Shown here: positions 1 to 64,000 of the stretch, in pieces | How the letters are laid out: the number at the start of each line of letters is the position of its first letter | Numbering within the stretch: the stretch's first letter is position 1 | DNA from: a bacterium | GTDB taxonomy: Bacteria; Fidelibacterota; Marinisomatia; Marinisomatales; JAHJCW01 | DNA length: 64,000 nucleotides | Direction of reading: 5' to 3' | Assembly: GCA_028282845.1 (NCBI GenBank) | Contig: JANQGY010000015.1 | Span: forward strand, 155,207-219,206 | Notes under the pieces: generated by a model | The model's input: only the letters and a program-made list of their open reading frames with translations | Database searches by the model: none | What the model was told of the DNA's origin: nothing | Made by a program: the position numbers and the translations under genes

Positions 1-1401
1 CTTATTTAATCTGTTGATACAAATTTCCTTACCCAATAGTTCCATCATTTCAAAAAGTGACGGCCCTGATGCAATACCGCTCAAAGCTAATCTTGTAGGA
101 TGAATAATTTTTCCGGCAGATATATTTTCTCTTTCAGATAGAAATCTCAATGAATTTTCAATATTTTGATGATTCCAATTATTAATGACATTCAGTTTTT
201 GAATAAATTTTTCCATCAACTCATTCACAGATTTATCCTTCCATCTTTTTCTTACGGCTTTTTCTTCATACTCTGTAGGATCATCGAAAAAATAATTAGT
301 TTTATGTGTAATATCTTTTAATGTCTTAATTCTATCAAAATTTAATTCAATAACATCATTGACATATTCTTTGTCCTTATTTTTTGTCCAATCAGGTTTA
401 AACTCATTTATAAAATCATATATGTTATGAATTGTTTTATTCTTTAAGTGTTGATAATTAACCCAAACTAATTTCTGTTCATCAAATACCGCACTTTTTT
501 TCTGAATCCTGTCAATATCAAATGCACTTATCAATTCAGCAGTTGTAAATATCTCCTGCTCAGTACCCGGATTCCAACCAAGCAAAGCTAAGTAATTCGT
601 TAATGCTTCCGGTAAATAGCCCTGTTCGCGATATTCCTGAACGCCGGTTGCACCATGACGTTTGCTCAGGCGTCTCTTATCAGCCCCAAGGATCATTGGC
701 AAATGCGCAAAAACAGGTATAGAATAATTAAGGGCGTTGCAAATAATAATCTGTTTGTGAGTATTGGAAACATGGTCTTCCCCGCGGATGACATGCGTTA
801 TTTCCATATCATTATCATCAACTACTACCACTAAATTATAAACCGGCGTGCCATCAGTGCGGGCGATGATAAAATCGTCAAGTTCCTTATTATCTATTTT
901 AATCGTTCCATAAATTTTATCTTCAAAAGATGTAGTTCCTTCAGCAATTTTTATACGAACCGCGAACTCAGCACCGTTATCTAAATTTTGTTTAACTTCT
1001 TTTTCTGTAAGATTTTTACAAGTTCCCGGGTAAAGGTATGCACCCCCTTTTGCTTCTGCAGCTTGCCGATCAGCTGCGATTTGCTCTTTTGAACAAAAAC
1101 AACGATACGCTTTTCCACTCTCTAATAATTTATTAATTACTGATTTATACATTTCCAATCGCTGCGATTGAAACACAATTTCCTCATCCCATTCCAAACC
1201 TAACCATTTCAGCGAATCACAAATCTGATTAGTATATTCCTGCTTGGAGCGAACTTTATCGGTATCTTCAATCCTAAGTAAGAATTTGCCATCATTACCT
1301 TTAGCAAATAACCAATTGAATAAGGCTGTACGAGCACCCCCAAGATGTAGTTGTCCTGATGGACTTGGCGCAAAACGAACACGTGGTTTTATACTATTCA
1401 T
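1..1401 (-). CDS. gltX: Glutamate--tRNA ligase (3' end runs off window; absent from ORF track)
   Basis: Manual translation from ATG at 1401: MNSIKPRVRFAPSPSGQLHLGGARTA (HIGH-like), later ITHVIRGEDH and RLSKRHGA (KMSKS-like); still open at position 1. Confidence 0.95.
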   Translation of the reverse strand, partial: MNSIKPRVRFAPSPSGQLHLGGARTALFNWLFAKGNDGKFLLRIEDTDKVRSKQEYTNQICDSLKWLGLEWDEEIVFQSQRLEMYKSVINKLLESGKAYRCFCSKEQIAADRQAAEAKGGAYLYPGTCKNLTEKEVKQNLDNGAEFAVRIKIAEGTTSFEDKIYGTIKIDNKELDDFIIARTDGTPVYNLVVVVDDNDMEITHVIRGEDHVSNTHKQIIICNALNYSIPVFAHLPMILGADKRRLSKRHGATGVQEYREQGYLPEALTNYLALLGWNPGTEQEIFTTAELISAFDIDRIQKKSAVFDEQKLVWVNYQHLKNKTIHNIYDFINEFKPDWTKNKDKEYVNDVIELNFDRIKTLKDITHKTNYFFDDPTEYEEKAVRKRWKDKSVNELMEKFIQKLNVINNWNHQNIENSLRFLSERENISAGKIIHPTRLALSGIASGPSLFEMMELLGKEICINRLNK

Positions 1402-1452
1402 GGTGCAGGTAATTTATTCTGAATTAGGTATGAATTAAAATCTATTTGAGCC

Positions 1453-1908
1453 CTATTTAGCAGAACTTCTTTTTCTGCCATTATTATAAATCTCAATGAA
1501 TTCATCAACGCTTAAAGCTGCGATTGCTTTTCCAATCAGCTCAAGAGGTAAGTTATCAATCTTTTTAAATCTAACACAACTTTTACCCATATCCATTCTT
1601 TTGCCGGTAGATTTATATTCAAATATGAATTCTTCCCTCAATTGCTCACTTGCGTAAATACCTGATAAATACACAGCCATATAATTTTTTTGAGAGGCAA
1701 GCGCAGCAAACATTAATGGCTGATTATTGTAAGTATTCGGAAAAATTGTAAAGGGAACTTGATAAGAGATCATTCCCCAATTCATTACTTCTTTGATTCC
1801 TTTGGGAAGATTCTTTAGGATCACATCACGGACTTGGGAGATTTGCTCTTTCCGATCTTCCGGTAAATCATCTAAATATTCTTTAACTGTTTTAGCTTTA
1901 CTCTGCAT
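1453..1908 (-). CDS. DUF1801 (YdhG-like) domain protein
   Basis: MQSKAKTVKEYLDDLPEDRK...WGMISY...LASQKNYMAVY...DMGKSCVRFKK. The ORF-track extension to 2007 is tRNA sequence; ATG at 1908 is used instead. Confidence 0.85.
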   Translation of the reverse strand: MQSKAKTVKEYLDDLPEDRKEQISQVRDVILKNLPKGIKEVMNWGMISYQVPFTIFPNTYNNQPLMFAALASQKNYMAVYLSGIYASEQLREEFIFEYKSTGKRMDMGKSCVRFKKIDNLPLELIGKAIAALSVDEFIEIYNNGRKRSSAK

Positions 1909-1928
1909 AATGGAGATTGGGTTAGTTG

Positions 1929-2013
1929 CGGAGAGGGCGGGATTCGAACCCGCGGTATCTTGCGATACGCACGCTTTCCAAGCGTGTGGCTTAAGCCGCT
2001 CACCCACCTCTCC
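1929..2013 (-). tRNA. tRNA-Ser(GGA)
   Basis: GGAGAGGTGGGTGAGCGG...CACGC-TTGGAAA-GCGTG, long variable arm, GGTTCGAATCC T-arm; CCA not encoded. Confidence 0.96.
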
Positions 2014-2037
2014 CAGTTATCAAACTAACGGTACTTG

Positions 2038-2123
2038 CGGAGGGGGAGGGATTCGAACCCCCGGTCCGCGAAACGGACAACGGTTTTCAAGACCGCCGCA
2101 TTCAACCGCTCTGCCACCCCTCC
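2038..2123 (-). tRNA. tRNA-Ser(TGA)
   Basis: GGAGGGGTGGCAGAGCGG...GCGGT-CTTGAAA-ACCGT, long variable arm, GGTTCGAATCC. Confidence 0.96.
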
Positions 2124-2129
2124 AAAATA

Positions 2130-2666
2130 TTATTCTTTATTATCAGTCGGTTCAACTGCTTTTTCCTCAGCCGGTGCTTCGGTTTTTTCGGGTTCCTCTG
2201 ATTTAGGTTTCTCAGCTTTTTTATCTTCAACTTTTACTTTGGTGCTGTCTTTTGGTTTGGTTTTCTCTGCTTTATCCTCTTTAGTTTCAACCGATTCCTT
2301 TACCTCAACCTCAGATTCTTTTGTTTCTTTTGGCTTCTCCTGCTTTACTTCGGTTTGTTCTACTGAATCTTCTTGCATCTTGGCTTCTTTAGTTTCTTCC
2401 TTTACTGTCTCTTCCATTGTAGAAACTTCCTCCTTACTTTCATGAATTGAGGCCATCTCTTTGGCCATTTCTTCGATCTCTTTTTCCATTCGGGCTAAAG
2501 CCTGATCTATATTTTCATTTGGTCCTAATCGGACAAAACTTTCATTAAAGCGCCAGTTACCTGTTTTTTCCGAACGTTCACTTTTAATATATTTGATTGT
2601 TTTCCACTCTTTGTGTCCCTTGTGCCTTGCAGCTTTCTCTGCAAAACTCATCTGTTTTTTAGCCAT
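2130..2666 (-). CDS. DUF4295-like (putative ribosomal protein bL38) with long Glu/Lys-rich C-terminal tail
   Basis: N-terminus MAKK...KYIKSERSEKTGNWRFNESFV resembles the Bacteroidota DUF4295 pattern K.IK..KS.KTG.Y.F.E; about 110 aa low-complexity tail; AGGAG RBS upstream. Confidence 0.6.
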   Translation of the reverse strand: MAKKQMSFAEKAARHKGHKEWKTIKYIKSERSEKTGNWRFNESFVRLGPNENIDQALARMEKEIEEMAKEMASIHESKEEVSTMEETVKEETKEAKMQEDSVEQTEVKQEKPKETKESEVEVKESVETKEDKAEKTKPKDSTKVKVEDKKAEKPKSEEPEKTEAPAEEKAVEPTDNKE

Positions 2667-2697
2667 GCTATATCATACTCCTAAAATTTTGCCGGCG

Positions 2698-2726
2698 AAT
2701 TTACTCGTAAATAATTATATCTTCAA
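2698..2726 (-). promoter_or_regulatory. sigma70-type promoter for the DUF4295/tRNA-Ser unit
   Basis: TTGAAG-17 nt-TAAATT followed by GC-rich CGCCGGC discriminator. Confidence 0.55.
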
Positions 2727-2727
2727 T

Positions 2728-3903
2728 CTATATCATCTGTAACAATGAAGCACAGAGCAATGCTGCATAAGTTCCAACCACATATCCGGCAATACCTAAC
2801 ATAACACCGACTGTTGCTAACGCCGGATGAAACGCCGATGCCACGATCGGAGCCGATGCCGCTCCGCCGATATTTGCCTGTGAACCGACCGCCATAAAGA
2901 ATAACGGTGCTTTGATAAGCTTCATCACACTTAACATTATGATAACATGAAACAATATCCAGGTAATTCCCATGGCAAACAAATATGGATATTTAACCAC
3001 TTCTTTAAGATCGGCAGCGGCGCCGATCACACCAATCAACAAGTATAACATTACCGTACCCAATTTGGATGCCCCGGCTCCCTCAAGATTGCGAATTTTA
3101 GTAAATGAAAAGATCACACCAAAGGTTGTTATAAGAATTATTTTCCAGGTTGTATGTGAAATAATGTCGCCAAATTCCGGTAATAGATTTCCGAGTAAAT
3201 ACGCAAGCCAAGCCCCGCCAAAGGCAAGTGCCATTATCACCATATACTCAGTCGTAGTTGAAACTCGATTGGTTTTCTTCTGAAAATTAACGACTTTATC
3301 CTTTAATTCTTCGATCATCGAATTATCGGCTTTCAACTTCTGATCAATTGATTTGTAGCGGCCTGCCATGAACAGTAACACGCCAGTCCAAATATTTGCC
3401 ACGAGCACGTCAACCACAACCATTAAACCGAGCATAGCATCGGTTGCGCCAACCGAATTACCAATTGCAATGAAATTTGCTCCGCCACCGATCCATGAAC
3501 CGGCTAAGGCAGCCATACCTTTCCAAATTTCAGGTGGTAATTGATTCTTAAAAATGAACAAAGCTATCGGTCCTCCGAGCACTACCCCAATCGTACCCGA
3601 CAAAAACATAATTACCGCCTTTCTCCCTAATTTAATGATACCTTTTATATCAACTGCCAAGGTTAGCAACAATAAACTCGCCGGAAGAACAAAGCGTTTT
3701 ATCTGTCCGTAAATTTCAGCTTCGGATGGGATAATATTAAGGGCAGTTAAAATTGTTGGAATGAAATATGCAAAAACAAGCGGTGGTACAAACCTAAATA
3801 CTCTGCCATATTTTTTATGTGAATCAATCGTGAAGATTATAGCCGGTATAATTAATAATACAGCTAATAATCCAAATGAATTGTGAATAAGTGTGTTTTC
3901 CAT
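2728..3903 (-). CDS. DUF819 (YjcL-like) membrane protein
   Basis: Multi-TM; LAGSWIGGGANF and GSQANIGGAASAP motifs. Confidence 0.85.
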   Translation of the reverse strand: MENTLIHNSFGLLAVLLIIPAIIFTIDSHKKYGRVFRFVPPLVFAYFIPTILTALNIIPSEAEIYGQIKRFVLPASLLLLTLAVDIKGIIKLGRKAVIMFLSGTIGVVLGGPIALFIFKNQLPPEIWKGMAALAGSWIGGGANFIAIGNSVGATDAMLGLMVVVDVLVANIWTGVLLFMAGRYKSIDQKLKADNSMIEELKDKVVNFQKKTNRVSTTTEYMVIMALAFGGAWLAYLLGNLLPEFGDIISHTTWKIILITTFGVIFSFTKIRNLEGAGASKLGTVMLYLLIGVIGAAADLKEVVKYPYLFAMGITWILFHVIIMLSVMKLIKAPLFFMAVGSQANIGGAASAPIVASAFHPALATVGVMLGIAGYVVGTYAALLCASLLQMI

Positions 3904-3936
3904 ATTAGTCCTTAATGGGTTAAGTAAAAACGAAAT

Positions 3937-4998
3937 TTATTCTTTTTGAGTTGACTGTTTTTGGGTGGACAGGCGTTTTTCACGACGCTCAACGGCAAGT
4001 TTGCGCATATCTATGACCGAATCATGTTCATCAACAATTTCAACGCCAAGCAAAGTTTCGATGGCATCTTCCAAGGTTATTAATCCTACAATGGTGCCAA
4101 ATTTATCTTCAACCATAAAAAGTTGTTGGTGCCTTTTAACAAACTCATCCAAAACAGTTGCAACCGGAGTTGATTCCAAGATAGTGGTAATTGGTTCCAT
4201 TATTTCTTCCATCTTGGTGTCAAACTCATCTTCTGCATGTTTCTGAACTAGGTCATAGCGATGAACAAATCCAACAACATGATCCAAATCTTCCGCATAA
4301 ATTGGAATCCGTGAAAAAACAATCGGTGAATTATTATCTGTTACTTCTTTTACTGTCATTTCTTTAGGCAATGCAAAAACTACTGATCGCGGAGTTAGAA
4401 CTGATTCTGCCGGGACATCCCTCAATTTCAAAAGATTTTCAATAATATCAGATTCCTGTTCCTGTATTGTTCCTTCATCTTCGCCTCTTTCAGCCATCGC
4501 AATAACTTCTTCCCTAGTCACCGCTATATGTTCTGAACTCTTATTGAAAATTTTGGAAAAGGCTTCCGACAAATAGACAAATGGAATTACTGTCCATGTC
4601 AAAATCCTTACAGCGTATGCCGTGAAGCCCGCAAGCGATTTAGAATAAACAGCTCCAAGGGTTTTAGGTATTATTTCGGAAAATATTAAAATGGATAAAG
4701 TAAGAATAGCAGAAGTAGCGGCAACCCACTCACTGCCAAAAATTTTTAATGCTTCTGCTCCTACACCGGCGGCTCCAACCGTATGGGCAATTGTGTTTAA
4801 TGTTAAAATTGCTGCAAGCGGTCTATTTATGTTGGTTTTTTGCTCCTCAAGTAAATCAGCCGCTTTATTACCATCTTTTTTCATTATGGCAATATGATTG
4901 AAGCTTACCGACAACATCACAGCTTCCATCAGCGAGCATAAAAAAGACACAAGAAGTGCCAGTAAAAAATATAATATAAGATAAATCATTAATGACAA
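3937..4998 (-). CDS. CNNM/HlyC/CorC family (DUF21 + CBS pair) transporter
   Basis: SFLCSLMEA, ILTLNTIAHTVGA, SEIIPKTLG, FSRIPIY, GLITLEDAIETLLG. Confidence 0.9.
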   Translation of the reverse strand: MSLMIYLILYFLLALLVSFLCSLMEAVMLSVSFNHIAIMKKDGNKAADLLEEQKTNINRPLAAILTLNTIAHTVGAAGVGAEALKIFGSEWVAATSAILTLSILIFSEIIPKTLGAVYSKSLAGFTAYAVRILTWTVIPFVYLSEAFSKIFNKSSEHIAVTREEVIAMAERGEDEGTIQEQESDIIENLLKLRDVPAESVLTPRSVVFALPKEMTVKEVTDNNSPIVFSRIPIYAEDLDHVVGFVHRYDLVQKHAEDEFDTKMEEIMEPITTILESTPVATVLDEFVKRHQQLFMVEDKFGTIVGLITLEDAIETLLGVEIVDEHDSVIDMRKLAVERREKRLSTQKQSTQKE

Positions 4999-5093
4999 AA
5001 TTAAATAAAAGGCAGTGCTTATCCAAAGCTAACCTTTTATTTTTTCTCACATGATAATTATCTAAAATTAGCAAAAATAATTCTGATAATAGT

Positions 5094-6005
5094 CTAATTG
5101 AAGATATTTAGTTTGGTATCTTTTTTAAATAATCCATTTGAGAAGACAAAAATTGATATGGATGTGCTCGGAACAGTTCCATCGGGGAAACCGATTTTTG
5201 ATACCCAACTATAAATCGGAATATTTAAGCTAATTTGGAAAAAATCTATTTGAGAATTTGAAGGTATCAGATTAATCCCTAAATATATGAAACCTAAATA
5301 ACGGGTATCTCGATTATCTTCAAAAGGTGTTGGCGGCGCAATCAATTTTTGATGTTGTATTGAAAGATAAGGACTCACATAAAAATTTAATATTTGCTCA
5401 TCTAACCAAAATATTGTACTTATTTCATTATCAATAAATACATTAGATTTTTCTTGAATATTTTTATCAATTCCAAACAATATATTGAAACTGTTATTGA
5501 ATAAATTTCTTTTTATCCAAGTGATAGAATAAGTCGGTACAATACCGGTTTTGAACGGAAATGATTCATTGGAATAATGCGGTTTTACAGGCAAAGTCAA
5601 TGCGCCTTCAGCTAGACCTAAGTTATAAGTCAATTCTTTTCTGAATCCTGATTGAACTTTTGCTCCCAACACATAGGTGGATGATTGCTGAAAAGATACG
5701 CTTTCTTTAATTGAAGTAAACGAAACTGATGTGTTAATGAACCAAACTACCTTGTCAGTTAAGTATCCGGATACCTCAAAATAACCATTGTTTCCAAAAG
5801 GATATCTAATATTCCTACTATCATCCAAATTAATTAAATTCGATAATCCGACATTCCATCGCATATTCTGATTAAAATCCAATTTGCTTGGGTAATGGGC
5901 TAAAATCACTGAGCCTGCATTTGAATTAACTGCCCCAACCAATGAACAGCAAACTTGTCCAAACAAGGCTGAAATAAATGGGATCAGTATAAATATTTTT
6001 TTCAA
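5094..6005 (-). CDS. Exported hypothetical protein, possibly outer-membrane beta-barrel
   Basis: Signal peptide followed by QVCCS; beta-rich alternating pattern; overlaps the stop of the DUF3179 gene by 4 nt. Confidence 0.5.
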   Translation of the reverse strand: MKKIFILIPFISALFGQVCCSLVGAVNSNAGSVILAHYPSKLDFNQNMRWNVGLSNLINLDDSRNIRYPFGNNGYFEVSGYLTDKVVWFINTSVSFTSIKESVSFQQSSTYVLGAKVQSGFRKELTYNLGLAEGALTLPVKPHYSNESFPFKTGIVPTYSITWIKRNLFNNSFNILFGIDKNIQEKSNVFIDNEISTIFWLDEQILNFYVSPYLSIQHQKLIAPPTPFEDNRDTRYLGFIYLGINLIPSNSQIDFFQISLNIPIYSWVSKIGFPDGTVPSTSISIFVFSNGLFKKDTKLNIFN

Positions 6006-7030
6006 TTTACTATTTCAATATCAGGGAAAAAGGCTGCGGCTGAAAACCAATAGGCAATATATGACTCGCCGGTTTGCAAATTATCGGTCCCCGGATTTGA
6101 AATATTTACTCCAAGAATATTCCATTGTTCATTACTGTTTCTATCAGATATAATAATTTCGCCGGAAGAAATATCCCATTTTTCAATTTCCAATTCTTTG
6201 TCAGTTTTATATGCGATTGCTATATTATCAGATTCAGAAATTATTGCGATATACTTTTCTCCATTAACTACAATATTGAATATTTCAGGCAGGTTGGACT
6301 TAATTCTTATTGCTTTAGCGCCATTTCCATTAATTATTGTCAGAACACGCTCTTTTGCCGCAAGTCTATTATCTTGAAATTCAATCGGAAAATAAATATA
6401 GTCCTGGCAGGCAAGCGAATTACAGTTTTTGTAATCACCATAAGGATATCGGTTATAATCCCTGTTATAACCGGTATTAGCATTCAGTATTTTTGAGTTC
6501 GGATATAACTTTTTCCAATTTGCCCAAGTTGTTTCTAACATAGGATTAATAGCAAGATTCTCACCGATTCGATTGCCGTTAGCTGATTCTAATAACATTT
6601 GCGGCCATAAACTATCGGTTTTCCGATCATACATAATCAAGTTACTATTAAATAATAGTCCAGAAACACCAAATTCATGATCAGTTTCAATATTGATAGC
6701 ACTGCCCGTTAATGGGCAATAAGAAATGCTATAGCCCGAACCATTTACAATTTCATGCCAATCAAGTATCGAATGCGGAAAAGCTAAATATTCACCATCA
6801 TGCCAAATTCCAACTACAAGATCTTCATCATCCAAAGAAGTAATGTTTTCCCCGTTTATTGCTGAAAATTGTGGTGAATCAATGCTTGGGATACAATCCT
6901 TTCCTTTAAAGCATCCTTCGCGAATAAAATTTTCATTGATCGTCCAATTTTGATCTTCAATATTTAAAGCATTTGTACATGACATGACCAATAAACAAAT
7001 TGATAGAGCATAAATTCTATTCATATTCAT
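6002..7030 (-). CDS. DUF3179 family lipoprotein
   Basis: Lipobox VMSC; KDCIPSID.P, ILDWHEIVN, SYCPLTGS, FGVSGLLFNSNLIMYDRKTDSLWPQ, YWFSAAAFFP. Confidence 0.85.
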   Translation of the reverse strand: MNMNRIYALSICLLVMSCTNALNIEDQNWTINENFIREGCFKGKDCIPSIDSPQFSAINGENITSLDDEDLVVGIWHDGEYLAFPHSILDWHEIVNGSGYSISYCPLTGSAINIETDHEFGVSGLLFNSNLIMYDRKTDSLWPQMLLESANGNRIGENLAINPMLETTWANWKKLYPNSKILNANTGYNRDYNRYPYGDYKNCNSLACQDYIYFPIEFQDNRLAAKERVLTIINGNGAKAIRIKSNLPEIFNIVVNGEKYIAIISESDNIAIAYKTDKELEIEKWDISSGEIIISDRNSNEQWNILGVNISNPGTDNLQTGESYIAYWFSAAAFFPDIEIVN

Positions 7031-7168
7031 CTCCTATCTGTTGTCACAAATTATATAACAAAATAAATAGAAAATGTTGCAAGGACGACAAAGAATGTTC
7101 GCATATTAAAAAATCTATATTTGTCTGATACCCGACAAATTCCATACTTTATATGAGCAGCATAGATG

Positions 7169-7240
7169 AGTATCAATACTTCCCTTGTACCCGGACTCGG
7201 ACTCGAACCAACACGGGTTCAGCACCCGAGGGATTTTAAG
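7169..7240. repeat. att-like direct repeat: 3' half of tRNA-Leu(TAA) plus first part of its terminator
   Basis: 72 bp, 67/72 identical to 33745-33816 by manual alignment; homology ends in the anticodon arm. Confidence 0.93.
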
Positions 7241-7346
7241 GATTTTGAATTAATAATCTATCTCCATCTATTGCCCAGTATGGAGAAAATAGTGATTTAA
7301 CTTATACCACTGTTATACCATGAGAATATGCGATTAAATCCAATAG

Positions 7347-8699
7347 TTAATTAATTTTTACTCTTCCCAATAAATATCTATTCTCGCCATCGTTTTCAGT
7401 ATTTGCAAACTGAATTCCTGGAGATTTAGTAAGAGGATCAATAATACCGATTCTAATCTCATAAATTCCCGGATTGATATTATTCGGTATATCAACTTTA
7501 CCGAATGCTGTATTTACTCCGGGTAGCCATCCTGTGATATCAATATTCTGCTCTTCAGAGTATTTAATTTCTGAATTTTCACTTAACAAATAAATATGAA
7601 TCGGCCATTTTAAATAAAATGGAGCTACACCCTTATTTTCGACTTCTAAAGAAAAGTCCATTATCGAACCGATATTCATTTCATTGTTATAAGTAAAGCC
7701 TCGTATTACAAATCTGTATCCGAGGGTCTTATGCAGTTTTTCTAAATTTTCACGGTGGTTATCATCAACCGGTGTTATTGCTCCTCCTGCTGAGCCGATC
7801 CATGACCAATGATGTTTTTTAATGAAATTGTAATTAAGCTCAAATCTTTCCGTAGTTCCTTGTGTAGCACCATAGTTAGAGCCGCAAAATTCTCCGGTAA
7901 CTATTGCGTTTTTCCACAGGCGATTGGATAAATTTGGATCAATTCTATTCATACTTGTTTCGTACCAATCATTTTGATCCTCTGTTCCCAAACAGTCATT
8001 TCTTACTCCATGCCCAGCTGCAGCTACTGCTGCTGTTGCTAAATCATCATCAAACGCAATCACTAAAGGTTTTGTAGGGAATGCCTCGAAATAGTGATCA
8101 AGTATCTCTAGTTTCGTTTCATCAGTTGCTTCAAGACTATCATTTAGCCATACATGCCATTCACCCCAAAAACCATATGACCCAATATCTACCCATGCAA
8201 CTCTAGGATCACTATCATACCTCTCACCAATTGTACTAATTAATTTCTTATGTGCTTCAAGAAATTTAGGATTATCCCAATCAGGTGCCAATCCCTCATG
8301 GTTATCAATCGAATAGCCCCTCAATTCAACCCCTTCATCAACTAAATATTGCGGTATATTGATTTGATCTTCATTTCCAGGAATAGCAGCGGAAATCCTA
8401 AATCCAACCCGTTTTCCTGTTAATAGAATATTACCCCAATTCCTTTCTAGGTTATTCCAATTGTATACTCCCTCACTAGTTTCAATATCACTCCAAGGGA
8501 AAGTGGCTACTTGCAATTTTGCTTCAAACATTGGATTAGAATTTCCTATCCAAGGACAAAACCCTTTCATGGGATTTTCTAAAGGTTCATGAATCTCTTG
8601 AAAATCAATTGGTTCTAATTGGTCATTTTTCGATACAATTTTTTTATCACAACAAGTTAATAGTATCAGACTGAATAAAATTATTAATCGCATTCTCAC
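7347..8699 (-). CDS. DUF4832-type putative glycoside hydrolase lipoprotein
   Basis: Lipoprotein-like signal; LENPMKGF, WSDIETSEGVYNW, IGSYGFWGEWH, LGYRF, VENKGVAPFY motifs. Confidence 0.75.
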   Translation of the reverse strand: MRMRLIILFSLILLTCCDKKIVSKNDQLEPIDFQEIHEPLENPMKGFCPWIGNSNPMFEAKLQVATFPWSDIETSEGVYNWNNLERNWGNILLTGKRVGFRISAAIPGNEDQINIPQYLVDEGVELRGYSIDNHEGLAPDWDNPKFLEAHKKLISTIGERYDSDPRVAWVDIGSYGFWGEWHVWLNDSLEATDETKLEILDHYFEAFPTKPLVIAFDDDLATAAVAAAGHGVRNDCLGTEDQNDWYETSMNRIDPNLSNRLWKNAIVTGEFCGSNYGATQGTTERFELNYNFIKKHHWSWIGSAGGAITPVDDNHRENLEKLHKTLGYRFVIRGFTYNNEMNIGSIMDFSLEVENKGVAPFYLKWPIHIYLLSENSEIKYSEEQNIDITGWLPGVNTAFGKVDIPNNINPGIYEIRIGIIDPLTKSPGIQFANTENDGENRYLLGRVKIN

Positions 8700-10876
8700 T
8701 CCGTTACATCTGAATATTCAATAATACCAAAACCATAAATTTCTGTTTTTGGTAGTTCAATTTGAACCAATTTTTCTCCTTTATACAGCCGAGTTTTAAA
8801 GTCAATTGGTTTTAATTCATCCAATTCTCCTGAATAAGTAATATTCAAAATCTTCCTATCATTCGGTACTCGAATTTGCACTTTTAAATTATTCTTGACA
8901 GATAACTCGCCAAGCAAAGTAACGTCATAATTAACTAAATGAAAAAGCAGTTCATTCCTTTTATTATCCATTGTACTTAATTCAACTAAACTTTTACTAT
9001 TAACAATTTGCGTAAGGCCATCGCTAGTTATTTCTATCAGCAGATCAACCAGTTTATTTAATATGCTTTTTAATTCAGGATGTATGTTACCCCTAGTATA
9101 TGCTTCAGGGATATCAGGAAATACATCTGCCATTGATGGACCAAAAGTTGTTACATTTTCGGAATCAATCGTTTTTACAAGATACTTATGCTCGTCAGTT
9201 GGAACCGGTATATAACATACCAGACCATTCCCATATCTTTTTATAGATAATTTATCAGGATATTCATTTTTCGTAAATAGATGAGTAAACCGAACATCCT
9301 GATTTACATCATTCCACTCATCTTTTATGCCACTTTCCCCCATAATTATTACATTACCACCATTGTTGATGTAATCCGTTAGAATCTTCTGTTTGTCATA
9401 ATTTAATAATGGCAGATATGGTATAATGATGATCCGATATTTCGATAGGTCTTCGAGAATCAGATCGTCTTCAACAATCATAACATGGTTTAATCCATAA
9501 TCAGATAAAACTCTTGATGTCGTAAAGGCAAAACTCAGTTCATTGGCAAGATATTGATTAATTGAAGCAAGAATTGCAATATCACTTGTTAAATGAGCGC
9601 CCAATAAATGAGATTCGTTAGTTGATAGAAAATTATAGAATTCCGTTGCTCCCGGAGGTGTTTCTCTCTTCTCCCTAAAAATAGCATGATTTGCAACGGC
9701 TTCAGCAATGTTTATCTGTGACATTAAACTTAAGGTTGAAAGTGATGTATCGGGAAATATCGGTTTGGTTATTTCGGTTGCATATACGATTACAGGTTTA
9801 CCATGTGAAACTGCCGCAAGAAATTTGATTCCGGGTGAATTAGTTATCCTAATTCCATCCTTATTCTTTCGAGGCGCATTGTCAAGATATTCTTGCATCT
9901 CTGAATAAATGAAATCATCATATCCTTCTCTTCCCAACATTTCCATATTTCCTGCTGCATCATAGGCAATAGGACCAAATCCAAATCCACCAAATACATT
10001 TCCACTTATCATAAAATGTGGATTGACTTCACGTGCTTCAGCTCTTAAAGTTTTATGAAATTTTGCTACGGTATATCCTCGAAATCTAAGCCATTCCATC
10101 CAGTAATCTTGTCCAAAAGCAGTGGGTGGAACAATTGTAGAGTAGTCATGATTTAGATACTTATTTTTCGCTGTTTCAACAGGCAAATTTATCTTTAAGT
10201 AATTTTTAAACTCTTCTGAACAATGTGCGCAATAACATGTTCCACCCGCGATTTGCGTCCAATCAACATAAGAACCATCAATTCCGGTTTCAGCTTGTGC
10301 CCTGATTCTACCTTTCATCATTTTTATATAATCAGGATTATTCGGGCAGCCCCAAGTCTCAAATCCTTCATCCGGAGTTCTTCCGTAGGGTGCATATCTA
10401 TAAAAAGGGAAAGTATTATCCGGGCGTCTTGTTATCCAGGATTTAGGATCTAACGTCGGTTTAGGGCCGATATAATCTTCAAATTCCGACCAATTATCAT
10501 TATAAAAATCCAAGAAATCAATTTCGCTTTCCTTGGGGATATCTTGACTATTTTGTGTTTCTCCGTTCAATGAGGTTGATAGATATCTTAAAACAATATA
10601 TCCATCTTGATGATATTCATCATTGAAGGCTTTCGCCTCTATCATAGAATTATCAAATTCTACTCTCGAGACATATTCAAAATTCGGTGCTCCACTGCCA
10701 AAAGTTACCGTCATTTTATTTTTTTCTAGAAAATCTTTATCAGACCGATGTCCTAATCTCCAATGACCCCAATCAGCCATGGGCACCCATTTTTCACTTT
10801 TCTCAAGAGTACAACTAGCGCTAAAAACAAATATTATAAAAATAAAAAATCTAAATTTTTGTCTTTTAACCAACAT
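8696..10876 (-). CDS. Putative glycoside hydrolase (GH42/GHL6-like TIM barrel + trimerisation-like domain), lipoprotein
   Basis: Lipobox SASC; GCPNNPDY, GIDGSYVDW, CYCAHC Zn motif, LSKYRIIIIP...YINNGGNVII flavodoxin-like domain. Confidence 0.65.
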   Translation of the reverse strand: MLVKRQKFRFFIFIIFVFSASCTLEKSEKWVPMADWGHWRLGHRSDKDFLEKNKMTVTFGSGAPNFEYVSRVEFDNSMIEAKAFNDEYHQDGYIVLRYLSTSLNGETQNSQDIPKESEIDFLDFYNDNWSEFEDYIGPKPTLDPKSWITRRPDNTFPFYRYAPYGRTPDEGFETWGCPNNPDYIKMMKGRIRAQAETGIDGSYVDWTQIAGGTCYCAHCSEEFKNYLKINLPVETAKNKYLNHDYSTIVPPTAFGQDYWMEWLRFRGYTVAKFHKTLRAEAREVNPHFMISGNVFGGFGFGPIAYDAAGNMEMLGREGYDDFIYSEMQEYLDNAPRKNKDGIRITNSPGIKFLAAVSHGKPVIVYATEITKPIFPDTSLSTLSLMSQINIAEAVANHAIFREKRETPPGATEFYNFLSTNESHLLGAHLTSDIAILASINQYLANELSFAFTTSRVLSDYGLNHVMIVEDDLILEDLSKYRIIIIPYLPLLNYDKQKILTDYINNGGNVIIMGESGIKDEWNDVNQDVRFTHLFTKNEYPDKLSIKRYGNGLVCYIPVPTDEHKYLVKTIDSENVTTFGPSMADVFPDIPEAYTRGNIHPELKSILNKLVDLLIEITSDGLTQIVNSKSLVELSTMDNKRNELLFHLVNYDVTLLGELSVKNNLKVQIRVPNDRKILNITYSGELDELKPIDFKTRLYKGEKLVQIELPKTEIYGFGIIEYSDVTE

Positions 10877-10971
10877 TCTCTTCCTTTAAGTTTATATACT
10901 CGCCCGGTTAAATCTATTTCTTATGCTAATATTTCATCCAATCTAACCATTTTTGTTTTTCATATACTGTA

Positions 10972-12987
10972 TTATTCGTACCAAATAACTCCACCTTCAT
11001 TGACTGGAGGAATTTCAACGAAATATTTATCTTCATCATTAATTATTTGAAGTATAGTTTTTTCTCCAAGAAAAGGTAAATATGATACTTTAACATTCTT
11101 TTTATTATTTGGGAGGAATAATCGTATTCCTTTGACAGGTTTTTGTTTACTATTCCTATTTGCTTCTAATCCGGTCAAATTTGTTAAGAAAATGTGCGGT
11201 TTATTAGCAACATTAGTTATTTGTGCAGCAATATATGGAGGAGCATCAAGAACATGCCTATTCGCGCTAATATTTAAATAATCTATATCATTCAAGAATT
11301 TTTGTATTTTTGAATAGAAATTTGATCCTTTATACCAGCCTACGCGACTGTTCACATTATATTCATATTTACTTTGCTTAAAATATTCTGATCCGGGACA
11401 ATTCTTATAATAAACAAATGTTTTGTTCGGGCAATATTCGACATCTGATATAGCATTTATGCTGAATAATATTTCGTTTGCCAAGAAATTATTATCACGA
11501 AGTTCTCTTTTTTCATCATACTCACCTAATTCACCGCTAATAATAAACTTGGTTCCGTTCTCATGCAGATCCGAGATTTGACTTAACTCGTCATCACTTA
11601 AGCAAAAAACGTTCGGAAGAATTAATATATTTCCATTGTACTTATCAATCGTTCTAGGAGTCACTATTTCAAATTCCCGATGTCCCGTAAGTAATAGATG
11701 CATATATCCAAAAAATGATTTAATATATTCGCCGGGGAAGTAATTTCGTGATTTAGGTGAGAAGTATATACCTATTGGATTTTCAGCATTTCTAGGTTTA
11801 TAGAATACATCTTCATATTTATCAATCCATTCAAAAATTTTTGTACGAGTAGCAATATCATTCGATCCTGACATTACATGTCCGCGGGCATCCCAAGTAT
11901 TGTTACCAGCCATCACATGGGATAGTATCATATTCTCCATTGCTTCGGAGATTTCTACGCCCTCATTTTCATCCCAAGAATAACTTAGCATCCACGATGC
12001 CTTTCCTTCGGCAAAAGCCCTGAAAGTATACATTCCTGCTAAATATGATACCCAGTCAAATGGGGATCTTTCAGCCGCCGTATAACCACCCTCACTATAT
12101 TCGTGTGCAATTGCATCTACAACTTGATACATCTCATATACATCTGCACCTACCCTAACAGCATCGTCACCTAATCCAGGATATACTTCGGCAATTGTCA
12201 TACAATTTGGATTAACGTATTTAACATTCTTATCTACTTCCTTCATAAATTGGGTTAATACATCAATTCTAAAATCAATCCATTTTATAAAATTCGGATC
12301 TTCATAATTGCCAAGTTGAATATCAGTTTTGGCGTCAATTCCGGTTAATTCTTTAAATGCTGCAACAGTGTAGTCATCAAAACTCGCCCAGGTATCCCAC
12401 CAACCTTCGAAATGAGTCATCCAATATGGGATATCAACATGAATTCCATCAATTCCAGTTTCAGCGATCTGTCTAACTCTTTCCATGTATATTTCTTTCC
12501 ATTCCGTAGCAAACGGGGAAATCCAGCTATCTTCATCACCTTCGCTGATCCAAAAAGCATGTTCTTCTCCGAAAACAGCCGGATCACCATCAATGTTTCT
12601 TTGAACCCAATCGGGGTGATCTTTAAAAAATGTATGCTCCTTAGAATCAGATTCAGTTGTTATTATTTCAAGTCCTTCGATATAAACAAAAATACGGTTA
12701 TCAGCAGCATGAGCTGCGTCTGTTGCCATTTTGATTGCTTTTAATTTTTCATCAGGATTCAAAAAACTTGAATAATAACCGGTTAAACTATTGTCAATCT
12801 CAATTCCATACACATTGCTTTCTGTTGCACTCGCAATCACTTCATCAACATTATCTTGATTTATTCCATGCCCGGCAATACGAACATAATGCGTCCAATT
12901 TTGTTTATCTGATTTTTTTTCGTTGCAAGAAAACAAGCAGAACATTCCCAATATTACTGTTACAGCTAATAATGATACTTTTTTCAT
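10972..12987 (-). CDS. Putative glycoside hydrolase (TIM barrel + trimerisation-like domain), lipoprotein
   Basis: Lipobox LFSC; FFKDHPDWVQR, TGIDGIHVDIPY, W..FR, ILILPNVFCLSDDE. Confidence 0.65.
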   Translation of the reverse strand: MKKVSLLAVTVILGMFCLFSCNEKKSDKQNWTHYVRIAGHGINQDNVDEVIASATESNVYGIEIDNSLTGYYSSFLNPDEKLKAIKMATDAAHAADNRIFVYIEGLEIITTESDSKEHTFFKDHPDWVQRNIDGDPAVFGEEHAFWISEGDEDSWISPFATEWKEIYMERVRQIAETGIDGIHVDIPYWMTHFEGWWDTWASFDDYTVAAFKELTGIDAKTDIQLGNYEDPNFIKWIDFRIDVLTQFMKEVDKNVKYVNPNCMTIAEVYPGLGDDAVRVGADVYEMYQVVDAIAHEYSEGGYTAAERSPFDWVSYLAGMYTFRAFAEGKASWMLSYSWDENEGVEISEAMENMILSHVMAGNNTWDARGHVMSGSNDIATRTKIFEWIDKYEDVFYKPRNAENPIGIYFSPKSRNYFPGEYIKSFFGYMHLLLTGHREFEIVTPRTIDKYNGNILILPNVFCLSDDELSQISDLHENGTKFIISGELGEYDEKRELRDNNFLANEILFSINAISDVEYCPNKTFVYYKNCPGSEYFKQSKYEYNVNSRVGWYKGSNFYSKIQKFLNDIDYLNISANRHVLDAPPYIAAQITNVANKPHIFLTNLTGLEANRNSKQKPVKGIRLFLPNNKKNVKVSYLPFLGEKTILQIINDEDKYFVEIPPVNEGGVIWYE

Positions 12988-13001
12988 TTTTAAACCCTTG
13001 T

Positions 13002-14543
13002 TTAACCTCTTGTTGGTCTTAATGTTAATGAATTATCTTCGTTCGTTTTTTGATGACACGCCCATTGAACCGGATACTTAATACCCTTAACAATGATCTC
13101 GGCTTTCACTTTTAAACCTTTCCAATCTGTACCGGGCGGTAGCATAATTTGAGCTTGTCTTACCTTGCCGGGTTTCGGATAACCTGCATCTAAACATCCT
13201 GAAACTTCAATATTCCTTTTTTCATCAAATACGGTTAAACACAGTACTCCGGGAACTCCTGCGAGACCATCATTAACCATACCAAATATCAATCCAGGAT
13301 GATTATTCCTTTCAAAATGCCAAATCCATGACGGCCTAACCCGGTATCCGATGTTTCTTGCCATTTCATCAATTGTTTCCGGATACTGATTGTAATACCT
13401 CAAAATATTTTCAGATGATATATTATGCCAATTCCAAAGTGACATGTAATGAGGGCTTACATCCTTAATATGAGAAATCATTCTATCTGTATAAGGTATC
13501 CCTTCTTCTATTCGCAACGAATCCGGTGTCCCGTCCGACATTCCTGCTTCAATAGTCGCACCACACCAAACCGGCCTATTGCTTAGCGCCTCAATTTGTC
13601 GATTCTCGATGTAAATCGTGTCAGTTCTTAGCCAATTATGGCTCCTGATAGTTCTATCCAAAACCTCTGAATTACCTACCCTACTCCAATCCGGTTGAGT
13701 GTTGGTAGTTAATGGAGTTTTATCCCAAATTTCATTTTGTATTTCAAACATTTTAACTGAGGTGTTTTCTGCAATAGTATAATCTGGGAAAGGATTACCT
13801 TTAAATGGCCAGGTATGACCTTCACCCCAAAATCCATACATAAATGTGTCAATGTATTCCACGTCAGGATGACCGTTATATTTATCGGCTAAAAGTTGAT
13901 TTAACTCGGTATATGCTCTTATAAATTCCGGATGATCATAGCGTGGAGCGTAATGTACTTTACCTTTAATACCAATTTCGTCAGTGGTACCTAATTTCAC
14001 AAAAGAAATTTTGTCAGCTAGAAAATCCGGGACAGAATGTGGTTCAATAACCGGACTCATCAACTGAACTCTAAAACCAACTCTTTTTCCGTATTGTTTT
14101 GCAAGATCAAAAGCGATTTTCCAATGCTCAGGCAGATTCAATTTGCCCGGCTGTTTCTGTACGTCTCTCCAATCGACACGGATATAAATCTTAGAAGCAA
14201 ATGGAATTTTTACTAGATCTTCTAATGCTTTTTCCATGTCTTTACTATGTACTTTTGGTGGTCCAACTTCATCGCATAGATAAACTACCAGTCCCATGCC
14301 AAAATTTTGGATAATCTTTTTTGAAGCACTTGTAGCCATCACGACATGACTTCCAGGTACAACTACCTCCGGCTCATATATTGGAAAGGGCCCCTGATTA
14401 AGTCTCTTCTTTACCGCTGGTCCGGGGCCAAAATCATACCCATCCCAAATATGGGCAGGTACAAATCCGCTTAATCTACTTGTACCTAAACCCGCAGCTA
14501 TTGCCCCTAACCCACTCGCTTTCAAAAAACTTCTACGTTTCAT
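13002..14543 (-). CDS. Tat-exported DUF4832-like putative glycoside hydrolase
   Basis: MKRRSFLK twin-arginine signal; YIRVDWRDVQ, YGFWGEGH, IGYRVRP motifs shared with 7347-8699. Confidence 0.65.
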   Translation of the reverse strand: MKRRSFLKASGLGAIAAGLGTSRLSGFVPAHIWDGYDFGPGPAVKKRLNQGPFPIYEPEVVVPGSHVVMATSASKKIIQNFGMGLVVYLCDEVGPPKVHSKDMEKALEDLVKIPFASKIYIRVDWRDVQKQPGKLNLPEHWKIAFDLAKQYGKRVGFRVQLMSPVIEPHSVPDFLADKISFVKLGTTDEIGIKGKVHYAPRYDHPEFIRAYTELNQLLADKYNGHPDVEYIDTFMYGFWGEGHTWPFKGNPFPDYTIAENTSVKMFEIQNEIWDKTPLTTNTQPDWSRVGNSEVLDRTIRSHNWLRTDTIYIENRQIEALSNRPVWCGATIEAGMSDGTPDSLRIEEGIPYTDRMISHIKDVSPHYMSLWNWHNISSENILRYYNQYPETIDEMARNIGYRVRPSWIWHFERNNHPGLIFGMVNDGLAGVPGVLCLTVFDEKRNIEVSGCLDAGYPKPGKVRQAQIMLPPGTDWKGLKVKAEIIVKGIKYPVQWACHQKTNEDNSLTLRPTRG

Positions 14544-14552
14544 CTTTATTCG

Positions 14553-16649
14553 TTATTTAGGTACAGCTTTTAATAATAGAGATTCATCAAAGTTTATTTC
14601 TAATGTGGCATTTCTACCTTCAACTTGACCAAGATCAATATTATTTACATAATCAATTATTTTGTATTTTTCATCTGACAAACCACGTAATTCGACATTG
14701 CCACTAAACTTGTCTGCATAAAAACTATAATAAAATATTCTATCTTTTTCGATAACATGAGTTTCGGGATTATCATATCCAATATCATACAATTTGCCAA
14801 GATAAACTCCGGTGGAAATCATTTCATTATTATATATATCTAACCATTTTTTCCATATTTCTTCCTTCTCAGCAGTAAGAGCTATCTTAGATTCACTTGC
14901 CGGTTTTCCAAATCCTTCATTTATCTTTTCCTCGGGAGGCCAAGTAAATTTTGTCCCGATAACACCACCGATGCCAACAGTGGTTGCCCAATCATTTCGA
15001 CCGTCACTTAATTCAACATGGTCTCCATAATATGCAGTTCTATGTCCCATTAGTGCTCTCAATGTTTTTCCTTTATGCCTGATCTGCCATGAACTCTCGG
15101 GATCAGATGATACCGGCTGATTCATGTAAGGTAGAATGTAGAATGAGTAAGCCGTCCCGCAGGGGCATATTTCTACAACTGCCTCAGGATTAATTTCAAG
15201 CGCAGTTTCATAGATTAAACGAAAAAATTCCGGTACAGCTTCAACTGCTTCTTCCGGTCTTGCATGATTATGAAGTTTATTATAGCAAGGGGGAGCGCCG
15301 TTAAGGTGTTGACCGTCTATTTTTAGTCCATCATAACCCCAATCAGTCATAATTTTTTTCACAAGATTAACCGTGTATTCCTGTACAGGTTTATATGCCG
15401 GACAAAGATAGTATGAATCCCACCAAGTAATATCTTGAGTAGATCCGTCGCTATTTAACAATAGATAATCTTCGTGATTATTAATTAAGTCAGTACCGGG
15501 ATCTACTGCCATAGGTGCCCACCATAATTTTGCTTTCATACCATATTTGTGGATTTCATCTACAAATTTCCGCATATCAGCATCACCATTGGGAAATTTA
15601 TCTTTTAATAAATACCAATCGCCTTCCGCTGTTTGGTAACCATCATCCAACACTGCCCATTGGTAGCCCATCTCAGCTACTTTCGGTAGGGCGTTAAATA
15701 TCTGATCTGAAGTAAAATTTCTTTCAAATCCCCAAGCGCACCATATCGGCTCAAAAGCCGTATCGGGTGTTTCTTTAAATTTAATTCCCCTTTTAATCAT
15801 CAATTCGCGAAACGTTTCTAACGCAGCAAAATAATCGCCTTCATGTACTGTTACAAATGTTGTAAAAGTGTTGAATGACTCGTTTGCTCTAAGATTTATA
15901 TTCTTAACGTATTTTATACCGATATATGCACCTGAGGCGTCCGGCATGTTGACCGGTAGAGATACTAATTTAGGAACTAATTCTAAAAGTCCAACACCTA
16001 CCCCAAACCGACTATTCCATACATCGGATACAGGAGTTCCGCCACCATAGTCTGATGAGTTCATGCCCATATAATTCTGTTGTGCAAATCCTACATTTAA
16101 GGGCATCACCCAATCCGGTCTTTCGTCATAGGAGCCGCTTTGGTAAGACCAAAATGCCTCACCCTTTTGTTCAGGCAATACATTTATTTTGTATTGATTA
16201 TTTGTCCAACCATCAATTTGTAAATCATCTTCACTAATATTTCGATAATTAACATGATATACGATAGTATTAGGAAATTCATTATATGCTTTTGCAATAA
16301 TTGTCTTTTCAAGCTTATCAGTTTTTCCGACAACCTTGTATTGTTTTCCTTTGCCGATATCGTCATTTATATTAGATGATTTATTCGATTTAAATTCGAA
16401 TTTGCTTATATCCTTCCCATTAATTGTAACATATTCGGATAATGTAAAATCACCAATATCATTTTTTTGAGAACTAAGATTTGAAATGAGCTTACTTTGC
16501 ATTGATTCATCAAATACAATTTTTATATTTTTATTTTCTATTACTTTAGTATCTTGGTCAACCATCAGTGAATTATTGCCACATCCATATATTAATACTA
16601 ACAGGACAACCAAAAATGGTTTTACTATCATTAATTGTAAATTTGTCAT
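14553..16649 (-). CDS. GH36 alpha-galactosidase / alpha-galactosaminidase-like lipoprotein
   Basis: PIWCAWG, WAVLDDGYQTAEGDW, KFPNG, GLKIDGQ (nucleophile Asp), EICPCG, SSDP; lipobox IYGC. Confidence 0.85.
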   Translation of the reverse strand: MTNLQLMIVKPFLVVLLVLIYGCGNNSLMVDQDTKVIENKNIKIVFDESMQSKLISNLSSQKNDIGDFTLSEYVTINGKDISKFEFKSNKSSNINDDIGKGKQYKVVGKTDKLEKTIIAKAYNEFPNTIVYHVNYRNISEDDLQIDGWTNNQYKINVLPEQKGEAFWSYQSGSYDERPDWVMPLNVGFAQQNYMGMNSSDYGGGTPVSDVWNSRFGVGVGLLELVPKLVSLPVNMPDASGAYIGIKYVKNINLRANESFNTFTTFVTVHEGDYFAALETFRELMIKRGIKFKETPDTAFEPIWCAWGFERNFTSDQIFNALPKVAEMGYQWAVLDDGYQTAEGDWYLLKDKFPNGDADMRKFVDEIHKYGMKAKLWWAPMAVDPGTDLINNHEDYLLLNSDGSTQDITWWDSYYLCPAYKPVQEYTVNLVKKIMTDWGYDGLKIDGQHLNGAPPCYNKLHNHARPEEAVEAVPEFFRLIYETALEINPEAVVEICPCGTAYSFYILPYMNQPVSSDPESSWQIRHKGKTLRALMGHRTAYYGDHVELSDGRNDWATTVGIGGVIGTKFTWPPEEKINEGFGKPASESKIALTAEKEEIWKKWLDIYNNEMISTGVYLGKLYDIGYDNPETHVIEKDRIFYYSFYADKFSGNVELRGLSDEKYKIIDYVNNIDLGQVEGRNATLEINFDESLLLKAVPK

Positions 16650-16666
16650 GTCTCCTCCTAAAATAT

Positions 16667-17761
16667 TTATTTTTTGTTTAAAATCTTAAGTGCATTCTTT
16701 TTATAAATCTTCTTTAATATATTGTCTTCTAAACCGAATCCATTTAGTGCCCAGTGGTACCCAAATTGATCTGTTTCGTAAAAATGTTCATCGTCGGTTT
16801 CTAATATTCTAAATGTGATTTTGTACATTTCCTTATCGAAACCCATGTCAGTTCCATACAATAAACGACTCTGATATTTTTTGTAAAACTCTGCGACAAA
16901 TCTTGGAATCGGAGCCGTCTCAGCATATCTTGCAGAGATATCAGCATATAGATTTGGATAAATGTCTAACAACCTACCCAGTATGGATAAATCGTGTGAG
17001 CAATTTGCAAAATGACAGGCAATGAATGTTGTCTTTGGGTGCCTTTTTATGGCATTTTCAAGGGTCGTAATCATATCACCATGGTTTAGTATATCGGGCT
17101 TATTATCGAGTCTCCATGTAAATGCATTTGGTAACCCATCGTTTGTATTATCCATTTTTTCATACATCCATATTGGTTCAGCTACGTGTATGTTAATTGG
17201 CATATCTAGCTCAGCGCATTTTTCTAATAACGGGTCCATTCTTGGATCATCAATATGAATACCATTAGACGGCACTGGGTAACTATAGAATAGTCCCCAC
17301 CCTTTATCACCTAACTCTCCAACACCAGTGGCTCCAACCTTATGGCATCTTTCAAGTTCAGCTACAGCATTTTTTTGCCATCCTTCTTTATCGCTACCCG
17401 TAAAATCAAAACCGCACCATATTTCAAACCGATCTTCATATTTTGAATACAAAGTATATACAGAATCAAATTTTGCTCCGGTCAATGTTGAAAGAATTAC
17501 AGTTTTTTCAATACCCAACTCGTCCATATTTTTTGCCCAGAGATCAACATCTGCCTCCGTTTCAGGATAAGCATGCGAATGCATATCTATGACTGGGAAC
17601 TTTGCTTTTTTTATGTCAGTTCTTGGAATATTATAGATTGATCTTGGTCTAAAATCTTTAACTAATAAAGTATCAAGCAAACTTTGAGAATAGCCTATTG
17701 TTGTCAAAAAAATAATATTGATTAATATTAATCGCATGCTTATTAATTCCTCTTTATTCAA
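16667..17761 (-). CDS. Amidohydrolase_2 family metallo-hydrolase, exported
   Basis: IDMHSH, PINIHVAEP, FIACHFAN, LYADISAR, RLLYGTD; hydrophobic signal peptide. Confidence 0.85.
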   Translation of the reverse strand: MNKEELISMRLILINIIFLTTIGYSQSLLDTLLVKDFRPRSIYNIPRTDIKKAKFPVIDMHSHAYPETEADVDLWAKNMDELGIEKTVILSTLTGAKFDSVYTLYSKYEDRFEIWCGFDFTGSDKEGWQKNAVAELERCHKVGATGVGELGDKGWGLFYSYPVPSNGIHIDDPRMDPLLEKCAELDMPINIHVAEPIWMYEKMDNTNDGLPNAFTWRLDNKPDILNHGDMITTLENAIKRHPKTTFIACHFANCSHDLSILGRLLDIYPNLYADISARYAETAPIPRFVAEFYKKYQSRLLYGTDMGFDKEMYKITFRILETDDEHFYETDQFGYHWALNGFGLEDNILKKIYKKNALKILNKK

Positions 17762-18761
17762 GTATTAGCAATTTAGTTGTTTGTGTTCGATGCTGATTTA
17801 TTATTGATACAAAATACATACCGGTTTTTAAATCCTTAATCGGAAGATGAAACGGAGCAGTCTTCTCGTCTGCATTAAATGTTCTTGAGTATATTTCTTT
17901 TCCCAGAATGGAATATATTTTTATTTTATATTTTTCATTAGGTAAAAATTCAACCTTGAATGATACATTGGCATTATACGTATTTTTACTAATTGGGTTA
18001 GGATAAATTGAAAAATTGGTGTGCTTATTTAATCCTTTTTCATCTTTTACTCTTAAGTTATTTGGAAATAAGTCCTCTTGTCTGCTACTAATTCTTACCT
18101 CATCTATCCAACCCTCAAAATCTTTAATGGAAGGTTTTTGCGTATCACTCCTATACCATGCTCCAATTGCTAAAGGATCATCATTCATTAATGGTACTTT
18201 ATCAAAAACTATTGATTCGGTTGGATTTGTTGTATTCTCATTCCAAAAATGAACTACTTGACTATTATAATCATAGTATGCAGCAATAAATTGCCATTGC
18301 CCCGTTTCAATAGTAAAATTGCTTGAAACGTAATGAGCCTGATCATTGGCGTCGCGAATTAAAAATTCGATTTTTTTTGTTGTCTGAATTCTTAGAGCAT
18401 AATTAGTTGTTTTTGGTGATATAAATTGATCGCCTTTTGTGACAAGAAAATGAACGTTATTAATAATTTTTGGATATATCCAAAGTGATATTCCAATATT
18501 TTCACTATTAAAATCTAAATCAGGATCATCTTCTACCAGGAAGTAGTCATATCCTCCAGGTGTTTCAAGATCTAAGTAAGAACCACTAATACCATTTTCT
18601 GAGCTAAAGTGTGCAGAATTGATCAATGTACCAGCATTATTAACCGAATCCCAATCTGCGTTATCATCGCCATTAGCGGAAAATGACCAGAAACCGCCCT
18701 TACTTTGAGTATACAAAACCGAAACAAAGATAAATGACAATATGTAAATATATCTCACCAT
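17754..18761 (-). CDS. LamG/ConA-like domain protein with T9SS-type C-terminal sorting domain
   Basis: ISLWIYP, GQWQFIAAYYD, LAIGA, FEGWIDEVRIS; C-terminal IYPNP...IYSILGKEI...LKTGMYFV...TTKLLI. Start set at ATG 18761 (GGAG RBS). Confidence 0.8.
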   Translation of the reverse strand: MVRYIYILSFIFVSVLYTQSKGGFWSFSANGDDNADWDSVNNAGTLINSAHFSSENGISGSYLDLETPGGYDYFLVEDDPDLDFNSENIGISLWIYPKIINNVHFLVTKGDQFISPKTTNYALRIQTTKKIEFLIRDANDQAHYVSSNFTIETGQWQFIAAYYDYNSQVVHFWNENTTNPTESIVFDKVPLMNDDPLAIGAWYRSDTQKPSIKDFEGWIDEVRISSRQEDLFPNNLRVKDEKGLNKHTNFSIYPNPISKNTYNANVSFKVEFLPNEKYKIKIYSILGKEIYSRTFNADEKTAPFHLPIKDLKTGMYFVSIINQHRTQTTKLLILE

Positions 18762-18790
18762 ATCTATTCTCCAATTATTTAAAACAATAG

Positions 18791-18824
18791 ATAAGGCTCC
18801 CATCAATTTGAATAGGAGCCTTAT
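18791..18824. terminator. Intra-operon stem-loop (terminator or stability element)
   Basis: ATAAGGCTCC-N14-GGAGCCTTAT perfect 10-bp stem between the IPT and LamG genes. Confidence 0.7.
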
Positions 18825-18856
18825 TTTTCATTATGCGCGTGTACTCTTCGTTATAA

Positions 18857-20023
18857 TTATCCTGAGGTATAATCGGGTCCGGGAGCCTGCGGAATTCCAA
18901 TAAATACACTCATTACTTCTCCAATGCCACCCCAACCAGGAAAAACTATGTAGATAATCTTCTTTACATAGTTAAGGTATCTCATAGGGGTCATCAGTTC
19001 ACCTTCGAATAATGCGTTTACTGATAGATCATCAGGATTAAGTGTGTATAAAGTGGTTTCCCAAGCTTCGGTAAAGTACACTGTTCCGTTTTCATCAATT
19101 TCAATTCCTACCGGTGAATTGCCTTCATAGACAGCTACAGGATTTTCTAATCCGTTGGCAGTTATATCCATTCTCCACAATGTGCTGCCCCAAATTTCTG
19201 TGAAATAAAAATAGTCCCCAAAAATTCTACATGATTTTGTCTCACCACCATATGTTCCATCTTCAACTGCTTGCAATTGATTTCCCGAGGGATCTATTCG
19301 AACTACTCCACCACTACCTTGAAGTATATAAGTATTTCCTGAACCATCCCAATCAATATCGCGTACACCTTCCACTGCAGCATATTCTTCTGATGTTGAA
19401 CCATCAGGTGATATCCTTGTAACGGTACCATCCCAAGATTGACAAACATATAGCCATTTTTCAGGACCAAATCGAATTGCCCCACTAGGTCCTACTTCAG
19501 CAAAAACGGTCATATTATCATTTGTATCAATTTTATAAATGACACCATCGCCTGCCGAACCAATATAAACATTTCCATCATCATCGGCATCAACACCCAT
19601 TGGCCAATTTATATCGGTAGTAACATACTGAATTGCGTCTTTAAAAGTAAATTCACCGGAGTTACTCCAAAATTCAGATCCTTTGATCGCAACTTTTACT
19701 TCTACAGTTTGACCGGTTAGGTCTGGCGTTTCAACCTGAAGGCTAGTTGTCGACGCGGAGATTATTGTACCCACAAGCTGTCCAAATGATACTAGATTCT
19801 CATCAGCAACATTGCTAAATCCGCTACCGTTTATTGTTATTATATCCTTTAGATAGCCTTCAGAGGGAGTAATTTCAGTAATAACTGCAGGACCTTGACC
19901 GGTAGGATTAGGATCCGGATTATCTGATCCATATACAGTATGTTTTAGCTGATCACATGAATTAAGCATAAATCCCAATACAGCTATGAATCCTATAATT
20001 TTTAACAATTTAGTATTTTTCAT
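18857..20023 (-). CDS. IPT/TIG domain + beta-propeller (NHL/SMP30-like) lipoprotein
   Basis: Lipobox LNSC; PAVITEITPSEG...ITINGSGFS...V.FG...L.V.TP, then repeated P.G...D.DGNVY blades. Confidence 0.8.
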   Translation of the reverse strand: MKNTKLLKIIGFIAVLGFMLNSCDQLKHTVYGSDNPDPNPTGQGPAVITEITPSEGYLKDIITINGSGFSNVADENLVSFGQLVGTIISASTTSLQVETPDLTGQTVEVKVAIKGSEFWSNSGEFTFKDAIQYVTTDINWPMGVDADDDGNVYIGSAGDGVIYKIDTNDNMTVFAEVGPSGAIRFGPEKWLYVCQSWDGTVTRISPDGSTSEEYAAVEGVRDIDWDGSGNTYILQGSGGVVRIDPSGNQLQAVEDGTYGGETKSCRIFGDYFYFTEIWGSTLWRMDITANGLENPVAVYEGNSPVGIEIDENGTVYFTEAWETTLYTLNPDDLSVNALFEGELMTPMRYLNYVKKIIYIVFPGWGGIGEVMSVFIGIPQAPGPDYTSG

Positions 20024-20025
20024 AA

Positions 20026-21033
20026 TTAATTCCTCAAATATCTAAAGTCAAATGAAATCATATTTACTGCATCGAAATGATCGAATGCTAAATAACTGTA
20101 ATTTATGCTTAGTAATAGATTACTTATTGCTACATTCAATCCACCACCGAATGATACGCTTTCTTCATCATAATTTGTTTTATATCCGGCTCTAAGAAAC
20201 GCGAGATTTTTAAATTGGTATTCACCTCCAAAATGTAATCTTTCCGAATAATCTCTCGGATGTAGAGCATCTACAGCAAATGTTAACTTATGATCAGATT
20301 CATCTTTCCATAGGGTCATTAGATCCATTGCTAAACCGAACCTAAAGGTCAATGGTAGAGGAAAATATTCAGCTAAGTATTTTACTTCAGATGAAAAATT
20401 CTGCAATGACATACCAAATCTTAGGTCTTTAAATCCTGTATAGTACAAGGTACCTACGTCCATTGCCACTACTTCCATTTTGGCTGTATACTCTTTTGGA
20501 TCATCAAATGAGCCTTCACTATTTGATCCTAGGTTCTCATGGATATATTTAATTTGTCCTCCGAAAGAAAACTGATTCGAAACTCTTCTTCCGTAGCTAA
20601 GTCCGATAGCATAATTAGTTGGCGAAAATGTTCCTGTTTCTTCAAAACCAACTCCTGTTGCCGATCTCTTAGTACCATGAATAGTTCCCCAGTCTACATT
20701 ACTTACACTAGCGCCGATAATACCAATTTTTCCTGCATCAAATGTTACCGCACTTGAAAAAACAGATATATCAGCGATCCATTGTGTTTGATTTACTAAA
20801 ACCGTATGACCTTCAGTATGAGCAATTCCCGCAGGATTCCAGAAAATTGATTCAGCTCCACCGCCAATTGCAGTAAATGCTCCTCCCATCGCAGAGGCTC
20901 TTGCTCCATTTGGAATAGAAAGCCATTTCATTCCTGATTGAGCTACTTTCTTTATTCCATCTCCATAAGCTATGTTGGAAAAGCAAAGCGATAGGGTTAC
21001 CAAAAGCAAAATATTTTTGTATGTAATTCTCAT
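20026..21033 (-). CDS. PorV/PorQ family outer-membrane beta-barrel
   Basis: KKVAQSGMKWLSIPNGARASAMGGAFTA...SIFWNPAGIA, LPLTFRFG, GGEY..LRAGYK. Start set at ATG 21033 (GGAGG RBS). Confidence 0.85.
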   Translation of the reverse strand: MRITYKNILLLVTLSLCFSNIAYGDGIKKVAQSGMKWLSIPNGARASAMGGAFTAIGGGAESIFWNPAGIAHTEGHTVLVNQTQWIADISVFSSAVTFDAGKIGIIGASVSNVDWGTIHGTKRSATGVGFEETGTFSPTNYAIGLSYGRRVSNQFSFGGQIKYIHENLGSNSEGSFDDPKEYTAKMEVVAMDVGTLYYTGFKDLRFGMSLQNFSSEVKYLAEYFPLPLTFRFGLAMDLMTLWKDESDHKLTFAVDALHPRDYSERLHFGGEYQFKNLAFLRAGYKTNYDEESVSFGGGLNVAISNLLLSINYSYLAFDHFDAVNMISFDFRYLRN

Positions 21034-21080
21034 TATATACCTCCAATAATTATTACTTTGTTTGTGATTAGTATTCATGA

Positions 21081-23183
21081 CTATCTTATAATCACAAATT
21101 TCTCTATCGCTCCTGCGATAGATTTCCCATTAATATCCTTTGCGTTATCTACTTGCAGTATATAAACACCACTAGCGATTAGCTGATTCGATTCTGTAAC
21201 CTGATCCCAACTGGCATCACCACTACCACTTGTATGCTCAATTGTTTTAATCAAATCACCTGTTGCAGTGTAGATTCTCAAAGTACAATAAGGAGGTAAG
21301 TTGACAAATAACAGTCTGTTGTCATCACCAGTGAAGTTAAAATCTCCAGCCTGCACAATATATGGATTAGGTACAATTCTAACTTTTTTAGCATTAATAG
21401 CACCCGGTTCAAAAGCATATGCTGCTATTTCGCTTCTATTGGCGTAAATAGAGCTTTCAAGTTGTTTACCAGGATATATACCATTATTACCGGTTCCATT
21501 ACTAACGGCTGAAACAGCATAATGATATGCTTCTCCCCTGACAACACTATTGTCTTCATATGTCATTTGACTTGCTGAAATATTATCTTCAATAACTTCC
21601 CACACAAGGTGAGTACCATCTGCATTTAATTCGCTATAGGTATCAACTAAAAACTCACCTTTTTTTCGATATATTTTAAAATGATCAACATTACCCGGGT
21701 CTTCAACATAATTCCAATCCAATGTAATTTTTTCTGGTCCTGATGTCACATTTAGATTAGGTGCAGGAGGTGCCTGACCTACATCGAGTGTATTAGTCCA
21801 AGCCCATAGAGCCCTATCCATTGATTGGAATAATGAGTCTTTACCTGTTGCTAGTAATGCATTCTTTGCTTCATCGTCAAAATTAGCGCCGGGAACATCC
21901 CTGTACCAGTCCCTCCACTCAAGACCTTTTTCTATAGCCAGTTCACGCGAAATGCCGTTTGCACCGACAGCATATACAATAGTAACCGACTCCCCCTTAT
22001 TAAAATTATATGGACCAAAGGCTTGAAATGGGTACTCGTCTTCTTGACTGGAAGCATCATCCGGCCAACCAGCTTGTTCTTCAACAGTTTGGCGAGTTCC
22101 TGAAGCTGCCCAATCCCATACCGTTGCAAAACCAGGAAAATCTTGGTCCCATACATTATATATGCTCATATTACCAATGATTGATACAGGCTGATTTGGA
22201 TCATCCGAGCTATTACTAGTTGATGCATCTGCTTGGAGGGCAGAAAATCCTGCATAGGCTGTTGATACAAATTCACCAGATGGTAATGGTGTTGCTCCAC
22301 CAGATCCAATTGCGAACCTTGGATCTCCCGTATCATCAAATGGTTTACCACCCGGTTCAAATTCTACAATTTCAGGATGATCACCGTCCCAACCATATGA
22401 TACAAACAGATTTCTTCCTCCGCCAACTAAATCTGATTCGAATTCTTCAAAAGTTGCCCAATCATCTTTAGCTTCTTCATACCATCTCGAATACGTAATC
22501 CATGTTCCTTCAGCAGTTTGCGGACTATACCCTACTAAAAAATATACATTTTCCATAGTTTGTGAATCATCTGTATCCGGCTCATTATCCCTGTCCCAAT
22601 CAAACGTACAAGTATATGTATTTTCAACAATTACATAATCATTGTGATAATGATTAGCAAAGGAATATGATTTACTTGATACGTCAAAACCAGGATATGC
22701 TTTATATTTAACCTCAATCATTTGGTCAGAAGGCAAATCTGGATCTACCATCCCCTTAAATGATCTTGAGGACTGTAACAATTTCCCTTCAGAATAGACC
22801 CACACTTCTGGCGGTGCATATTTCCTATATTCAAATATACCGTATGGTTCTTCATTAAAAGAGACCGGATAAAGGAACACCTCCTTAGAATGATTCACTC
22901 CTGCTGAGTCCACCCAATTTCCTATTGCAAATCCACTATTATAAAACACTACAGTCGATGATCGATATTGATCTTGCGGCCATTCACCAGTTGGGTCTGA
23001 ATCATTTGTATTTAGGGCATCTTCTGAATCAATCCGCAATTTATAATCTCCTAAATCGTGTGTACGTGTTTGTGCAAATAAAACAATCTGGAGACTAAAC
23101 AAGGAAATAACTACTATCTTGACCAACGACCAACTCATTAATAATTGAGATCTATATTGCTTCATTGTTTTTTTTCTTTTCAT
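21081..23183 (-). CDS. Secreted protein with FN3 domain and T9SS/FlgD-like C-terminal domain
   Basis: Signal peptide; FGPY; PPAPNL..ITLDW..FKIYR..YHYAVSA (FN3); IVPNPY..FVNLP..IYTATGDLIKTIEH..WDQ..IASGVY..KFVIIR. Confidence 0.75.
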   Translation of the reverse strand: MKRKKTMKQYRSQLLMSWSLVKIVVISLFSLQIVLFAQTRTHDLGDYKLRIDSEDALNTNDSDPTGEWPQDQYRSSTVVFYNSGFAIGNWVDSAGVNHSKEVFLYPVSFNEEPYGIFEYRKYAPPEVWVYSEGKLLQSSRSFKGMVDPDLPSDQMIEVKYKAYPGFDVSSKSYSFANHYHNDYVIVENTYTCTFDWDRDNEPDTDDSQTMENVYFLVGYSPQTAEGTWITYSRWYEEAKDDWATFEEFESDLVGGGRNLFVSYGWDGDHPEIVEFEPGGKPFDDTGDPRFAIGSGGATPLPSGEFVSTAYAGFSALQADASTSNSSDDPNQPVSIIGNMSIYNVWDQDFPGFATVWDWAASGTRQTVEEQAGWPDDASSQEDEYPFQAFGPYNFNKGESVTIVYAVGANGISRELAIEKGLEWRDWYRDVPGANFDDEAKNALLATGKDSLFQSMDRALWAWTNTLDVGQAPPAPNLNVTSGPEKITLDWNYVEDPGNVDHFKIYRKKGEFLVDTYSELNADGTHLVWEVIEDNISASQMTYEDNSVVRGEAYHYAVSAVSNGTGNNGIYPGKQLESSIYANRSEIAAYAFEPGAINAKKVRIVPNPYIVQAGDFNFTGDDNRLLFVNLPPYCTLRIYTATGDLIKTIEHTSGSGDASWDQVTESNQLIASGVYILQVDNAKDINGKSIAGAIEKFVIIR

Positions 23184-23192
23184 TTTTTCCGC

Positions 23193-26174
23193 CTATAATT
23201 GAATTTTTATACCGAACCAGAAGTATCTTGGATTGATAAAATGCGCCCAATCATTCCAACCTAGTTCAATATAATCTTGTTCGTGGTCACCCAATTTATC
23301 GTTCCCTTTTTGTTCACCAGTTTCATGCGGGAATCGTAGTGAATCAATATATTTATTCCAATAAAGTGGCGAAGGGAATCCTTTAAAATTGAATAAGTTC
23401 TTCACCTGCATATATACACTTAATTTAGCGTTAGCCATTTTGAGCCTCTTCTCAACCATTAAATCAGTATTCCACCAATCTATTACCTCAACATAATGCT
23501 GATCGCTCAATCGGGCTTCAGGATTAATCAGTTCTTTACCACCATCGGACCACTCCTGAATGATATTCAGTCTCCAGTCTCCTAAAATACTCTGTCCAAA
23601 GAGTTTAGGTCCAAATTTATCAGGCGTCTTAAAGGTCAGATTTGCCGTTACTGACGGCACCGGATTGTATCTTTCTTGATTCGTTTGTTCCCGTTGTTCA
23701 TCTGCTTTCTGTCTGTCCTCATAAACGTATCGTAATCCAGTATAACCTACGCTTCGTACCATATAATCCAATGTTACCCAACCATACCACCAATCTCCGA
23801 ATCTCTTCTCGAATTTCATTTCTAATCCTCTGATATCTTCATAGCTATTGTTCGACCAAGTTTCAATATCATTGTCACTATCAATCGAAACTATATTCTG
23901 AAGACTTAACTGATCGGATACATCTTTATAGTATCCCATCAGATGAAGTAGTATATTGTCACCAATACCCTTTTGTAAACCAATCTCATAGGAAATAGTT
24001 TTGGGCCAGTTAGCCTGTATATTTGGAATTGTTGCGCCTCTAGAATATGGTCTAATTGTAAACAATCTATCGGTTACCGGCGGTTGATATAGATGATTAT
24101 AGTTAAAGAATACTTTACTATTTTCTGTTACCGGATGAGATACTCCCAATCTTGGGCTTACATACAGTTTATAGGCTTTTTCATCGGTAGTTAAATCGTC
24201 AAATGAGTTATCATTTTCTCTGAAATATGAAAGCGTGTAAGGTAACTCAGTAAAGATGTAGTTTGGGTCTAAGTTAAATGGAGTAGTACCTGGATCAAGA
24301 TAATCAAATCGCAATCCTACATTTGCGATCATACCTTCATATTCTATTTTATCCTGAATATATCCAGAAATATTGATAGGAGACTCATCGTAATACCACC
24401 AATTACCGGGTGCCTCTTCATATGGTTCTGTAGTTGCACCATGATTTATCTCTCGTCTTTCTTGAAAATTAGTGTAGGAGAGTTCTAATCCTGTTTTAAT
24501 CTCATTATTTCGGTTAATTTGTGAGGTTAAATCAAAACCAATGCGAATTCCATTGTACTTAGAATGATCCTGCCCTCTTCCACCTCCAGACATTAAGAAA
24601 TCACCGAGAATATCGTACTGTTCAATTATAGAACCAATTTCACTACCAACATATCCAAATGGAGCTTCGTCATAATAATTGTTTCCTATCTTTTTAACTC
24701 CTGAAGTATCTCTAAGAGCGATAGGCTCTTGAATTGTTCTATAATTTGTATATTCGATATTTATATCATAAAAAGTCTTATGACTCAGTACGTGATTTAG
24801 CGATAATCCTCCTCTATACTGATAACTTTCTATTGGATTATAATTAGCGTCGTGCCACATATATCTCCAATACAATGCATCTCTTGCAAACTGGGTTCCC
24901 TGCCTTGTACCTGTGATCATACCAATACTATCATCATATATTGAACCGCTAATACCTGTTGAAACCATATAAGTATTAACGAGAGATAATTTCATCCCCG
25001 GTTTCGGGAACATGGTAAATTTGAGTATTGAAGAACTATTTATGGAGTTATTCCGACTGAATGGATATGCTAGCTGCATGTCTTCATATCTCTGTGAAAA
25101 TAAAAACGTCACAGGTAAGAATGGAACTTTTCCACTTATTGAGAAATCAACTACAGCATCAGGTTTGTTTGCATATTTCCTAATTCTGTGCTGCCATTTC
25201 CATACCTCTAAAGCTTCTTGTGGAGTAAGATTATTATTTGGATCGGGATCCGCTAGAAACTGACGAGTCACTTCATTCCAGCCGACAAATGTAAATGGAT
25301 ACTGTCCATTATCTACCATTTCTTGTGTTACGCCTGTGAATGCATCATCACCAGCATAGACTTTCCAGAAAGGACCGTCAATACTATATGGGCTAGGCCC
25401 AAAATGTTTTTTCTGTGGAGGTCCGTATCTTAAATCGAAATCCAAACTATATTTATCTAAACTACCATCTTTAGTAATGACATTTACCATTCCGGATCTA
25501 ACATTTCCAAATTCAGCGCTAAATCCACCAGTCAGAATCTCAACTTCTTTTATAGCAGTTAAATTCAAACCTGTCATTGGTTGTTGGTTCCTTTCGTTTC
25601 TTGTCGAGATTCCGTCAACCACTATATCGGTTTCATTTATATCACCACCGCGAACAACCAGTCCCGTTCCTTCTGAAGATGCTTGCATACTTATTCCAGC
25701 TTCAGATGCCAATATTTCTTCAAAATTATCGAGAGGTCTGTTGCGAACATCTTCTGCAGTAACAATTATCTGACTTGAAGAAACATCCATTTGAACTGGC
25801 GGCCTTTGAGTTTCAACAATAACAGTCTCACCTTGAATTGCTTCCGTAATTAATGCAAAATCAGCATTTGTGGTTTGATTAATACTTACCTTAACATTCT
25901 CCAAAATCGTTTCGGCATAACCAATCATCTGTGCAGATAATCGATACGTATCGGGCGATATATTAATTAGGATAAAATAACCATTCTGATCTGTTGATGT
26001 ACCAATATCTGTGCCTTCTAGTATGATATTAACACCAACTAACGGATCATTTGATTCTGAATCAATAACGCGTCCGGATATTTTACCTGTTGCGCCAAAT
26101 AAACCACTGACACTTATAAGTAAAACTATCAAAAATACAAATAAGTTCTTGCATCTATGTTGATAGGCGTCCAT
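23193..26174 (-). CDS. TonB-dependent receptor with N-terminal carboxypeptidase-regulatory-like domain
   Basis: TGKISGRVIDSE..PLVGVNI..GTSTDQNGYF; plug VRGG..E..VDG and ILTGGFSAEFGNVRSGMVNVITK; SPRLGVSHPVT; C-terminal PRYFWFGIKIQL. Start set at ATG 26174 (GGAGG RBS). Confidence 0.9.
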   Translation of the reverse strand: MDAYQHRCKNLFVFLIVLLISVSGLFGATGKISGRVIDSESNDPLVGVNIILEGTDIGTSTDQNGYFILINISPDTYRLSAQMIGYAETILENVKVSINQTTNADFALITEAIQGETVIVETQRPPVQMDVSSSQIIVTAEDVRNRPLDNFEEILASEAGISMQASSEGTGLVVRGGDINETDIVVDGISTRNERNQQPMTGLNLTAIKEVEILTGGFSAEFGNVRSGMVNVITKDGSLDKYSLDFDLRYGPPQKKHFGPSPYSIDGPFWKVYAGDDAFTGVTQEMVDNGQYPFTFVGWNEVTRQFLADPDPNNNLTPQEALEVWKWQHRIRKYANKPDAVVDFSISGKVPFLPVTFLFSQRYEDMQLAYPFSRNNSINSSSILKFTMFPKPGMKLSLVNTYMVSTGISGSIYDDSIGMITGTRQGTQFARDALYWRYMWHDANYNPIESYQYRGGLSLNHVLSHKTFYDINIEYTNYRTIQEPIALRDTSGVKKIGNNYYDEAPFGYVGSEIGSIIEQYDILGDFLMSGGGRGQDHSKYNGIRIGFDLTSQINRNNEIKTGLELSYTNFQERREINHGATTEPYEEAPGNWWYYDESPINISGYIQDKIEYEGMIANVGLRFDYLDPGTTPFNLDPNYIFTELPYTLSYFRENDNSFDDLTTDEKAYKLYVSPRLGVSHPVTENSKVFFNYNHLYQPPVTDRLFTIRPYSRGATIPNIQANWPKTISYEIGLQKGIGDNILLHLMGYYKDVSDQLSLQNIVSIDSDNDIETWSNNSYEDIRGLEMKFEKRFGDWWYGWVTLDYMVRSVGYTGLRYVYEDRQKADEQREQTNQERYNPVPSVTANLTFKTPDKFGPKLFGQSILGDWRLNIIQEWSDGGKELINPEARLSDQHYVEVIDWWNTDLMVEKRLKMANAKLSVYMQVKNLFNFKGFPSPLYWNKYIDSLRFPHETGEQKGNDKLGDHEQDYIELGWNDWAHFINPRYFWFGIKIQL

Positions 26175-26221
26175 TATGTGATCCTCCTTTGATTTAAATG
26201 TTAGAGAATTCATTTTTAAAA

Positions 26222-27529
26222 TTATTTGTAATCATATTGCCAATTTGGATTTTGAATCTCATCTTCGTGAGTAGAATGGACTAATTTATATTCTCCATCC
26301 TCTAACCTGTCGACAAATATAAATTCCTTTACCCCGGTTATAGCATAATACCACTTCTCGATAGGTTTATTTGCATAGGTATTAGAAAAATCTCTATCAA
26401 CCTCTACCGGAGTGCCATATAGTATAAAAATTCTAGCCATATCAGAATCAACTCCTCCTCTAAAGTGTGATTCACAATATTCCAACCTATTGAAGTGTTC
26501 TATAAAGAATTCATTTTTATCTGTTGACGGGTCTGGATCTCTACGATTCCAAAAATTTATTATAAACTGCTGTTTACCTTCCTTCGATAACTTTTTAAAA
26601 ATCTTTTTTTCTTCATTTGTGGCGATATACTTGATCTGTTTTAAATATTTTTTAATATCGCTTTTTTCCATAGGAATCAATTCATTAATACCTAACTCAA
26701 CATCCGATAATGTAAAATGCCGGCTTTGGGATATGTTTTCACCGGTTGAAAGATCATTAATTAAAATTGTTAAATTGTATTCTCCAATTTCAATATCTTC
26801 AATACCTACGATTTCAATTCTTGTAGCATCAAATGCAGTAGATCGTACAGAATCCTGCTTAGATGATTCTATAATGTTGTCGTTATGGTCGGTTATTTCG
26901 TAGTGATGAGTATACCAAGTCGGATTACCATCTGAATAAGACAGGTTATTAACTTGATAATAAACATAGAGCTTTTTTTGAGCAGTTTTCGTATTAATAT
27001 TTTTAACGGTATATGGAATTAAATTGAGACCACCTTTATAGAACTTTGTTTTATTCTCCCCCTTTACAATCTTTTTGATAAAGACTAAATCACTTATTGA
27101 TAGCTTGTCGTCAAATTTCTTCACCGGTAAAGCAACATCAATGATGCTATTCTTTTCAATAACTTTATCAGTAAATGACATATAAATTAATAGAGTATCC
27201 TGTACTGTGTTGATTCTATCCATCGCTAAATAGAAGGTATTGTTATTGTAAATATAGTCGGCGATATCGATTTTTTTATCCAGTATCATCTTACCGTTAT
27301 TAGCCTTAACAATAATCTCTAACTCCTGACTTTTATCTGGTTCACCAACGCTGATATACTTACTATAGGACAAGTCCAAAGAGTAGGTCAACTCGATAAT
27401 AGTACTGTCATTTACACCTTTAAATTGTGGTGCGTAAAGATATATTTTTAAATCATCTTTAGACTCAAATGTCATACCGTTTAAAATATGAACTAACAGA
27501 AGTGATATGATTAATATGTATCTTGACAT
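26222..27529 (-). CDS. GWxTD-domain protein (variant motif)
   Basis: FWNRRDPDPSTDKNEFFIEHFNRLEY...GGVDSDMARIFILYGTP...EKWYY...FIFVD..GEYKLVHS. Confidence 0.8.
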   Translation of the reverse strand: MSRYILIISLLLVHILNGMTFESKDDLKIYLYAPQFKGVNDSTIIELTYSLDLSYSKYISVGEPDKSQELEIIVKANNGKMILDKKIDIADYIYNNNTFYLAMDRINTVQDTLLIYMSFTDKVIEKNSIIDVALPVKKFDDKLSISDLVFIKKIVKGENKTKFYKGGLNLIPYTVKNINTKTAQKKLYVYYQVNNLSYSDGNPTWYTHHYEITDHNDNIIESSKQDSVRSTAFDATRIEIVGIEDIEIGEYNLTILINDLSTGENISQSRHFTLSDVELGINELIPMEKSDIKKYLKQIKYIATNEEKKIFKKLSKEGKQQFIINFWNRRDPDPSTDKNEFFIEHFNRLEYCESHFRGGVDSDMARIFILYGTPVEVDRDFSNTYANKPIEKWYYAITGVKEFIFVDRLEDGEYKLVHSTHEDEIQNPNWQYDYK

Positions 27530-27532
27530 TTG

Positions 27533-28396
27533 TTAATCTGCCATCAAATAGGCTGCTAAAATTGCTAGAACCATGCCAATAATTATTATGGGATGTGGAA
27601 TAACCTGGTAAATTGCCAATGAAATCATTATTGTTAACACAGGTGCACCGGCGTTTATAAGCGGACTAACAATAATTGCCTTTCCATACCTAAGAGCATA
27701 AACTAAACAGAGCGCACCGACAGCATTAAGTATCTGAATCATCGCAGCTAAATACGGACCTTTAAAACTCCAATTTATATCTAAGGAAAAATCAGTCATC
27801 ATAAGTGCGAATGGTATGAGAAGAAGTCCGGTAACCATCATATAAAAGAAAATACTTTCAGCTTTCATAGTCTCATTCGCGAATTTCATAATATATGCTT
27901 GGAATCCCCACGCGAAAAACACTAAAAGTGACAACCCTAGCCAAAATGAACCGGATGATCCTCCTTCTTGAGGCGGTTGATAAGACAAAAATAGTATTGC
28001 AATTAATGCAATAACTATTCCCAACCACCCTTTTTTACCTGTCCGCTCTTTCAAAAACCAATAGGACAATAAAATTGTAATAACGGGAGAGAGCGATATG
28101 ATAGGAAACACTAAGTATGCCGGACCGTTTCTCAAGGCTTGAAATAGAATTAATTGACCGCCTGCACCTGTGAAACCGATAACTAATCCTAGAAAGATAG
28201 ATTTCAGATCAAATTCCAACTTCCACTTTATAATCTTAAGTGCTACTAAAGCCGGAGGAATCATTGTAAATGCCCAAACCGTATACCCAAGAGTGGCAGG
28301 AAATCCTGCTTTTTCCGGAATCTCAATAAGGGCGCCCCAAACGCCCCAAAAACTAACTGTTACTATAGTAAATATATGCCAATTTTTAAGTTTCAC
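27533..28396 (-). CDS. EamA/DMT family transporter
   Basis: About 10 TM in two repeats; FWGVWG, LKERTGKKGWLGI. GTG start overlapping the upstream stop is preferred over 28429. Confidence 0.85.
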   Translation of the reverse strand: MKLKNWHIFTIVTVSFWGVWGALIEIPEKAGFPATLGYTVWAFTMIPPALVALKIIKWKLEFDLKSIFLGLVIGFTGAGGQLILFQALRNGPAYLVFPIISLSPVITILLSYWFLKERTGKKGWLGIVIALIAILFLSYQPPQEGGSSGSFWLGLSLLVFFAWGFQAYIMKFANETMKAESIFFYMMVTGLLLIPFALMMTDFSLDINWSFKGPYLAAMIQILNAVGALCLVYALRYGKAIIVSPLINAGAPVLTIMISLAIYQVIPHPIIIIGMVLAILAAYLMAD

Positions 28397-29739
28397 TTTT
28401 GTATTCCTTCTAAAGTTGACATACCACAAGCCAAAGAATATGGTGTTATTACTTGTTGTATGTAGTTGCCGATTAATTCCTCGGGTTCGTTTGGTATAAA
28501 GCCCTTTTGTAAAGCAATAAATTGATCAGGTAAATATTTTTCTATCATTGCTTCTGTTGGTTTCGAATGCTTCGAAAGATTATCCATCATATTTGAAATT
28601 GCCTTACTTACTTTTGGATTTGGCCAATAATATCTAATTCTATCACTAAGACTGTAAATACGAGAGTAGTCCAATTCCTCCTTAGTTCCGGTATAATGAT
28701 TTATCCAATATTCCGGTTTTTCAAGCATTTCATGATTTACGATTAGCGATAGATTAGACTTATTTGCAATCTCGCCCGATCTATATAATTCAATCTCAAT
28801 TTTTTCCAGTTTAAATAAAATTTCTCTAAGAGCGAATGTTAGAGCCGGTCCGACTTTTAAAATGGCAAAGTGGTCCTTAACTAATTGCTTGAGTGAATCA
28901 GCTGATTGATAATCAGTTGAGTGGGCTTCATAAACTAAATTTTCATACTTCTCAATAAATTTTACTAATTCTCGTGATTTTGATGGATCATATTTAAATA
29001 CTTCTTTATCACCAAATTCTACACCGGGCTGCGTAACCACTGCGATTACTCGACTCCAGGCATCCTGTAAATTTCGTTTTTTAAATTCCGCTCTCGTAAT
29101 ATTGATTGTCTCCTCAGTGGATTCTACCGTCGATACTTCGGGTGCTTGATTTTCTGACGTATCCATACCGCCCGGCTTAGGGACTTCAGTACCTATTATG
29201 TACACCACATCCCCCTCTTTTTCCGATAGCGCAATTGTTTTTTCAGCAACCTCACAAAGTTCTGCCGCCCGCTCTGAAATCACTTCAACAGGCAGCATCC
29301 CATCGCCATCTACCGCATCATCAGCACAGACAAAACAAGTATCAAGATGGATTTTTTTGAAACCGGCCTTAACATATTCACTAATAAGCACTTTTGCATT
29401 TTCCATAGCTTCTTTGGCTGGAAAACTCTGCCATGTATTAGGACCTAGATGATCTCCACCAAGAATAACATTATCTTTACTAAAATCAGATGCTGTGAGC
29501 AGTTTGTCAATATACTCTTTATATTGCTTGGGATTCATACCCATATATCCGCCAAATTGGTCTACCTGATTTGATGTTGCTTCAATAAGTAAAACTGAAT
29601 CATTCTTCTTAGCAAAATCAATTGCTGCTTTAAGTACAAACTTGTTTGCTGAACAAACCGAGTAGATACCTGATGTACCGTTAGATTTATGGTTTTTAAT
29701 GATACTTAATAGTATCTCGCTCTTACTCAATTTTTTCAT
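28393..29739 (-). CDS. kbaZ: GatZ/KbaZ (AgaZ) family protein, probable tagatose-6-phosphate 4-epimerase
   Basis: GIYSVCSA, LIEATSNQVDQFGGY, LGGDHLGPN, GTEVP.PGG, VYEAHSTDYQ, LKVGPALTFALRE, SDRIRYYW. Confidence 0.92.
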   Translation of the reverse strand: MKKLSKSEILLSIIKNHKSNGTSGIYSVCSANKFVLKAAIDFAKKNDSVLLIEATSNQVDQFGGYMGMNPKQYKEYIDKLLTASDFSKDNVILGGDHLGPNTWQSFPAKEAMENAKVLISEYVKAGFKKIHLDTCFVCADDAVDGDGMLPVEVISERAAELCEVAEKTIALSEKEGDVVYIIGTEVPKPGGMDTSENQAPEVSTVESTEETINITRAEFKKRNLQDAWSRVIAVVTQPGVEFGDKEVFKYDPSKSRELVKFIEKYENLVYEAHSTDYQSADSLKQLVKDHFAILKVGPALTFALREILFKLEKIEIELYRSGEIANKSNLSLIVNHEMLEKPEYWINHYTGTKEELDYSRIYSLSDRIRYYWPNPKVSKAISNMMDNLSKHSKPTEAMIEKYLPDQFIALQKGFIPNEPEELIGNYIQQVITPYSLACGMSTLEGIQK

Positions 29740-29744
29740 TATTA

Positions 29745-30710
29745 TTAAATAAAAATATTCTCTTTGTGCTGATTTAAGAAATCATCTAATTCCTTTGCAT
29801 CCGGAGAAGCAGTAGAACCACCTAATTTAGTAGTAGCAATTGCACCACAAGCATTACCATTAGTCAACGCTTTTTTAATATCTCTATCAATCAACCAGCT
29901 AGAAATAAAACCTGCATTGAAACTGTCTCCTGCCCCGGTTGTATCCAATGGTTCAAGATCAAATGTTTTTGTACGAATAATTTCATCATTGTGTTTAGTT
30001 ACAGCACCATCCTTACCTAATTTGATGACAATTATTCTTGAGTACTTACTTAACTTTGATAGAGCATCTTCAATCGTACTGCATCCAGAAATATTTAACG
30101 CTTCCTGCGTATTTGGTAAAAATATATCCGTACTTTTTAACACATTATAAATATCGTCATTCCATTCTTCATCAGGATCCCAACTGGGATCGAATGATGT
30201 GGTGATATTTAGTTCGCGGCATTTTTCAAATAATTTGGCACAATCAGGGCGTATACCCGGTTGCAGATAATAAGAGGCAAAATGCACATGTTTAGATTGT
30301 CTCAATAAATCGAAATCAATGTCTTTTATCGAAAAATCTTCCATAGCACCCATATAGGTAACCATGGCGTAATTATGTGGGAAGGTCATTGATACCGTTA
30401 TACCTGTCTTGGAATTTTTATCGACAAAAACACCCGAAGTATCAACCCCACTCTCTTTTAGTTTATCAGTGACTAATCTGCCGTAATCATCTGCACCTAA
30501 TTTCCCTATAAAACCAGTCTTATTACCTAATTTTGCTATATTGGAAGCAAATATTGCGGAAGCACTTCCCATTGTTAATAACATATCTTTGGCGATTTTT
30601 TCTTTCCCGATTTCAGGAAATGATGCTATGTCTTGTAGAATAAGATCGACATTTAACTCACCAACAACAACGACATCGTATTTTTTTTCAGTCACTTGGA
30701 TTATCTCCAA
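29745..30710 (-). CDS. PfkB family carbohydrate kinase
   Basis: VGELNVDLI, MGSASAIFA, DTTGAGDSFNAGF. Confidence 0.92.
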   Translation of the reverse strand: MEIIQVTEKKYDVVVVGELNVDLILQDIASFPEIGKEKIAKDMLLTMGSASAIFASNIAKLGNKTGFIGKLGADDYGRLVTDKLKESGVDTSGVFVDKNSKTGITVSMTFPHNYAMVTYMGAMEDFSIKDIDFDLLRQSKHVHFASYYLQPGIRPDCAKLFEKCRELNITTSFDPSWDPDEEWNDDIYNVLKSTDIFLPNTQEALNISGCSTIEDALSKLSKYSRIIVIKLGKDGAVTKHNDEIIRTKTFDLEPLDTTGAGDSFNAGFISSWLIDRDIKKALTNGNACGAIATTKLGGSTASPDAKELDDFLNQHKENIFI

Positions 30711-30711
30711 T

Positions 30712-31746
30712 CTATAACGTAACTACCTGGGTTAAATTTTGGGGTTTATCAGGATCTAGCCCCTTTTTTAACGCTTGATAGTATCCTAAGAATTGCGCAA
30801 CAGGAGTATATAGAATCAGATTTTCAAAATTATTCATCCCGGTATTTAATTCTATTAAATAATCGGCTGATTTATACAATTCTTTGTTAGCTTTATCACA
30901 TACCACAAAGGTTTTGGCCCCTAATTCGTGCATTTCTTTTACTAATTTTCCTTCCCTCTTCATTGTATTATTAGCAATAAAGAACGTTATCAAAGTTCTA
31001 TCATTTACTCTTGACATTGGACCATGCCTGAATTCTAAACTATGATACTCATTCGAAATCGAAATTGACATCTCGGTTACTTTAAGCATTGCCTCATTAG
31101 CGATTCCAAATAGGGGTCCGTGTCCGAGGAAAACAAATGATTCTATATTGTTAGAATTGACAATATCTTTTGTTTGGAATTTCATTTGCTCGATATTTAA
31201 TTCCCCAAATTCAGGAATCGCACGCAAATTCTTAAAATTTGATCCGCCGCCTAGGGCATCTGCTAATATCTGTAATTGTAAAAGCATGCTTGTAAACGAT
31301 CTTGTCATTACAATGCTTTTTTCGTCCGCCTCTTCAATTATAAACTTATGTTTCCCAAACTTGGTTAAACCACTTCCGTTCCGACAAGTGACAGCACAAG
31401 TACAAATACCTAATTTATTTTGAACCGTTTCTCCTGCTAATAATACCTCTGTGGTAGTACCGGAACGAGATATTAAGAATGCCGCGTAATCATCTGCATT
31501 CTTGGGAAATATTATTTGGGGATATAAAAATACCTCTGCCGATGGTACAGCAATCGCATCTTGATTGGCATAATTGGAAAATATACTTGCAGCTGACAGG
31601 CTTAAATAGTAAGACGTGCCTGAGCCAATAAAAATATTTGATTTGCCTATGAGGTCGTTTTTTAGATCGTTACCGATATTATCCTTATCTAATACAGATT
31701 GCCAAGTAGATGGTTGTGATAATATTTCATCTATTGTGGTGCTCAT
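30712..31746 (-). CDS. agaS: Double-SIS protein, AgaS-like galactosamine-6-phosphate deaminase/isomerase
   Basis: EILSQP, GSGTSYY, ISRSGTTTE, EKSIVMTRSFTSM, EAMLKVTEMS, EFRHGP, DPDKPQNLTQVV; adjacent to agaR and kbaZ. Confidence 0.75.
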   Translation of the reverse strand: MSTTIDEILSQPSTWQSVLDKDNIGNDLKNDLIGKSNIFIGSGTSYYLSLSAASIFSNYANQDAIAVPSAEVFLYPQIIFPKNADDYAAFLISRSGTTTEVLLAGETVQNKLGICTCAVTCRNGSGLTKFGKHKFIIEEADEKSIVMTRSFTSMLLQLQILADALGGGSNFKNLRAIPEFGELNIEQMKFQTKDIVNSNNIESFVFLGHGPLFGIANEAMLKVTEMSISISNEYHSLEFRHGPMSRVNDRTLITFFIANNTMKREGKLVKEMHELGAKTFVVCDKANKELYKSADYLIELNTGMNNFENLILYTPVAQFLGYYQALKKGLDPDKPQNLTQVVTL

Positions 31747-31771
31747 ATAATCCTCATAAATACTTCTATTT

Positions 31772-32545
31772 TTATACTAATACTGTTTCAATCCCTAGTT
31801 CTTGCAATCCTTTAAGCTGATTATTTGGAATGCTCTTATCAGTGATAACCACATCTATGGATTCGGGCATTGTGATAAGACATAAACTCTGTCTATTAAA
31901 TTTGCTTGAATCGGTCACCGCAATTACTTGCTTAGACATTTCGACCATTAGCTTATTTAATTGAGCTTCTAAGTAATTTGGCGTTGTCAATCCGAATGAA
32001 AGATCAAATCCATCAACTCCTAAAAATACTTTATCGAAATAATAGTTTTTCAACATTAGTTCGGCTTGAGGACCGACAAGCGAAAAAGATTTATCACGCA
32101 GCTTACCACCTGTTAATAAAACCTCAATATCATTCAAACCTGCCAGTTCCGAGGCAATGTTAACTGCATTTGTCATGACAGTTAAATTCTTTCTGTTTTT
32201 GATATACTTTACTATCGCGGATGTTGTCGTTCCAGAATCTAGGATAATCGAATCTCCATCAAAAATCATGCTTGCAGCAGCTTTACCAATTCTATCTTTT
32301 TCTTCAGCCTTTAATTTCGCTTTTTCAATTATTGATTCATCAAGAGAAACACTATCTTTCAATAACGCCCCCCCATAGGATCTGTGCAAAATTCCCTTCT
32401 TTTCTAGGTAGGATAAATCATTTCGAATGGTTACTTCTGATACTTGGAAAAGTCGGCTAAGTTTATCTACCCGTACTTTTCTATCCTTCGTAATTATATG
32501 CACAATCTCATTTCTTCTATCAACTGTATCTTTATGATTGGCCAT
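31772..32545 (-). CDS. agaR: DeoR family repressor AgaR
   Basis: VSEVTIRNDL HTH, RSYGGA, IILDSGTTT, VMTNAVNIA, FDKVFLGVDGFD; heads the aga-like cluster. Confidence 0.85.
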   Translation of the reverse strand: MANHKDTVDRRNEIVHIITKDRKVRVDKLSRLFQVSEVTIRNDLSYLEKKGILHRSYGGALLKDSVSLDESIIEKAKLKAEEKDRIGKAAASMIFDGDSIILDSGTTTSAIVKYIKNRKNLTVMTNAVNIASELAGLNDIEVLLTGGKLRDKSFSLVGPQAELMLKNYYFDKVFLGVDGFDLSFGLTTPNYLEAQLNKLMVEMSKQVIAVTDSSKFNRQSLCLITMPESIDVVITDKSIPNNQLKGLQELGIETVLV

Positions 32546-32565
32546 GATTAACCTTAATTAAATGG

Positions 32566-32654
32566 TAATTACTTTTATTTCCTTGCGATATGAATATTAA
32601 TTACTTTCGTTTAATTATCAAAAGATATTTTTATCTTTTTTTATCTTTTGTTTT
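32566..32654 (-). promoter_or_regulatory. Putative agaR operon promoter and AgaR operator repeats
   Basis: TTGATA-16 nt-TAATAT on minus strand; TAATTACTTT at 32566 and 32598 (the second continues CTTTCGTTT) and TTATCTTTT tandem at 10-nt spacing. Confidence 0.45.
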
Positions 32655-32798
32655 AGTTCAATGAAATTAAAATTCACAGAATTTTCATTTGCACAATCTA
32701 TTATATTTTACATCTATCTTGTATTTGGGAAATATATTCTATTGATAATTAATGAATAGAATAATGTGGTAATTACTAAATGTAGTGGTTAATAGTAA

Positions 32799-33431
32799 TT
32801 AGGCTCGGTGTTTTTCCAAGGATTCTGCTAATAGCATAGTTGATTTAATCGTATGAACATTGCCTAACCCAGTAAAATCTACTTCCCATATCTCTCCATT
32901 CGCTGCTATTTCAATTGGATATTTTGGTAAAGTATTTTCAAGAATAGCTTTAATTATACGTAAGGTTACTGCATGTGTAACAATTAAAACACTTTCATTA
33001 ATGTCTAATGTATGTAACGTATCAAAGAAATTTATTAATCTTTCGGAAATCATTCTATAGGATTCACCATCTCCCTTTGGAATCCAATTCCACCGATTTC
33101 TACGATTATGTTCATAATCTACTTCATTCTCAATCTCTTTATATGACATACCAGAAAATTGGCTTAGATCCTGCTCGATAAGATCAGGATTTTGTTCAAC
33201 AGTGAGGTTGTATATAATAGAAAATGGAGCCGCAGTCTGTAATGAACGTTTTAATGGAGAGGAAATAATCCTATCAATATCTGCAAATAAACTAAATCTT
33301 GAAGCAATTTTTTGTGCATCGGATTTACCTTCATCGGTTAAGGGATAATCTATCTGAGAGGCAAGAATATCCTGTACATTGGCTTCACTTTGGGTGTGTC
33401 GCATAAAGTACAATTTCTTTGTAGGTATCAT
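32799..33431 (-). CDS. Histidine phosphatase (phosphoglycerate mutase) family protein
   Basis: LYFMRHTQS, PLTDEG, ISSPLKRSLQTA, GES, LIVTHA. Confidence 0.88.
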   Translation of the reverse strand: MIPTKKLYFMRHTQSEANVQDILASQIDYPLTDEGKSDAQKIASRFSLFADIDRIISSPLKRSLQTAAPFSIIYNLTVEQNPDLIEQDLSQFSGMSYKEIENEVDYEHNRRNRWNWIPKGDGESYRMISERLINFFDTLHTLDINESVLIVTHAVTLRIIKAILENTLPKYPIEIAANGEIWEVDFTGLGNVHTIKSTMLLAESLEKHRA

Positions 33432-33734
33432 CAGTACTTATTAACCAAAATAATTCTCAGTGCTCATCATTAATTAATAAAAACGTATTTAAATTTAATA
33501 ATTCGGCAAGCCAAAACAACAACTGAGGATTGCTTTTAAATCCTTTTCTATAATTAATACCCTAACAAGTTGTATTATTATTCTATCTAAAAAGAAATAT
33601 AGAAAGTTTAAGTTACCTAATGAGCTGTCTCATAAAAGTTAAATTTATTTAATTTGATTTAGAGTAGTAATTCTTATTTTTGGAAGGGATTTACTATCAA
33701 CTTTCATTTAAGACATTTTCTGATTTAAAGTTAT

Positions 33735-33762
33735 AAAAAAGGGAAGTATCAATACTTCCCTT
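33735..33762 (-). terminator. Rho-independent terminator after tRNA-Leu
   Basis: AAGGGAAGTAT-TG-ATACTTCCCTT followed by a T-run on the minus strand. Confidence 0.85.
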
Positions 33763-33763
33763 G

Positions 33764-33848
33764 TACCCGGGGTCGGACTCGAACCGACACGGGTTCATCA
33801 CCCAAGGGATTTTAAGTCCCTTGTGTCTACCAATTCCACCACCCGGGC
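33764..33848 (-). tRNA. tRNA-Leu(TAA)
   Basis: GCCCGGGTGGTGGAATTGGTAGACAC-AGGGA-CTTAAAA-TCCCT, variable arm, GGTTCGAGTCC. Confidence 0.96.
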
Positions 33849-33857
33849 AAAATCGCG

Positions 33858-33931
33858 AGGCGTCGGCCGGATTCGAACCGGCGAATGACAGTTTTGCAAA
33901 CTGCTCCCTTAGACCGCTTGGGTACGACGCC
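33858..33931 (-). tRNA. tRNA-Cys(GCA)
   Basis: GGCGTCG acceptor stem, GCAGT-TTGCAAA-ACTGT, GGTTCGAATCC, U73 discriminator. Confidence 0.95.
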
Positions 33932-33963
33932 AATTTTTATAAACAACAATTTTTACGGCACAG

Positions 33964-33992
33964 AAGTTATAAAGTATTTTTGTTCGTTTCAA
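33964..33992 (-). promoter_or_regulatory. sigma70 promoter of tRNA-Cys/Leu
   Basis: TTGAAA-17 nt-TAACTT. Confidence 0.6.
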
Positions 33993-34049
33993 TTAAACAT
34001 AAATAATTAATTATTTTCAAAAATCATCGAAAAAATTGTACTTTTTGAT

Positions 34050-34265
34050 GTGGAAATTAAGAAATTAAATATCTATCAGCGCCTGCGTGATTTTCAAGTT
34101 CCCTCTTCGGTATTGGATATGGTGTTTGAAGATAAAGATGATCTTGCACAACTTATTAATGCCTGGGACGCATTAAAATCCGATGGATTTACCGATGATG
34201 AAACCGCCCAAGAAATCGCCGATATTTTTTTTAAAGAAATTAATATTCAGATTGAAGATGAATAA
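34050..34265 (+). CDS. Small acidic helical hypothetical protein (71 aa)
   Basis: Fills the intergenic gap, has protein-like composition and ends directly at a strong terminator; GTG start. Confidence 0.65.
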   Translation: MEIKKLNIYQRLRDFQVPSSVLDMVFEDKDDLAQLINAWDALKSDGFTDDETAQEIADIFFKEINIQIEDE

Positions 34266-34292
34266 AAAGGGCTGAATGATCAGCCCTTTTTT
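34264..34292. terminator. Bidirectional Rho-independent terminator
   Basis: AAAAAGGGCTGA-ATGA-TCAGCCCTTTTT between convergent genes. Confidence 0.9.
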
Positions 34293-34309
34293 CTATATTT
34301 CGTCCGAAA

Positions 34310-36178
34310 TTAATTCAGCAGCAACTCTTCCATTTGTGTAACTAAACTATCAAACAATTGCATCGCTTGTTCGATTGGCTCCGGTGACGAAAGATCAACT
34401 CCGGCCTTTTTCAATGTCTCAATTGGGTAGTCACTTCCACCGGCCATTAAAAATTCCATATATTTCTCAATTGCACCTTCTTTACCTTCAAGCACATTTT
34501 TTGCTAAGGCAGTTGAAGCACAAAAACTTGTGGCATATTTATATACATAGAATGTGCGGTAATAATGAGAGATCCTGCCCCAATTCAGTGCATAACCGTC
34601 GTCTATTACAGTTGAAACTCCATACCATTTTTCATCAATATCATGTACAATTTTATTTAAAGACTCCACGGTAATTGGTTCCCCATCTTGAACCATTTGG
34701 TGAGCAGTTTTTTCAAATTCACCAAATATCACCTGAGTAAATACAGTACCTAGGAAATTGTTTATCCATTGGTCAAGCAATACGAGTTTTTCTTTTTCAT
34801 CTTCTGTATTTTTCATTAAGTAGTCTAATAATAGATTCTCGTTGAACGTTGAGGCAACCTCTGCCAAAAATAATGGATATTGAGCAGTAGCATACGGTTG
34901 ATTTTTGTCTGAGTAATGACTGTGCATAGCATGCCCAAGCTCATGGGCAAGAGTGAACATGTGATCCATTGTTCCATTATAATTCATTAACATATAGGGA
35001 TGTGATGTATAAGTTCCCCAAGAATAAGCTCCGGTAGCTTTTCCTTCGGTCTCATAAACGTCAATCCATCTTGAATTCAAAGCCTTTTTGATTGTCTTTA
35101 CATATTCATCACCTAATGGTTTAAAGGCTTCCGGTAAAATAATTTTAGCCTCTTCGTAGGTTACTTTAGTATCAACATCTTCAATGATTGGAACGGCTGT
35201 ATCGTAAAGATGAATCTCATCCAAGTCGAGAACTTTTTTCCGCATTTCCATGTAACGGTTGAGGCTTCCCGAATATTTGTACACAGTCTCAAGTAAATTG
35301 TGGTACACATCAACCGGTATATTGTCATAGCTTAATGATCTTTCCAATGTGCTATTATATTTCCTTGCTCTAGTAATAAATAAATCCTTTTTTAGAGATG
35401 AACCAAGAGTGGCGGCATTTGTATTCTTGATTTTGTCGAACGCCTCAGTCCTTGCTAAAAAGGCTCTTCTTCTTACTTCTGGATCTTCCGATAATAGCAT
35501 TAGATAGTATCTACCACGAGTCAATCGAACTGAGTCGCCTTCTTCATTAATTACCATTGGAAAGACTAAATCAGCTTCGGTCAAAGCTTCAAAAATCTTT
35601 GACGGTGCCCGATAGAGTTCACCTGCCATTGCAAGTAATTGCTCTTCATTTTCAGATAAGGTATGCTCGCGTTGTCGAATCATATTATCAAAATAATGTT
35701 TATATATTTCTAATCCATCTGTCTTAGAAATAAACTTATCGAGTTTTTTCTCAGGTATCTTTTGCAATTCCGGTTCAATATAAGCTATCGCCTCAGTATA
35801 TTTAGTATATAGTGCTGCAATACGATCTGCATATCCCTGAGCTTCAGAAACTCTCGTATCGGAATCCTTATTTAAATCCGCATATACATACAAGTTATCT
35901 ATTGCTATGGAAACTTTTTCATCAAGCTTAAAACATTTTAAAATTTCTGCTCCGGAATTCCCAAGTCTCCCTTTAAAATCTGCAAATTTTGGTAGAGTGT
36001 TCTCAACAAATTGAAAATCCTTTTCCCATTCATTTATGGTTGGATAAATATCTGCTGTATTCCACTTATACTCATCTGCGATATCGCTCCTTTGCGGAAT
36101 ATCAGATTGAGCATATAGTGGTATCGCAATTAATAGCGATAAACTCAATATTAAAATCGTGGTTAGTTTAGACTTCAT
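34310..36178 (-). CDS. pepF: Oligoendopeptidase F (M3B) with N-terminal signal peptide
   Basis: RWIDVYE..GK..GAYSWG, HPYMLMNY, TLAHELGHAMHS, AEVASTFNE, YVYKYATS, LKKAGVDL. Confidence 0.93.
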   Translation of the reverse strand: MKSKLTTILILSLSLLIAIPLYAQSDIPQRSDIADEYKWNTADIYPTINEWEKDFQFVENTLPKFADFKGRLGNSGAEILKCFKLDEKVSIAIDNLYVYADLNKDSDTRVSEAQGYADRIAALYTKYTEAIAYIEPELQKIPEKKLDKFISKTDGLEIYKHYFDNMIRQREHTLSENEEQLLAMAGELYRAPSKIFEALTEADLVFPMVINEEGDSVRLTRGRYYLMLLSEDPEVRRRAFLARTEAFDKIKNTNAATLGSSLKKDLFITRARKYNSTLERSLSYDNIPVDVYHNLLETVYKYSGSLNRYMEMRKKVLDLDEIHLYDTAVPIIEDVDTKVTYEEAKIILPEAFKPLGDEYVKTIKKALNSRWIDVYETEGKATGAYSWGTYTSHPYMLMNYNGTMDHMFTLAHELGHAMHSHYSDKNQPYATAQYPLFLAEVASTFNENLLLDYLMKNTEDEKEKLVLLDQWINNFLGTVFTQVIFGEFEKTAHQMVQDGEPITVESLNKIVHDIDEKWYGVSTVIDDGYALNWGRISHYYRTFYVYKYATSFCASTALAKNVLEGKEGAIEKYMEFLMAGGSDYPIETLKKAGVDLSSPEPIEQAMQLFDSLVTQMEELLLN

Positions 36179-36234
36179 ATGATCCTCATTAGTAGTTATT
36201 GTCTTTATGACAGTTAATAATGATAATAGTTGTC

Positions 36235-36308
36235 AAAAAAAAGCTACCAATTGGAGCTTTTTCCCGAGCGGGAGACGAGGGTTCCCGATTCATCGGGACG
36301 ACAACCAC
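36235..36308. repeat. Duplicated tRNA-Gly 3' end + terminator, T-arm segment replaced by TCCCGAT-TC-ATCGGGA hairpin
   Basis: Matches 36571-36636 at 336-bp offset (CCGAGCGGGAGACGAGGGT and CGACAACCAC identical). Confidence 0.9.
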
Positions 36309-36562
36309 TATTGCTTCCTTGAAGTATTAATTAATCGTTCTAAATAATCTCGGCTCTTTTGCTTTTTAAGTTTTCTTTCAAATCTAATAGCTGCTGATTT
36401 TGATTGAAATTCTTTTACATATTTCACAATCCATGGAATTCCTGATTTTGTTGATTTAGACCAACCATTGTTATGTCGTTCTAATCTTCTGACAATATCT
36501 TTAGTATAACCGATATAATATTTATCAATTTTTTGTGAGTATATGATATATGTAAAATACAT
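36308..36562 (-). CDS. Stand-alone GIY-YIG nuclease (UPF0213/Slx1-like)
   Basis: YFTYII...YYIGYT..RRLERHN...PW...A...E..LK. Confidence 0.92.
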   Translation of the reverse strand: MYFTYIIYSQKIDKYYIGYTKDIVRRLERHNNGWSKSTKSGIPWIVKYVKEFQSKSAAIRFERKLKKQKSRDYLERLINTSRKQ

Positions 36563-36570
36563 GATTATAT

Positions 36571-36598
36571 AAAAAAAGCTACCAATAGGTGGCTTTTC
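36571..36598 (-). terminator. Terminator after tRNA-Gly
   Basis: AAAAGCCACC-TATT-GGTAGCTTTTTTT (one mismatch in stem). Confidence 0.7.
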
Positions 36599-36602
36599 TC
36601 CG

Positions 36603-36674
36603 AGCGGGAGACGAGGGTCGAACTCGCGACAACCACGTTGGCAACGTGGAGCTCTACCACTGAGCTACTCCCGC
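36603..36674 (-). tRNA. tRNA-Gly(GCC)
   Basis: GCGGGAGTAGCTCAGTGGTAGAGC-CCACG-TTGCCAA-CGTGG...GAGTTCGACCCTC-GTCTCCCGCT. Confidence 0.96.
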
Positions 36675-36710
36675 ATATTTCTATTATTTTCTTCTGAAAA
36701 ATAGCGCAGA

Positions 36711-36739
36711 AATCTAAAATGATTTTTATATTTTTTCAA
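36711..36739 (-). promoter_or_regulatory. sigma70 promoter of tRNA-Gly
   Basis: TTGAAA-17 nt-TAGATT. Confidence 0.6.
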
Positions 36740-36763
36740 ATAAAATCGGCTCAATTTAACTGA

Positions 36764-37876
36764 TTAAAACTGCTTTCCCGCCTCAAGTAAAACGCTATCA
36801 ATATAATCCTGCATTTCTCTATCATAATCCATTGCTTGCGGTAATGGCACGATCCGACATTCACTGCGATTTATTGCGGTTGCAATTTTGCCTTCAAGCT
36901 CTATCACCTGTTTCTCATAATTTTCAATTTGTTTTAGTACCGTCGGATTATTGGCGTATTTTTCTTCAAGAGTTTGACCTTCTTCGGTTTCCTTCAATCT
37001 TATTAACTGTCTTGTATAACTTGCTATCCGGTTATTATAAGCAGATACATCTGTTATCAGTTTTGATTCATCAATTATGTTCGCTTTAATTTCAATTAGA
37101 TATTTCCCATTCAGACCAATCGTATAAAAAATTGGTAAATCATCTTTTTGGATATTACCTGTTCGGGTGTTCATCACTGTTCTACTCAAAAATACATAAT
37201 CGGCTTTTTGAAACGAATTAAGTATAACGTCACGATTATTGATCATACCATTCACTAATATAATTAATATGTCAACATCCGTTCTGATTTCTTCAATATA
37301 CTTTTGTCCTTCCGCAAGATAATCTAATTTATAGAGTTCCTTAATGTCTCCGGATAAATTATCGGTAACGCCGATAATACCCATCTTCAAATCATTTTTT
37401 TCTATGACAATATATGGATCAAAGGCCGGTTGGCCGGTTTCAACCAAGTATAGATTTGCCGATACAAACGGGACGGAAGTATTTTGCTCAAGTTTCTTTA
37501 GAAAATCATACCCACCGGCAAGATCATATTCGCCAATGTTCAACGCTGCACAACCGATTTTTTCCATCCCATGCAAAAAAGATTTTGCTTTAAATTGTTC
37601 AGTAGGTACTTTGACAACCGGATATTTGATCTGCTCGAAAAGCGCGTCTCCGGCATCAATAATAATGGGATCAATCCCATTATTCCTCAAAGAATTTATA
37701 TAAGCTGATTTTCTGGACAGACCGCCCAATTTGTTGGATTGTCATCCGCAAAGATTAAATTCAGCCCGTACATTTCCGGTAACGATTAAATCAACGCTCT
37801 TTCCCTTTTCAGCAAAAATGAAAGTGGAAATTATAAATAAGAAATAGAGTCCGATTTTAATTGTTTTAATCTTCAA
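36764..37876 (-). CDS. UshA-like selenoprotein (C-G-U motif; in-frame UGA at 37742-37744)
   Basis: TTG start at 37876 with GGAGG RBS; signal peptide; ...GNVRAEFNLCG-TGA-QSNKLGGLSRK continues in frame into the 5'-nucleotidase-like domain (IIDAGD, PFVSANL); SECIS-like hairpin follows. Confidence 0.88.
37713..37729 (-). promoter_or_regulatory. Putative bacterial SECIS element
   Basis: UUGGGC-GGUCU-GUCCAG hairpin; the apical GGU lies 18 nt after UGA. Confidence 0.75.
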
Positions 37877-37878
37877 TC

Positions 37879-38202
37879 TTATCCTCCACTGAGTTTTGCA
37901 AAATACCCCATTTCCTTCAAAATCTGCAATAATTTTTGACGATCTTTAGTTTGTATAATTATTTCATTATCTTTGATGGATCCTCCAACACCACATCGTT
38001 TCTTCAGCGTTTTTTCTAACATTTTAAGTTCTTCGGTTGTTCCCATAAAATTTTTGACAATACTGACAACTTTATTACCCGGCCGCTTTTCTAACCAAAT
38101 TCGCAAATTTTGATTTTCTGGGGTAATCGATTCTTCATCAACATCATTTTGATCTTCCGGAGTGAAGTCCGGATCGGTTGAAAATATAATTTTGTCCTTC
38201 AT
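37879..38202 (-). CDS. yciH: SUI1/YciH translation initiation factor family
   Basis: LRIWLEKR..KVVSIV, LKKRCGVGGSIKDNEIIIQ, KLSGG. Confidence 0.9.
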   Translation of the reverse strand: MKDKIIFSTDPDFTPEDQNDVDEESITPENQNLRIWLEKRPGNKVVSIVKNFMGTTEELKMLEKTLKKRCGVGGSIKDNEIIIQTKDRQKLLQILKEMGYFAKLSGG

Positions 38203-38204
38203 AA

Positions 38205-39278
38205 TTAAAATAATTCGGTTTGGCCCGATTTAGTATCAACATTAAAATTACTTACTCCGACCCCTAAAAGACGGATTGGTTTATTATTTGACCAAGCGAA
38301 CATAAACAATTCTTCTGCAATATTCGCTATCATTTCCTCTGAATCTATCGCTTCGGCAAAGGATTTTTGTGTTGTATGAGTGTCAAAGTCATAATATCTA
38401 AGTTTGATGAATACGCGCTTAGCCTTTAATTCTTTGTCTCGTAAACGTTTAACAACTTTTTCGCTAAGCTGTTTCAGTATCATCAATAATTCTTCTTTTG
38501 AACTAATGTCTTTTGGAAAAGTGCGCTCATTGCTGATTGATTTTATCTCTCGATATGTTCGCACCGGACGATCATCTTTTCCCTGTGCCCAATTTGCCAT
38601 AGCTAATCCAAATTTTCCAAATCGCGCCTCAAGAATGTTTAATGGAAGTTTGGATAATTCCCGAATTGTTGTAACATTCATAGTTGCCAATTTTTCCGCC
38701 ATTTTAGGGCCGATACCGGAAATTTTCTGCGGACTTAACGGAGCTAAAAATGATCGCTCCTCACCGGGCTTGACCACTGTCAAGCCATTAGGTTTATTTA
38801 AATCAGACGCAATCTTGGCGATCATTTTGTTGGTGGCAACTCCCAGTGAATTTGGTAACCCAATATTCACTGCAATATTATTTTGCAAGGATTTTGCAAT
38901 TTCAACTGCATCTTCCCAATTGCCGATTCTTGAGGAAACATCAATGAATGCCTCATCCACGCTAATTTGTTCGAGCAGATCAGCTTCTTTTTCTACTAAT
39001 TTCATTACGATTACCGAATAGGTTTTGTATGATTTAAAATTAGGAGGAATGATAATTATATCTTTACATAACTTAACTGCGCGACTCATCGGCATAGCGG
39101 AATGAATTCCGAACTTTCGCGCCGGGTACGACGCTGCAGCAACTACACCGCGCTTATCCGGCTGACCACCAACGGCAATTGGTTTACCATTTAATTCAGG
39201 ATTTTTTAGGACTTCAACCGAACAGAAGAAAGCATCCAAATCAAGATGAATAATTGCTCGTGGAATCGATTGTGTCAT
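38205..39278 (-). CDS. dinB: DNA polymerase IV
   Basis: IIHLDLDAFFCSVE, RGVVAAASYPARKFGIHSAM, SVDEAFID, AKIASDLNKPNG, IRLLGVGVS. Confidence 0.95.
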   Translation of the reverse strand: MTQSIPRAIIHLDLDAFFCSVEVLKNPELNGKPIAVGGQPDKRGVVAAASYPARKFGIHSAMPMSRAVKLCKDIIIIPPNFKSYKTYSVIVMKLVEKEADLLEQISVDEAFIDVSSRIGNWEDAVEIAKSLQNNIAVNIGLPNSLGVATNKMIAKIASDLNKPNGLTVVKPGEERSFLAPLSPQKISGIGPKMAEKLATMNVTTIRELSKLPLNILEARFGKFGLAMANWAQGKDDRPVRTYREIKSISNERTFPKDISSKEELLMILKQLSEKVVKRLRDKELKAKRVFIKLRYYDFDTHTTQKSFAEAIDSEEMIANIAEELFMFAWSNNKPIRLLGVGVSNFNVDTKSGQTELF

Positions 39279-39316
39279 TAATTATCAAAAATTGTTTTTA
39301 AGAATTTATCAAAAAT

Positions 39317-39342
39317 GTTATTCCTGCGAAAGCGGGAATCCA
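39317..39342. repeat. REP/dRS3-like palindrome
   Basis: GTTATTCCTGCGAAAGCGGGAATCCA, a variant of ATTCCC-N8-GGGAAT with a GAAA loop. Confidence 0.65.
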
Positions 39343-39454
39343 TATTAATAATAAGAGTAATGAATTCTTTTCAAACCTGTCTAAAGAAGAATCATAAAAG
39401 GATCATTTAAATATTTTTGAATTTATCTGATTCGAGTAATTTCTTACAACTATT

Positions 39455-40735
39455 ATGAAAAAATCCAAATCTTCTCGATTTCTAAATCAATTAAAAGCTC
39501 TTGGTCCGGGATTGCTGTGGGCAGGGGCTGCGATTGGTGTTTCACATTTAGTGCAGTCAACACGTGCCGGAGCAAATTATGGATTTGCTTTGGTAGGGGC
39601 TCTATTGCTTGCCAATTTATTCAAATACCCCGCTTTTGAGTTTGGTCCTCGCTATGCCGCGGCGACCGGTAAAAGTCTGATAAATGGCTATGCTGCTTTA
39701 GGCAAATGGGCTATGATAATATTTCTGTTCATGACATTTGGAACAATGTTCACAATCCAAGCCGCAGTCACAATTGTAACAGCCGGATTGGCTGCATATT
39801 TATTTGGGATTTCTTGGTCGCCATTCATCTGGAGTACTGTTATTCTTGCAATTTGTGTTTTTATTTTGATTATTGGGAAATATCCGTTACTTGATAAGAT
39901 GATCAAATTCATAATTATTCTCTTATCAGTATCAACAATTGTGGCTGTATTTGCCGCACTTGGACATGGTCAATCAATTGATCCGCAATTTGTAAAACCA
40001 CAGATTTGGTCAATATCAGGGATAGCATTTTTAGTAGCCCTCATGGGATGGATGCCATCGGCAATAGATATTTCGGTTTGGCATTCACTATGGACTATAG
40101 AACGGAAGAATGAAACGAAACACAGACCATCGCTTAAAGAAGCATTATTTGATTTTAATCTCGGTTATTTTGGAACAGCCCTACTTGCCTTAGGGTTCTT
40201 AACACTTGGAGCGTTGATTATGTATGGAAGCGGTTCCACATTTTCGCCCACGGGAGCAGGTTTTGCAAGGCAATTAATTGATATGTACGTTAACGCCTTA
40301 GGAGAATGGAGCAGACCACTTATCGGCATCGCCGCCTTCACGACCATGTTTAGTACTACGTTGACAGTAACCGATGCCTTTCCCCGTGTTCTACGCCGAT
40401 CTACAGAAATTATCTTTGAAAGTAAATTGAAGAATTACAACACCAATTATCTTTATTGGCTTGCCATGTTGGTTGTACTTAGCGGTTGTCTCATTATTAT
40501 CGGTTATTTATTAAGCGAAATGACAATCTTGGTAGATTTGGCTACGACTCTATCTTTTTTGACTGCACCTATTTTAGCTTACATCAATTATAGGGTGGTA
40601 ACCGGCAACACAATGCCAATAGATTGTCAACCGCAAAAATGGCTAAGGATCCTTAGTTGGATTGGAATAATATTTTTGAGTGGATTTAGCATCATCTTCC
40701 TTGTTTGGCGTTTTGGACAAGGAATCTTATACTAA
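39455..40735 (+). CDS. NRAMP-like (APC fold) transporter
   Basis: LGPGLLWAGAAIGVSHLVQSTRAGA, ALMGWMPSAID, TTMFSTTLTV; about 11 TM. Confidence 0.85.
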   Translation: MKKSKSSRFLNQLKALGPGLLWAGAAIGVSHLVQSTRAGANYGFALVGALLLANLFKYPAFEFGPRYAAATGKSLINGYAALGKWAMIIFLFMTFGTMFTIQAAVTIVTAGLAAYLFGISWSPFIWSTVILAICVFILIIGKYPLLDKMIKFIIILLSVSTIVAVFAALGHGQSIDPQFVKPQIWSISGIAFLVALMGWMPSAIDISVWHSLWTIERKNETKHRPSLKEALFDFNLGYFGTALLALGFLTLGALIMYGSGSTFSPTGAGFARQLIDMYVNALGEWSRPLIGIAAFTTMFSTTLTVTDAFPRVLRRSTEIIFESKLKNYNTNYLYWLAMLVVLSGCLIIIGYLLSEMTILVDLATTLSFLTAPILAYINYRVVTGNTMPIDCQPQKWLRILSWIGIIFLSGFSIIFLVWRFGQGILY

Positions 40736-40742
40736 TTCTTTG

Positions 40743-41276
40743 TCAAATACCTAATATCTTCGCATCCACTTCCACTGTGGACTTCAAATCTAATAGCAAA
40801 TCTTCGGTCAAAGGCTCTGATGAGGTGGTTTTTAGGCGGACACGTATTTCATCACTGATTAGATATTTTCTAAGATTGGAGGACGTAGTTTCCAATTCCA
40901 AATGATTACCGGCATTATCCGATATATTATCTTTCCATGCAATCAGTTTCTCAACAAGATTTTCCGTACTTACAAATATCTCTACTTTATTCAAAAATGA
41001 GAAATCGGCATTTGCCGGCTCTAAAATAGTTACATTAAATTTTTTCAAAGTTGCTTCCTCAATGAGATCCTTTCGCGTATCATTATTTTTAAATGTTGAC
41101 TCTGTACTGTTCTCAATATCATTGGACGTAATATCAACATTATCGAGATTAATACCGCCATATGAAGGCAGTACAAAAGTATAGTCATAATCAATGTCGA
41201 AATGAGTTAGTTCATCAATTGCTTTACAAGCGCAAAATAATATTAGTATAGCAATAATTGATGAACTGATTTTCAT
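40743..41276 (-). CDS. Hypothetical lipoprotein
   Basis: Lipobox FCAC; beta-rich soluble domain. Confidence 0.7.
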   Translation of the reverse strand: MKISSSIIAILILFCACKAIDELTHFDIDYDYTFVLPSYGGINLDNVDITSNDIENSTESTFKNNDTRKDLIEEATLKKFNVTILEPANADFSFLNKVEIFVSTENLVEKLIAWKDNISDNAGNHLELETTSSNLRKYLISDEIRVRLKTTSSEPLTEDLLLDLKSTVEVDAKILGI

Positions 41277-41281
41277 TGATA

Positions 41282-41641
41282 TTATTTGCTTACACCTAAT
41301 ACATCTTCAAAAGCTTTTTCAAAAGCATCTTTGGGCAATGCACCGGCTGCCATTTGGGGTTGACCATCGGTTGGTACAAATAATATTGATGGAATACTTC
41401 TTATTCCAAATGCGCCGGCGAGCTCCTGCTCTTGTTCTGTATTTACTTTATAAATATTTAATTTACCTTCGTATTCTTCGGAAAGTTCTTCTAAAACTGG
41501 CGCAACCATTTTACAGGGCGCACACCAATCAGCATAGAAATCAATTACACAGGGTAAATCACCCTCAAATTTCCAATCTTTATTTTTTTCAAAATTAAAA
41601 ACCTTTGTTAAAAATTCATCTTTTGTTAAATGTTGCGTCAC
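41282..41641 (-). CDS. trxA: Thioredoxin
   Basis: IDFYADWCAPCK, FGIRSIPSILF; GTG start with AAGGAG RBS. Confidence 0.93.
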   Translation of the reverse strand: MTQHLTKDEFLTKVFNFEKNKDWKFEGDLPCVIDFYADWCAPCKMVAPVLEELSEEYEGKLNIYKVNTEQEQELAGAFGIRSIPSILFVPTDGQPQMAAGALPKDAFEKAFEDVLGVSK

Positions 41642-41699
41642 ATTAAGCTCCTTTATTCATTTTTAACTTTGATGTAAACAGTAACAATTAGTTACCCAT

Positions 41700-42203
41700 T
41701 TAGAATTTTAACAAATAAAGTGGATTATATTTTTTGCTTTCGCGGTACAATTTAAATCCAACTTTCTTATATAACTTTACCGCATAATTGCGATGATCTA
41801 CGCTTAGAGAAATACCTTCGTATCCTTGCTCTTTTACTTCATCAATCAAACTATTCAATAATACCAATCCAATACCTCTGTTTTGAAATGTATTATCAAC
41901 CGCAATTGAGAGCGCCGGGATATTTGTATCTATTATTCCAAACGGCAAATTCACTTTATTATATAGTCTTACCCATGCCATTCCAATTAATTGTTCGGAT
42001 AGATCATCTCTCGCCCAAAATCCAATATCTCCATGTTTACCCCAATCCTTATATATGGGCATAAATATTTTATCCTCAACAATCGACTTGGGAAATGGCT
42101 TTCTGCCGGGTGGTACAAACAGAGCTTTGTACAAATATTCTTTTAAATAGGGAGTTTCTTTTACGGTGATGGAATGAATAGAATATTTGATATTCTTGTT
42201 AAT
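41700..42203 (-). CDS. GNAT N-acetyltransferase (probable ATT start at 42203; track starts at 42134)
   Basis: LYKALFVPPG, GMAWVR, LSIAV...QNRGIG, ISLSVD..NYAVKLYKKVGF; frame open 23 codons further upstream. Confidence 0.8.
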   Translation of the reverse strand: MNKNIKYSIHSITVKETPYLKEYLYKALFVPPGRKPFPKSIVEDKIFMPIYKDWGKHGDIGFWARDDLSEQLIGMAWVRLYNKVNLPFGIIDTNIPALSIAVDNTFQNRGIGLVLLNSLIDEVKEQGYEGISLSVDHRNYAVKLYKKVGFKLYRESKKYNPLYLLKF

Positions 42204-43815
42204 CTATGTTTCCTTTGTAATGATTAACTATTGGAATTCTACGACCAACACCGAACGCTTTGTGACTTACTCGTAATCCCGGAGCCGCCTGACGCCGTTT
42301 AAATTCGTTAATGCGAATTAACCGATATAAATGCAATACCAATTCTTTATCTGCACCGGCTTTAATCAATTCTTCAGGACTTTTATGCTCTTCAATTATA
42401 GCATCAACCAAAGGACTTACTATGTTATAATCAAAGGGATCGACTTGATCTGCGGCTAATTCAGCCGATGGTTCCTTATCCAAGGTTGATTGCGGGATCC
42501 GATCATATCCGGCTTTCTCGTTTACCCAATTTGCGATTCGATAAACATCAATCTTTGACAGATCGGATATCACCGACAGTCCGCCGCTCATATCGCCATA
42601 TAAGGTACAATATCCAAGTGCCATTTCAGTTTTATTGCCCGTTGACAATACCATCCAACCGAATTTATTCGCGATTGCCATTAGAATGTTCCCGCGTGTG
42701 CGGGCTTGAATATTTTCTTCGGCTACTCCTCGCTTAGTTCCGCTGAATTTTGGTTCCAAGGATTTTTCAAACAAGCCAACAATGCCCTCAATACCGATCA
42801 TATCGAATTCTATATTTAAGTTTTCTGCTAATTTAGCGGCATCGGATTTGCTATGTTCACTTGAAAAACTTGACGGCATGGAAAATCCGTGAACATTTTC
42901 ACTTCTTAATGCATCCGTAGCAATGCAGGCAACTAAAGCTGAATCAATTCCGCCGCTTAAACCAATCAATGCCTCCTTGTGCCCGGTCTTCCTGAAATAA
43001 TCCTTCACTCCAAGACAAAGTGCTCTATACAATCTTTCCTCTTTTTCCATAATTGGAAAATGATTGTTCGGTTTTTCATAAAGTTCAACAAGGAACAAAT
43101 CCTGCTCAAACATTTTACCTTGTGCTAATTGTTGTCCGTTTGCATCATAAGCCAAAGATTCACCGTCAAATATCAATTCATCCTGACCACCTACAAGGTT
43201 ACAGTATATGAACGGTATGCCAATTTTAGCAATTTGACTTTTAATTAAATCTTGTCGCTCGGTTATGCGACCTTCATGGTACGGAGAAGCGGAAATATTC
43301 ATTATCAAATCCGCTCCGCTGTCTTTTTGCAATACTGATACTTTTGTGTCATAATCATCATCCCACAAATCCTCGCAGACTTGAATTCCGAGATTTATTG
43401 TTTTATGATTAATAGACAGCTTCCAAATCCCCGGTTTGTTTCCATTTTCAAAATAACGATCTTCATCAAAAACATCATAAGTAGGTAACAGCATTTTGTC
43501 ATAAGTATTAGTCACTTTTCCATCCTGACACAATGCCGCACTATTGAATAACCTTCCGTTTTCTTTTCTTACATAACCAATAATCAGTGGAATGGTGCTA
43601 ATTGCTGCTATATCTGTTAAACATTTTAAATTTTCATCAACAAATCCATTTTCTAACAATAAATCCTGAGGCGGGTACCCCGTGATAGCCAATTCGGGAA
43701 ATACCACAATATCAGCATTTATCTCGCATGCTTTATAGTAATAATCTAATACTAATTTTTTGTTCTCCTCAAACGCACCAACAATGGTATTTATTTGACA
43801 AATTGCTATTTTCAT
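42199..43815 (-). CDS. nadE: Glutamine-dependent NAD+ synthetase
   Basis: Nitrilase domain (FPELAITGYPP, CEDLW) plus GLSGGIDSA, ENIQAR, STGNKTE, PSAEL, EFKRRQA. Confidence 0.95.
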   Translation of the reverse strand: MKIAICQINTIVGAFEENKKLVLDYYYKACEINADIVVFPELAITGYPPQDLLLENGFVDENLKCLTDIAAISTIPLIIGYVRKENGRLFNSAALCQDGKVTNTYDKMLLPTYDVFDEDRYFENGNKPGIWKLSINHKTINLGIQVCEDLWDDDYDTKVSVLQKDSGADLIMNISASPYHEGRITERQDLIKSQIAKIGIPFIYCNLVGGQDELIFDGESLAYDANGQQLAQGKMFEQDLFLVELYEKPNNHFPIMEKEERLYRALCLGVKDYFRKTGHKEALIGLSGGIDSALVACIATDALRSENVHGFSMPSSFSSEHSKSDAAKLAENLNIEFDMIGIEGIVGLFEKSLEPKFSGTKRGVAEENIQARTRGNILMAIANKFGWMVLSTGNKTEMALGYCTLYGDMSGGLSVISDLSKIDVYRIANWVNEKAGYDRIPQSTLDKEPSAELAADQVDPFDYNIVSPLVDAIIEEHKSPEELIKAGADKELVLHLYRLIRINEFKRRQAAPGLRVSHKAFGVGRRIPIVNHYKGNID

Positions 43816-43817
43816 AA

Positions 43818-44090
43818 TTACCTGATTATTTCAAAAAAATTATATTTGTTTTCAAATTTCTGCCAATCAACAGTTACGTTGTCAACTCTTGATAAAGGTG
43901 AGCCAATCCTTATTTTGTCAATCAATTGCTTGACTATTTCCTTTTTCCCTTCCACTTCGACACTGACTGAACCATCGGAATTATTTTTCACCCTTCCTGT
44001 TAAATCTAATTCTTTTGCCGATCGTTTAACATAATCCCTAAACCATACTCCTTGGACTTTTCCATTGACATTGATCTTAGCTGAAATCAT
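43818..44090 (-). CDS. acyP: Acylphosphatase
   Basis: GKVQGVWFR, GRVKNNSDGSV. Confidence 0.92.
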   Translation of the reverse strand: MISAKINVNGKVQGVWFRDYVKRSAKELDLTGRVKNNSDGSVSVEVEGKKEIVKQLIDKIRIGSPLSRVDNVTVDWQKFENKYNFFEIIR

Positions 44091-44539
44091 AATAATTCAT
44101 CAACTAAACTATAAACTTCATCCAAAGAATCGGCTTGTTTTACTCCCGCAATATCCCATGTTTTATAACCTATCAGTGGTATTTTTAGTTGGAGAGCATA
44201 CCCAATTTCACTTAAAGTACCATACTTTCCGGAAATTGCAATTGCCAAATCCGCATTCATTGCTAATAAGGAATTTCTTGTAATGCCCATATTTGTAAGT
44301 ATTGGAATTGAAAGATATTGGTTTGCTTCCGAGAGATCAGAGCCTTTCAAGATGCCAATACTCACGCCGCTTTCTTGCTTAACACCTTTGCAAATTGCTT
44401 CCATAACCCCTTCTCCACCACCGCAATAAATTAAATATCCTTCCTGAGCTAATTTTTCACCGATTTTTACCGTATCTTGATAAATATCATCAGATATTTC
44501 TCTTCCACCAAAAACTGCTATTCTTGCTTTATAATTCAT
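44087..44539 (-). CDS. TIGR00725 / LOG-like Rossmann protein
   Basis: CGGGEGVMEAICKG, MGITRN, GKYGTLSEIGYAL. Confidence 0.88.
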   Translation of the reverse strand: MNYKARIAVFGGREISDDIYQDTVKIGEKLAQEGYLIYCGGGEGVMEAICKGVKQESGVSIGILKGSDLSEANQYLSIPILTNMGITRNSLLAMNADLAIAISGKYGTLSEIGYALQLKIPLIGYKTWDIAGVKQADSLDEVYSLVDELL

Positions 44540-45843
44540 TACGGTTCAAGTCTTGCCATGGTTCGTGGGAATGGAATAGTTTCACGAATATGTTTGATTC
44601 CACAGATCCAGGTTACGGTTCTCTCCAAGCCAAGCCCGAATCCGGAATGCGGAACACTACCGTATTTTCTTAAATCAAGATACCACTTAAACGGTTCCAT
44701 GGGCAATTTGTGCTCTTTGATGCGCTCGACTAATATATCGTGATCATCCTCTCTTTGCCCACCACCGATTATCTCGCCATACCCTTCCGGTGCTAAGATA
44801 TCCATTCCAAGTGCTAAATCAGGATTATCATTCGCACGTTTCATATAAAATGCTTTGATCTCCGCGGGCCACCGATGAATAATCACGGGACTGTCAAATT
44901 GCTCAGCAATTACGGTTTCATCGGCACCACCGAAATCAGTACCATATTCAAAATCTATATCTTTGTCATTCAATAATTTTGCAGCTTCATCATAAGTCAA
45001 GCGTGGAAATGGCATTTTGATTTGTTCTAATTTTGAGACATCTCTTTCAAGAATTTCAAATTCTGCCTGACAATTTTCCAAGCAATGATTGACGATATGC
45101 ATGATCAATTTTTCAGCCCATTCCATGTTCTCATTGATGTCGCAATAAGCGATTTCCGGTTCGAGCATCCAAAATTCAGTAAGATGTCGGCGAGTCTTTG
45201 ATTTCTCGGCTCGAAATGTTGGACCAAATACATATACTCGATTAAAACTCATTGCACCGGCTTCGCCATACAATTGCCCGGTTTGAGATAGATATGCCGT
45301 CCGATCATAATAATCAACATTAAAGAGGCTTGTAGTTCCTTCGGCAGCATTGGCAGTCAACATTGGTGAGTCAAATAGAACAAAATCATTGTCATCAAAA
45401 AAATTACGGGCGGCACGAATAACTTGATGCCGAACTTTTAAAATCGCATGTTGTTTCTTTGATCGTATCCATAGATGACGGTTGTCCATTAAAAAAGCAG
45501 TGCCATGTTCTTTGGGAGAAATCGGATATTCGTCCGCTATTTGATGAATCTCAATTGCTTTGACACCTAATTCCACCCCGCCGATAGCGCGCTGCTCCAA
45601 TCGGACTATTCCGGTAACCGATACACTTGATTCCTGAGTTAATAGTTCTTCCTTTTGGAATGTTTCCTGATCAACATCATTTTTGACAACTACACATTGC
45701 AGCATTCCGGTTCCATCACGCAGGATCATAAACCAAATTTTACCGATTGATCTTAAACTATATACCCAACCATGTAATGTCACTTCTTTATCACTATATT
45801 TTTTTAAATCTCTTATGAATATTTTGTCCATATTTTCTACCAT
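44539..45843 (-). CDS. asnS: Asparagine--tRNA ligase
   Basis: LRDGTG, RHLWIRS, YLSQTGQLY, FRAEKSKTRRHLTEFWM, YGSVPHSGFGLGLER; true start may be ATG at 45831. Confidence 0.95.
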   Translation of the reverse strand: MVENMDKIFIRDLKKYSDKEVTLHGWVYSLRSIGKIWFMILRDGTGMLQCVVVKNDVDQETFQKEELLTQESSVSVTGIVRLEQRAIGGVELGVKAIEIHQIADEYPISPKEHGTAFLMDNRHLWIRSKKQHAILKVRHQVIRAARNFFDDNDFVLFDSPMLTANAAEGTTSLFNVDYYDRTAYLSQTGQLYGEAGAMSFNRVYVFGPTFRAEKSKTRRHLTEFWMLEPEIAYCDINENMEWAEKLIMHIVNHCLENCQAEFEILERDVSKLEQIKMPFPRLTYDEAAKLLNDKDIDFEYGTDFGGADETVIAEQFDSPVIIHRWPAEIKAFYMKRANDNPDLALGMDILAPEGYGEIIGGGQREDDHDILVERIKEHKLPMEPFKWYLDLRKYGSVPHSGFGLGLERTVTWICGIKHIRETIPFPRTMARLEP

Positions 45844-46397
45844 GCCGTTAAAATATTATTTACCACATCTTCTGCAATTTTCGTAATTGCTATTTTTGTT
45901 GCGAATTCACGCGGTTCCCCAAATTCATCATCATCATCCGCATCAATTTTACCATCGCCATCATTATCAATTCCATCGGTGTTTATATCACCGGTAAGTC
46001 CGTAGGCGCCCCATCCGGTATAACGTTTTGTTAATAGATCTACATCATTCTTAACATCATGCCAGTTTATGTCCATTGTAATTGTAATGCGGTATTCCGA
46101 TACAGCCTCGGCGCTGTTAAAAGTATATGGTGCATCATCCATTTTAATAATAATGCCATTTAAGACCGAGTCGGCATTGTCCGGATCAACAATTCTCAAT
46201 ATATTTTCTTCGGTAAAAACCTCAATAATATTATCGGTAATATCCTCAGCAATTCCAAATTCTGCCGTTTGATTACTAACCAATGGAATTGATATACTCT
46301 TGATGTGCGGCGGAATAGAACCTGCCATCGAATAAAATCCGCATCCGCTTAAAACTATTAGTAGAACCGGCAAACTTATCTTTATGTATCTCTTCAA
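45837..46397 (-). CDS. lptE: LptE family LPS-assembly lipoprotein
   Basis: Lipobox LSGC; GFYS..GSIPPHIKSISIP..NQTAE, C-terminal IAEDVVNNILTAW; acidic DGIDNDGDG insertion. Confidence 0.75.
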   Translation of the reverse strand: MKRYIKISLPVLLIVLSGCGFYSMAGSIPPHIKSISIPLVSNQTAEFGIAEDITDNIIEVFTEENILRIVDPDNADSVLNGIIIKMDDAPYTFNSAEAVSEYRITITMDINWHDVKNDVDLLTKRYTGWGAYGLTGDINTDGIDNDGDGKIDADDDDEFGEPREFATKIAITKIAEDVVNNILTAW

Positions 46398-46398
46398 A

Positions 46399-47592
46399 TT
46401 ATTTTCTCTTTATTTTCGGATCTAATCCGTATTCTTTAATTTTACGATAAAGTGTGCGTTCACTCATATCAAGAGCTTGAGCTGCCGCCCGACGATTATT
46501 ATTGAAATATTTCAAGGTTCTCTCAATCGCCTCTTTGGTTACATCTTCTAATTTAAATTCACCGATAGCATCTGATTTAATCAATCGGTCGGAACTCTCA
46601 ACTACCTTGATATTTTTACTGTCACTTGTATATGGCAAATATTTGATCTCATTGTTCTCAAAGTTGGAACCGGAAGCGATGAATTTCTTAATATCTTCAA
46701 CATCTTGTCGAAGTAACAAAAGTTGACGCAAAATAAGCTCGCGCTCAGCTTTTTCCGGTGAGCGATCGAGTATAATCGGCAAATTCTCATTATATTCGAC
46801 TGCCGGCATGACCGGCTCCAAATGATGGTCAATCATTTCCTTGGTAATCCTTGCTCCTTTTTCCAATACGATGATCCGTTCAATGAAGTTCTTAAGTTCG
46901 CGCACATTGCCGGGCCAATCGTATTGCTTCATAGCGCGTATTGCATCGGGCATAAAGCCGCGATACACAATATCATTATTTCGAGTAAATTCAAGCGCAA
47001 ATCTTTCTACTAAAAAAGATAAATCCTCAATCCGCTCGCGCAACGACGGGACTTTAATCGTTACCGTCTTTAACCGGTAATATAAATCCTGCCGAAACTC
47101 ACCTTTTTTAACTAATTCACCTAAGTCCTTATTCGTAGCTGCAATAACGCGTACATCGGAATAAAGCGCTTTTGAATCACCCACCCGCATAAATTCACCG
47201 GATTCTAATACCCTAAGGAGCTTTACCTGCGTTTCCAAAGGAGTTTCCCCGATTTCATCTAAAAATATCGTGCCTTTGTTGGCAGTTTCAAAATATCCTT
47301 TTCGATCTACTTCCGCTCCGGTATAGGCGCCTTTTTTATGGCCAAACAGTTCACTTTCAATAATACCTTCTGGAATAGCTCCGCAATTGACGGTAACCAA
47401 TTCGGAATTTGATCTGCGGCTGATAGCGTGCACAGCTTTGGCAACCATTTCTTTACCAACACCGCTCTCACCGGTTATTAGTACCGTAATATCAATCGGC
47501 CCAACCTGCGCAATCATTTCCATCGCTTGCTTGATTACATCGGAATTACCGATTATTCCCGACTGTTTTTGCAGTTTATCTATATCAATCAT
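46399..47592 (-). CDS. sigma-54-interacting AAA+ regulator with Fis HTH, no sensor domain
   Basis: GESGVGKE, ESELFGHKKGAYTGA, FLDEIGE, FRQDLYYRL, WPGNVREL, SERTLYRKIKEY. Confidence 0.92.
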   Translation of the reverse strand: MIDIDKLQKQSGIIGNSDVIKQAMEMIAQVGPIDITVLITGESGVGKEMVAKAVHAISRRSNSELVTVNCGAIPEGIIESELFGHKKGAYTGAEVDRKGYFETANKGTIFLDEIGETPLETQVKLLRVLESGEFMRVGDSKALYSDVRVIAATNKDLGELVKKGEFRQDLYYRLKTVTIKVPSLRERIEDLSFLVERFALEFTRNNDIVYRGFMPDAIRAMKQYDWPGNVRELKNFIERIIVLEKGARITKEMIDHHLEPVMPAVEYNENLPIILDRSPEKAERELILRQLLLLRQDVEDIKKFIASGSNFENNEIKYLPYTSDSKNIKVVESSDRLIKSDAIGEFKLEDVTKEAIERTLKYFNNNRRAAAQALDMSERTLYRKIKEYGLDPKIKRK

Positions 47593-47594
47593 AA

Positions 47595-48560
47595 CTATTT
47601 ATAAATATCCCACATAGTTGACAATAATGTTTCTAAATCTGAATATTTTGCTTCCCAACCAAGCAACTCCTGTGCTTTTTTATAACTCGCTACAACGTTA
47701 TCGGGATCGCCTTCACGGCGCTCGACTATTTCATATTTGATCTTTTTATTCGTTATTTCTTCAGCTTTCTTTATTGTTTCGAGAACCGAGTAACCTTTTT
47801 CAGTAGATAAATTGACAGTCAAATTTTTTCCCTTATTTACAAGATACTCAAGCGCCAGCACATGGGCACTTGCCAGATCATTCACATGAATATAATCTCG
47901 TACTCCGGTTCCATCAATTGTATTATAATCATTGCCATAAACTTGCATTTTATTGCGAATACCGGCTGCCACTTCCATTACAATCGGCAAAAGATTATTG
48001 GGATTTCGCTCCTTCCCTCTTATCCGACCTTGAACATCATAACCGGCGGCATTGAAATAACGTAACGCAGCAAATTGCAGTTCCTTAATTCTGCTGAACC
48101 AGTTAAGATTGTTTTCAATTTCTATCTTAGTATAACCATAGTAATTCGCCGGTTGAATCGGGTGTTTCTCATCAATCGGAAGATAATCGGGAAAACCGTA
48201 AACAGCGGCAGTTGAAGAAAAGACAAAGTATTTTATTCCGGCAGCAACAACAGCATTTAACAAATTCATAGAACCTACAATATTATTTTCAGCATATTTC
48301 TCCGGTTTTAGCATTGATTCACCGGCTGCTTTCCATGCTGCCAAATGTATAACTGCATCAAAATGATTCTTCGTTAATATTTTGTGCAAATGTTTAGGAT
48401 CTAAAGTCGAGCCTAAAATAAATTTTGCTCGGGCATCTACATTTTCTTTTTGACCCAATGAAAGATCATCATAAATAGTTACTTCATAATTATTGTCGCA
48501 CAATTCATATACAACGTGCGATCCGATATATCCTGCTCCACCTGTAACCAATATTTTCAT
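47595..48560 (-). CDS. galE: UDP-glucose 4-epimerase
   Basis: GGAGYIGSH, FSSTAAVYG, YGYTK, LRYFNAAG, DGTGVRDYIHV. Confidence 0.93.
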   Translation of the reverse strand: MKILVTGGAGYIGSHVVYELCDNNYEVTIYDDLSLGQKENVDARAKFILGSTLDPKHLHKILTKNHFDAVIHLAAWKAAGESMLKPEKYAENNIVGSMNLLNAVVAAGIKYFVFSSTAAVYGFPDYLPIDEKHPIQPANYYGYTKIEIENNLNWFSRIKELQFAALRYFNAAGYDVQGRIRGKERNPNNLLPIVMEVAAGIRNKMQVYGNDYNTIDGTGVRDYIHVNDLASAHVLALEYLVNKGKNLTVNLSTEKGYSVLETIKKAEEITNKKIKYEIVERREGDPDNVVASYKKAQELLGWEAKYSDLETLLSTMWDIYK

Positions 48561-48585
48561 AAAATACTTATTTACTCCATTTCAA

Positions 48586-50589
48586 TTACTTGAATTTAGT
48601 GCCAACTTCCTTTTCCAATTTAGCGATTTCATCCCGCAGTGCCGCTGCCTGTTCAAATTCCAATTTCTCAGCAGCTTCAAGCATTTCCATGCGCATCATT
48701 TCTAACGCAGCTTGTTTATCCATTAAGTCAAAATCACTGCCGCGCCGTTTCGATTTATATTCAAATTCTTCAGTTTGATAGGCATCGGCCACGGCGGTGG
48801 TGTGCATAACATCTTCGGTAGATTTATAGATTGTCTTGGGCGTTATCTTATGCAATTTATTGTACTCCTGTTGGATCGTTCGACGACGCGCCGTTTCATC
48901 CATAAGATACTCCATTGCCTCAGAAACAGTGTCACCATACAGTATAACTTGTCCACCAACATTCCGGGCAGCGCGTCCTGCCACCTGCATTAATGAACTT
49001 TTCGAACGCAAAAATCCCTGTTTGTCAGCGTCTAAAACTGCAACAAGCGAAACCTCAGGAAGATCAAGTCCCTCACGCAACAAGTTGATACCAACCAAGA
49101 CATCAAATTCTCCCAACCTGAGGTCTCTGAGTATTTTTACCCGCTCAACCGACTTTACCTCGGAATGCAAATATTTTACCCGCAGATTCATACCAAGCAG
49201 ATACTCGGTTAGATCCTCTGCCATGCGTTTGGTTAAAGTAGTAATTAACGTACGTTCCTGCTTTGCAACCCGCTGACGGATTTCTCCGATCAGGTCATCA
49301 ATTTGTCCCTCTGTTTTCCTTATCTCAACTTCCGGATCAATCAATCCCGTAGGACGTATAATCTGTTCAACCACCACCCCTTTACTCAATTCAAGTTCTT
49401 TCTCAGCAGGTGTTGCCGAGGCAAAGACTACTTGTTTTTGCATTGAAAGGAATTCATCTATTTTGAGTGGACGGTTATCAAGCGCGCTCGGCAGCCTAAA
49501 GCCGTAATCAACCAGGACTTCCTTGCGTTTGCGATCACCATTATACATTCCTCTTATCTGAGGCAAAGTAACATGCGATTCGTCTAATACCGTTACAAAA
49601 TTATCAGGGAAAAAATCTATCAGCGTCCATGGCCTCTCTCCCGCTTTGCGATTTGAAAAATAACGCGAATAATTTTCTATTCCGGAACAGTAGCCAACTT
49701 CTTTCATCATTTCAAGATCAAAATTGGTGCGTTGTTCAATTCTTTGCGCTTCAAGCAATTTGCCCGCCGATTGTAACTCCTGCACACGTTCTTTCAACTC
49801 TAATTTAATTTCTTCGATGGCTTTTAAAACTGTATCTCTTTCGGTTACGAAATGTTTTGCCGGAAAAATGGCGGTAGAATCCATCTCTCTGATAATTTCT
49901 CCCGTTATACTATCAAAGGCTGTGATGCTATCAATTACAGAACCGAACAATTCAATTCTGATGCAATAATCAGTGTATGCCGGAAAAAGTTCTATCACAT
50001 CGCCTCTGACGCGGAAATTTCCCCTTTCCAATACCATATCATTTCTTACATAAAAGATATTGATCAATTGTGTCAGGAAATCTCGTCTTTGCAGGGATTC
50101 ACCTTTTCTTAGCTTGATAACGTTTTTTTCGTAATCACTCGGTGAACCAATTCCATAAATACAAGATACGGAGCTAACCACGATTACATCATTTCGATCA
50201 ATTAACGAACTCGTTGCTTTCAAGCGGAGTTTGTCAATTTCCTCATTCATCGAAAAATCTTTTTCGATAAATGTATCCGTGACCGGTAAATAGGCTTCCG
50301 GTTGATAATAATCGTAGTAGCTTATAAAATATTCAACCGCATTATCGGGAAATAACGACTTGAATTCGCCGTATAATTGTGCAGCGAGAGTCTTATTATG
50401 TGATATTATCAAAGTCGGTCGTTGGACTTCTTCAATTACTTTGGCAATTGTATATGTCTTACCCGAACCGGTTACGCCCAACAATGTTTGATAGTCAACA
50501 TCGCTGTTTAATCCTTCAACCAACTCTTTAATAGCATTTGGTTGATCACCGCTTGGTTGATAGTTCGAACTGACTTTAAACTCTGCCAT
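48586..50589 (-). CDS. uvrB: Excinuclease ABC subunit B
   Basis: [55 protein letters not shown]. Confidence 0.97.
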
Positions 50590-50664
50590 AATGGCTAAAG
50601 TTACTTCGATAAATTAATAGCGGTCAATGGCAGAGTATTTTAATAATATGAGCTAAATTTATAA

Positions 50665-52143
50665 CTATTTATCAGGACTCTGATAATTTGGCGATTCCTT
50701 AACGATCCTAACCTCGTGCGGATGGCTTTCTTTTACACCGGCTGAAGATATTTGAATAAATTTAGCTTTTTTGCCAAATTCGTTAATTGATTTAATTCCA
50801 CAATATCCCATTGATGAACGTACACCACCAAGTAATTGATGAATTGCATTACTTACATTACCGCGGTATGGTACCATCCCTTCGATTCCTTCCGGGACTA
50901 ATTTTGTGGCTTCGGTTCCTTCCTGAAAATAGCGATCTCCGCTGCCTTCACTCATCGCTCCAAGTGAACCCATTCCGCGGTAAGTTTTGTACTGACGCCC
51001 TTCATATAAAATTGTTTCTCCGGGACTTTCCTCCATTCCGGCTAATAGATTACCCAACATTACCGTATCAGCACCGGCCGCAAGTGCTTTGGCTATATCT
51101 CCGCTATACCTGATGCCGCCATCGGCAATTACCGGAATATTACTTACCGTAGCAATATCTACCGCTTCCATTATCGCCGATAATTGCGGTACTCCGACAC
51201 CTGCAACAATTCTTGTTGTACAGCTTGCACCCGCACCTATGCCTACTTTCACCGCATCTACACCATTGTCAATTAGAGCTTTCGCTCCTTCAGCTGTAGC
51301 AATATTTCCGGCGATAACCGCCGTACTACCACTTAATTTTTTGATTTGATTAACGGTTTTTAATACACCTTGCGAATGCCCGTGCGCTGTATCAATTATT
51401 ATCGCATCAATTTCGGCCTGATTCAATGCTTCCGCTCTTTCAATCGCATCCTTACCGACTCCAACTGCCGCAGCCACTCTCAGCCGTCCGGCAGCATCTT
51501 TGCATGAATTGGGGAATTCTTCCTTTTTTTGTATATCCTTGACCGTAATTAATCCGGCTAATTCTCCATTATCATCAACAACCAACAATTTCTCAATTCG
51601 ATGTTCCTGCAAAATTTCCTTAGCCGTATCCAAAGTAGTGCCAATTGGAACTGTAATTAGGTTTTTCGATGTCATTCGCTCGGTCACCGACAAATCAAGA
51701 TTTTTCTCAAAACGTATATCGCGATTGGTTAATATTCCTTTCAATTTATTACCGCTAACGACCGGCAAACCGCTGATCTTATACTTTGTCATCAGCATCT
51801 TTGCTTCACGGATTGTTTTACCAATATCCAAAGTAACCGGATTTTTGATCATTCCGCTTTCCGACCGTTTTACCACGTCAACCATGCCAACTTGTTCTTC
51901 AATACTCAGATTCTTATGTATGACACCGATCCCGCCTTCTCTCGCTAAAGCGATTGCCATAGCCGATTCTGTTACAGTATCCATCGCAGCGCTCAATATT
52001 GGAATAGAAAGCGATATTTCTTTGGTAAGCCGCGCTGATAAGTTAACATCGCGCGGAAGTACAGCCGATTCTTGCGGAACAAGCAATACATCATCAAATG
52101 TAAGCGAATATTCAAAGGGTGGTCTGTTATATTTTTTTGACAT
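50665..52143 (-). CDS. guaB: IMP dehydrogenase
   Basis: [22 protein letters not shown] pair, [23 protein letters not shown]. Confidence 0.97.
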
Positions 52144-53669
52144 TAGGTTAATTTCATATATTTATTGACTGCATTAATTATTCTATTATTTCTTATCAGA
52201 TTGGACAGAATTTCAACATCCTTCCCATAAGGATGGTCTCCAAGGTTGATTTTAATATTCTTTTTTACAAGGTCAAGCACCGGTTTTGTTCCGATTCCCG
52301 GCGATAGTTGTTTATGAAACAAAATGGTTGCCCTTGATGCAACCAATAACTCTGCGGCAAGTATGTTGGCAACATTTTCAAGTATTCTGAGCACTTTCCT
52401 CCCCGACCAAGGTGCCATACTTACAATATCTTCCTGTCCGGCTGAAGTAGAAATTGAATCCACACTTGCCGGATGCGCCAAAGTTTTATTCTCCGATGCC
52501 AACGCAGCGGCAGTTACATGTACTATCATGCAGCCTGATTCGAGTCCCGGTTCACTTACAACAAAAGGTGGAATTGCTGATTCAATGCCTTTCATAAAAT
52601 AATTGATCCGGCGTTCGGAAATCGCACCTATTTCACTCATTGCAATTGCGAGTATATCCATCGCTTGGGCAACCGATTCGGCGTGAAAATGACCGGAGCT
52701 ATAAACCGAGCCGTCAGACATAATCAGAGGATTATCGCTAACGCTGTTAATCTCCCGTTCTACGATTAATTTGGCATAAGAAACAGCATCGCGACTTGCG
52801 CCATGAATATGCGGAATACAGCGCATTGAATACGGATCCTGTACCCGTTCGCAATTATTATGTGATTGTACTATTTCACTTTTATTGAGCAATTTCCAAA
52901 TATTCTGCGCTACTTCCCGCTGACCTTTATGCTCCTTAAGTTGATGAATTGATTTCTTGAACACCTTCCTTGATGATAAACTTGCCTCAACTGAAAGCGC
53001 TCCTATTACGTCAGCAGTCCGCAAAAGTCCTTGTGCAATATTCAACGCTTTAATTGCAAAAGCGGTGGATACTTGTGTTCCATTTATCAGGCTCAATCCT
53101 TCTTTCGGATATAGACTTAACGGTTCAATACCAACTTCTTTTAAAGCTAACATACTTGGTACAATTCGATCTTGAAAATGCACATCGCCCTCGCCAATCA
53201 AAGCTAATGCCATGTGAGCCATCGGCGCCAAATCACCGCTTGCGCCGACTGAACCTTGGCGGGGAATTATTGGAATAATATCGTGATTAATAAATTGTAT
53301 GATTTTATCGGCAACTGCTCTCCTAACACCGCTTGCTCCCTTGGCATAAGTCAGAAGTTTTAATAACATAATAGTCCGAACCAAGCCAACATCTATCGGT
53401 TTACCGATGCCGGCGGCGTGACTCTTTATTAAATTAAGCTGAAGCTGCTTCTGATCCTTAGAATTGATTGATATTTGGCTTAATTTTCCAAAGCCCGTGT
53501 TCACGCCGTAAATCTTGACACCTTCATTTAATAAATCATTAAATAATTTATTTGATTTATTAATGGCAGATATAACCTGCGGAGTTAGTTTTGTCTTAAC
53601 ACGCTCCGAAAGTATTTTTGCGAAATCTTCTATTGAATATTTCTTTTGCTCAATCGGTATGGTTAACAT
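52143..53669 (-). CDS. hutH: Histidine ammonia-lyase
   Basis: [19 protein letters not shown] (MIO), [27 protein letters not shown]. Confidence 0.92.
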
Positions 53670-53715
53670 AGATAAATTTATTTGATTTCACTTATTATGT
53701 ACAACAGGTGATACA

Positions 53716-53748
53716 AAAAACCCCATGAAAATTATCCATGGGGTTTTT
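53716..53748. terminator. Rho-independent terminator
   Basis: AAAAACCCCATG-N9-CATGGGGTTTTT. Confidence 0.88.
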
Positions 53749-53767
53749 CAAAAGTAACGATTATTGC

Positions 53768-54463
53768 TTACCGATTAAAATAGATAAGCAGAGTTAAACC
53801 TCCGCCACTGGTAATACCGAAGAACCGATGACTGCCGTTTTCTATCGTTTCATCTTCACCACTACCATACTCAATTTCTTCATCCGGATATGAAGTAAAA
53901 GCAAATAATAGTTGATATTCAGCAGCAAAACTCAACATAGAATTTATTGCATACTCAAGTCCAAACAATCCAAATAAGGAAATTCTTGTAGAAGCATAGG
54001 GATACTTATTCTTATAGATTGTTGCATCCGGTAATGTGCCTCCTTCCAATGCGTAAACCGGAGTTTCCAATTTGTACCTTTTCATTGCAAATCCACCACC
54101 GGCGCCAAAAAATGGATCAACTTTTCCTTTGTTCAGGTGTCGTTCAACCGCAACTTCAAGTCCAAAGGTGGATGTTTTGTCATAACCATCCTCTCCTTTA
54201 TATCCATCATCAGTAAGACCATAATATTGATTCCAGGTTTTTTTCTCTTTATTGCTATAGAAACTCAAAACACCTCTAATTGCGGTATTCTTATTTAGGT
54301 ATCTTTTATAACCCAATCCACCCCTAAAGGCATCAAGATCAAAATTATCAAAATCAAATAGTATAGCCTGATCACCCGCTTTAGGTGGTACATAATTTGA
54401 TTGTCCCCAAGCACCGCTCAACATAATAATCAATGCTAAACCAAATAGTATCGTTTTTTTCAT
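53768..54463 (-). CDS. Small outer-membrane beta-barrel protein
   Basis: Signal peptide; amphipathic strands (GLGYKRYL, PFFGAGGGF, GLFGLEYAI, FAAEYQL), aromatic C-terminus IYFNR. Confidence 0.75.
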   Translation of the reverse strand: MKKTILFGLALIIMLSGAWGQSNYVPPKAGDQAILFDFDNFDLDAFRGGLGYKRYLNKNTAIRGVLSFYSNKEKKTWNQYYGLTDDGYKGEDGYDKTSTFGLEVAVERHLNKGKVDPFFGAGGGFAMKRYKLETPVYALEGGTLPDATIYKNKYPYASTRISLFGLFGLEYAINSMLSFAAEYQLLFAFTSYPDEEIEYGSGEDETIENGSHRFFGITSGGGLTLLIYFNR

Positions 54464-54520
54464 GTTTACTTCCTTTTTATTAATACTTTTTTTGAGGGGC
54501 TAAATTTATATAGTTAATAA

Positions 54521-55825
54521 TTAATTACAAACTATTCCGTTTAATTCAAACATTGAGGCATCTATGATATTCACTTTCTCAAATTGTCCTACTTCTGTTG
54601 CCCCTTTGATTTTGACAATATTATCAACCTCCGGTGAATCGAACTCCGTTCTGCCAATAAATCCATCTTCAGCAATACTATCAACTATAACATCCATAGT
54701 AGAACCAATTAACGCTTCATTTTTATCTAACATGATTTGATTTTGCAATTCCAATAGTCTGAATTTTCGGTCATTTTTTATTTGCATGGGTACATTATCA
54801 TCTAAATTCTCGGCAATGGTGCCTTCTTCTTCTGAGTATGTAAATATACCAAGCCTATCAAATTGAATATCTTCAATAAAGTCATATAATTGCCTAAAAT
54901 CACCTTCAGTCTCATTGGGATAACCGACAATAACCGTTGAGCGCAATCGGATATCCGGAATTACTTCCTTCACTCGGTTGATTCTGTTTCGAATACCTTC
55001 CTGCCCTAATCCGCGACGCATCGAGGTAAGAATTTTATCCGAAGCATGTTGTATCGGTATATCAAGATACCGACAGAATTTTTCCAACTTTCCAATTGAT
55101 TCAATAATTCTCTGCGATAAATGCGCAGGATGAGCATAATGTAACCGGATCCATTTTAACGGATCACCGATTTTGTCTAATTCCAACAATAACGCACCTA
55201 AATTAGTTTTCTCCTGCAAATCCCATCCGTAAGTAGTTGAGTCTTGGGCAATAATTAATAATTCCTTAACACCATTATTCGCCAATGTATCCGCTTCTGA
55301 TACAATCGAATCTATTGGTCTTGAAATCTGTTTACCGCGCATGATAGGTATGCTGCAAAATGAACAGCCATTATCACAACCCTCGGCTATCTTCAAATAG
55401 GCATAATGTTTTGGAGTTAATAATGATCTGAAATATAACGGGTCATCTTTTAGGAAAGGTTTCCCTGTCAAATATGACACGATTTGACGATGATCGTTTA
55501 CACCGAAAAATTTGTCAACTTCCGGAATTTCTTTTGTCAACTGACCACGATACCTTTCAACTAAACACCCCATCACAATTAATCGATTGAGGTTGCCGGT
55601 CTTTTTTAGTTCCGCTGCCTCAAGAATACTATCAATTGATTCCTCCCGTGCCTGATCGAGAAAACCACAAGTGTTGATAATAATCGTTTCCGCTTCTTCA
55701 GGATTGTCAACAATATTCAATTTTGATTTTTTAATCCCGCCAACTAATATTTCAGAGTCAACTAAATTCTTCGAGCAGCCGAGACTTAACAAGTAAATAG
55801 TATTGTCCGAATTACTCATCTTCAC
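54521..55825 (-). CDS. rimO: Ribosomal protein S12 methylthiotransferase
   Basis: SLGCSKNLVDSE, INTCGF, AYLKIAEGCDNGCSFC, DSPEVD, TRAM domain. Confidence 0.95.
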   Translation of the reverse strand: MKMSNSDNTIYLLSLGCSKNLVDSEILVGGIKKSKLNIVDNPEEAETIIINTCGFLDQAREESIDSILEAAELKKTGNLNRLIVMGCLVERYRGQLTKEIPEVDKFFGVNDHRQIVSYLTGKPFLKDDPLYFRSLLTPKHYAYLKIAEGCDNGCSFCSIPIMRGKQISRPIDSIVSEADTLANNGVKELLIIAQDSTTYGWDLQEKTNLGALLLELDKIGDPLKWIRLHYAHPAHLSQRIIESIGKLEKFCRYLDIPIQHASDKILTSMRRGLGQEGIRNRINRVKEVIPDIRLRSTVIVGYPNETEGDFRQLYDFIEDIQFDRLGIFTYSEEEGTIAENLDDNVPMQIKNDRKFRLLELQNQIMLDKNEALIGSTMDVIVDSIAEDGFIGRTEFDSPEVDNIVKIKGATEVGQFEKVNIIDASMFELNGIVCN

Positions 55826-56720
55826 CTAATATTGATTTGACATAATCCTCAGCATTAAACGGAATTAGATCTTCCAACTTCTCACCAACACCAAGAAATA
55901 AAACCGGTATTCCAAGCTCTTCATAAATAGGCAGAGCTATTCCCCCCCGGGCTGTTCCATCCATCTTAGTCAATATTATCCCGTCAACTTTGAACATTTT
56001 CGTGAACTCACGGGCTTGGATCAGTGAGTTTTGCCCGAGACCGGCATCAATTGTTAATATAGAAAAAAGATTAAATTGCGGGAAATGCCGGTTAACCAAA
56101 CGCACCATTTTCTCTAATTCCGCCATCAAATTCTTATAGGTATGTAATCTACCGGCAGTATCAACGATAATAATATCACTATTATTTTTTTGGGCAGACT
56201 TAAGTCCGTCAAAAAGGACTGCACTTGGATCATTTGATTGTGCGTTACAAACTAATTTGATGCTCAATCTTTCCGACCATTTCTCTAATTGTGCCGCTGC
56301 CGCTGCCCGATAAGTATCAGCGCCAACCATAAATATTTTATGATCTTTATTCAAGTAATTGGCAAGTTTGGCAGTCGTAGTTGTTTTGCCGGTGCCGTTT
56401 ACTCCGATCAATAATACAATTGATTTGGACTGAATAGCGGGCATATCATCTTGTGTGGGCAAATGTTCTAATAAAATATTTTTAACAATATTTTCGGGAT
56501 TGTCGGTGCGCGTTTTACTTAGCTTATCAATGATCATGTCTGTGGTAACAATTCCGACATCAGAACTAATCAAGCTTTCTTCCAAACTGAGCAACAGCGT
56601 TTCATCCAATTTCTTCCTTTTTAATCCTTTCAACGGTTCTTTCAAGGAGCTTCGAGTTTTATTCAAAGCGTTAAATAGTTTTGTCCTTATTTTCATTGGA
56701 TCAGAGCTTTTTAAATTCAA
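55812..56720 (-). CDS. ftsY: SRP receptor FtsY (NG domain only)
   Basis: GVNGTGKTTT, ADTYRAAA, DTAGRLH, TKMDGTARGG, GVGEKLEDL. Confidence 0.95.
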   Translation of the reverse strand: MNLKSSDPMKIRTKLFNALNKTRSSLKEPLKGLKRKKLDETLLLSLEESLISSDVGIVTTDMIIDKLSKTRTDNPENIVKNILLEHLPTQDDMPAIQSKSIVLLIGVNGTGKTTTTAKLANYLNKDHKIFMVGADTYRAAAAAQLEKWSERLSIKLVCNAQSNDPSAVLFDGLKSAQKNNSDIIIVDTAGRLHTYKNLMAELEKMVRLVNRHFPQFNLFSILTIDAGLGQNSLIQAREFTKMFKVDGIILTKMDGTARGGIALPIYEELGIPVLFLGVGEKLEDLIPFNAEDYVKSILGEDE

Positions 56721-57273
56721 CTAAATAACGTTTCATGTACATTATCCAACTCAACAAGAGCATTACAAAGGAAAGCCAGATAAATACATCATTGAGAAAC
56801 TCGAAAGAAGGAATAGGAAAAATGTGCAGTATAATTGTTATTGCAACAAGACCTGTAGCTATCTTGCCCGGAATATTGGCACCATTTATTCTGTGAGTAT
56901 GATTGATCAAGTATAACCCTATAAGAGTGATGGTAGCGTATCTTATTAAAAAGAATATAAAGAACCACATCGGGAATTTGCCCGATATTGCCAGATAAAA
57001 AGCAACTGACACGATAACAATCGCATCTGCGAGCGGATCAAGCCACATGCCAACGTGGGTAACTTCATGCGCCTTGCGTGCGATATATCCATCTAACATA
57101 TCCGACAAAACGACAACAATTATTAGGGTAGCCAGAATTACAGTAGAATCAGGCACAAGCAAATAATAAATTATAGGAATAACTAAAATGGCTCTCAGCA
57201 AACTTATAAAGTTTGATAAAGTCAAAATCCGATCCGGATCGGTTATTTTTGATTTATTATTATTATTCATCAA
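56701..57273 (-). CDS. CDP-alcohol phosphatidyltransferase (PgsA-like)
   Basis: NFISLLR, SDMLDGYIARK...G.WLDPLAD. Confidence 0.9.
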   Translation of the reverse strand: MMNNNNKSKITDPDRILTLSNFISLLRAILVIPIIYYLLVPDSTVILATLIIVVVLSDMLDGYIARKAHEVTHVGMWLDPLADAIVIVSVAFYLAISGKFPMWFFIFFLIRYATITLIGLYLINHTHRINGANIPGKIATGLVAITIILHIFPIPSFEFLNDVFIWLSFVMLLLSWIMYMKRYLVEFKKL

Positions 57274-58539
57274 TTATAAATTAATCATTGAGTCGCACAG
57301 GCTGTTTAAAAACAATTTGTCGTGTGAAATTAATATTAAATGTTTTTTTGCCAAATACCTAATAAAATAGGACCTGAAATTTATTCTTTGTTGCTGACCC
57401 ATTCCAAATGTTGGTTCATCCAAGATCAATAAATCATATTTGCAATTTGCGAGAATGCAAACCAAGATGAAGCGCAGTGTTGTCCAGGATAGCTCCAAAC
57501 TGGACTTGTTACACACTTCATCCCAACTGATACCTTGTGATTTTAGGTCATTTTTTATAAAAGGTAGATCATTAATATTGAACTTTTCAGATGCAACGAG
57601 CTGCTCCACAAATTCCAAAATAGTCATAACACCCAATAATCTCTCGGGAAATTGATCCAAAAACCCAATTTCAAGATCAGTATTATCTAAGGCCAAATCA
57701 ATTGAACCTGATTTTGGTTTTTCAATATTCAGCAGCAATGCTGCTAATGTGGTCTTACCTGAACCGTTCTCACCGGTTATTCCTAAACACCTAAATTTTT
57801 CAATATGTTTATTGAGTTTATTAAAGATCGGTTCATAAGAATTATAGAAAAAATCTAAATTTCTAATATTTAGATTAAATAAACCGGTTTTTATTTTATT
57901 GGCCGGAAAATCAGATTGCGGTATAGATTCAATATCTGTAAATCCTTTTTCGGTAATTTCAAATCGGTCAGTGCTGTACTGTAAATCTTTATTATCTGAT
58001 GTGAACCACATTATTACTGTTTCATCATATTTAGCGAATGAAGATATTACTTGGCTTTTCATTCTATCGCTCAGGAACGATAAAGCGTCGTCAATAAGGA
58101 TCACTTTAGGTCTAAGTGATAAAGCGGTACATATATTCAATAATTCTTTTTCGCCGCCACTTAAAGTAACCGGATGGCGATCCAAATCAATATCAAAAAA
58201 TAAACTATCAATAATATTGTGTAATTCCTTTTGGATATATTTTGAATCATTATAGTTGCATTCAAAATTGAACGCCAATTCATTTTTGATGGAATTGCTT
58301 ACTATTTGTAAATCAGGATTTTGCAAAACGATTTGCACATCACCATTATTTTTATCAACATGTATGGCGTAATAATCGGAATCGAAAATGTTATTATTGG
58401 CTATACATTTTATCAACTCTGATTTGCCTACGCCGCTTTCACCATATATTATATTTAAACCGGTTGAGAAGTGAATCAATTGTTCAGCAGCTTTGGTTTT
58501 GTTAATATATTTTAAGACAAAAGAGTTATTATCAATCAC
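57274..58539 (-). CDS. Tandem ABC ATPase (ECF EcfA-A'-like, divergent)
   Basis: GESGVGKS, VLQNPDLQI, LSGGE, ILIDD; second domain GENGSGKT, DQFPE, ILDEPTFG, ISHD. Confidence 0.8.
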   Translation of the reverse strand: MIDNNSFVLKYINKTKAAEQLIHFSTGLNIIYGESGVGKSELIKCIANNNIFDSDYYAIHVDKNNGDVQIVLQNPDLQIVSNSIKNELAFNFECNYNDSKYIQKELHNIIDSLFFDIDLDRHPVTLSGGEKELLNICTALSLRPKVILIDDALSFLSDRMKSQVISSFAKYDETVIMWFTSDNKDLQYSTDRFEITEKGFTDIESIPQSDFPANKIKTGLFNLNIRNLDFFYNSYEPIFNKLNKHIEKFRCLGITGENGSGKTTLAALLLNIEKPKSGSIDLALDNTDLEIGFLDQFPERLLGVMTILEFVEQLVASEKFNINDLPFIKNDLKSQGISWDEVCNKSSLELSWTTLRFILVCILANCKYDLLILDEPTFGMGQQQRINFRSYFIRYLAKKHLILISHDKLFLNSLCDSMINL

Positions 58540-59815
58540 GGATTATACTCCGTACAACCCGCGTTGCTGAACCAACATTATCATGGATAACTTGCGTTGC
58601 TGCTAAACTTGCTTCCAAAAAACGATTTTTATCGTTCAGCAGAATTTTCATAATATCATAAAACTCGGTGCCATTTTTTATAGAGAAACCGCCGCCTTGT
58701 TTAAGCAATTCCATCGCTTCATGCGACTTATTATATTTGGGTCCGAATATAACAGGCAATCGAGCTATTGCCGGTTCCATAATATTGTGAATACCGCTTG
58801 AGAAGCCACCACCGATATAAGCAATTTGGCCCTGCCAGTAAAATCTTGACAACACCCCGACAACCCCCAATATCACAACTCGATTGTTTTGAATCTTTCT
58901 TTTCTTTTTAGAAGAAATTATTGACGGATCGTATCCGTTAGTTTTAAATAACTCTATTGAAGATTGAATATATTTTTCAGAAGGTTCATGGGGCACCCAC
59001 AATACCGATAATTCCTGATCTTCTTCCATCAATTTTAGCAATGGATTAATAATATTTTTCTCGTCATCCGGCCATACACTACCAATTATCAGCCTTTTAT
59101 CGCGCATCATAACACTGATAGTTTGATTCTTGGTAAACTTATCAGCCTTGGCTTTTACCTGATCATAACGCGGATTTCCAAGAACACGAATGATTGGTAC
59201 ATCACTGGGCCTAAGAATCCGTTTTAATTGTGTTTTATCAACGTCGGCAATTGTATAGATGGTAGCAAAAGATTTATATACGGTTCTATAAAAATTCTTT
59301 ATGATCGGTATCACCTTCGATGTTGCACTATCAAATCGCACCGCAAATACCGAAACATGAATGTTTCTATGTTCTGCTAACCAGATCAAGTTAGGCCAAA
59401 TATCATAAGATGCAAATATGATCTTTCTCGGCCTAACCACTTTCATCGCGCGGCGCAGCGACCAAATAAAATCAAACGGGATATATATTTTACAATCAAT
59501 GTTATCATCCAGTACATTATTGTATCCTGATGGAGAAAAGAAACTTGCAATTACATAACAATCATTATCTACTTCTTTTAGACCTTTCAGCACCGGTTTT
59601 ACCTGTTCAAATTCACCGTGCGATGCCGAGTGGAACCAATAAATTGGACGCTTTTTGTCCCAGTTCTTAACCGTATCTTTAAGTATTGAGATTGAATGAA
59701 AGCGTCCGATCAAGCCTTGCCGTAATTTTAAATTAAAGGCCGAACCAATTAATGCAACTACAAATATAAATGGATATATAAGAATATTATAAAGTAATAC
59801 CCAAAATAACTTCAA
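58532..59815 (-). CDS. waaA: Kdo transferase
   Basis: WFHSASHGEFEQ, FFSPSGY, GNPRYD, VPHEP, AYIGGGF..HNIMEPA..PVIFGP. Confidence 0.92.
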   Translation of the reverse strand: MKLFWVLLYNILIYPFIFVVALIGSAFNLKLRQGLIGRFHSISILKDTVKNWDKKRPIYWFHSASHGEFEQVKPVLKGLKEVDNDCYVIASFFSPSGYNNVLDDNIDCKIYIPFDFIWSLRRAMKVVRPRKIIFASYDIWPNLIWLAEHRNIHVSVFAVRFDSATSKVIPIIKNFYRTVYKSFATIYTIADVDKTQLKRILRPSDVPIIRVLGNPRYDQVKAKADKFTKNQTISVMMRDKRLIIGSVWPDDEKNIINPLLKLMEEDQELSVLWVPHEPSEKYIQSSIELFKTNGYDPSIISSKKKRKIQNNRVVILGVVGVLSRFYWQGQIAYIGGGFSSGIHNIMEPAIARLPVIFGPKYNKSHEAMELLKQGGGFSIKNGTEFYDIMKILLNDKNRFLEASLAATQVIHDNVGSATRVVRSIIRD

Positions 59816-60852
59816 TTTAACAAACTCCTCATTTGCTGCAGCACGATTTCCAGAGTAATTGTGGTCAGGCAGTATTGCTGATCACGGTAGCATTTGCGCT
59901 TTCCATTCTGCGAACAGGGACGGCACCATACTTCATCATTTTGAATAAGCACTGAGGAATCACGATTTATTCCGGCTCCGGTTTCACGTGAGGTTGGTCC
60001 AAGTATTAAGACCACGTCTTTGCCCAACGCTTCTGCAGCATGTATAAATCCGGTGTCAGACCCGATGCAAAATTTTGCATTTGCTATAATTGCCATTGAC
60101 TCTCTTAAATTTGTTTCACCCTGCAAATTTAAGTAAGATTTATCATAGCTTGCTAAATCCGAACAAATTTTATCATTCCTGCCGCCTAAAATGACAAAAT
60201 CAATATCTTCTATTTCTTTAATTTTGAGAATAAGATCATGATAATTTTGTGTTGACCAGGTTTTTTGATGCCAAGCAGCACCCGGAATTAATGCTATATA
60301 TTCACTATTGATCCCCTTAATCTTCAATAACTCATCGGCATTAAACCGTTCTTGATCGGATACAAATAATTCCGGCGACGGAAAATCTGAATCAGATAGC
60401 AAGCTTGCAATAGGTTTGTGCAAAAGCTGTAATTGACTGAAATCCGCCGAAAATAAATTTTTTCTGAATCTAAACAATAAAAACCGCTGCCAGCGCGGTT
60501 TTTGTAATGATCTAAAAACTTTATTTCTGATCATCATTTTAATGATGTTTGACCGCAATGAATTATGGAAATCAATTATCAGATCATAGTTGGAATTATT
60601 GATCCATTTCCCGGTTTTGATCAACTTGCCAAAACCGGCTGATCTTTCAAAAGAAATGATATTATCAATATATTTTAGACCTTCGAGCAGCGGTACAAAA
60701 TCGGAACGTGTTATTATATCTATCTTGGCATTTGGGAAAATATTTTTTAACGTTTTAATTGGAGAAGTGGTCAATACTATATCCCCAATAGAACTGAATT
60801 TGATGGCTAAAATACGGTTTGGAGCAGCAACCTTATTTTTTCCGACTGCCAT
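59812..60852 (-). CDS. GT9 LPS heptosyltransferase
   Basis: IKFSSIGDIVLT, IDFHNSLRS, PGAAWHQKTW, SDTGFIHAAEA, CRPCS. Confidence 0.9.
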   Translation of the reverse strand: MAVGKNKVAAPNRILAIKFSSIGDIVLTTSPIKTLKNIFPNAKIDIITRSDFVPLLEGLKYIDNIISFERSAGFGKLIKTGKWINNSNYDLIIDFHNSLRSNIIKMMIRNKVFRSLQKPRWQRFLLFRFRKNLFSADFSQLQLLHKPIASLLSDSDFPSPELFVSDQERFNADELLKIKGINSEYIALIPGAAWHQKTWSTQNYHDLILKIKEIEDIDFVILGGRNDKICSDLASYDKSYLNLQGETNLRESMAIIANAKFCIGSDTGFIHAAEALGKDVVLILGPTSRETGAGINRDSSVLIQNDEVWCRPCSQNGKRKCYRDQQYCLTTITLEIVLQQMRSLLN

Positions 60853-61816
60853 TATAATTTACCAAATCAATGAGTTTTTGCTTATAAACCGAATCAGGAT
60901 AGTTTTTTACATCAGCTAAAGCATTATTAGAATATTCATCAATTTTTGAAATTGCGTAGTCAAATCCGCCGGTACTTTCTATAATTTGCTTCAATTCGGA
61001 AATATCAACTTTACTTTTTTTAATTTTGCGGATTAACCGTCCAATTTTTTGTTGCGTCTTGCTATCAGAATTATTCAGACTATATACGATCGGCAGGGTT
61101 ATCATATTGCTAATAACATCACTTGCCACATCTTTGCCAATCTCAATTTCATTTCCCAGAAGATCAAAAAGATCGTCCTTTATTTGAAAGGCAATTCCCA
61201 AATTTATTCCAAAGGATTTCAGGATTTCCCGGTCTTCTGTTTTATCGGAAACCGATATAGCTCCGAGTTCGCAAGCAGTGCCGATCAGGGATGCGGTCTT
61301 TTTTTCAATCATTTTGAAATAAACTGCTTCCGACATTTTCTTCTTGATTGATTTTTCGATTTGTAACAATTCTCCCGAACTCAGATTTTCAGCAGTTTCA
61401 CCGATGGAGTCCAATACTCTAAAATCCTTGGTTTTCACCATGTAAATCAAGGATTTACTCAGTACGTAATCCCCCATCAATAATGAAATTTTATTTTTCC
61501 ATACCCTGTTTAATGAAGGCCAACCACGGCGATATTCGGCGTCATCTACAATATCATCATGGATCAGCGTAGCAATGTGTAATAATTCCATGACCGCCGC
61601 AGAGCGATAGGTATTCTCGTTGGGTGTGCCGCACAGATGCGCTGATAAGATTGTCAAAATCGGTCTGAAGCGTTTGCCGCGTCTTTGGATAATATATTTA
61701 CTTACGGTATTGATCAGCTTTACATCGGATTTTAACGCCGATTCAAACTCGGATTGATACTTTTGCAGATCATCCTTAATCGGCTCGGTGATATTCCTCA
61801 AAATTGATTGCGACAT
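60833..61816 (-). CDS. Polyprenyl diphosphate synthase (IspB-like)
   Basis: GKRFRP, ELLHIATLIHDDIVD..RRG, KTASL, GIAFQIKDDLFD. Confidence 0.93.
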   Translation of the reverse strand: MSQSILRNITEPIKDDLQKYQSEFESALKSDVKLINTVSKYIIQRRGKRFRPILTILSAHLCGTPNENTYRSAAVMELLHIATLIHDDIVDDAEYRRGWPSLNRVWKNKISLLMGDYVLSKSLIYMVKTKDFRVLDSIGETAENLSSGELLQIEKSIKKKMSEAVYFKMIEKKTASLIGTACELGAISVSDKTEDREILKSFGINLGIAFQIKDDLFDLLGNEIEIGKDVASDVISNMITLPIVYSLNNSDSKTQQKIGRLIRKIKKSKVDISELKQIIESTGGFDYAISKIDEYSNNALADVKNYPDSVYKQKLIDLVNYNGSRKK

Positions 61817-62562
61817 TAGTTCTCTTTACTTTCTTTACGTTTCTTGGCACGAACAACTACAACCGAAACAAATATACTTATCTCATACAATACTATTAAT
61901 GGAAATGTCATTATTAACATGCTGACCGGATCAGGTGGAGTAATAAATGCTGAGAGTACCATGATAGCTACAATTGAGTGCCGGCGATATTTCCGTAAGA
62001 ATCTTGGTGTTAAAATTCCGACGGCTGAAAGGATAAATGAAACTATCGGCATCTCAAATATTATTCCCGCTCCCATCATCAGCCAAGTTATAAAACTAAA
62101 ATAATAATTAATTGATATATTGTTTTCCACATCTCCGTAGCCCATTGAGGTGAAAAAATTGAGTGAGAATGGAATTATAACAAAATAGGCAAACAGGATA
62201 CCGCATAAAAATGATAAGTAGGTAAATATGATAATTGGAAGTATAAATTTGATCTCGGAATTATACAACCCGGGAGCAACAAATTTCCATAATTGATAAG
62301 TGATGACCGGTAATCCCAAAATTATGCCACCAACAAAAGACAGTCCCCATTTCACCATGAACATTCCCTGCACCTTCAGTACTTGCAGATTGAACTGATC
62401 GCTTATCTTATCGGTAGGGGCAATCAGGATTTCCATGATCCTATCTATAAATATAAATGAGATGATTGCACCAACTACTACCGCCGCTAAGGATTTCAAG
62501 ATACGCCACCTGAATTCTTCCAAGTGGTCCAAAAAACCCATTTCTAAGCTGCCATTACTCAT
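61816..62562 (-). CDS. tatC: Twin-arginine translocase subunit TatC
   Basis: MGFLDHLEEFRWR, YQLWKFVAPGLY, FEMP, ITPPDPVS, LYEISI. Confidence 0.95.
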   Translation of the reverse strand: MSNGSLEMGFLDHLEEFRWRILKSLAAVVVGAIISFIFIDRIMEILIAPTDKISDQFNLQVLKVQGMFMVKWGLSFVGGIILGLPVITYQLWKFVAPGLYNSEIKFILPIIIFTYLSFLCGILFAYFVIIPFSLNFFTSMGYGDVENNISINYYFSFITWLMMGAGIIFEMPIVSFILSAVGILTPRFLRKYRRHSIVAIMVLSAFITPPDPVSMLIMTFPLIVLYEISIFVSVVVVRAKKRKESKEN

Positions 62563-63500
62563 ACTTTTGTGCTTCTCATAATATCTTCGGCAATTTCATA
62601 AGCGGAAGATTTGATGGATTCCAAATCCCTCGTTCGTTGTTCTAACTCTTTCAAGCGCTTTGAGGTCCAAAATTCATTAAGCAGATTATTTTGCACCAAG
62701 TCAAACACCCGATCGCGGTGTCTATCTAATTGCTTTTGCGATATTATACCGGCTTGCTCCATTTTGTTCAAATGCGTGAATATTTTGGTATATAGCGCAC
62801 TGACACCGTCGTCTTTACTGGCGATCGTATTTAATACCGGCGGTTCTAATTTTTCGGATGGTTGGTCATTGTGCAAAATTGATTTAAGTGTACTCGCCAA
62901 GCGATTTGCGCCGGAGCGGTCCGATTTATTTATTACAAAAAAGTCTGCTATTTCAATTAAACCGGCTTTCATTAATTGAACTTCATCACCGGATTCGGGA
63001 ACCAACACAACGATTGCAATATCCACCGCCTTGATAACATCATATTCCCCCTGCCCCACGCCGACCGTTTCAAAGATAACAATATCTTTGCCGCTTGCTG
63101 CCAAGACATCGCCAACTTCTTGCGCACGTTTTGCCAAGCCGCCTAAATCACCGCGCGACCCCATGCTCCGGATATAAACAGCATCATTCCACGAGAATTT
63201 GTTCATCCTTACGCGATCGCCGAGTAAGGCGCCACCGGTAAAAGGACTTGTCGGGTCTATGGCGATCACACCTATGGATTTTTTATCATCAAGAGCAGTC
63301 TGAATAAGATGGTCAATTAATGTGCTTTTACCTGCGCCCGGCGGACCGGTAATTCCAATTCTCACGGAATCCTGAGTATGCGGATGTAGCGCAGTATAAA
63401 AAGCACTATCGTTGATTTTATTATCAATTATTTTGGTGATTATTCTGGATAGGATCCGGTGATCGTTTCCGCGAATATTGTTAATGATGTTTTGATCCAT
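62559..63500 (-). CDS. meaB: Methylmalonyl-CoA mutase-associated GTPase
   Basis: IGITGPPGAGKST, DPTSPFTGGALLGDRVRM, ETVGVGQ, QLMKAGLIEIAD, INKSD. Confidence 0.93.
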   Translation of the reverse strand: MDQNIINNIRGNDHRILSRIITKIIDNKINDSAFYTALHPHTQDSVRIGITGPPGAGKSTLIDHLIQTALDDKKSIGVIAIDPTSPFTGGALLGDRVRMNKFSWNDAVYIRSMGSRGDLGGLAKRAQEVGDVLAASGKDIVIFETVGVGQGEYDVIKAVDIAIVVLVPESGDEVQLMKAGLIEIADFFVINKSDRSGANRLASTLKSILHNDQPSEKLEPPVLNTIASKDDGVSALYTKIFTHLNKMEQAGIISQKQLDRHRDRVFDLVQNNLLNEFWTSKRLKELEQRTRDLESIKSSAYEIAEDIMRSTKV

Positions 63501-63638
63501 TCACTATATAAATGTACTACAATTAGATATACCGAAATTAGTCTGCAAAGATACGGAGTTTCGCAAGTCAATTCAAATTGGAAGAAATATAAAATATTGT
63601 TGTAAGTTTAACCATAGTTTGATATTGGAAATTATATT

Positions 63639-64000
63639 GTGCATCAATTAACCAAATATGTTCTTGATGAGCTTAATAAAAATGGTGATGTTACTAAGGC
63701 ACCGCAAATGCAAGCCTACATGAAAACCAGTCAACCTTTTTACGGCGTCCAATCAAAGTTAAGGAAACAGATATTTCGAGATGCAATAAAAAAATGCCCG
63801 ATCACAACCCGAGATAAATGGGAAAAAGCCATACTTGAATTGTGGAATGGCACGCATCGGGAAGCGATGTACCAAGCTTTGGAAGTAGCTAAGCGCTATA
63901 AAAAATATCACAATGAGGATGCTTGGCAATTATATGAGAAAATGTTGCGCACTGCTACAAACTGGGACACAGTTGATTGGCTATCTTCAAATTTGATCGG
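63639..64000 (+). CDS. DNA alkylation repair protein (AlkD-like), runs off window; absent from ORF track
   Basis: Manual translation from GTG 63639: ...KAPQMQAYMKTSQPFYGV...LW...RE..Y.A...NWDTVDWLSSNLI. Confidence 0.8.
   Translation, partial: MHQLTKYVLDELNKNGDVTKAPQMQAYMKTSQPFYGVQSKLRKQIFRDAIKKCPITTRDKWEKAILELWNGTHREAMYQALEVAKRYKKYHNEDAWQLYEKMLRTATNWDTVDWLSSNLI

Follow-up and report, generated by a model that had tools for sequence, protein, structure and literature searches.

The window analysed here, a stretch of 64,000 nt of bacterial DNA, carries a 336-bp insert at a tRNA-Gly(GCC) gene. Read along the minus strand, the intact tRNA gene is followed by a weak terminator, the gene for an 84-aa GIY-YIG nuclease, a remnant of the tRNA, and a second terminator (Table 1). 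The nuclease gene is the sole ORF inside the 336 bp, and no tyrosine or serine recombinase gene lies between the tRNA repeats. No integrase or transposase family was detected in the 10 ORFs scanned out of 13 listed (at least 120 aa, 29.7-43.8 kb). An earlier note on this DNA had described the same gene order and had taken the insert for a minimal one, with a stand-alone GIY-YIG gene but neither integrase nor transposase; our analysis agrees with this description.

Table 1. Components of the 336-bp insert and its host tRNA gene, in window coordinates
Feature	Position	Strand	Basis
Intact tRNA-Gly(GCC), host gene kept whole	36602..36674	-	ARAGORN
Terminator-like hairpin and T-run, copy 1 (T1), between tRNA and ORF	36571..36601	-	Repeat comparison, folding
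84-aa single-domain GIY-YIG nuclease gene	36308..36562	-	ORF, Pfam PF01541
Left tRNA-remnant piece GTGGTTGTCG, linear tRNA positions 39-48	36299..36308	-	Exact 10-nt repeat
Palindromic hairpin TCCCGATGAATCGGGA, 16 nt	36283..36298		Sequence, folding
Right tRNA-remnant piece ACCCTCGTCTCCCGCTCGG	36264..36282	-	19-nt exact repeat of 36600-36618
Terminator-like hairpin and T-run, copy 2 (T2)	36233..36263	-	Repeat comparison, folding

The remnant consists of 10 plus 19 nt of tRNA-Gly, and between these pieces the palindrome TCCCGATGAATCGGGA takes the place of 8 nt of the T arm, CGAGTTCG, that are present in the intact tRNA; the T-arm swap reported earlier is therefore borne out. The right piece comprises the last base of the T loop region, the 3' T stem, the 3' acceptor strand and two extra nucleotides. 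The 5' acceptor strand is absent, and ARAGORN calls no tRNA at the remnant. The palindrome, previously described as a perfect 7-bp hairpin, is indeed palindromic, but a seventh pair would leave a 2-nt loop, and its fold on either strand has a stem of 6 bp and a loop of 4 nt. The G of the stop codon TAG (36310-36308) doubles as the first base of the remnant, and the ATG lies 8 nt 3' of the T-run with no purine-rich stretch ahead of it, both as the earlier note had it. The two terminators that it had named do exist as copies of a hairpin with a T-run, 86% alike across 28 nt, but both are imperfect, and a strict consensus terminator scanner called neither of them; T1, folded as DNA, has an energy of -6.1 kcal/mol (z -3.2). 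The tRNA and terminator repeats are spaced by 335-336 nt.

Comparison with the seven other genomes of the genus revealed the same tRNA-Gly at the orthologous site in all of them, and a GIY-YIG ORF behind this tRNA in none. In four of the seven, the tRNA is followed by a single terminator, the motif TTGACAAC, and the same M3 peptidase gene; in the window, T2 likewise leads through TTGACAAC to the M3 peptidase gene. Empty sites, which the earlier note had asked for, thus exist in the relatives, and the cassette-free orthologous sites identify the insert as a lineage-specific insertion of 336 bp. Since the two terminator copies have common derived features, they speak for a local duplication rather than for an imported tRNA end, as far as the sequences of T1 and T2 can tell.

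The same comparison bears on the possibility that the repeats are the residual junction of a genomic island that carried an integrase, once resided in tRNA-Gly and was later deleted. Genomic islands generate a second copy of the 3' part of the tRNA that they target, and a duplicated 3' part is found here. However, the repeats are only 336 bp apart, the flanks of the insert are collinear with those of the relatives, none of the neighbouring ORFs scanned belongs to an integrase family, and a cassette unit with the GIY-YIG gene alone recurs in more than 50 loci, so that we give this origin almost no credence.

Public sequencing runs provided a view of the copy number. In runs X1 and X2, the cassette was assembled as a separate 355-nt contig with both ends in the 19-nt repeat. 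The depth of this contig was 46.6 vs. 23.2 and 22.9 for the flanks in X1, and 56 vs. 34.3 and 27.9 in X2, which suggests that two tandem copies of the cassette are present here and collapsed to one in the assembly. No contig skipping the cassette, as expected from an empty-site allele, was found in runs X1-X4; in X3, one contig of a diverged haplotype ends at 36282.

The predicted protein matches the Pfam GIY-YIG family PF01541 over residues 1-71 (E 1.6e-16, 60.8 bits with a cut-off of 22.6), and no NCBIfam family scored over its cut-off. Across 22 aligned homologues, there is no variation at Y5, Y16, G18, H30 and E62, and R26 and N31 show conservation of 90% or more. The AlphaFold model (pLDDT 93.1) has strands at residues 2-9, 14-20 and 44-52, which form the three-stranded sheet of the GIY-YIG fold, flanked by helices. 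Among solved folds, the model comes closest to UPF0213 BH0048, Slx1 and the I-TevI catalytic domain, with a TM score of about 0.6 and 30-35% identity for the UPF0213 and Slx1 matches; a sequence search of the PDB returned UPF0213 and Slx1 only (1zg2 at E 8.3e-6). Small GIY-YIG proteins of the UPF0213/YhbQ type (PDB 1zg2, 1ywl) and the Slx1 domain are thus the nearest solved proteins in both sequence and fold. Slx1 is a structure-specific nuclease that acts with a partner, Slx4, and we know of no tRNA or hairpin context for Slx1 or for UPF0213/YhbQ-type proteins. The 84 residues make up one domain, filled by the catalytic part, with no additional DNA-binding domain; SegB, a GIY-YIG protein of T-even phages, has a separate DNA-binding part. 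The genome itself encodes two small GIY-YIG genes and otherwise only UvrC as a GIY-YIG gene. The closest homologue found has just 60% identity and does not point to a donor.

With this protein as a query, homologues were found in 26 of 41 genomes of the order and in 4 of 8 genomes of the genus. In the order, they are multi-copy; some contain stop codons, and some are in tandem, 300-440 nt apart, so that the tandem copies suspected in the earlier note occur in related loci, and the double-depth contig described above suggests them here. Cassettes inside one genome have different tRNA hosts. The layout of the window recurs at the tRNA-Gly loci L007, L010, L011, L012, L018 and L019, where the ORF is followed by 10-13 nt of tRNA, a TCCCGA..TCGGGA hairpin, and the tRNA 3' end.

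We further collected 80 loci from several phyla, using an eight-row alignment of homologues; the carriers include Gracilimonas halophila, Rhodohalobacter halophilus, Fodinibius sediminis and Aquimarina rubra, and 13 of the 80 loci lie within 160 nt of a contig end. A same-strand tRNA was found at most 150 nt upstream of the gene in 53 of the 67 loci with enough left flank (14 lack one), in line with the tie to tRNA genes postulated earlier. In 16 of these 53, the start of the ORF is separated from the tRNA by 1-11 nt, which makes the proposed read-through from the tRNA plausible. A CCCG..CGGG hairpin is located between -30 and +100 of the stop codon in 58 of 73 loci and missing there in 15; sequence remote from the gene has 12 per 101.5 kb. 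The cassette hairpin lies 5-16 nt after the stop (10 nt in the window), with the consensus G|TCCCGA-loop-TCGGGA|A. Compensatory changes preserve the pairing: among the 58 hairpins, the inner pair is kept in 57 (six double changes) and the outer pair in all 58 (four double changes); the stem is conserved in sequence as well as in pairing. The arm that is replaced is the arm after the junction: (i) the T arm in tRNA-Gly and tRNA-Asp, where the junction is in the anticodon loop, and (ii) the anticodon arm in tRNA-Pro and tRNA-Ala, where the junction is in the D loop. On the nuclease tree, the tRNA type changes 10 times over 65 labelled tips, vs. a mean of 30.5 and a minimum of 25 in 1000 shuffles; this clustering could partly mirror vertical descent. 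Taken with these loci, the 336-bp insert is apparently a member of a widespread, selfish kind of cassette that is nested in bacterial tRNA genes.

The gene might instead have been domesticated by the host and be co-transcribed with tRNAs, serving for instance as a repair or RNA-processing nuclease, with the tRNA fragments being passive by-products of local duplication. The intact reading frame with all catalytic residues would fit such a role, and so would the gap of a few nucleotides to the tRNA described above, suggesting a common transcript; for Neisseria SsnA, a related single-domain nuclease, Chenal et al. propose domestication (PMC11893778). Against it stand the patchy distribution in both the order and the genus, the empty orthologous sites, the copies with stop codons or in tandem, and the variety of tRNA hosts inside one genome. 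Moreover, the fragments do not look like random decay, one whole arm being swapped for one defined hairpin. Domestication thus appears quite unlikely to us.

The hairpin is not confined to the cassette. The strict pattern TCCCGATNNATCGGGA has 11 sites in the genome vs. none for the reversed control, and a loose hairpin pattern has 42 copies. About 10 of these 42 have the form AAAGCCCCGA..TCGGGGCTTT and are plain terminators, hence the raw counts overstate the family. The five genomes of the genus with a small GIY-YIG gene have 42, 26, 19, 7 and 26 hairpins (controls 0-3), and the three without it have 3, 2 and 2 (controls 3, 3 and 1); within the genus, the hairpin exceeds the control level only where a small GIY-YIG gene is present. 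Over the 41 genomes, hairpin and gene correlate with a Spearman coefficient of 0.66; an exception is G036, with 35 hairpins and yet UvrC as its sole GIY-YIG gene. Together with the hairpins near the stop codon, this contrast within the genus supports the earlier view of a dispersed, REP-like hairpin that accompanies short GIY-YIG genes. A copy of the 16-mer in the 23S rRNA (G000 C10:190918-190933) was considered as an insertion and rejected: it forms the tip of a variable helix native to the rRNA and is found, with changes, in 13 relatives including G005, where the protein query retrieved no homologue.

The palindrome occurs in both orientations and also outside tRNA-nuclease transcription units. 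This distribution is hard to reconcile with a remnant that acts as RNA, either as a tRNA-like 3' element or as a small RNA partner of the protein, the latter being an alternative raised in the earlier note. The exact 3' T stem and acceptor strand, kept even though the adjoining terminators diverged, and the likely transcription of the remnant together with the gene would agree with such a function. However, the remnant has no 5' acceptor strand and is not called as a tRNA, and SsnA is reported to bind no RNA (PMC11893778). A function of the remnant at the RNA level is therefore very improbable, and the small-RNA proposal finds no support.

The closest parallel to the nuclease and its hairpin is the Ssn family (CDD cd10448; Chenal et al., Nat Commun 2025). 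SsnA of Neisseria meningitidis is a single-domain, site-specific single-stranded-DNA nuclease of 94 aa; it binds to its hairpin in ssDNA form only, and the cut is made upstream of the hairpin (PMC11893778). The protein studied here shares with it the single GIY-YIG domain of about 90 aa (84 aa here, near the 90-100 aa typical of the family) and the residues Y5, Y16 and E62, which correspond to Y6, Y17 and E64 of SsnA. As in the Ssn systems described in that paper, where the hairpin measures 20-50 nt, a hairpin repeat adjoins the gene, is dispersed in the genome, and tracks gene presence in its counts. The genome also contains repeats almost identical to the consensus of the published target of these nucleases, the NTS, CGTCATTCCCGCGMAVGCGGGAATCYRG (PMC11893778): 36 TGTCATT-hairpins vs. 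1 for a control seed and 19 copies of GTCATTCC..GGAATC vs. 0 for the control. Some of these NTS-like repeats bear the cassette hairpin as their own palindrome, and the Ssn NTS and SRM hairpins have a TCCCG..CGGGA core in common with it. The differences from Ssn are the nesting of the gene in a duplicated tRNA gene, with the hairpin in place of a tRNA arm, and the position of the cassette hairpin outside the published degenerate SRM pattern, HGTCWYN(0-2)YYVSBRHN(0-5)WNVSBRGN(0-2)RNCYNB. This pattern is matched three times genome-wide, never at the cassette, vs. 2-4 times in five simulated genomes; by eye, the remnant departs from it at two positions. The term tRNA has no occurrence in the main text of PMC11893778, the supplementary tables of which might list such loci. 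By size, residues and hairpin context, the best reading of the 84-aa protein is that of an Ssn-like nuclease whose nearest solved relatives are UPF0213 and Slx1.

A competing view treats the protein as a free-standing homing endonuclease of the Seg type that cuts double-stranded DNA of tRNA genes, the hairpin being a mere terminator or mRNA-end stem. SegB of T-even phages is likewise encoded beside tRNA genes, in phage tRNA clusters with which it is statistically associated, cuts a tRNA-containing sequence, and drives tandem amplification of the segment with tRNA and segB through short homologies (PMC13096335). The tandem arrays and the hairpin directly behind the stop codon in most of our loci are what this view would predict. 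SegB differs in that it is reported to make double-strand breaks (PMC13096335) and has neither a hairpin partner nor hairpin-swapped tRNA remnants. Moreover, the 84-aa protein has no DNA-binding domain, the stem is conserved in sequence besides pairing, and the hairpin occurs in places that are no mRNA end: upstream of the tRNA in tRNA-Pro TGG and tRNA-Val remnants without any ORF, inside up to three arms of the pseudo-tRNA at locus L017, and in loops of NTS-like repeats. We consider a Seg-type explanation unlikely.

In its layout, the cassette resembles the mobile endonuclease ORFs (mORFs) of fungal mitochondria (Allomyces atp6; Glomus atp6, atp9, cox2 and nad3; PMC3630166), in which a gene core is followed by an inserted duplicate of its 3' end, an endonuclease ORF, and the displaced native 3' end. 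There, too, the host gene stays functional, and relatives have alleles without the ORF (PMC3630166); both the presence/absence polymorphism and the duplicated gene end, with the native end as a remnant, are found here. Unlike in mORFs, the host is a bacterial tRNA, the nuclease is an 84-aa GIY-YIG protein and not a LAGLIDADG protein encoded by an ORF of about 1 kb as in Glomus atp6 (PMC3630166), and the displaced end, instead of simply decaying, has been reshaped by a defined hairpin. REP elements with RAYT or IS200-IS605 enzymes are similar in having dispersed palindromic hairpins that are recognised as ssDNA by a small enzyme encoded nearby, a comparison that Chenal et al. make for Ssn in their Discussion (PMC11893778); they differ in their HUH tyrosine transposase, the enzyme here being a hydrolytic GIY-YIG nuclease, and in the absence of tRNA nesting.

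The explanation that we favour, with a probability of roughly 0.6, is that the insert is a selfish, tRNA-nested cassette, in which an Ssn-like nuclease is paired with its cognate hairpin and which homes via repair. Its basis is the anatomy of the insert, the insertion polymorphism, the recurrence of the cassette, the association of the hairpin with the gene, and the conserved catalytic residues; from these we infer that the nuclease cuts single strands, where it cuts, how the cassette homes, and that the gene is expressed. Of the proposals in the earlier note, cutting of tRNA genes by the nuclease, nick-primed duplication and an immunity function of the hairpin stay conjectural. The nuclease would bind its own hairpin in single-stranded DNA and cut a few nucleotides upstream, that is, at the junction of cassette and remnant or, in a naive tRNA gene, in the loop preceding an arm. 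The break would be mended by recombination with a cassette-bearing copy, with the conserved tRNA sequence serving as homology, and only products with a whole tRNA restored would survive. Tandem arrays may arise from unequal recombination between the tRNA-derived repeats, and the tRNA promoter probably drives the nuclease gene.

A more specific version is offered tentatively, as a possibility that we would not bet on: the hairpin-swapped remnant may be the single-strand recognition site of the nuclease on a tRNA scaffold, and natural tRNA arms may guide an attack on single-stranded tRNA genes. The tRNA genes would be attacked while single-stranded during replication or heavy transcription; an arm-like hairpin would be bound, the cut would fall in the loop before it, about 10 nt upstream, and repair would copy the cassette in. 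A cut in the loop before the bound arm would account for the junctions in the anticodon loop (Gly, Asp) and in the D loop (Pro, Ala). The same activity may turn arms of spare tRNAs and loops of NTS-like repeats into the cassette hairpin. The intact tRNA beside the gene would stay a target, were natural arms cut efficiently.

Small proteins with a single GIY-YIG domain abound, most of them without annotation, and only recently was the Ssn branch found to cleave ssDNA at hairpin repeats (PMC11893778). Our search for a published account of such small genes nested at bacterial tRNA genes returned only mitochondrial, phage and unrelated papers. The locus and its relatives point to a role for these proteins, that of a minimal selfish cassette living inside tRNA genes without killing them. 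Such cassettes generate pseudo-tRNAs, break or collapse assemblies, and provide nuclease-hairpin pairs from which tools for single-strand DNA could be drawn; cultivable carriers among the cassette-bearing loci make the role testable. If the arm-guided attack is true, it would represent a new homing mode, with DNA hairpins as a guide instead of a DNA-binding domain, and parasitism on tRNA genes would be a natural role for the large Ssn/UPF0213-like class of proteins.

At the 336-bp cassette behind tRNA-Gly(GCC), the tRNA-derived repeats (10 and 19 nt) are exact and the two terminator copies, T1 and T2, are 86% alike over 28 nt, with a repeat spacing of 335-336 nt (see the table). The intact tRNA, the GIY-YIG ORF and the palindrome in a copy of the T arm, as described in the earlier note, were all recovered by ARAGORN, Pfam and the repeat comparison; its 7-bp hairpin has to be revised, as the palindrome folds on either strand into 6 bp with a 4-nt loop. 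This palindrome occupies the place where the intact tRNA-Gly has CGAGTTCG. The same note described an ATG 8 nt past the T-run of T1 without a ribosome-binding site, and no purine-rich stretch is indeed present ahead of it. Both terminators are weak, and neither was called in a consensus terminator scan. An NCBIfam search of the 84-aa ORF gave no family above the cut-offs.

Features of the window, and of other contigs (C-numbers) of the same genome
Feature	Position	Strand	Remark
tRNA-Gly(GCC)	36602-36674	minus	ARAGORN
T1, imperfect hairpin with T-run	about 36571-36601	minus	directly behind tRNA-Gly
84-aa ORF	36308-36562	minus	Pfam GIY-YIG, E 1.6e-16
GTGGTTGTCG	36299-36308	minus	linear tRNA positions 39-48
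Palindrome TCCCGATGAATCGGGA	36283-36298		between the two tRNA-derived pieces
ACCCTCGTCTCCCGCTCGG	36264-36282	minus	last 17 nt of tRNA plus 2
T2, second hairpin with T-run		minus	after ACCCTCGTCTCCCGCTCGG
355-nt read contig	36264-36618		336-nt unit, 19-nt repeat at both ends
321-aa ORF	36764-37729		upstream of tRNA-Gly; genus-conserved; no Pfam match at E 1e-5
tRNA-Leu(TAA)/tRNA-Cys(GCA) pair	33763-33931	minus	Cys-Leu pair also downstream of the tRNA-Gly cassette in L011 (another family)
tRNA-Ser(GGA)/tRNA-Ser(TGA) pair	1928-2123	minus
Second small GIY-YIG gene	C8:75414-75638
tRNA-Pro remnant	C13:about 271996-272070		nuclease-free
tRNA-Val remnant	C17:237897-237990		nuclease-free
16-mer in 23S rRNA	C10:190918-190933
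NTS-like repeats (examples)	C17:128258, C13:238748, C5:46145, C11:45904		none inside the window

The orthologous region was located with a 2.4-kb query around the site and was found in all seven other genomes of the genus (G001-G007). Each has a single terminator after tRNA-Gly and no GIY-YIG ORF. In G003, G004, G005 and G007, the terminator is followed by TTGACAAC-like DNA leading into the M3 peptidase gene, the same gene as in the window; different DNA follows it in G001, G002 and G006. Since the relatives have the tRNA, one terminator and no ORF, the window differs from the nearest of them by just the 336-bp unit, and by this comparison of sites the unit is an insertion. The neighboring genes are ordinary (M3 peptidase, DinB-type polymerase, PfkB kinase, DeoR regulator, and others), and the reported lack of an integrase or transposase agrees with the absence of recombinase families from the 10 ORFs scanned, of 13 ORFs of at least 120 aa between 29 and 44 kb. 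An extra segment of ~70 nt (GATGCAAAGTGTGTAGCC...GAGGAATACACAA) lies between tRNA-Gly and the terminator in G007 (locus L037), G001 (L043/L046) and G002 (L044), and is absent from the other genomes of the genus.

Seven public sequencing runs contain at least part of the stretch, none of them recorded as RNA, and four (X1-X4) were compared, all as contigs. In X1, X2 and X3, the cassette forms a separate 355-nt contig. Its depth is 46.6 in X1 (flanks, 23.2 and 22.9) and 56 in X2 (34.3 and 27.9), two non-independent runs from which the assembly itself may derive, and 62.7 in X3 (about 40 on the left, with two haplotypes summed, and 31 on the right). The assembly graph uses words of 31 letters, so the 19-nt repeat alone should leave it unbroken; breaks at exactly this repeat and a doubled depth would both be expected from a tandem duplication, and thus the assembly has probably collapsed two tandem copies of the cassette into one. 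The X3 cassette contig has one fixed difference in 355 nt, and both of its flanks have two haplotypes. X4, from another study, yielded a piece of 290 nt that runs from upstream DNA across the tRNA and T1 to the ORF start and shows 7 differences. No contig joining across the cassette was found in X1-X4.

Within the order, the window protein as query gave matches in 26 of 41 genomes, its own included. Many of these genomes are multi-copy, some matches contain stop codons, and several genes form pairs or triplets spaced 300-440 nt; tandem arrays of the whole unit are present at loci L007, L015 and L019. At the fetched loci, an intact tRNA on the same strand (Gly-GCC, Pro-CGG, Ala-GGC, Asn, Met or Ser) nearly always stands immediately ahead of the gene. 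Six tRNA-Gly loci (L007, L010, L011, L012, L018 and L019) have the following layout: (i) 10-13 nt of the tRNA stand behind the ORF, starting at positions 37-40, (ii) a TCCCGA-N3-5-TCGGGA hairpin substitutes for the T arm, and (iii) the last 17 nt of the local tRNA follow unaltered. At the tRNA-Pro and tRNA-Ala loci, the remnant begins in the D loop and the hairpin takes the place of the anticodon arm. Upstream, some loci also have complete pseudo-tRNAs in which as many as three arms hold hairpins (two in L015, three in L017). A rule emerges from these layouts, by which the junction lies in a loop and the hairpin replaces the next arm, 5-16 nt past the stop codon.

A sample of 80 loci (L048-L127), obtained in one scan of species-representative genomes, came from Cloacimonadota, Balneolaceae/Gracilimonas, Neomarinimicrobiota/Fidelibacterota, Ignavibacteriota, Bacteroidota and a few others, with a best identity to the window protein of 60%. 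A tRNA on the same strand ends no more than 150 nt upstream of the gene in 53 of the 67 loci whose left flank is 160 nt or longer (Gly-GCC, 24; Pro-CGG, 12; Asp-GTC, 9; Ala-GGC, 6; Val, 1; Ala-TGC, 1), and the tRNA-gene gap is 1-11 nt in 16 of these 53. Where the right flank is 100 nt or longer (73 loci), a CCCG..CGGG hairpin was observed in the interval from -30 to +100 relative to the stop codon in 58, against 12 such hairpins in 101.5 kb of DNA at distances above 400 nt from the gene. In these 58 hairpins, scored without a pairing requirement, the fifth stem pair is A-T in 51, C-G in 5, T-A in 1 and unpaired in 1, and the outer pair is T-A in 54, C-G in 3 and A-T in 1; thus, both the sequence and the pairing of the stem are conserved. 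On a quickly built maximum-likelihood tree of 98 proteins, the 65 tips labelled by tRNA type require 10 type changes (mean 30.5, minimum 25 in 1000 label shuffles), a clustering to which genome relatedness can contribute. The contig ends less than 160 nt before the gene in 13 of the 80 loci, which suggests that cassettes often break short-read assemblies.

The hairpin and the nuclease go together, as the co-occurrence check proposed in the earlier note bears out: in the genus, genomes with the gene have 7-42 hairpins and those in which none was found 2-3. Matches to CCCGA-N3-6-TCGGG (reversed control pattern in parentheses) number 42 (3) in the own genome G000, ~10 of the 42 being plain terminators, 26 (0) in G001, 19 (2) in G002, 7 (1) in G006 and 26 (1) in G007, all of which have a small GIY-YIG gene; the G007 gene, with one stop, was missed by the protein query and recovered by the Pfam search. 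The counts are 3 (3) in G003 and 2 (3) in G004, where the Pfam search found UvrC and no small GIY-YIG gene, and 2 (1) in G005, where none was found by the protein query only. Elsewhere in the order, the Pfam search found two small genes in G015; G036 has 35 hairpins, yet only UvrC. Over the 41 genomes, among which kin are not independent, Spearman's rho between hairpin and gene is 0.66. The 16-mer in 23S rRNA, identical to the cassette palindrome, was considered as an insertion and proved to be a native variable-helix tip, because relatives carry variants with compensatory changes.

In G000 (2.26 Mb, 19 contigs), the Pfam GIY-YIG model matches two small genes and UvrC, and nothing else. The second small gene, 49% identical to the window protein, ends 3 nt ahead of an intact tRNA-Pro(CGG) and is preceded by a 5' pseudo-copy of this tRNA with a hairpin-bearing 22-nt insert in the D loop and TCCCGACGGGTCGGGA in place of the anticodon arm. 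Two nuclease-free remnants were also found: a tRNA-Pro 5' pseudo-copy with two hairpin inserts, ~50 nt upstream of intact tRNA-Pro(TGG), and GGGCGATTAGCT (the tRNA-Val(CAC) start) followed by TCCCGATAAATCGGGA, ~80 nt upstream of intact tRNA-Val. The two tRNA-Pro remnants have the 22-nt insert in common, yet each fits its own neighbor tRNA at the isoacceptor-distinguishing bases, a pattern that makes sense to us only with gene conversion or with an insertion process that is reproducible.

The protein has its catalytic residues intact, as read from its sequence; all of 22 homologues share Y5, Y16, G18, H30, T38, P43, E62 and K66. Its AlphaFold model is confident (pLDDT 93.1), with the UPF0213 protein BH0048, Slx1 nuclease domains, HIGLE and the I-TevI catalytic domain as best solved matches; no solved Ssn structure was among its structure or sequence matches. 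According to the main text of Chenal et al. (PMC11893778), the Neisseria nuclease SsnA (94 aa, cd10448) requires its NTS hairpin to be single-stranded DNA for binding and cuts a few nucleotides upstream, Y6A, Y17A and E64A abolish cutting, homologues flanked by hairpin repeats number in the thousands, and the NTS-ssnA-NTS layout is likened to an insertion sequence; that text does not contain the word tRNA. G000 has a TGTCATT-hairpin-AATC repeat family (36 vs 1 for the control seed) and 19 copies of GTCATTCC..GGAATC (0 for the control). In some of these NTS-like repeats the sequence is TGTCATTCCCGCGAAAGCGGGAATC, almost that of the Neisseria NTS consensus (CGTCATTCCCGCGMAVGCGGGAATCYRG) given in PMC11893778, and some contain the cassette hairpin as palindrome (TGTCATTCCCGATTTAGTCGGGAATC) or nested in the loop. 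The genome with this family is that of an uncultured marine bacterium from a distant phylum, and some copies have long nested loop inserts. The published degenerate SRM pattern gave 3 matches in G000 against 2-4 in simulated sequences, with no enrichment, and did not match the cassette.

In our literature search, no description turned up of small GIY-YIG genes arranged in this way at tRNA genes of bacteria. SegB, encoded by T-even phages, shows an association with tRNA genes and drives the amplification of tRNA and segB in tandem (PMC13096335). Fungal mitochondrial mORFs (mobile endonuclease ORFs; PMC3630166) insert into a gene and bring a replacement 3' end, the native end being left as a remnant, which is the same layout as that of the cassette. 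The mechanism that we propose starts from what the sequences document (anatomy, insertion, recurrence, hairpin conservation, gene-hairpin co-occurrence and tandem arrays) and would include the following steps: (i) the nuclease would recognize its own hairpin in single-stranded DNA and cut upstream, the window remnant beginning 10 nt upstream of the hairpin, a distance of the same order as that reported for SsnA in the main text of PMC11893778, (ii) a cassette-bearing copy would serve for the repair of breaks in tRNA genes, via the conserved tRNA sequence, (iii) only products with a whole tRNA would survive, (iv) arrays would result from unequal recombination between the tRNA-derived repeats, and (v) the nuclease gene would be read from the tRNA promoter.

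Follow-up and report, generated by a model that had tools for sequence, protein, structure and literature searches.

Whether the TGA at positions 37742-37744 ends a gene or encodes selenocysteine (Sec) within one is the question raised by this locus, which lies on the minus strand of the window, the whole stretch of 64,000 nucleotides that was analysed. The open reading frame called with translation table 11 begins at 37729; the same frame extends upstream through this TGA, by direct reading the only one in frame, and reaches a TTG start codon (37874..37876, minus strand). This TTG aligns with the ATG start of same-genus orthologues, sits 2 nt past the TAA stop of the upstream SUI1 gene, and is preceded at 6 nt by a Shine-Dalgarno-like GGAGG (37883..37887, minus strand; direct reading). 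The complete coding sequence (36764..37876, minus strand) comprises 370 codons and a TAA stop, with Sec as codon 45; orthologues in 29 further loci are 369-406 aa long. The read-through product opens with MKIKTIKIGLYFLFIISTFIFA/EK, a signal-peptide-like N-terminus judged by eye (putative signal peptide, residues 1-22, MKIK..FIFA/EK; 37811..37876, minus strand), and the AlphaFold2 (AF2) model places a helix at residues 3-19. Elsewhere in the order, orthologues of other families have a lipobox of the lipoprotein type in place of this signal peptide. Further on, the product contains NLCG-U-QSNKLGGLSRK, with the Cys43-Gly44-Sec45 motif at 37742..37750 (minus strand; Sec codon TGA at 37742-37744). 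The original prediction had drawn the frame through a single TGA to a TTG start with a GGAGG ribosome-binding site and a signal peptide, and each of these elements was found again on re-reading the sequence. Judged from sequence, the gene is a real, mis-called gene for a predicted secreted selenocysteine protein on a dead 5'-nucleotidase fold, and its identity as a selenoprotein is regarded as nearly certain. The best explanation of the locus, held with high confidence, combines Sec recoding, a fold predicted to have lost its activity, and Cys-Gly-Sec (C-G-U) as a proposed new redox centre with lineage-dependent partners.

Public gene callers annotate the locus as if the TGA were a true stop, arising from a nonsense mutation, a pseudogene or an assembly error, which would leave a 44-residue peptide and/or a 321-residue cytoplasmic protein starting from TTG 37729. 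Most database homologues listed are indeed 319-321 aa long and start just past the TGA, and 82 of the best 150 family representatives are N-terminally truncated. However, among 30 orthologous loci of 30-58% protein identity the TGA stands at the same column in 29, across the order, and the remaining locus (L052) has Cys (TGT), reads C-G-C and is one unbroken reading frame; homologues with Cys or TGA at this column are what the original prediction had led one to expect. In the 23 aligned orthologues C43 and G44 never vary, and position 45 is Sec in 22 and Cys in one. Coding conservation also goes on upstream of the TGA, where the residues just 5' of it stay constant despite synonymous change (AAT CTT TGC GGA versus AAC CTA TGT GGA). 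In a phylum-wide sample a match at E<=1e-20 was obtained in 95 of 121 genomes; the 97 match rows include 83 with exactly one in-frame TGA and 14 with none, a figure that counts TGA codons per match, the same-column position having been established on the 30 fetched loci. All 8 loci of the window's genus read L-C-G-U and the other 21 TGA-bearing loci of the order P-C-G-U. Among the best 150 family representatives, 68 cover the motif, and 61 of these have either C-x-C (48) or C-G-W (13), the latter with TGA read as Trp.

The C-G-W entries presuppose a genetic code that translates TGA as an amino acid (table 4 or 25). CGW appears in four database entries (P0004, P0007, P0081 and P0082) in addition to the 13 of 68 column-covering representatives. 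Against such a code, TGA ends 221 of the 1048 open frames of at least 300 codons in the genome, it also terminates 16 of the 28 orthologous genes for which a stop codon was read, and the genome carries a dedicated Sec machinery. Profile matches were obtained for selA (459 bits) and selB (349 bits), adjacent on contig C18, for selD (399 bits), which itself has one TGA, and for a tRNA-Sec (62 bits, anticodon TCA), so that the four components whose presence had been predicted are all there. The sense-codon reading was rejected, contradicted by the TGA stops and by this machinery, and its probability is considered negligible. SelA is full length (436-470 bits) in all five tested genomes with the TGA form; it was not found (partial matches of 18-22 bits, or none) in the five tested genomes of a genus with genomes of about 1 Mb. 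The presence of the machinery thus tracks the TGA versus the Cys form in 10 of 10 relatives tested, the orthologues of the small-genome genus being free of an in-frame stop and Cys being confirmed for one of them, L052. Taken together, the comparative evidence indicates that UGA at codon 45 is translated as selenocysteine.

A candidate SECIS hairpin (37713..37729, minus strand) starts 12 nt past the TGA and consists of a 5' arm UUGGGC (37724-37729), a loop GGUCU (37719-37723) that starts 18 nt past the TGA, and a 3' arm GUCCAG (37713-37718). GGCGGTCTG is invariant in all 29 TGA loci, and GGC-GGT-CTG is fixed at its three wobble positions in the same 29. The helix has 92.6% of its cells paired, versus 21.6-51.9% when it is slid, and its covariation score was reached in 0 of 500 shuffles. 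Stem pair 30-42, which joins two third-codon positions, occurs as six pair types (GC, AU, UA, CG, GU and UG); it is the only one of the six stem pairs with double-sided changes, and two pairs never vary. The Cys orthologue L052 carries GGAGGGCTT at this place and has no hairpin. Folded as a single sequence, the RNA of 37685-37750 does not surpass its shuffles (z -0.67) and takes a minimum-energy structure other than the SECIS hairpin, and an Rfam scan of 36400-38300 gave no match to a SECIS family, only a tRNA-Gly and one chance-level sRNA match. Support for the hairpin is comparative and supersedes the single-sequence fold. The apical G and U of the SECIS of fdhF take part in SelB binding, and a hairpin with the fdhF geometry would be the expected docking site for SelB-GTP-Sec-tRNA(Sec). 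The likeness to fdhF, stated in the original prediction for both spacing and apical sequence, was right, because the gene of E. coli K-12, as read from NC_000913.3, has the same UGA, the same 18 nt of spacing and the same GGUCUG at the tip of a hairpin. Differences from fdhF lie in the stem sequence and in the size of the loop, the element described here having a stem of 5-6 bp and a 5-nt GGUCU loop. The resemblance suggests that direct expression of the gene in E. coli may be possible. For the true-stop reading the hairpin is a further contradiction: it covaries and is missing from the Cys form, and TTG 37729, the start of the shorter product, falls within its arm. Together with the conserved TGA, the conserved coding upstream and the uninterrupted Cys frame, this led to rejection of a pseudogene or sequencing error, a reading that retains practically no probability.

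With recoding preferred, the nature of the full-length product can be considered. The AF2 model has a mean pLDDT of 89.3 and a pTM of 0.87. Foldseek searches with it returned E. coli 5'-nucleotidase (1oie, 1ush) as top matches (E about 1e-17, probability 1.00), with a TM-score (query) of about 0.6 against UshA/5'-nucleotidase structures. Residues 26-276 (37049..37801, minus strand) are assigned to a degenerate calcineurin-like metallophosphoesterase domain of the 5'-nucleotidase N-domain fold, in which the dimetal ligands are largely replaced. PDB sequence alignments, with similarity over residues 97-175, place IIIDAGDALF on ..DnGD.. and NIGEYD on NIGNHEF. At the ligand columns of the family profile the window protein has N,R / D,D / E,Y versus D,H / D,D / N,H in three ligand-intact representatives (of the 68 motif-covering ones among the best 150), and these three are without the Cys motif. 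The GHxH region reads S-R-T. Over the seven dimetal ligands (DxH, GD, GNH, H, GHxH/Q) the protein has N-V-R, D-A-G-D, G-E-Y-D and S-R-T in the corresponding places, and at most two are retained. For the C-terminal substrate-binding domain PF02872 there is no Pfam match, and the protein ends at residue 370; the only Pfam match is a sub-threshold one to FlxA (E 0.02), taken as noise from the helical region. That region is a helical hairpin (residues 278-333; 36878..37045, minus strand), modelled as helices 278-294 and 311-333 with pLDDT >90. It is present in all 23 aligned orthologues, and in five of six tested orthologues the match to the NCBIfam model NF041198 extends to profile positions 375-404, so the hairpin seems to belong to the family as a whole and not to be special to this gene. 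The original prediction of a degenerate UshA scaffold with most ligands lost is borne out by both the sequence alignment and the predicted fold; the absence of the UshA substrate-binding domain agrees with the Pfam result and the protein length; its long coiled-coil insert corresponds to the confidently predicted helical hairpin. Model confidence is lowest in the C-G-U loop (pLDDT <50, residues 42-47), which, as deduced from the fold topology, probably lies over the former metal site.

Retention of a nucleotidase or phosphoesterase activity, with Cys/Sec replacing the dimetal centre, would agree with the 5'-nucleotidase fold and with the name 2',3'-cyclic-nucleotide 2'-phosphodiesterase given by JGI to some homologues. 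It is, however, very improbable: the sequence around Sec45 contains no Cys-X5-Arg phosphatase loop, and since the protein has lost most of the seven dimetal ligands as well as the nucleotide-binding C-domain, it is predicted not to be a phosphoesterase.

The best family match is NCBIfam NF041198 'UshA_like_PCGU' (E 1.2e-50, profile positions 13-339, including the C-G-U region), a family that the reviews PMC13188914 and PMC9312934 include among the CxU selenoproteins, in the parts considered here. The window protein scores 172.6 bits (163.5 bits when the genome was scanned), short of the cut-off of 275, because the members of that model carry a fused tetrahaem cytochrome; six Marinimicrobia short forms that were tested score 166-233 bits, all below the cut-off. 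P0181 (358 bits) and P0195 (567 bits), of 534-542 aa, lie above it; their matches run through the C-terminal profile positions, and four CxxCH motifs are present in each of them. In contrast, the window protein is without the C-terminal tetrahaem region (profile about 399-518), its match stopping at 339, and has no CxxCH; in its genome, a 192-aa cytochrome encoded separately, on a different contig, matches the tetrahaem part of the profile. Four CxxCH motifs are also found in the Cys-form homologues P0087 and P0089, both with PF13435.

Upstream of the gene, and probably co-transcribed with it, is a SUI1/YciH-family gene (37879..38202, minus strand; Pfam PF01253, E 1.9e-16), which neighbour clustering identified as the upstream neighbour in 20 of the 30 loci. 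Directly downstream, relatives carry a rhodanese gene (25 of 30 loci) and a gene for a MauE/DoxX protein (24 of 30) with its own C-G-C motif, stop and start codons often overlapping; in the window this place is taken by a tRNA-Gly(GCC) (36602..36674, minus strand). In the window's genome, tblastn with the neighbour rhodanese and MauE genes gave nothing at E<=1e-3, a PF07291 (MauE) profile search gave no match, and the only PF00581 matches belong to an unrelated 308-aa tandem rhodanese on contig C13. The genome is 92.7% complete, so the pair is reported as not found rather than absent. It was likewise not found in two congeners, and the gene therefore appears to persist without those partners. 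A scan of 36300-39600 for promoters and terminators was not informative (12 promoter-like sites versus 13.2 expected, 4 terminator-like versus 2.4 expected). Among the papers listed on rhodanese and MauE/DoxX pairs, titles and opening abstract lines contain nothing on such a module, and mention of TsoB was found only in a 2026 review.

As to function, the invariant Cys-Gly-Sec triplet would sit in the flexible loop that follows strand beta1 and bears DxH in the true enzymes, and may form a new active centre of a periplasmic redox enzyme, with a selenenylsulfide as the oxidised and a selenol/thiol as the reduced state of its cycle. That the centre has a redox role is rated as slightly more likely than not. 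The pairing with rhodanese and MauE/DoxX in relatives suggests a redox function of Cys/Sec in the periplasm. Sulfane-sulfur, polysulfide or thiosulfate-type compounds would be the most likely substrates, and a sulfur substrate is put forward tentatively, as a minority expectation. The electron or sulfur partners would differ by lineage. In other phyla the partner may be the fused tetrahaem cytochrome c554-like domain of NF041198 members, and in most Marinimicrobia the translationally coupled, membrane-anchored rhodanese together with the MauE/DoxX membrane protein. The window's genome lacks a detected pair of this kind, and for that reason the partner there may be one of its own periplasmic multihaem cytochromes; the redox-partner argument is weakest for this genome. 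The repurposed redox or metal-binding role proposed in the original prediction gains support because of the tetrahaem fusions and the rhodanese-MauE/DoxX operon in relatives, and is still a role that we infer.

Soft Cys/Sec pairs bind thiophilic metals, and C-G-U could instead be a metal site (e.g. for Cu, Hg, Zn or Ni) in a periplasmic metallochaperone or sensor that is no redox catalyst, the recoding being unchanged. A C-x-U pair suits metal binding equally well, as the original prediction also allowed; the scaffold is that of a former metalloenzyme, near whose old site there remain an Asn (in place of Asp41), the invariant Asp74 and residue 77, which is mostly acidic; and the MauE/DoxX neighbour of relatives weakly matches NF050144 'HvfX family Cu-binding RiPP maturation protein' (23.2 bits versus a cut-off of 80). 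The tetrahaem fusion in related proteins and the rhodanese pairing, on the other hand, speak for the transfer of electrons or sulfur and not for the carrying of metal, and no conserved metal transporter or regulator is found among the neighbours in the 30 loci. A metal site is accordingly judged unlikely, with a small but appreciable probability, and the redox centre is preferred. In its boldest form, which is speculative and thought doubtful, the redox reading makes the C-G-Sec loop the active site of a periplasmic selenoenzyme from an uncharacterised class, which would have sulfane sulfur, polysulfide, thiosulfate or selenium species as its substrates and be wired to the respiratory chain, either by the fused tetrahaem cytochrome or by rhodanese and the quinone-linked MauE/DoxX membrane protein. 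If this were true, the gene would couple the sulfur cycling of Marinimicrobia, an abundant ocean phylum, to the supply of selenium, because at least 83 of the 121 sampled genomes have a match with one in-frame TGA; and the window's lineage, in which the selenoprotein is kept and the rhodanese-MauE pair lost, would show that the enzyme works with another partner.

The practical outcome is a correction of annotation, since public gene calls for the family are truncated at the TGA or give Trp for it. NF041198 misses the whole Marinimicrobia short form, as the model expects a fused cytochrome, and the gene of 95 of 121 sampled genomes of the phylum consequently goes, in most cases, under the label of a truncated hypothetical protein. 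Its partners in operons and fusions (rhodanese, MauE/DoxX, tetrahaem cytochrome) provide a concrete functional hypothesis; the family itself will be no surprise to specialists.

By its sequence the family is not new and is identified with the 'COG0737 UshA-like, CxU' selenoprotein of Zhang and Gladyshev (2008), known from ocean metagenomes; the window protein has both the C-G-U motif and the similarity to UshA/5'-nucleotidase. In the parts of that paper considered here (PLoS Genet 4:e1000095; PMC2398784), the UshA-like CxU family in the GOS data was reported with 76 Sec sequences, which would place it among the more abundant marine selenoprotein families, and with 92 Cys homologues; these parts give no function, operon or structure for it. 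The original prediction had stated that UshA-like CxU selenoproteins were predicted computationally and were not known to have been functionally characterised, in agreement with the portions used of PMC2398784, PMC13188914 and PMC9312934. Among the papers listed on Marinimicrobia and selenoproteins, titles and abstract openings contain nothing about a UshA-like family. In the supplementary section '#COG0737_UshA' of PMC2398784, reads such as ..TNVRGQLDPCGUKKNPLGGLSRK..ILDAGD.. match the order's orthologues, by eye, almost residue for residue, and a NV(R/H)xQLDPCGUKxNPLGGL block, also compared by eye, is common to both. Both families, as far as the supplement represents the GOS one, are marine and have a lipoprotein-type or signal N-terminus. 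The window's genus differs in reading L-C-G-U, not P-C-G-U (the supplement text used contains 74 instances of 'PCGU' and none of 'LCGU'), and the window protein differs from the supplementary sequences in having a putative signal-peptidase-I-type signal instead of a lipobox.

Two further families were compared. NCBIfam NF049981 (UshA-like (seleno)protein family 2) has the motif CxxU, the window protein CxU, and the score of 14.9 bits (E 0.013) lies far below the cut-off of 140. SoxB is a dimanganese hydrolase and, to our knowledge, the only sulfur-cycle member of the 5'-nucleotidase superfamily. The SoxB thiosulfohydrolase model (TIGR04486) is a recurrent secondary match, with 24.9 bits for the window protein and a maximum of 72.6 bits, reached by the fused form P0181; these matches, however, lie far below the cut-off of 550 bits, and the window protein has lost the metal ligands. 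With UshA and 5'-nucleotidase (1ush, 1oie, 1hp1; human CD73) it has in common the N-terminal metallophosphoesterase fold and, as predicted from its N-terminus, periplasmic export. It differs from them in being without the dimetal ligands and the C-terminal nucleotide-binding domain, and in adding the C-G-U loop and the helical hairpin.

The gene under study occupies positions 36764-37876 on the minus strand and comprises 370 codons ending in TAA (36764-36766), open except for a single in-frame TGA at codon 45 (37742-37744). Its TTG start codon (37874-37876) lies 2 nt past the stop codon (TAA) of the SUI1-family gene upstream, with a GGAGG (37883-37887) 6 nt ahead of it. Standard ORF calling recovers the 321-codon piece alone, starting at TTG 37729. 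The read-through product begins with MKIKTIKIGLYFLFIISTFIFA|EK, judged by eye to be a signal peptide, and reads ..VTGNVRAEFNLCG-U-QSNKLGGLSRK.. around the selenocysteine (Sec). Upstream of the SUI1 gene lies a 357-aa ORF (38205-39278, minus strand) resembling, by eye, a Y-family DNA polymerase of the DinB type; an ORF that clusters with it occurs in 7 of the 30 loci fetched from related genomes.

In a six-frame search the gene was present in 39 of 41 related genomes, the window's own genome counted. The motif was placed in each of the 30 fetched loci, and 29 carry TGA in the same column. The thirtieth, L052, belongs to a genus with roughly 1-Mb genomes and has TGT (Cys) there and the motif D-C-G-C, so that the column holds TGA or Cys, as had been expected of homologues. 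L-C-G-U is found in all 8 loci of the window's genus and P-C-G-U in the order's other 21 TGA-bearing loci; protein identity of the orthologues to the window protein ranges from 30 to 58%. The codons just 5' of the TGA vary synonymously with the encoded residues constant, which shows that the frame is translated before the TGA. A phylum-wide sample gave matches at E<=1e-20 in 95 of 121 genomes; a single in-frame TGA is present in 83 of the 97 match rows and none in the other 14, the TGA column being established for the 30 loci. Two relatives' genomes have two family copies each, with TGA in both copies of G016 and in one of the two copies of G100.

A hairpin with a 5-6 bp stem formed by the flanks and a GGUCU loop follows the TGA (37713-37729, minus strand). 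GGTCTG starts after 18 nt downstream of the TGA, and fdhF of E. coli K-12 (NC_000913.3) has the identical spacing and hexamer; the likeness to the fdhF SECIS stated in the original prediction is thus correct. With the 29 TGA loci aligned without gaps, GGCGGTCTG proves invariant despite three wobble positions within it. Stem cells are paired in 92.6%, compared with 21.6-51.9% after shifting the 3' arm by 1-3 columns, and pair 30-42, both third-codon positions, occurs as GC, AU, UA, CG, GU and UG. None of 500 shuffles attains the observed covariation score, and RNAalifold independently gives the same helix. Double-sided change is confined to one of the six stem pairs, and two pairs are without any variation. 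A single-sequence fold of the window RNA gave a different structure, not better than shuffles, and none of the Rfam models matched the element. The Cys orthologue L052 reads GGAGGGCTT at this site and lacks the hairpin, as release from the constraint would predict.

The full selenocysteine machinery, which the original prediction had implied, is present in the window's genome: selA (459 bits) and selB (349 bits) are adjacent on contig 18, selD (399 bits) lies on contig 13 (260348-261274, outside the window), and a tRNA-Sec scores 62.4 bits, with anticodon TCA by ARAGORN. The selD frame is likewise interrupted by one TGA, and the selenophosphate synthetase is therefore probably a selenoprotein as well. 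TGA is a normal stop in these organisms, since in the window's genome 221 of 1048 open frames of at least 300 codons terminate with it, as do 16 of the 28 orthologues for which the stop codon was read. Full-length SelA was found in all five TGA-form genomes tested (436-470 bits); in five of five genomes (96-99% complete) of the genus with stop-free orthologues, SelA was missing or gave 18-22-bit partial matches only. With the same-column TGA in 29 of 30 loci, the hairpin and this machinery, the proposed hidden exported selenoprotein is borne out in observation and supported in interpretation, and comparative sequence analysis confirms 36764-37876 as a genuine, mis-called gene of this kind. Public calls give the TGA as Trp (C-G-W) in the homologues P0004, P0007, P0081 and P0082, apparently due to a code-4 model on short contigs, and most other public calls of the family are shortened to about 320 aa.

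The top family match of the protein is NCBIfam NF041198 'UshA-like (seleno)protein' (E 1.2e-50), at 172.6 bits against a cut-off of 275 and with profile positions 13-339 of 519 alone aligned; a Pfam search gave nothing usable. PDB sequence matches, over residues 49-175, are to 5'-nucleotidases and 2',3'-cyclic phosphodiesterases, and place DAGD on the GD motif and GEYD on GNHE. AlphaFold2 modelling from 23 orthologues gave a structure (mean pLDDT 89.3, pTM 0.87) that retrieved E. coli 5'-nucleotidase and human CD73 in Foldseek (E about 1e-17, probability 1.00). The C-G-U loop (residues 42-47) is its sole internal stretch with pLDDT <50, and the coiled-coil insert noticed earlier corresponds to a predicted helical hairpin (residues 278-294 and 311-333). 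Invariants among the 23 aligned orthologues include C43, G44, position 45, G51, G52, L53, R55, D74, G76 and N113. The sites of two-metal binding in true enzymes are here N35, variable 37, D/E/N77, variable 116/117 and S-R/G-x at 231-233, in agreement with the proposed loss of most metal ligands. A profile search over 1.84 billion representatives returned 505 proteins at E<=1e-30, of which the best 150 were classified. The motif is covered by 68 of these 150 (48 C-x-C, 13 C-G-W, in which the gene caller rendered TGA as Trp, and 7 without the Cys pair); the other 82 are N-terminally truncated, many beginning immediately past the Sec column, the output expected from a caller halting at TGA. Three of the 7 without the Cys pair retain D-H, D-D and N-H ligands, and on these alignments the Cys/Sec pair and the metal site look like alternatives.

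A membrane-anchored rhodanese-domain gene (PF00581) lies directly 3' of the selenoprotein gene in 25 of 30 loci, followed in 24 of 30 by a MauE/DoxX membrane protein gene (PF07291/PF07681), and overlapping stop/start codons are common in this gene order. The closest NCBIfam to the rhodanese is NF041203 'rhodanese-related (seleno)protein', with a score under cut-off. Its active-site loop has two cysteines, Y-C-x4-C-G-x-S, in loci L025-L051, and the MauE/DoxX protein carries a conserved E/D-C-G-C-G-L motif; together with C-G-U, all three operon products thus contain closely spaced Cys/Sec pairs. Haem-binding regions appear fused elsewhere: the distant Cys-form homologues P0087 and P0089 have four CxxCH motifs and match PF13435 (cytochrome c554-like), and P0181 (358 bits) and P0195 (567 bits), also with four CxxCH motifs each, pass NF041198. 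The Marinimicrobia short forms score 166-233 bits, six of six tested being under cut-off.

The rhodanese-MauE pair is not adjacent to the window gene, and was found neither in the window's genome (92.7% complete) nor in the congeners G005 and G006. Its position is filled by a tRNA-Gly, an 84-aa ORF (36308-36562) whose N-terminus resembles, by eye, a GIY-YIG nuclease motif, and a 622-aa exported M3-type peptidase-like protein (34310-36178) with a HELGH zinc-peptidase motif by eye, both on the minus strand; the same peptidase-like ORF lies 3' of the selenoprotein gene in the congener locus L030. Contig 13 of the window's genome carries, outside the window (150000-163000), a large multihaem cytochrome gene cluster. 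Its genes share one orientation and encode a MerR regulator, a multihaem cytochrome of 415 aa, a tandem rhodanese of 308 aa, a protein of 396 aa without Pfam match, three further multihaem cytochromes (279, 138 and 192 aa), another of 833 aa with a fused cytochrome b561-like membrane domain, and a NapC/NirT-like cytochrome of 654 aa. The cluster resembles an extracytoplasmic electron conduit that incorporates a sulfurtransferase. The 192-aa tetrahaem protein matches the C-terminal part of NF041198, and the cluster including it is a candidate partner of the selenoprotein.

The C-G-U centre may carry out thiol/selenol redox chemistry in the periplasm, and would exchange electrons or sulfane sulfur via haems in one lineage and via rhodanese and MauE/DoxX in another. 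C-x-C motifs are redox-active, an example being the C-G-C shuttle in Erv2; DoxX/DoxD-type proteins have ties to thiol homeostasis and to thiosulfate:quinone oxidoreduction; and Marinimicrobia are linked to marine sulfur cycling. These leads support a periplasmic redox role. The missing rhodanese-MauE pair is the weak point of this proposal for the window. What emerges is a well-founded correction to the annotation and a workable functional lead, and not a new kind of system.

The selenoprotein family has been catalogued since 2008. Zhang and Gladyshev (2008, PMC2398784) list 'COG0737, UshA-like' as a CxU family with 76 Sec sequences in GOS data alongside 92 Cys homologues, and count it among the small number of major families that lack a classical redox motif. 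In a supplementary file of that paper, the '#COG0737_UshA' block contains reads with ..NVRGQLDPCGUKKNPLGGLSRK..ILDAGD.., the same block as in the orthologues of the window's order; the text searched has 74 instances of 'PCGU' and none of 'LCGU'. The family is listed under NF041198/COG0737, beside a second family NF049981 (CxxU), in PMC9312934 (2022) and PMC13188914 (2026), whose accessible sections give no function for it. A literature search, with most subscription journals outside its coverage, found no experimental study on UshA-like/COG0737 selenoproteins. Compared with the family, the window's lineage has a short form that lacks the cytochrome domain, L-C-G-U instead of P-C-G-U, and a signal-peptidase-I-type signal (judged by eye) instead of the lipobox; compared with its relatives, it appears to have lost the rhodanese-MauE/DoxX partners, which were not found in the 92.7% complete genome.
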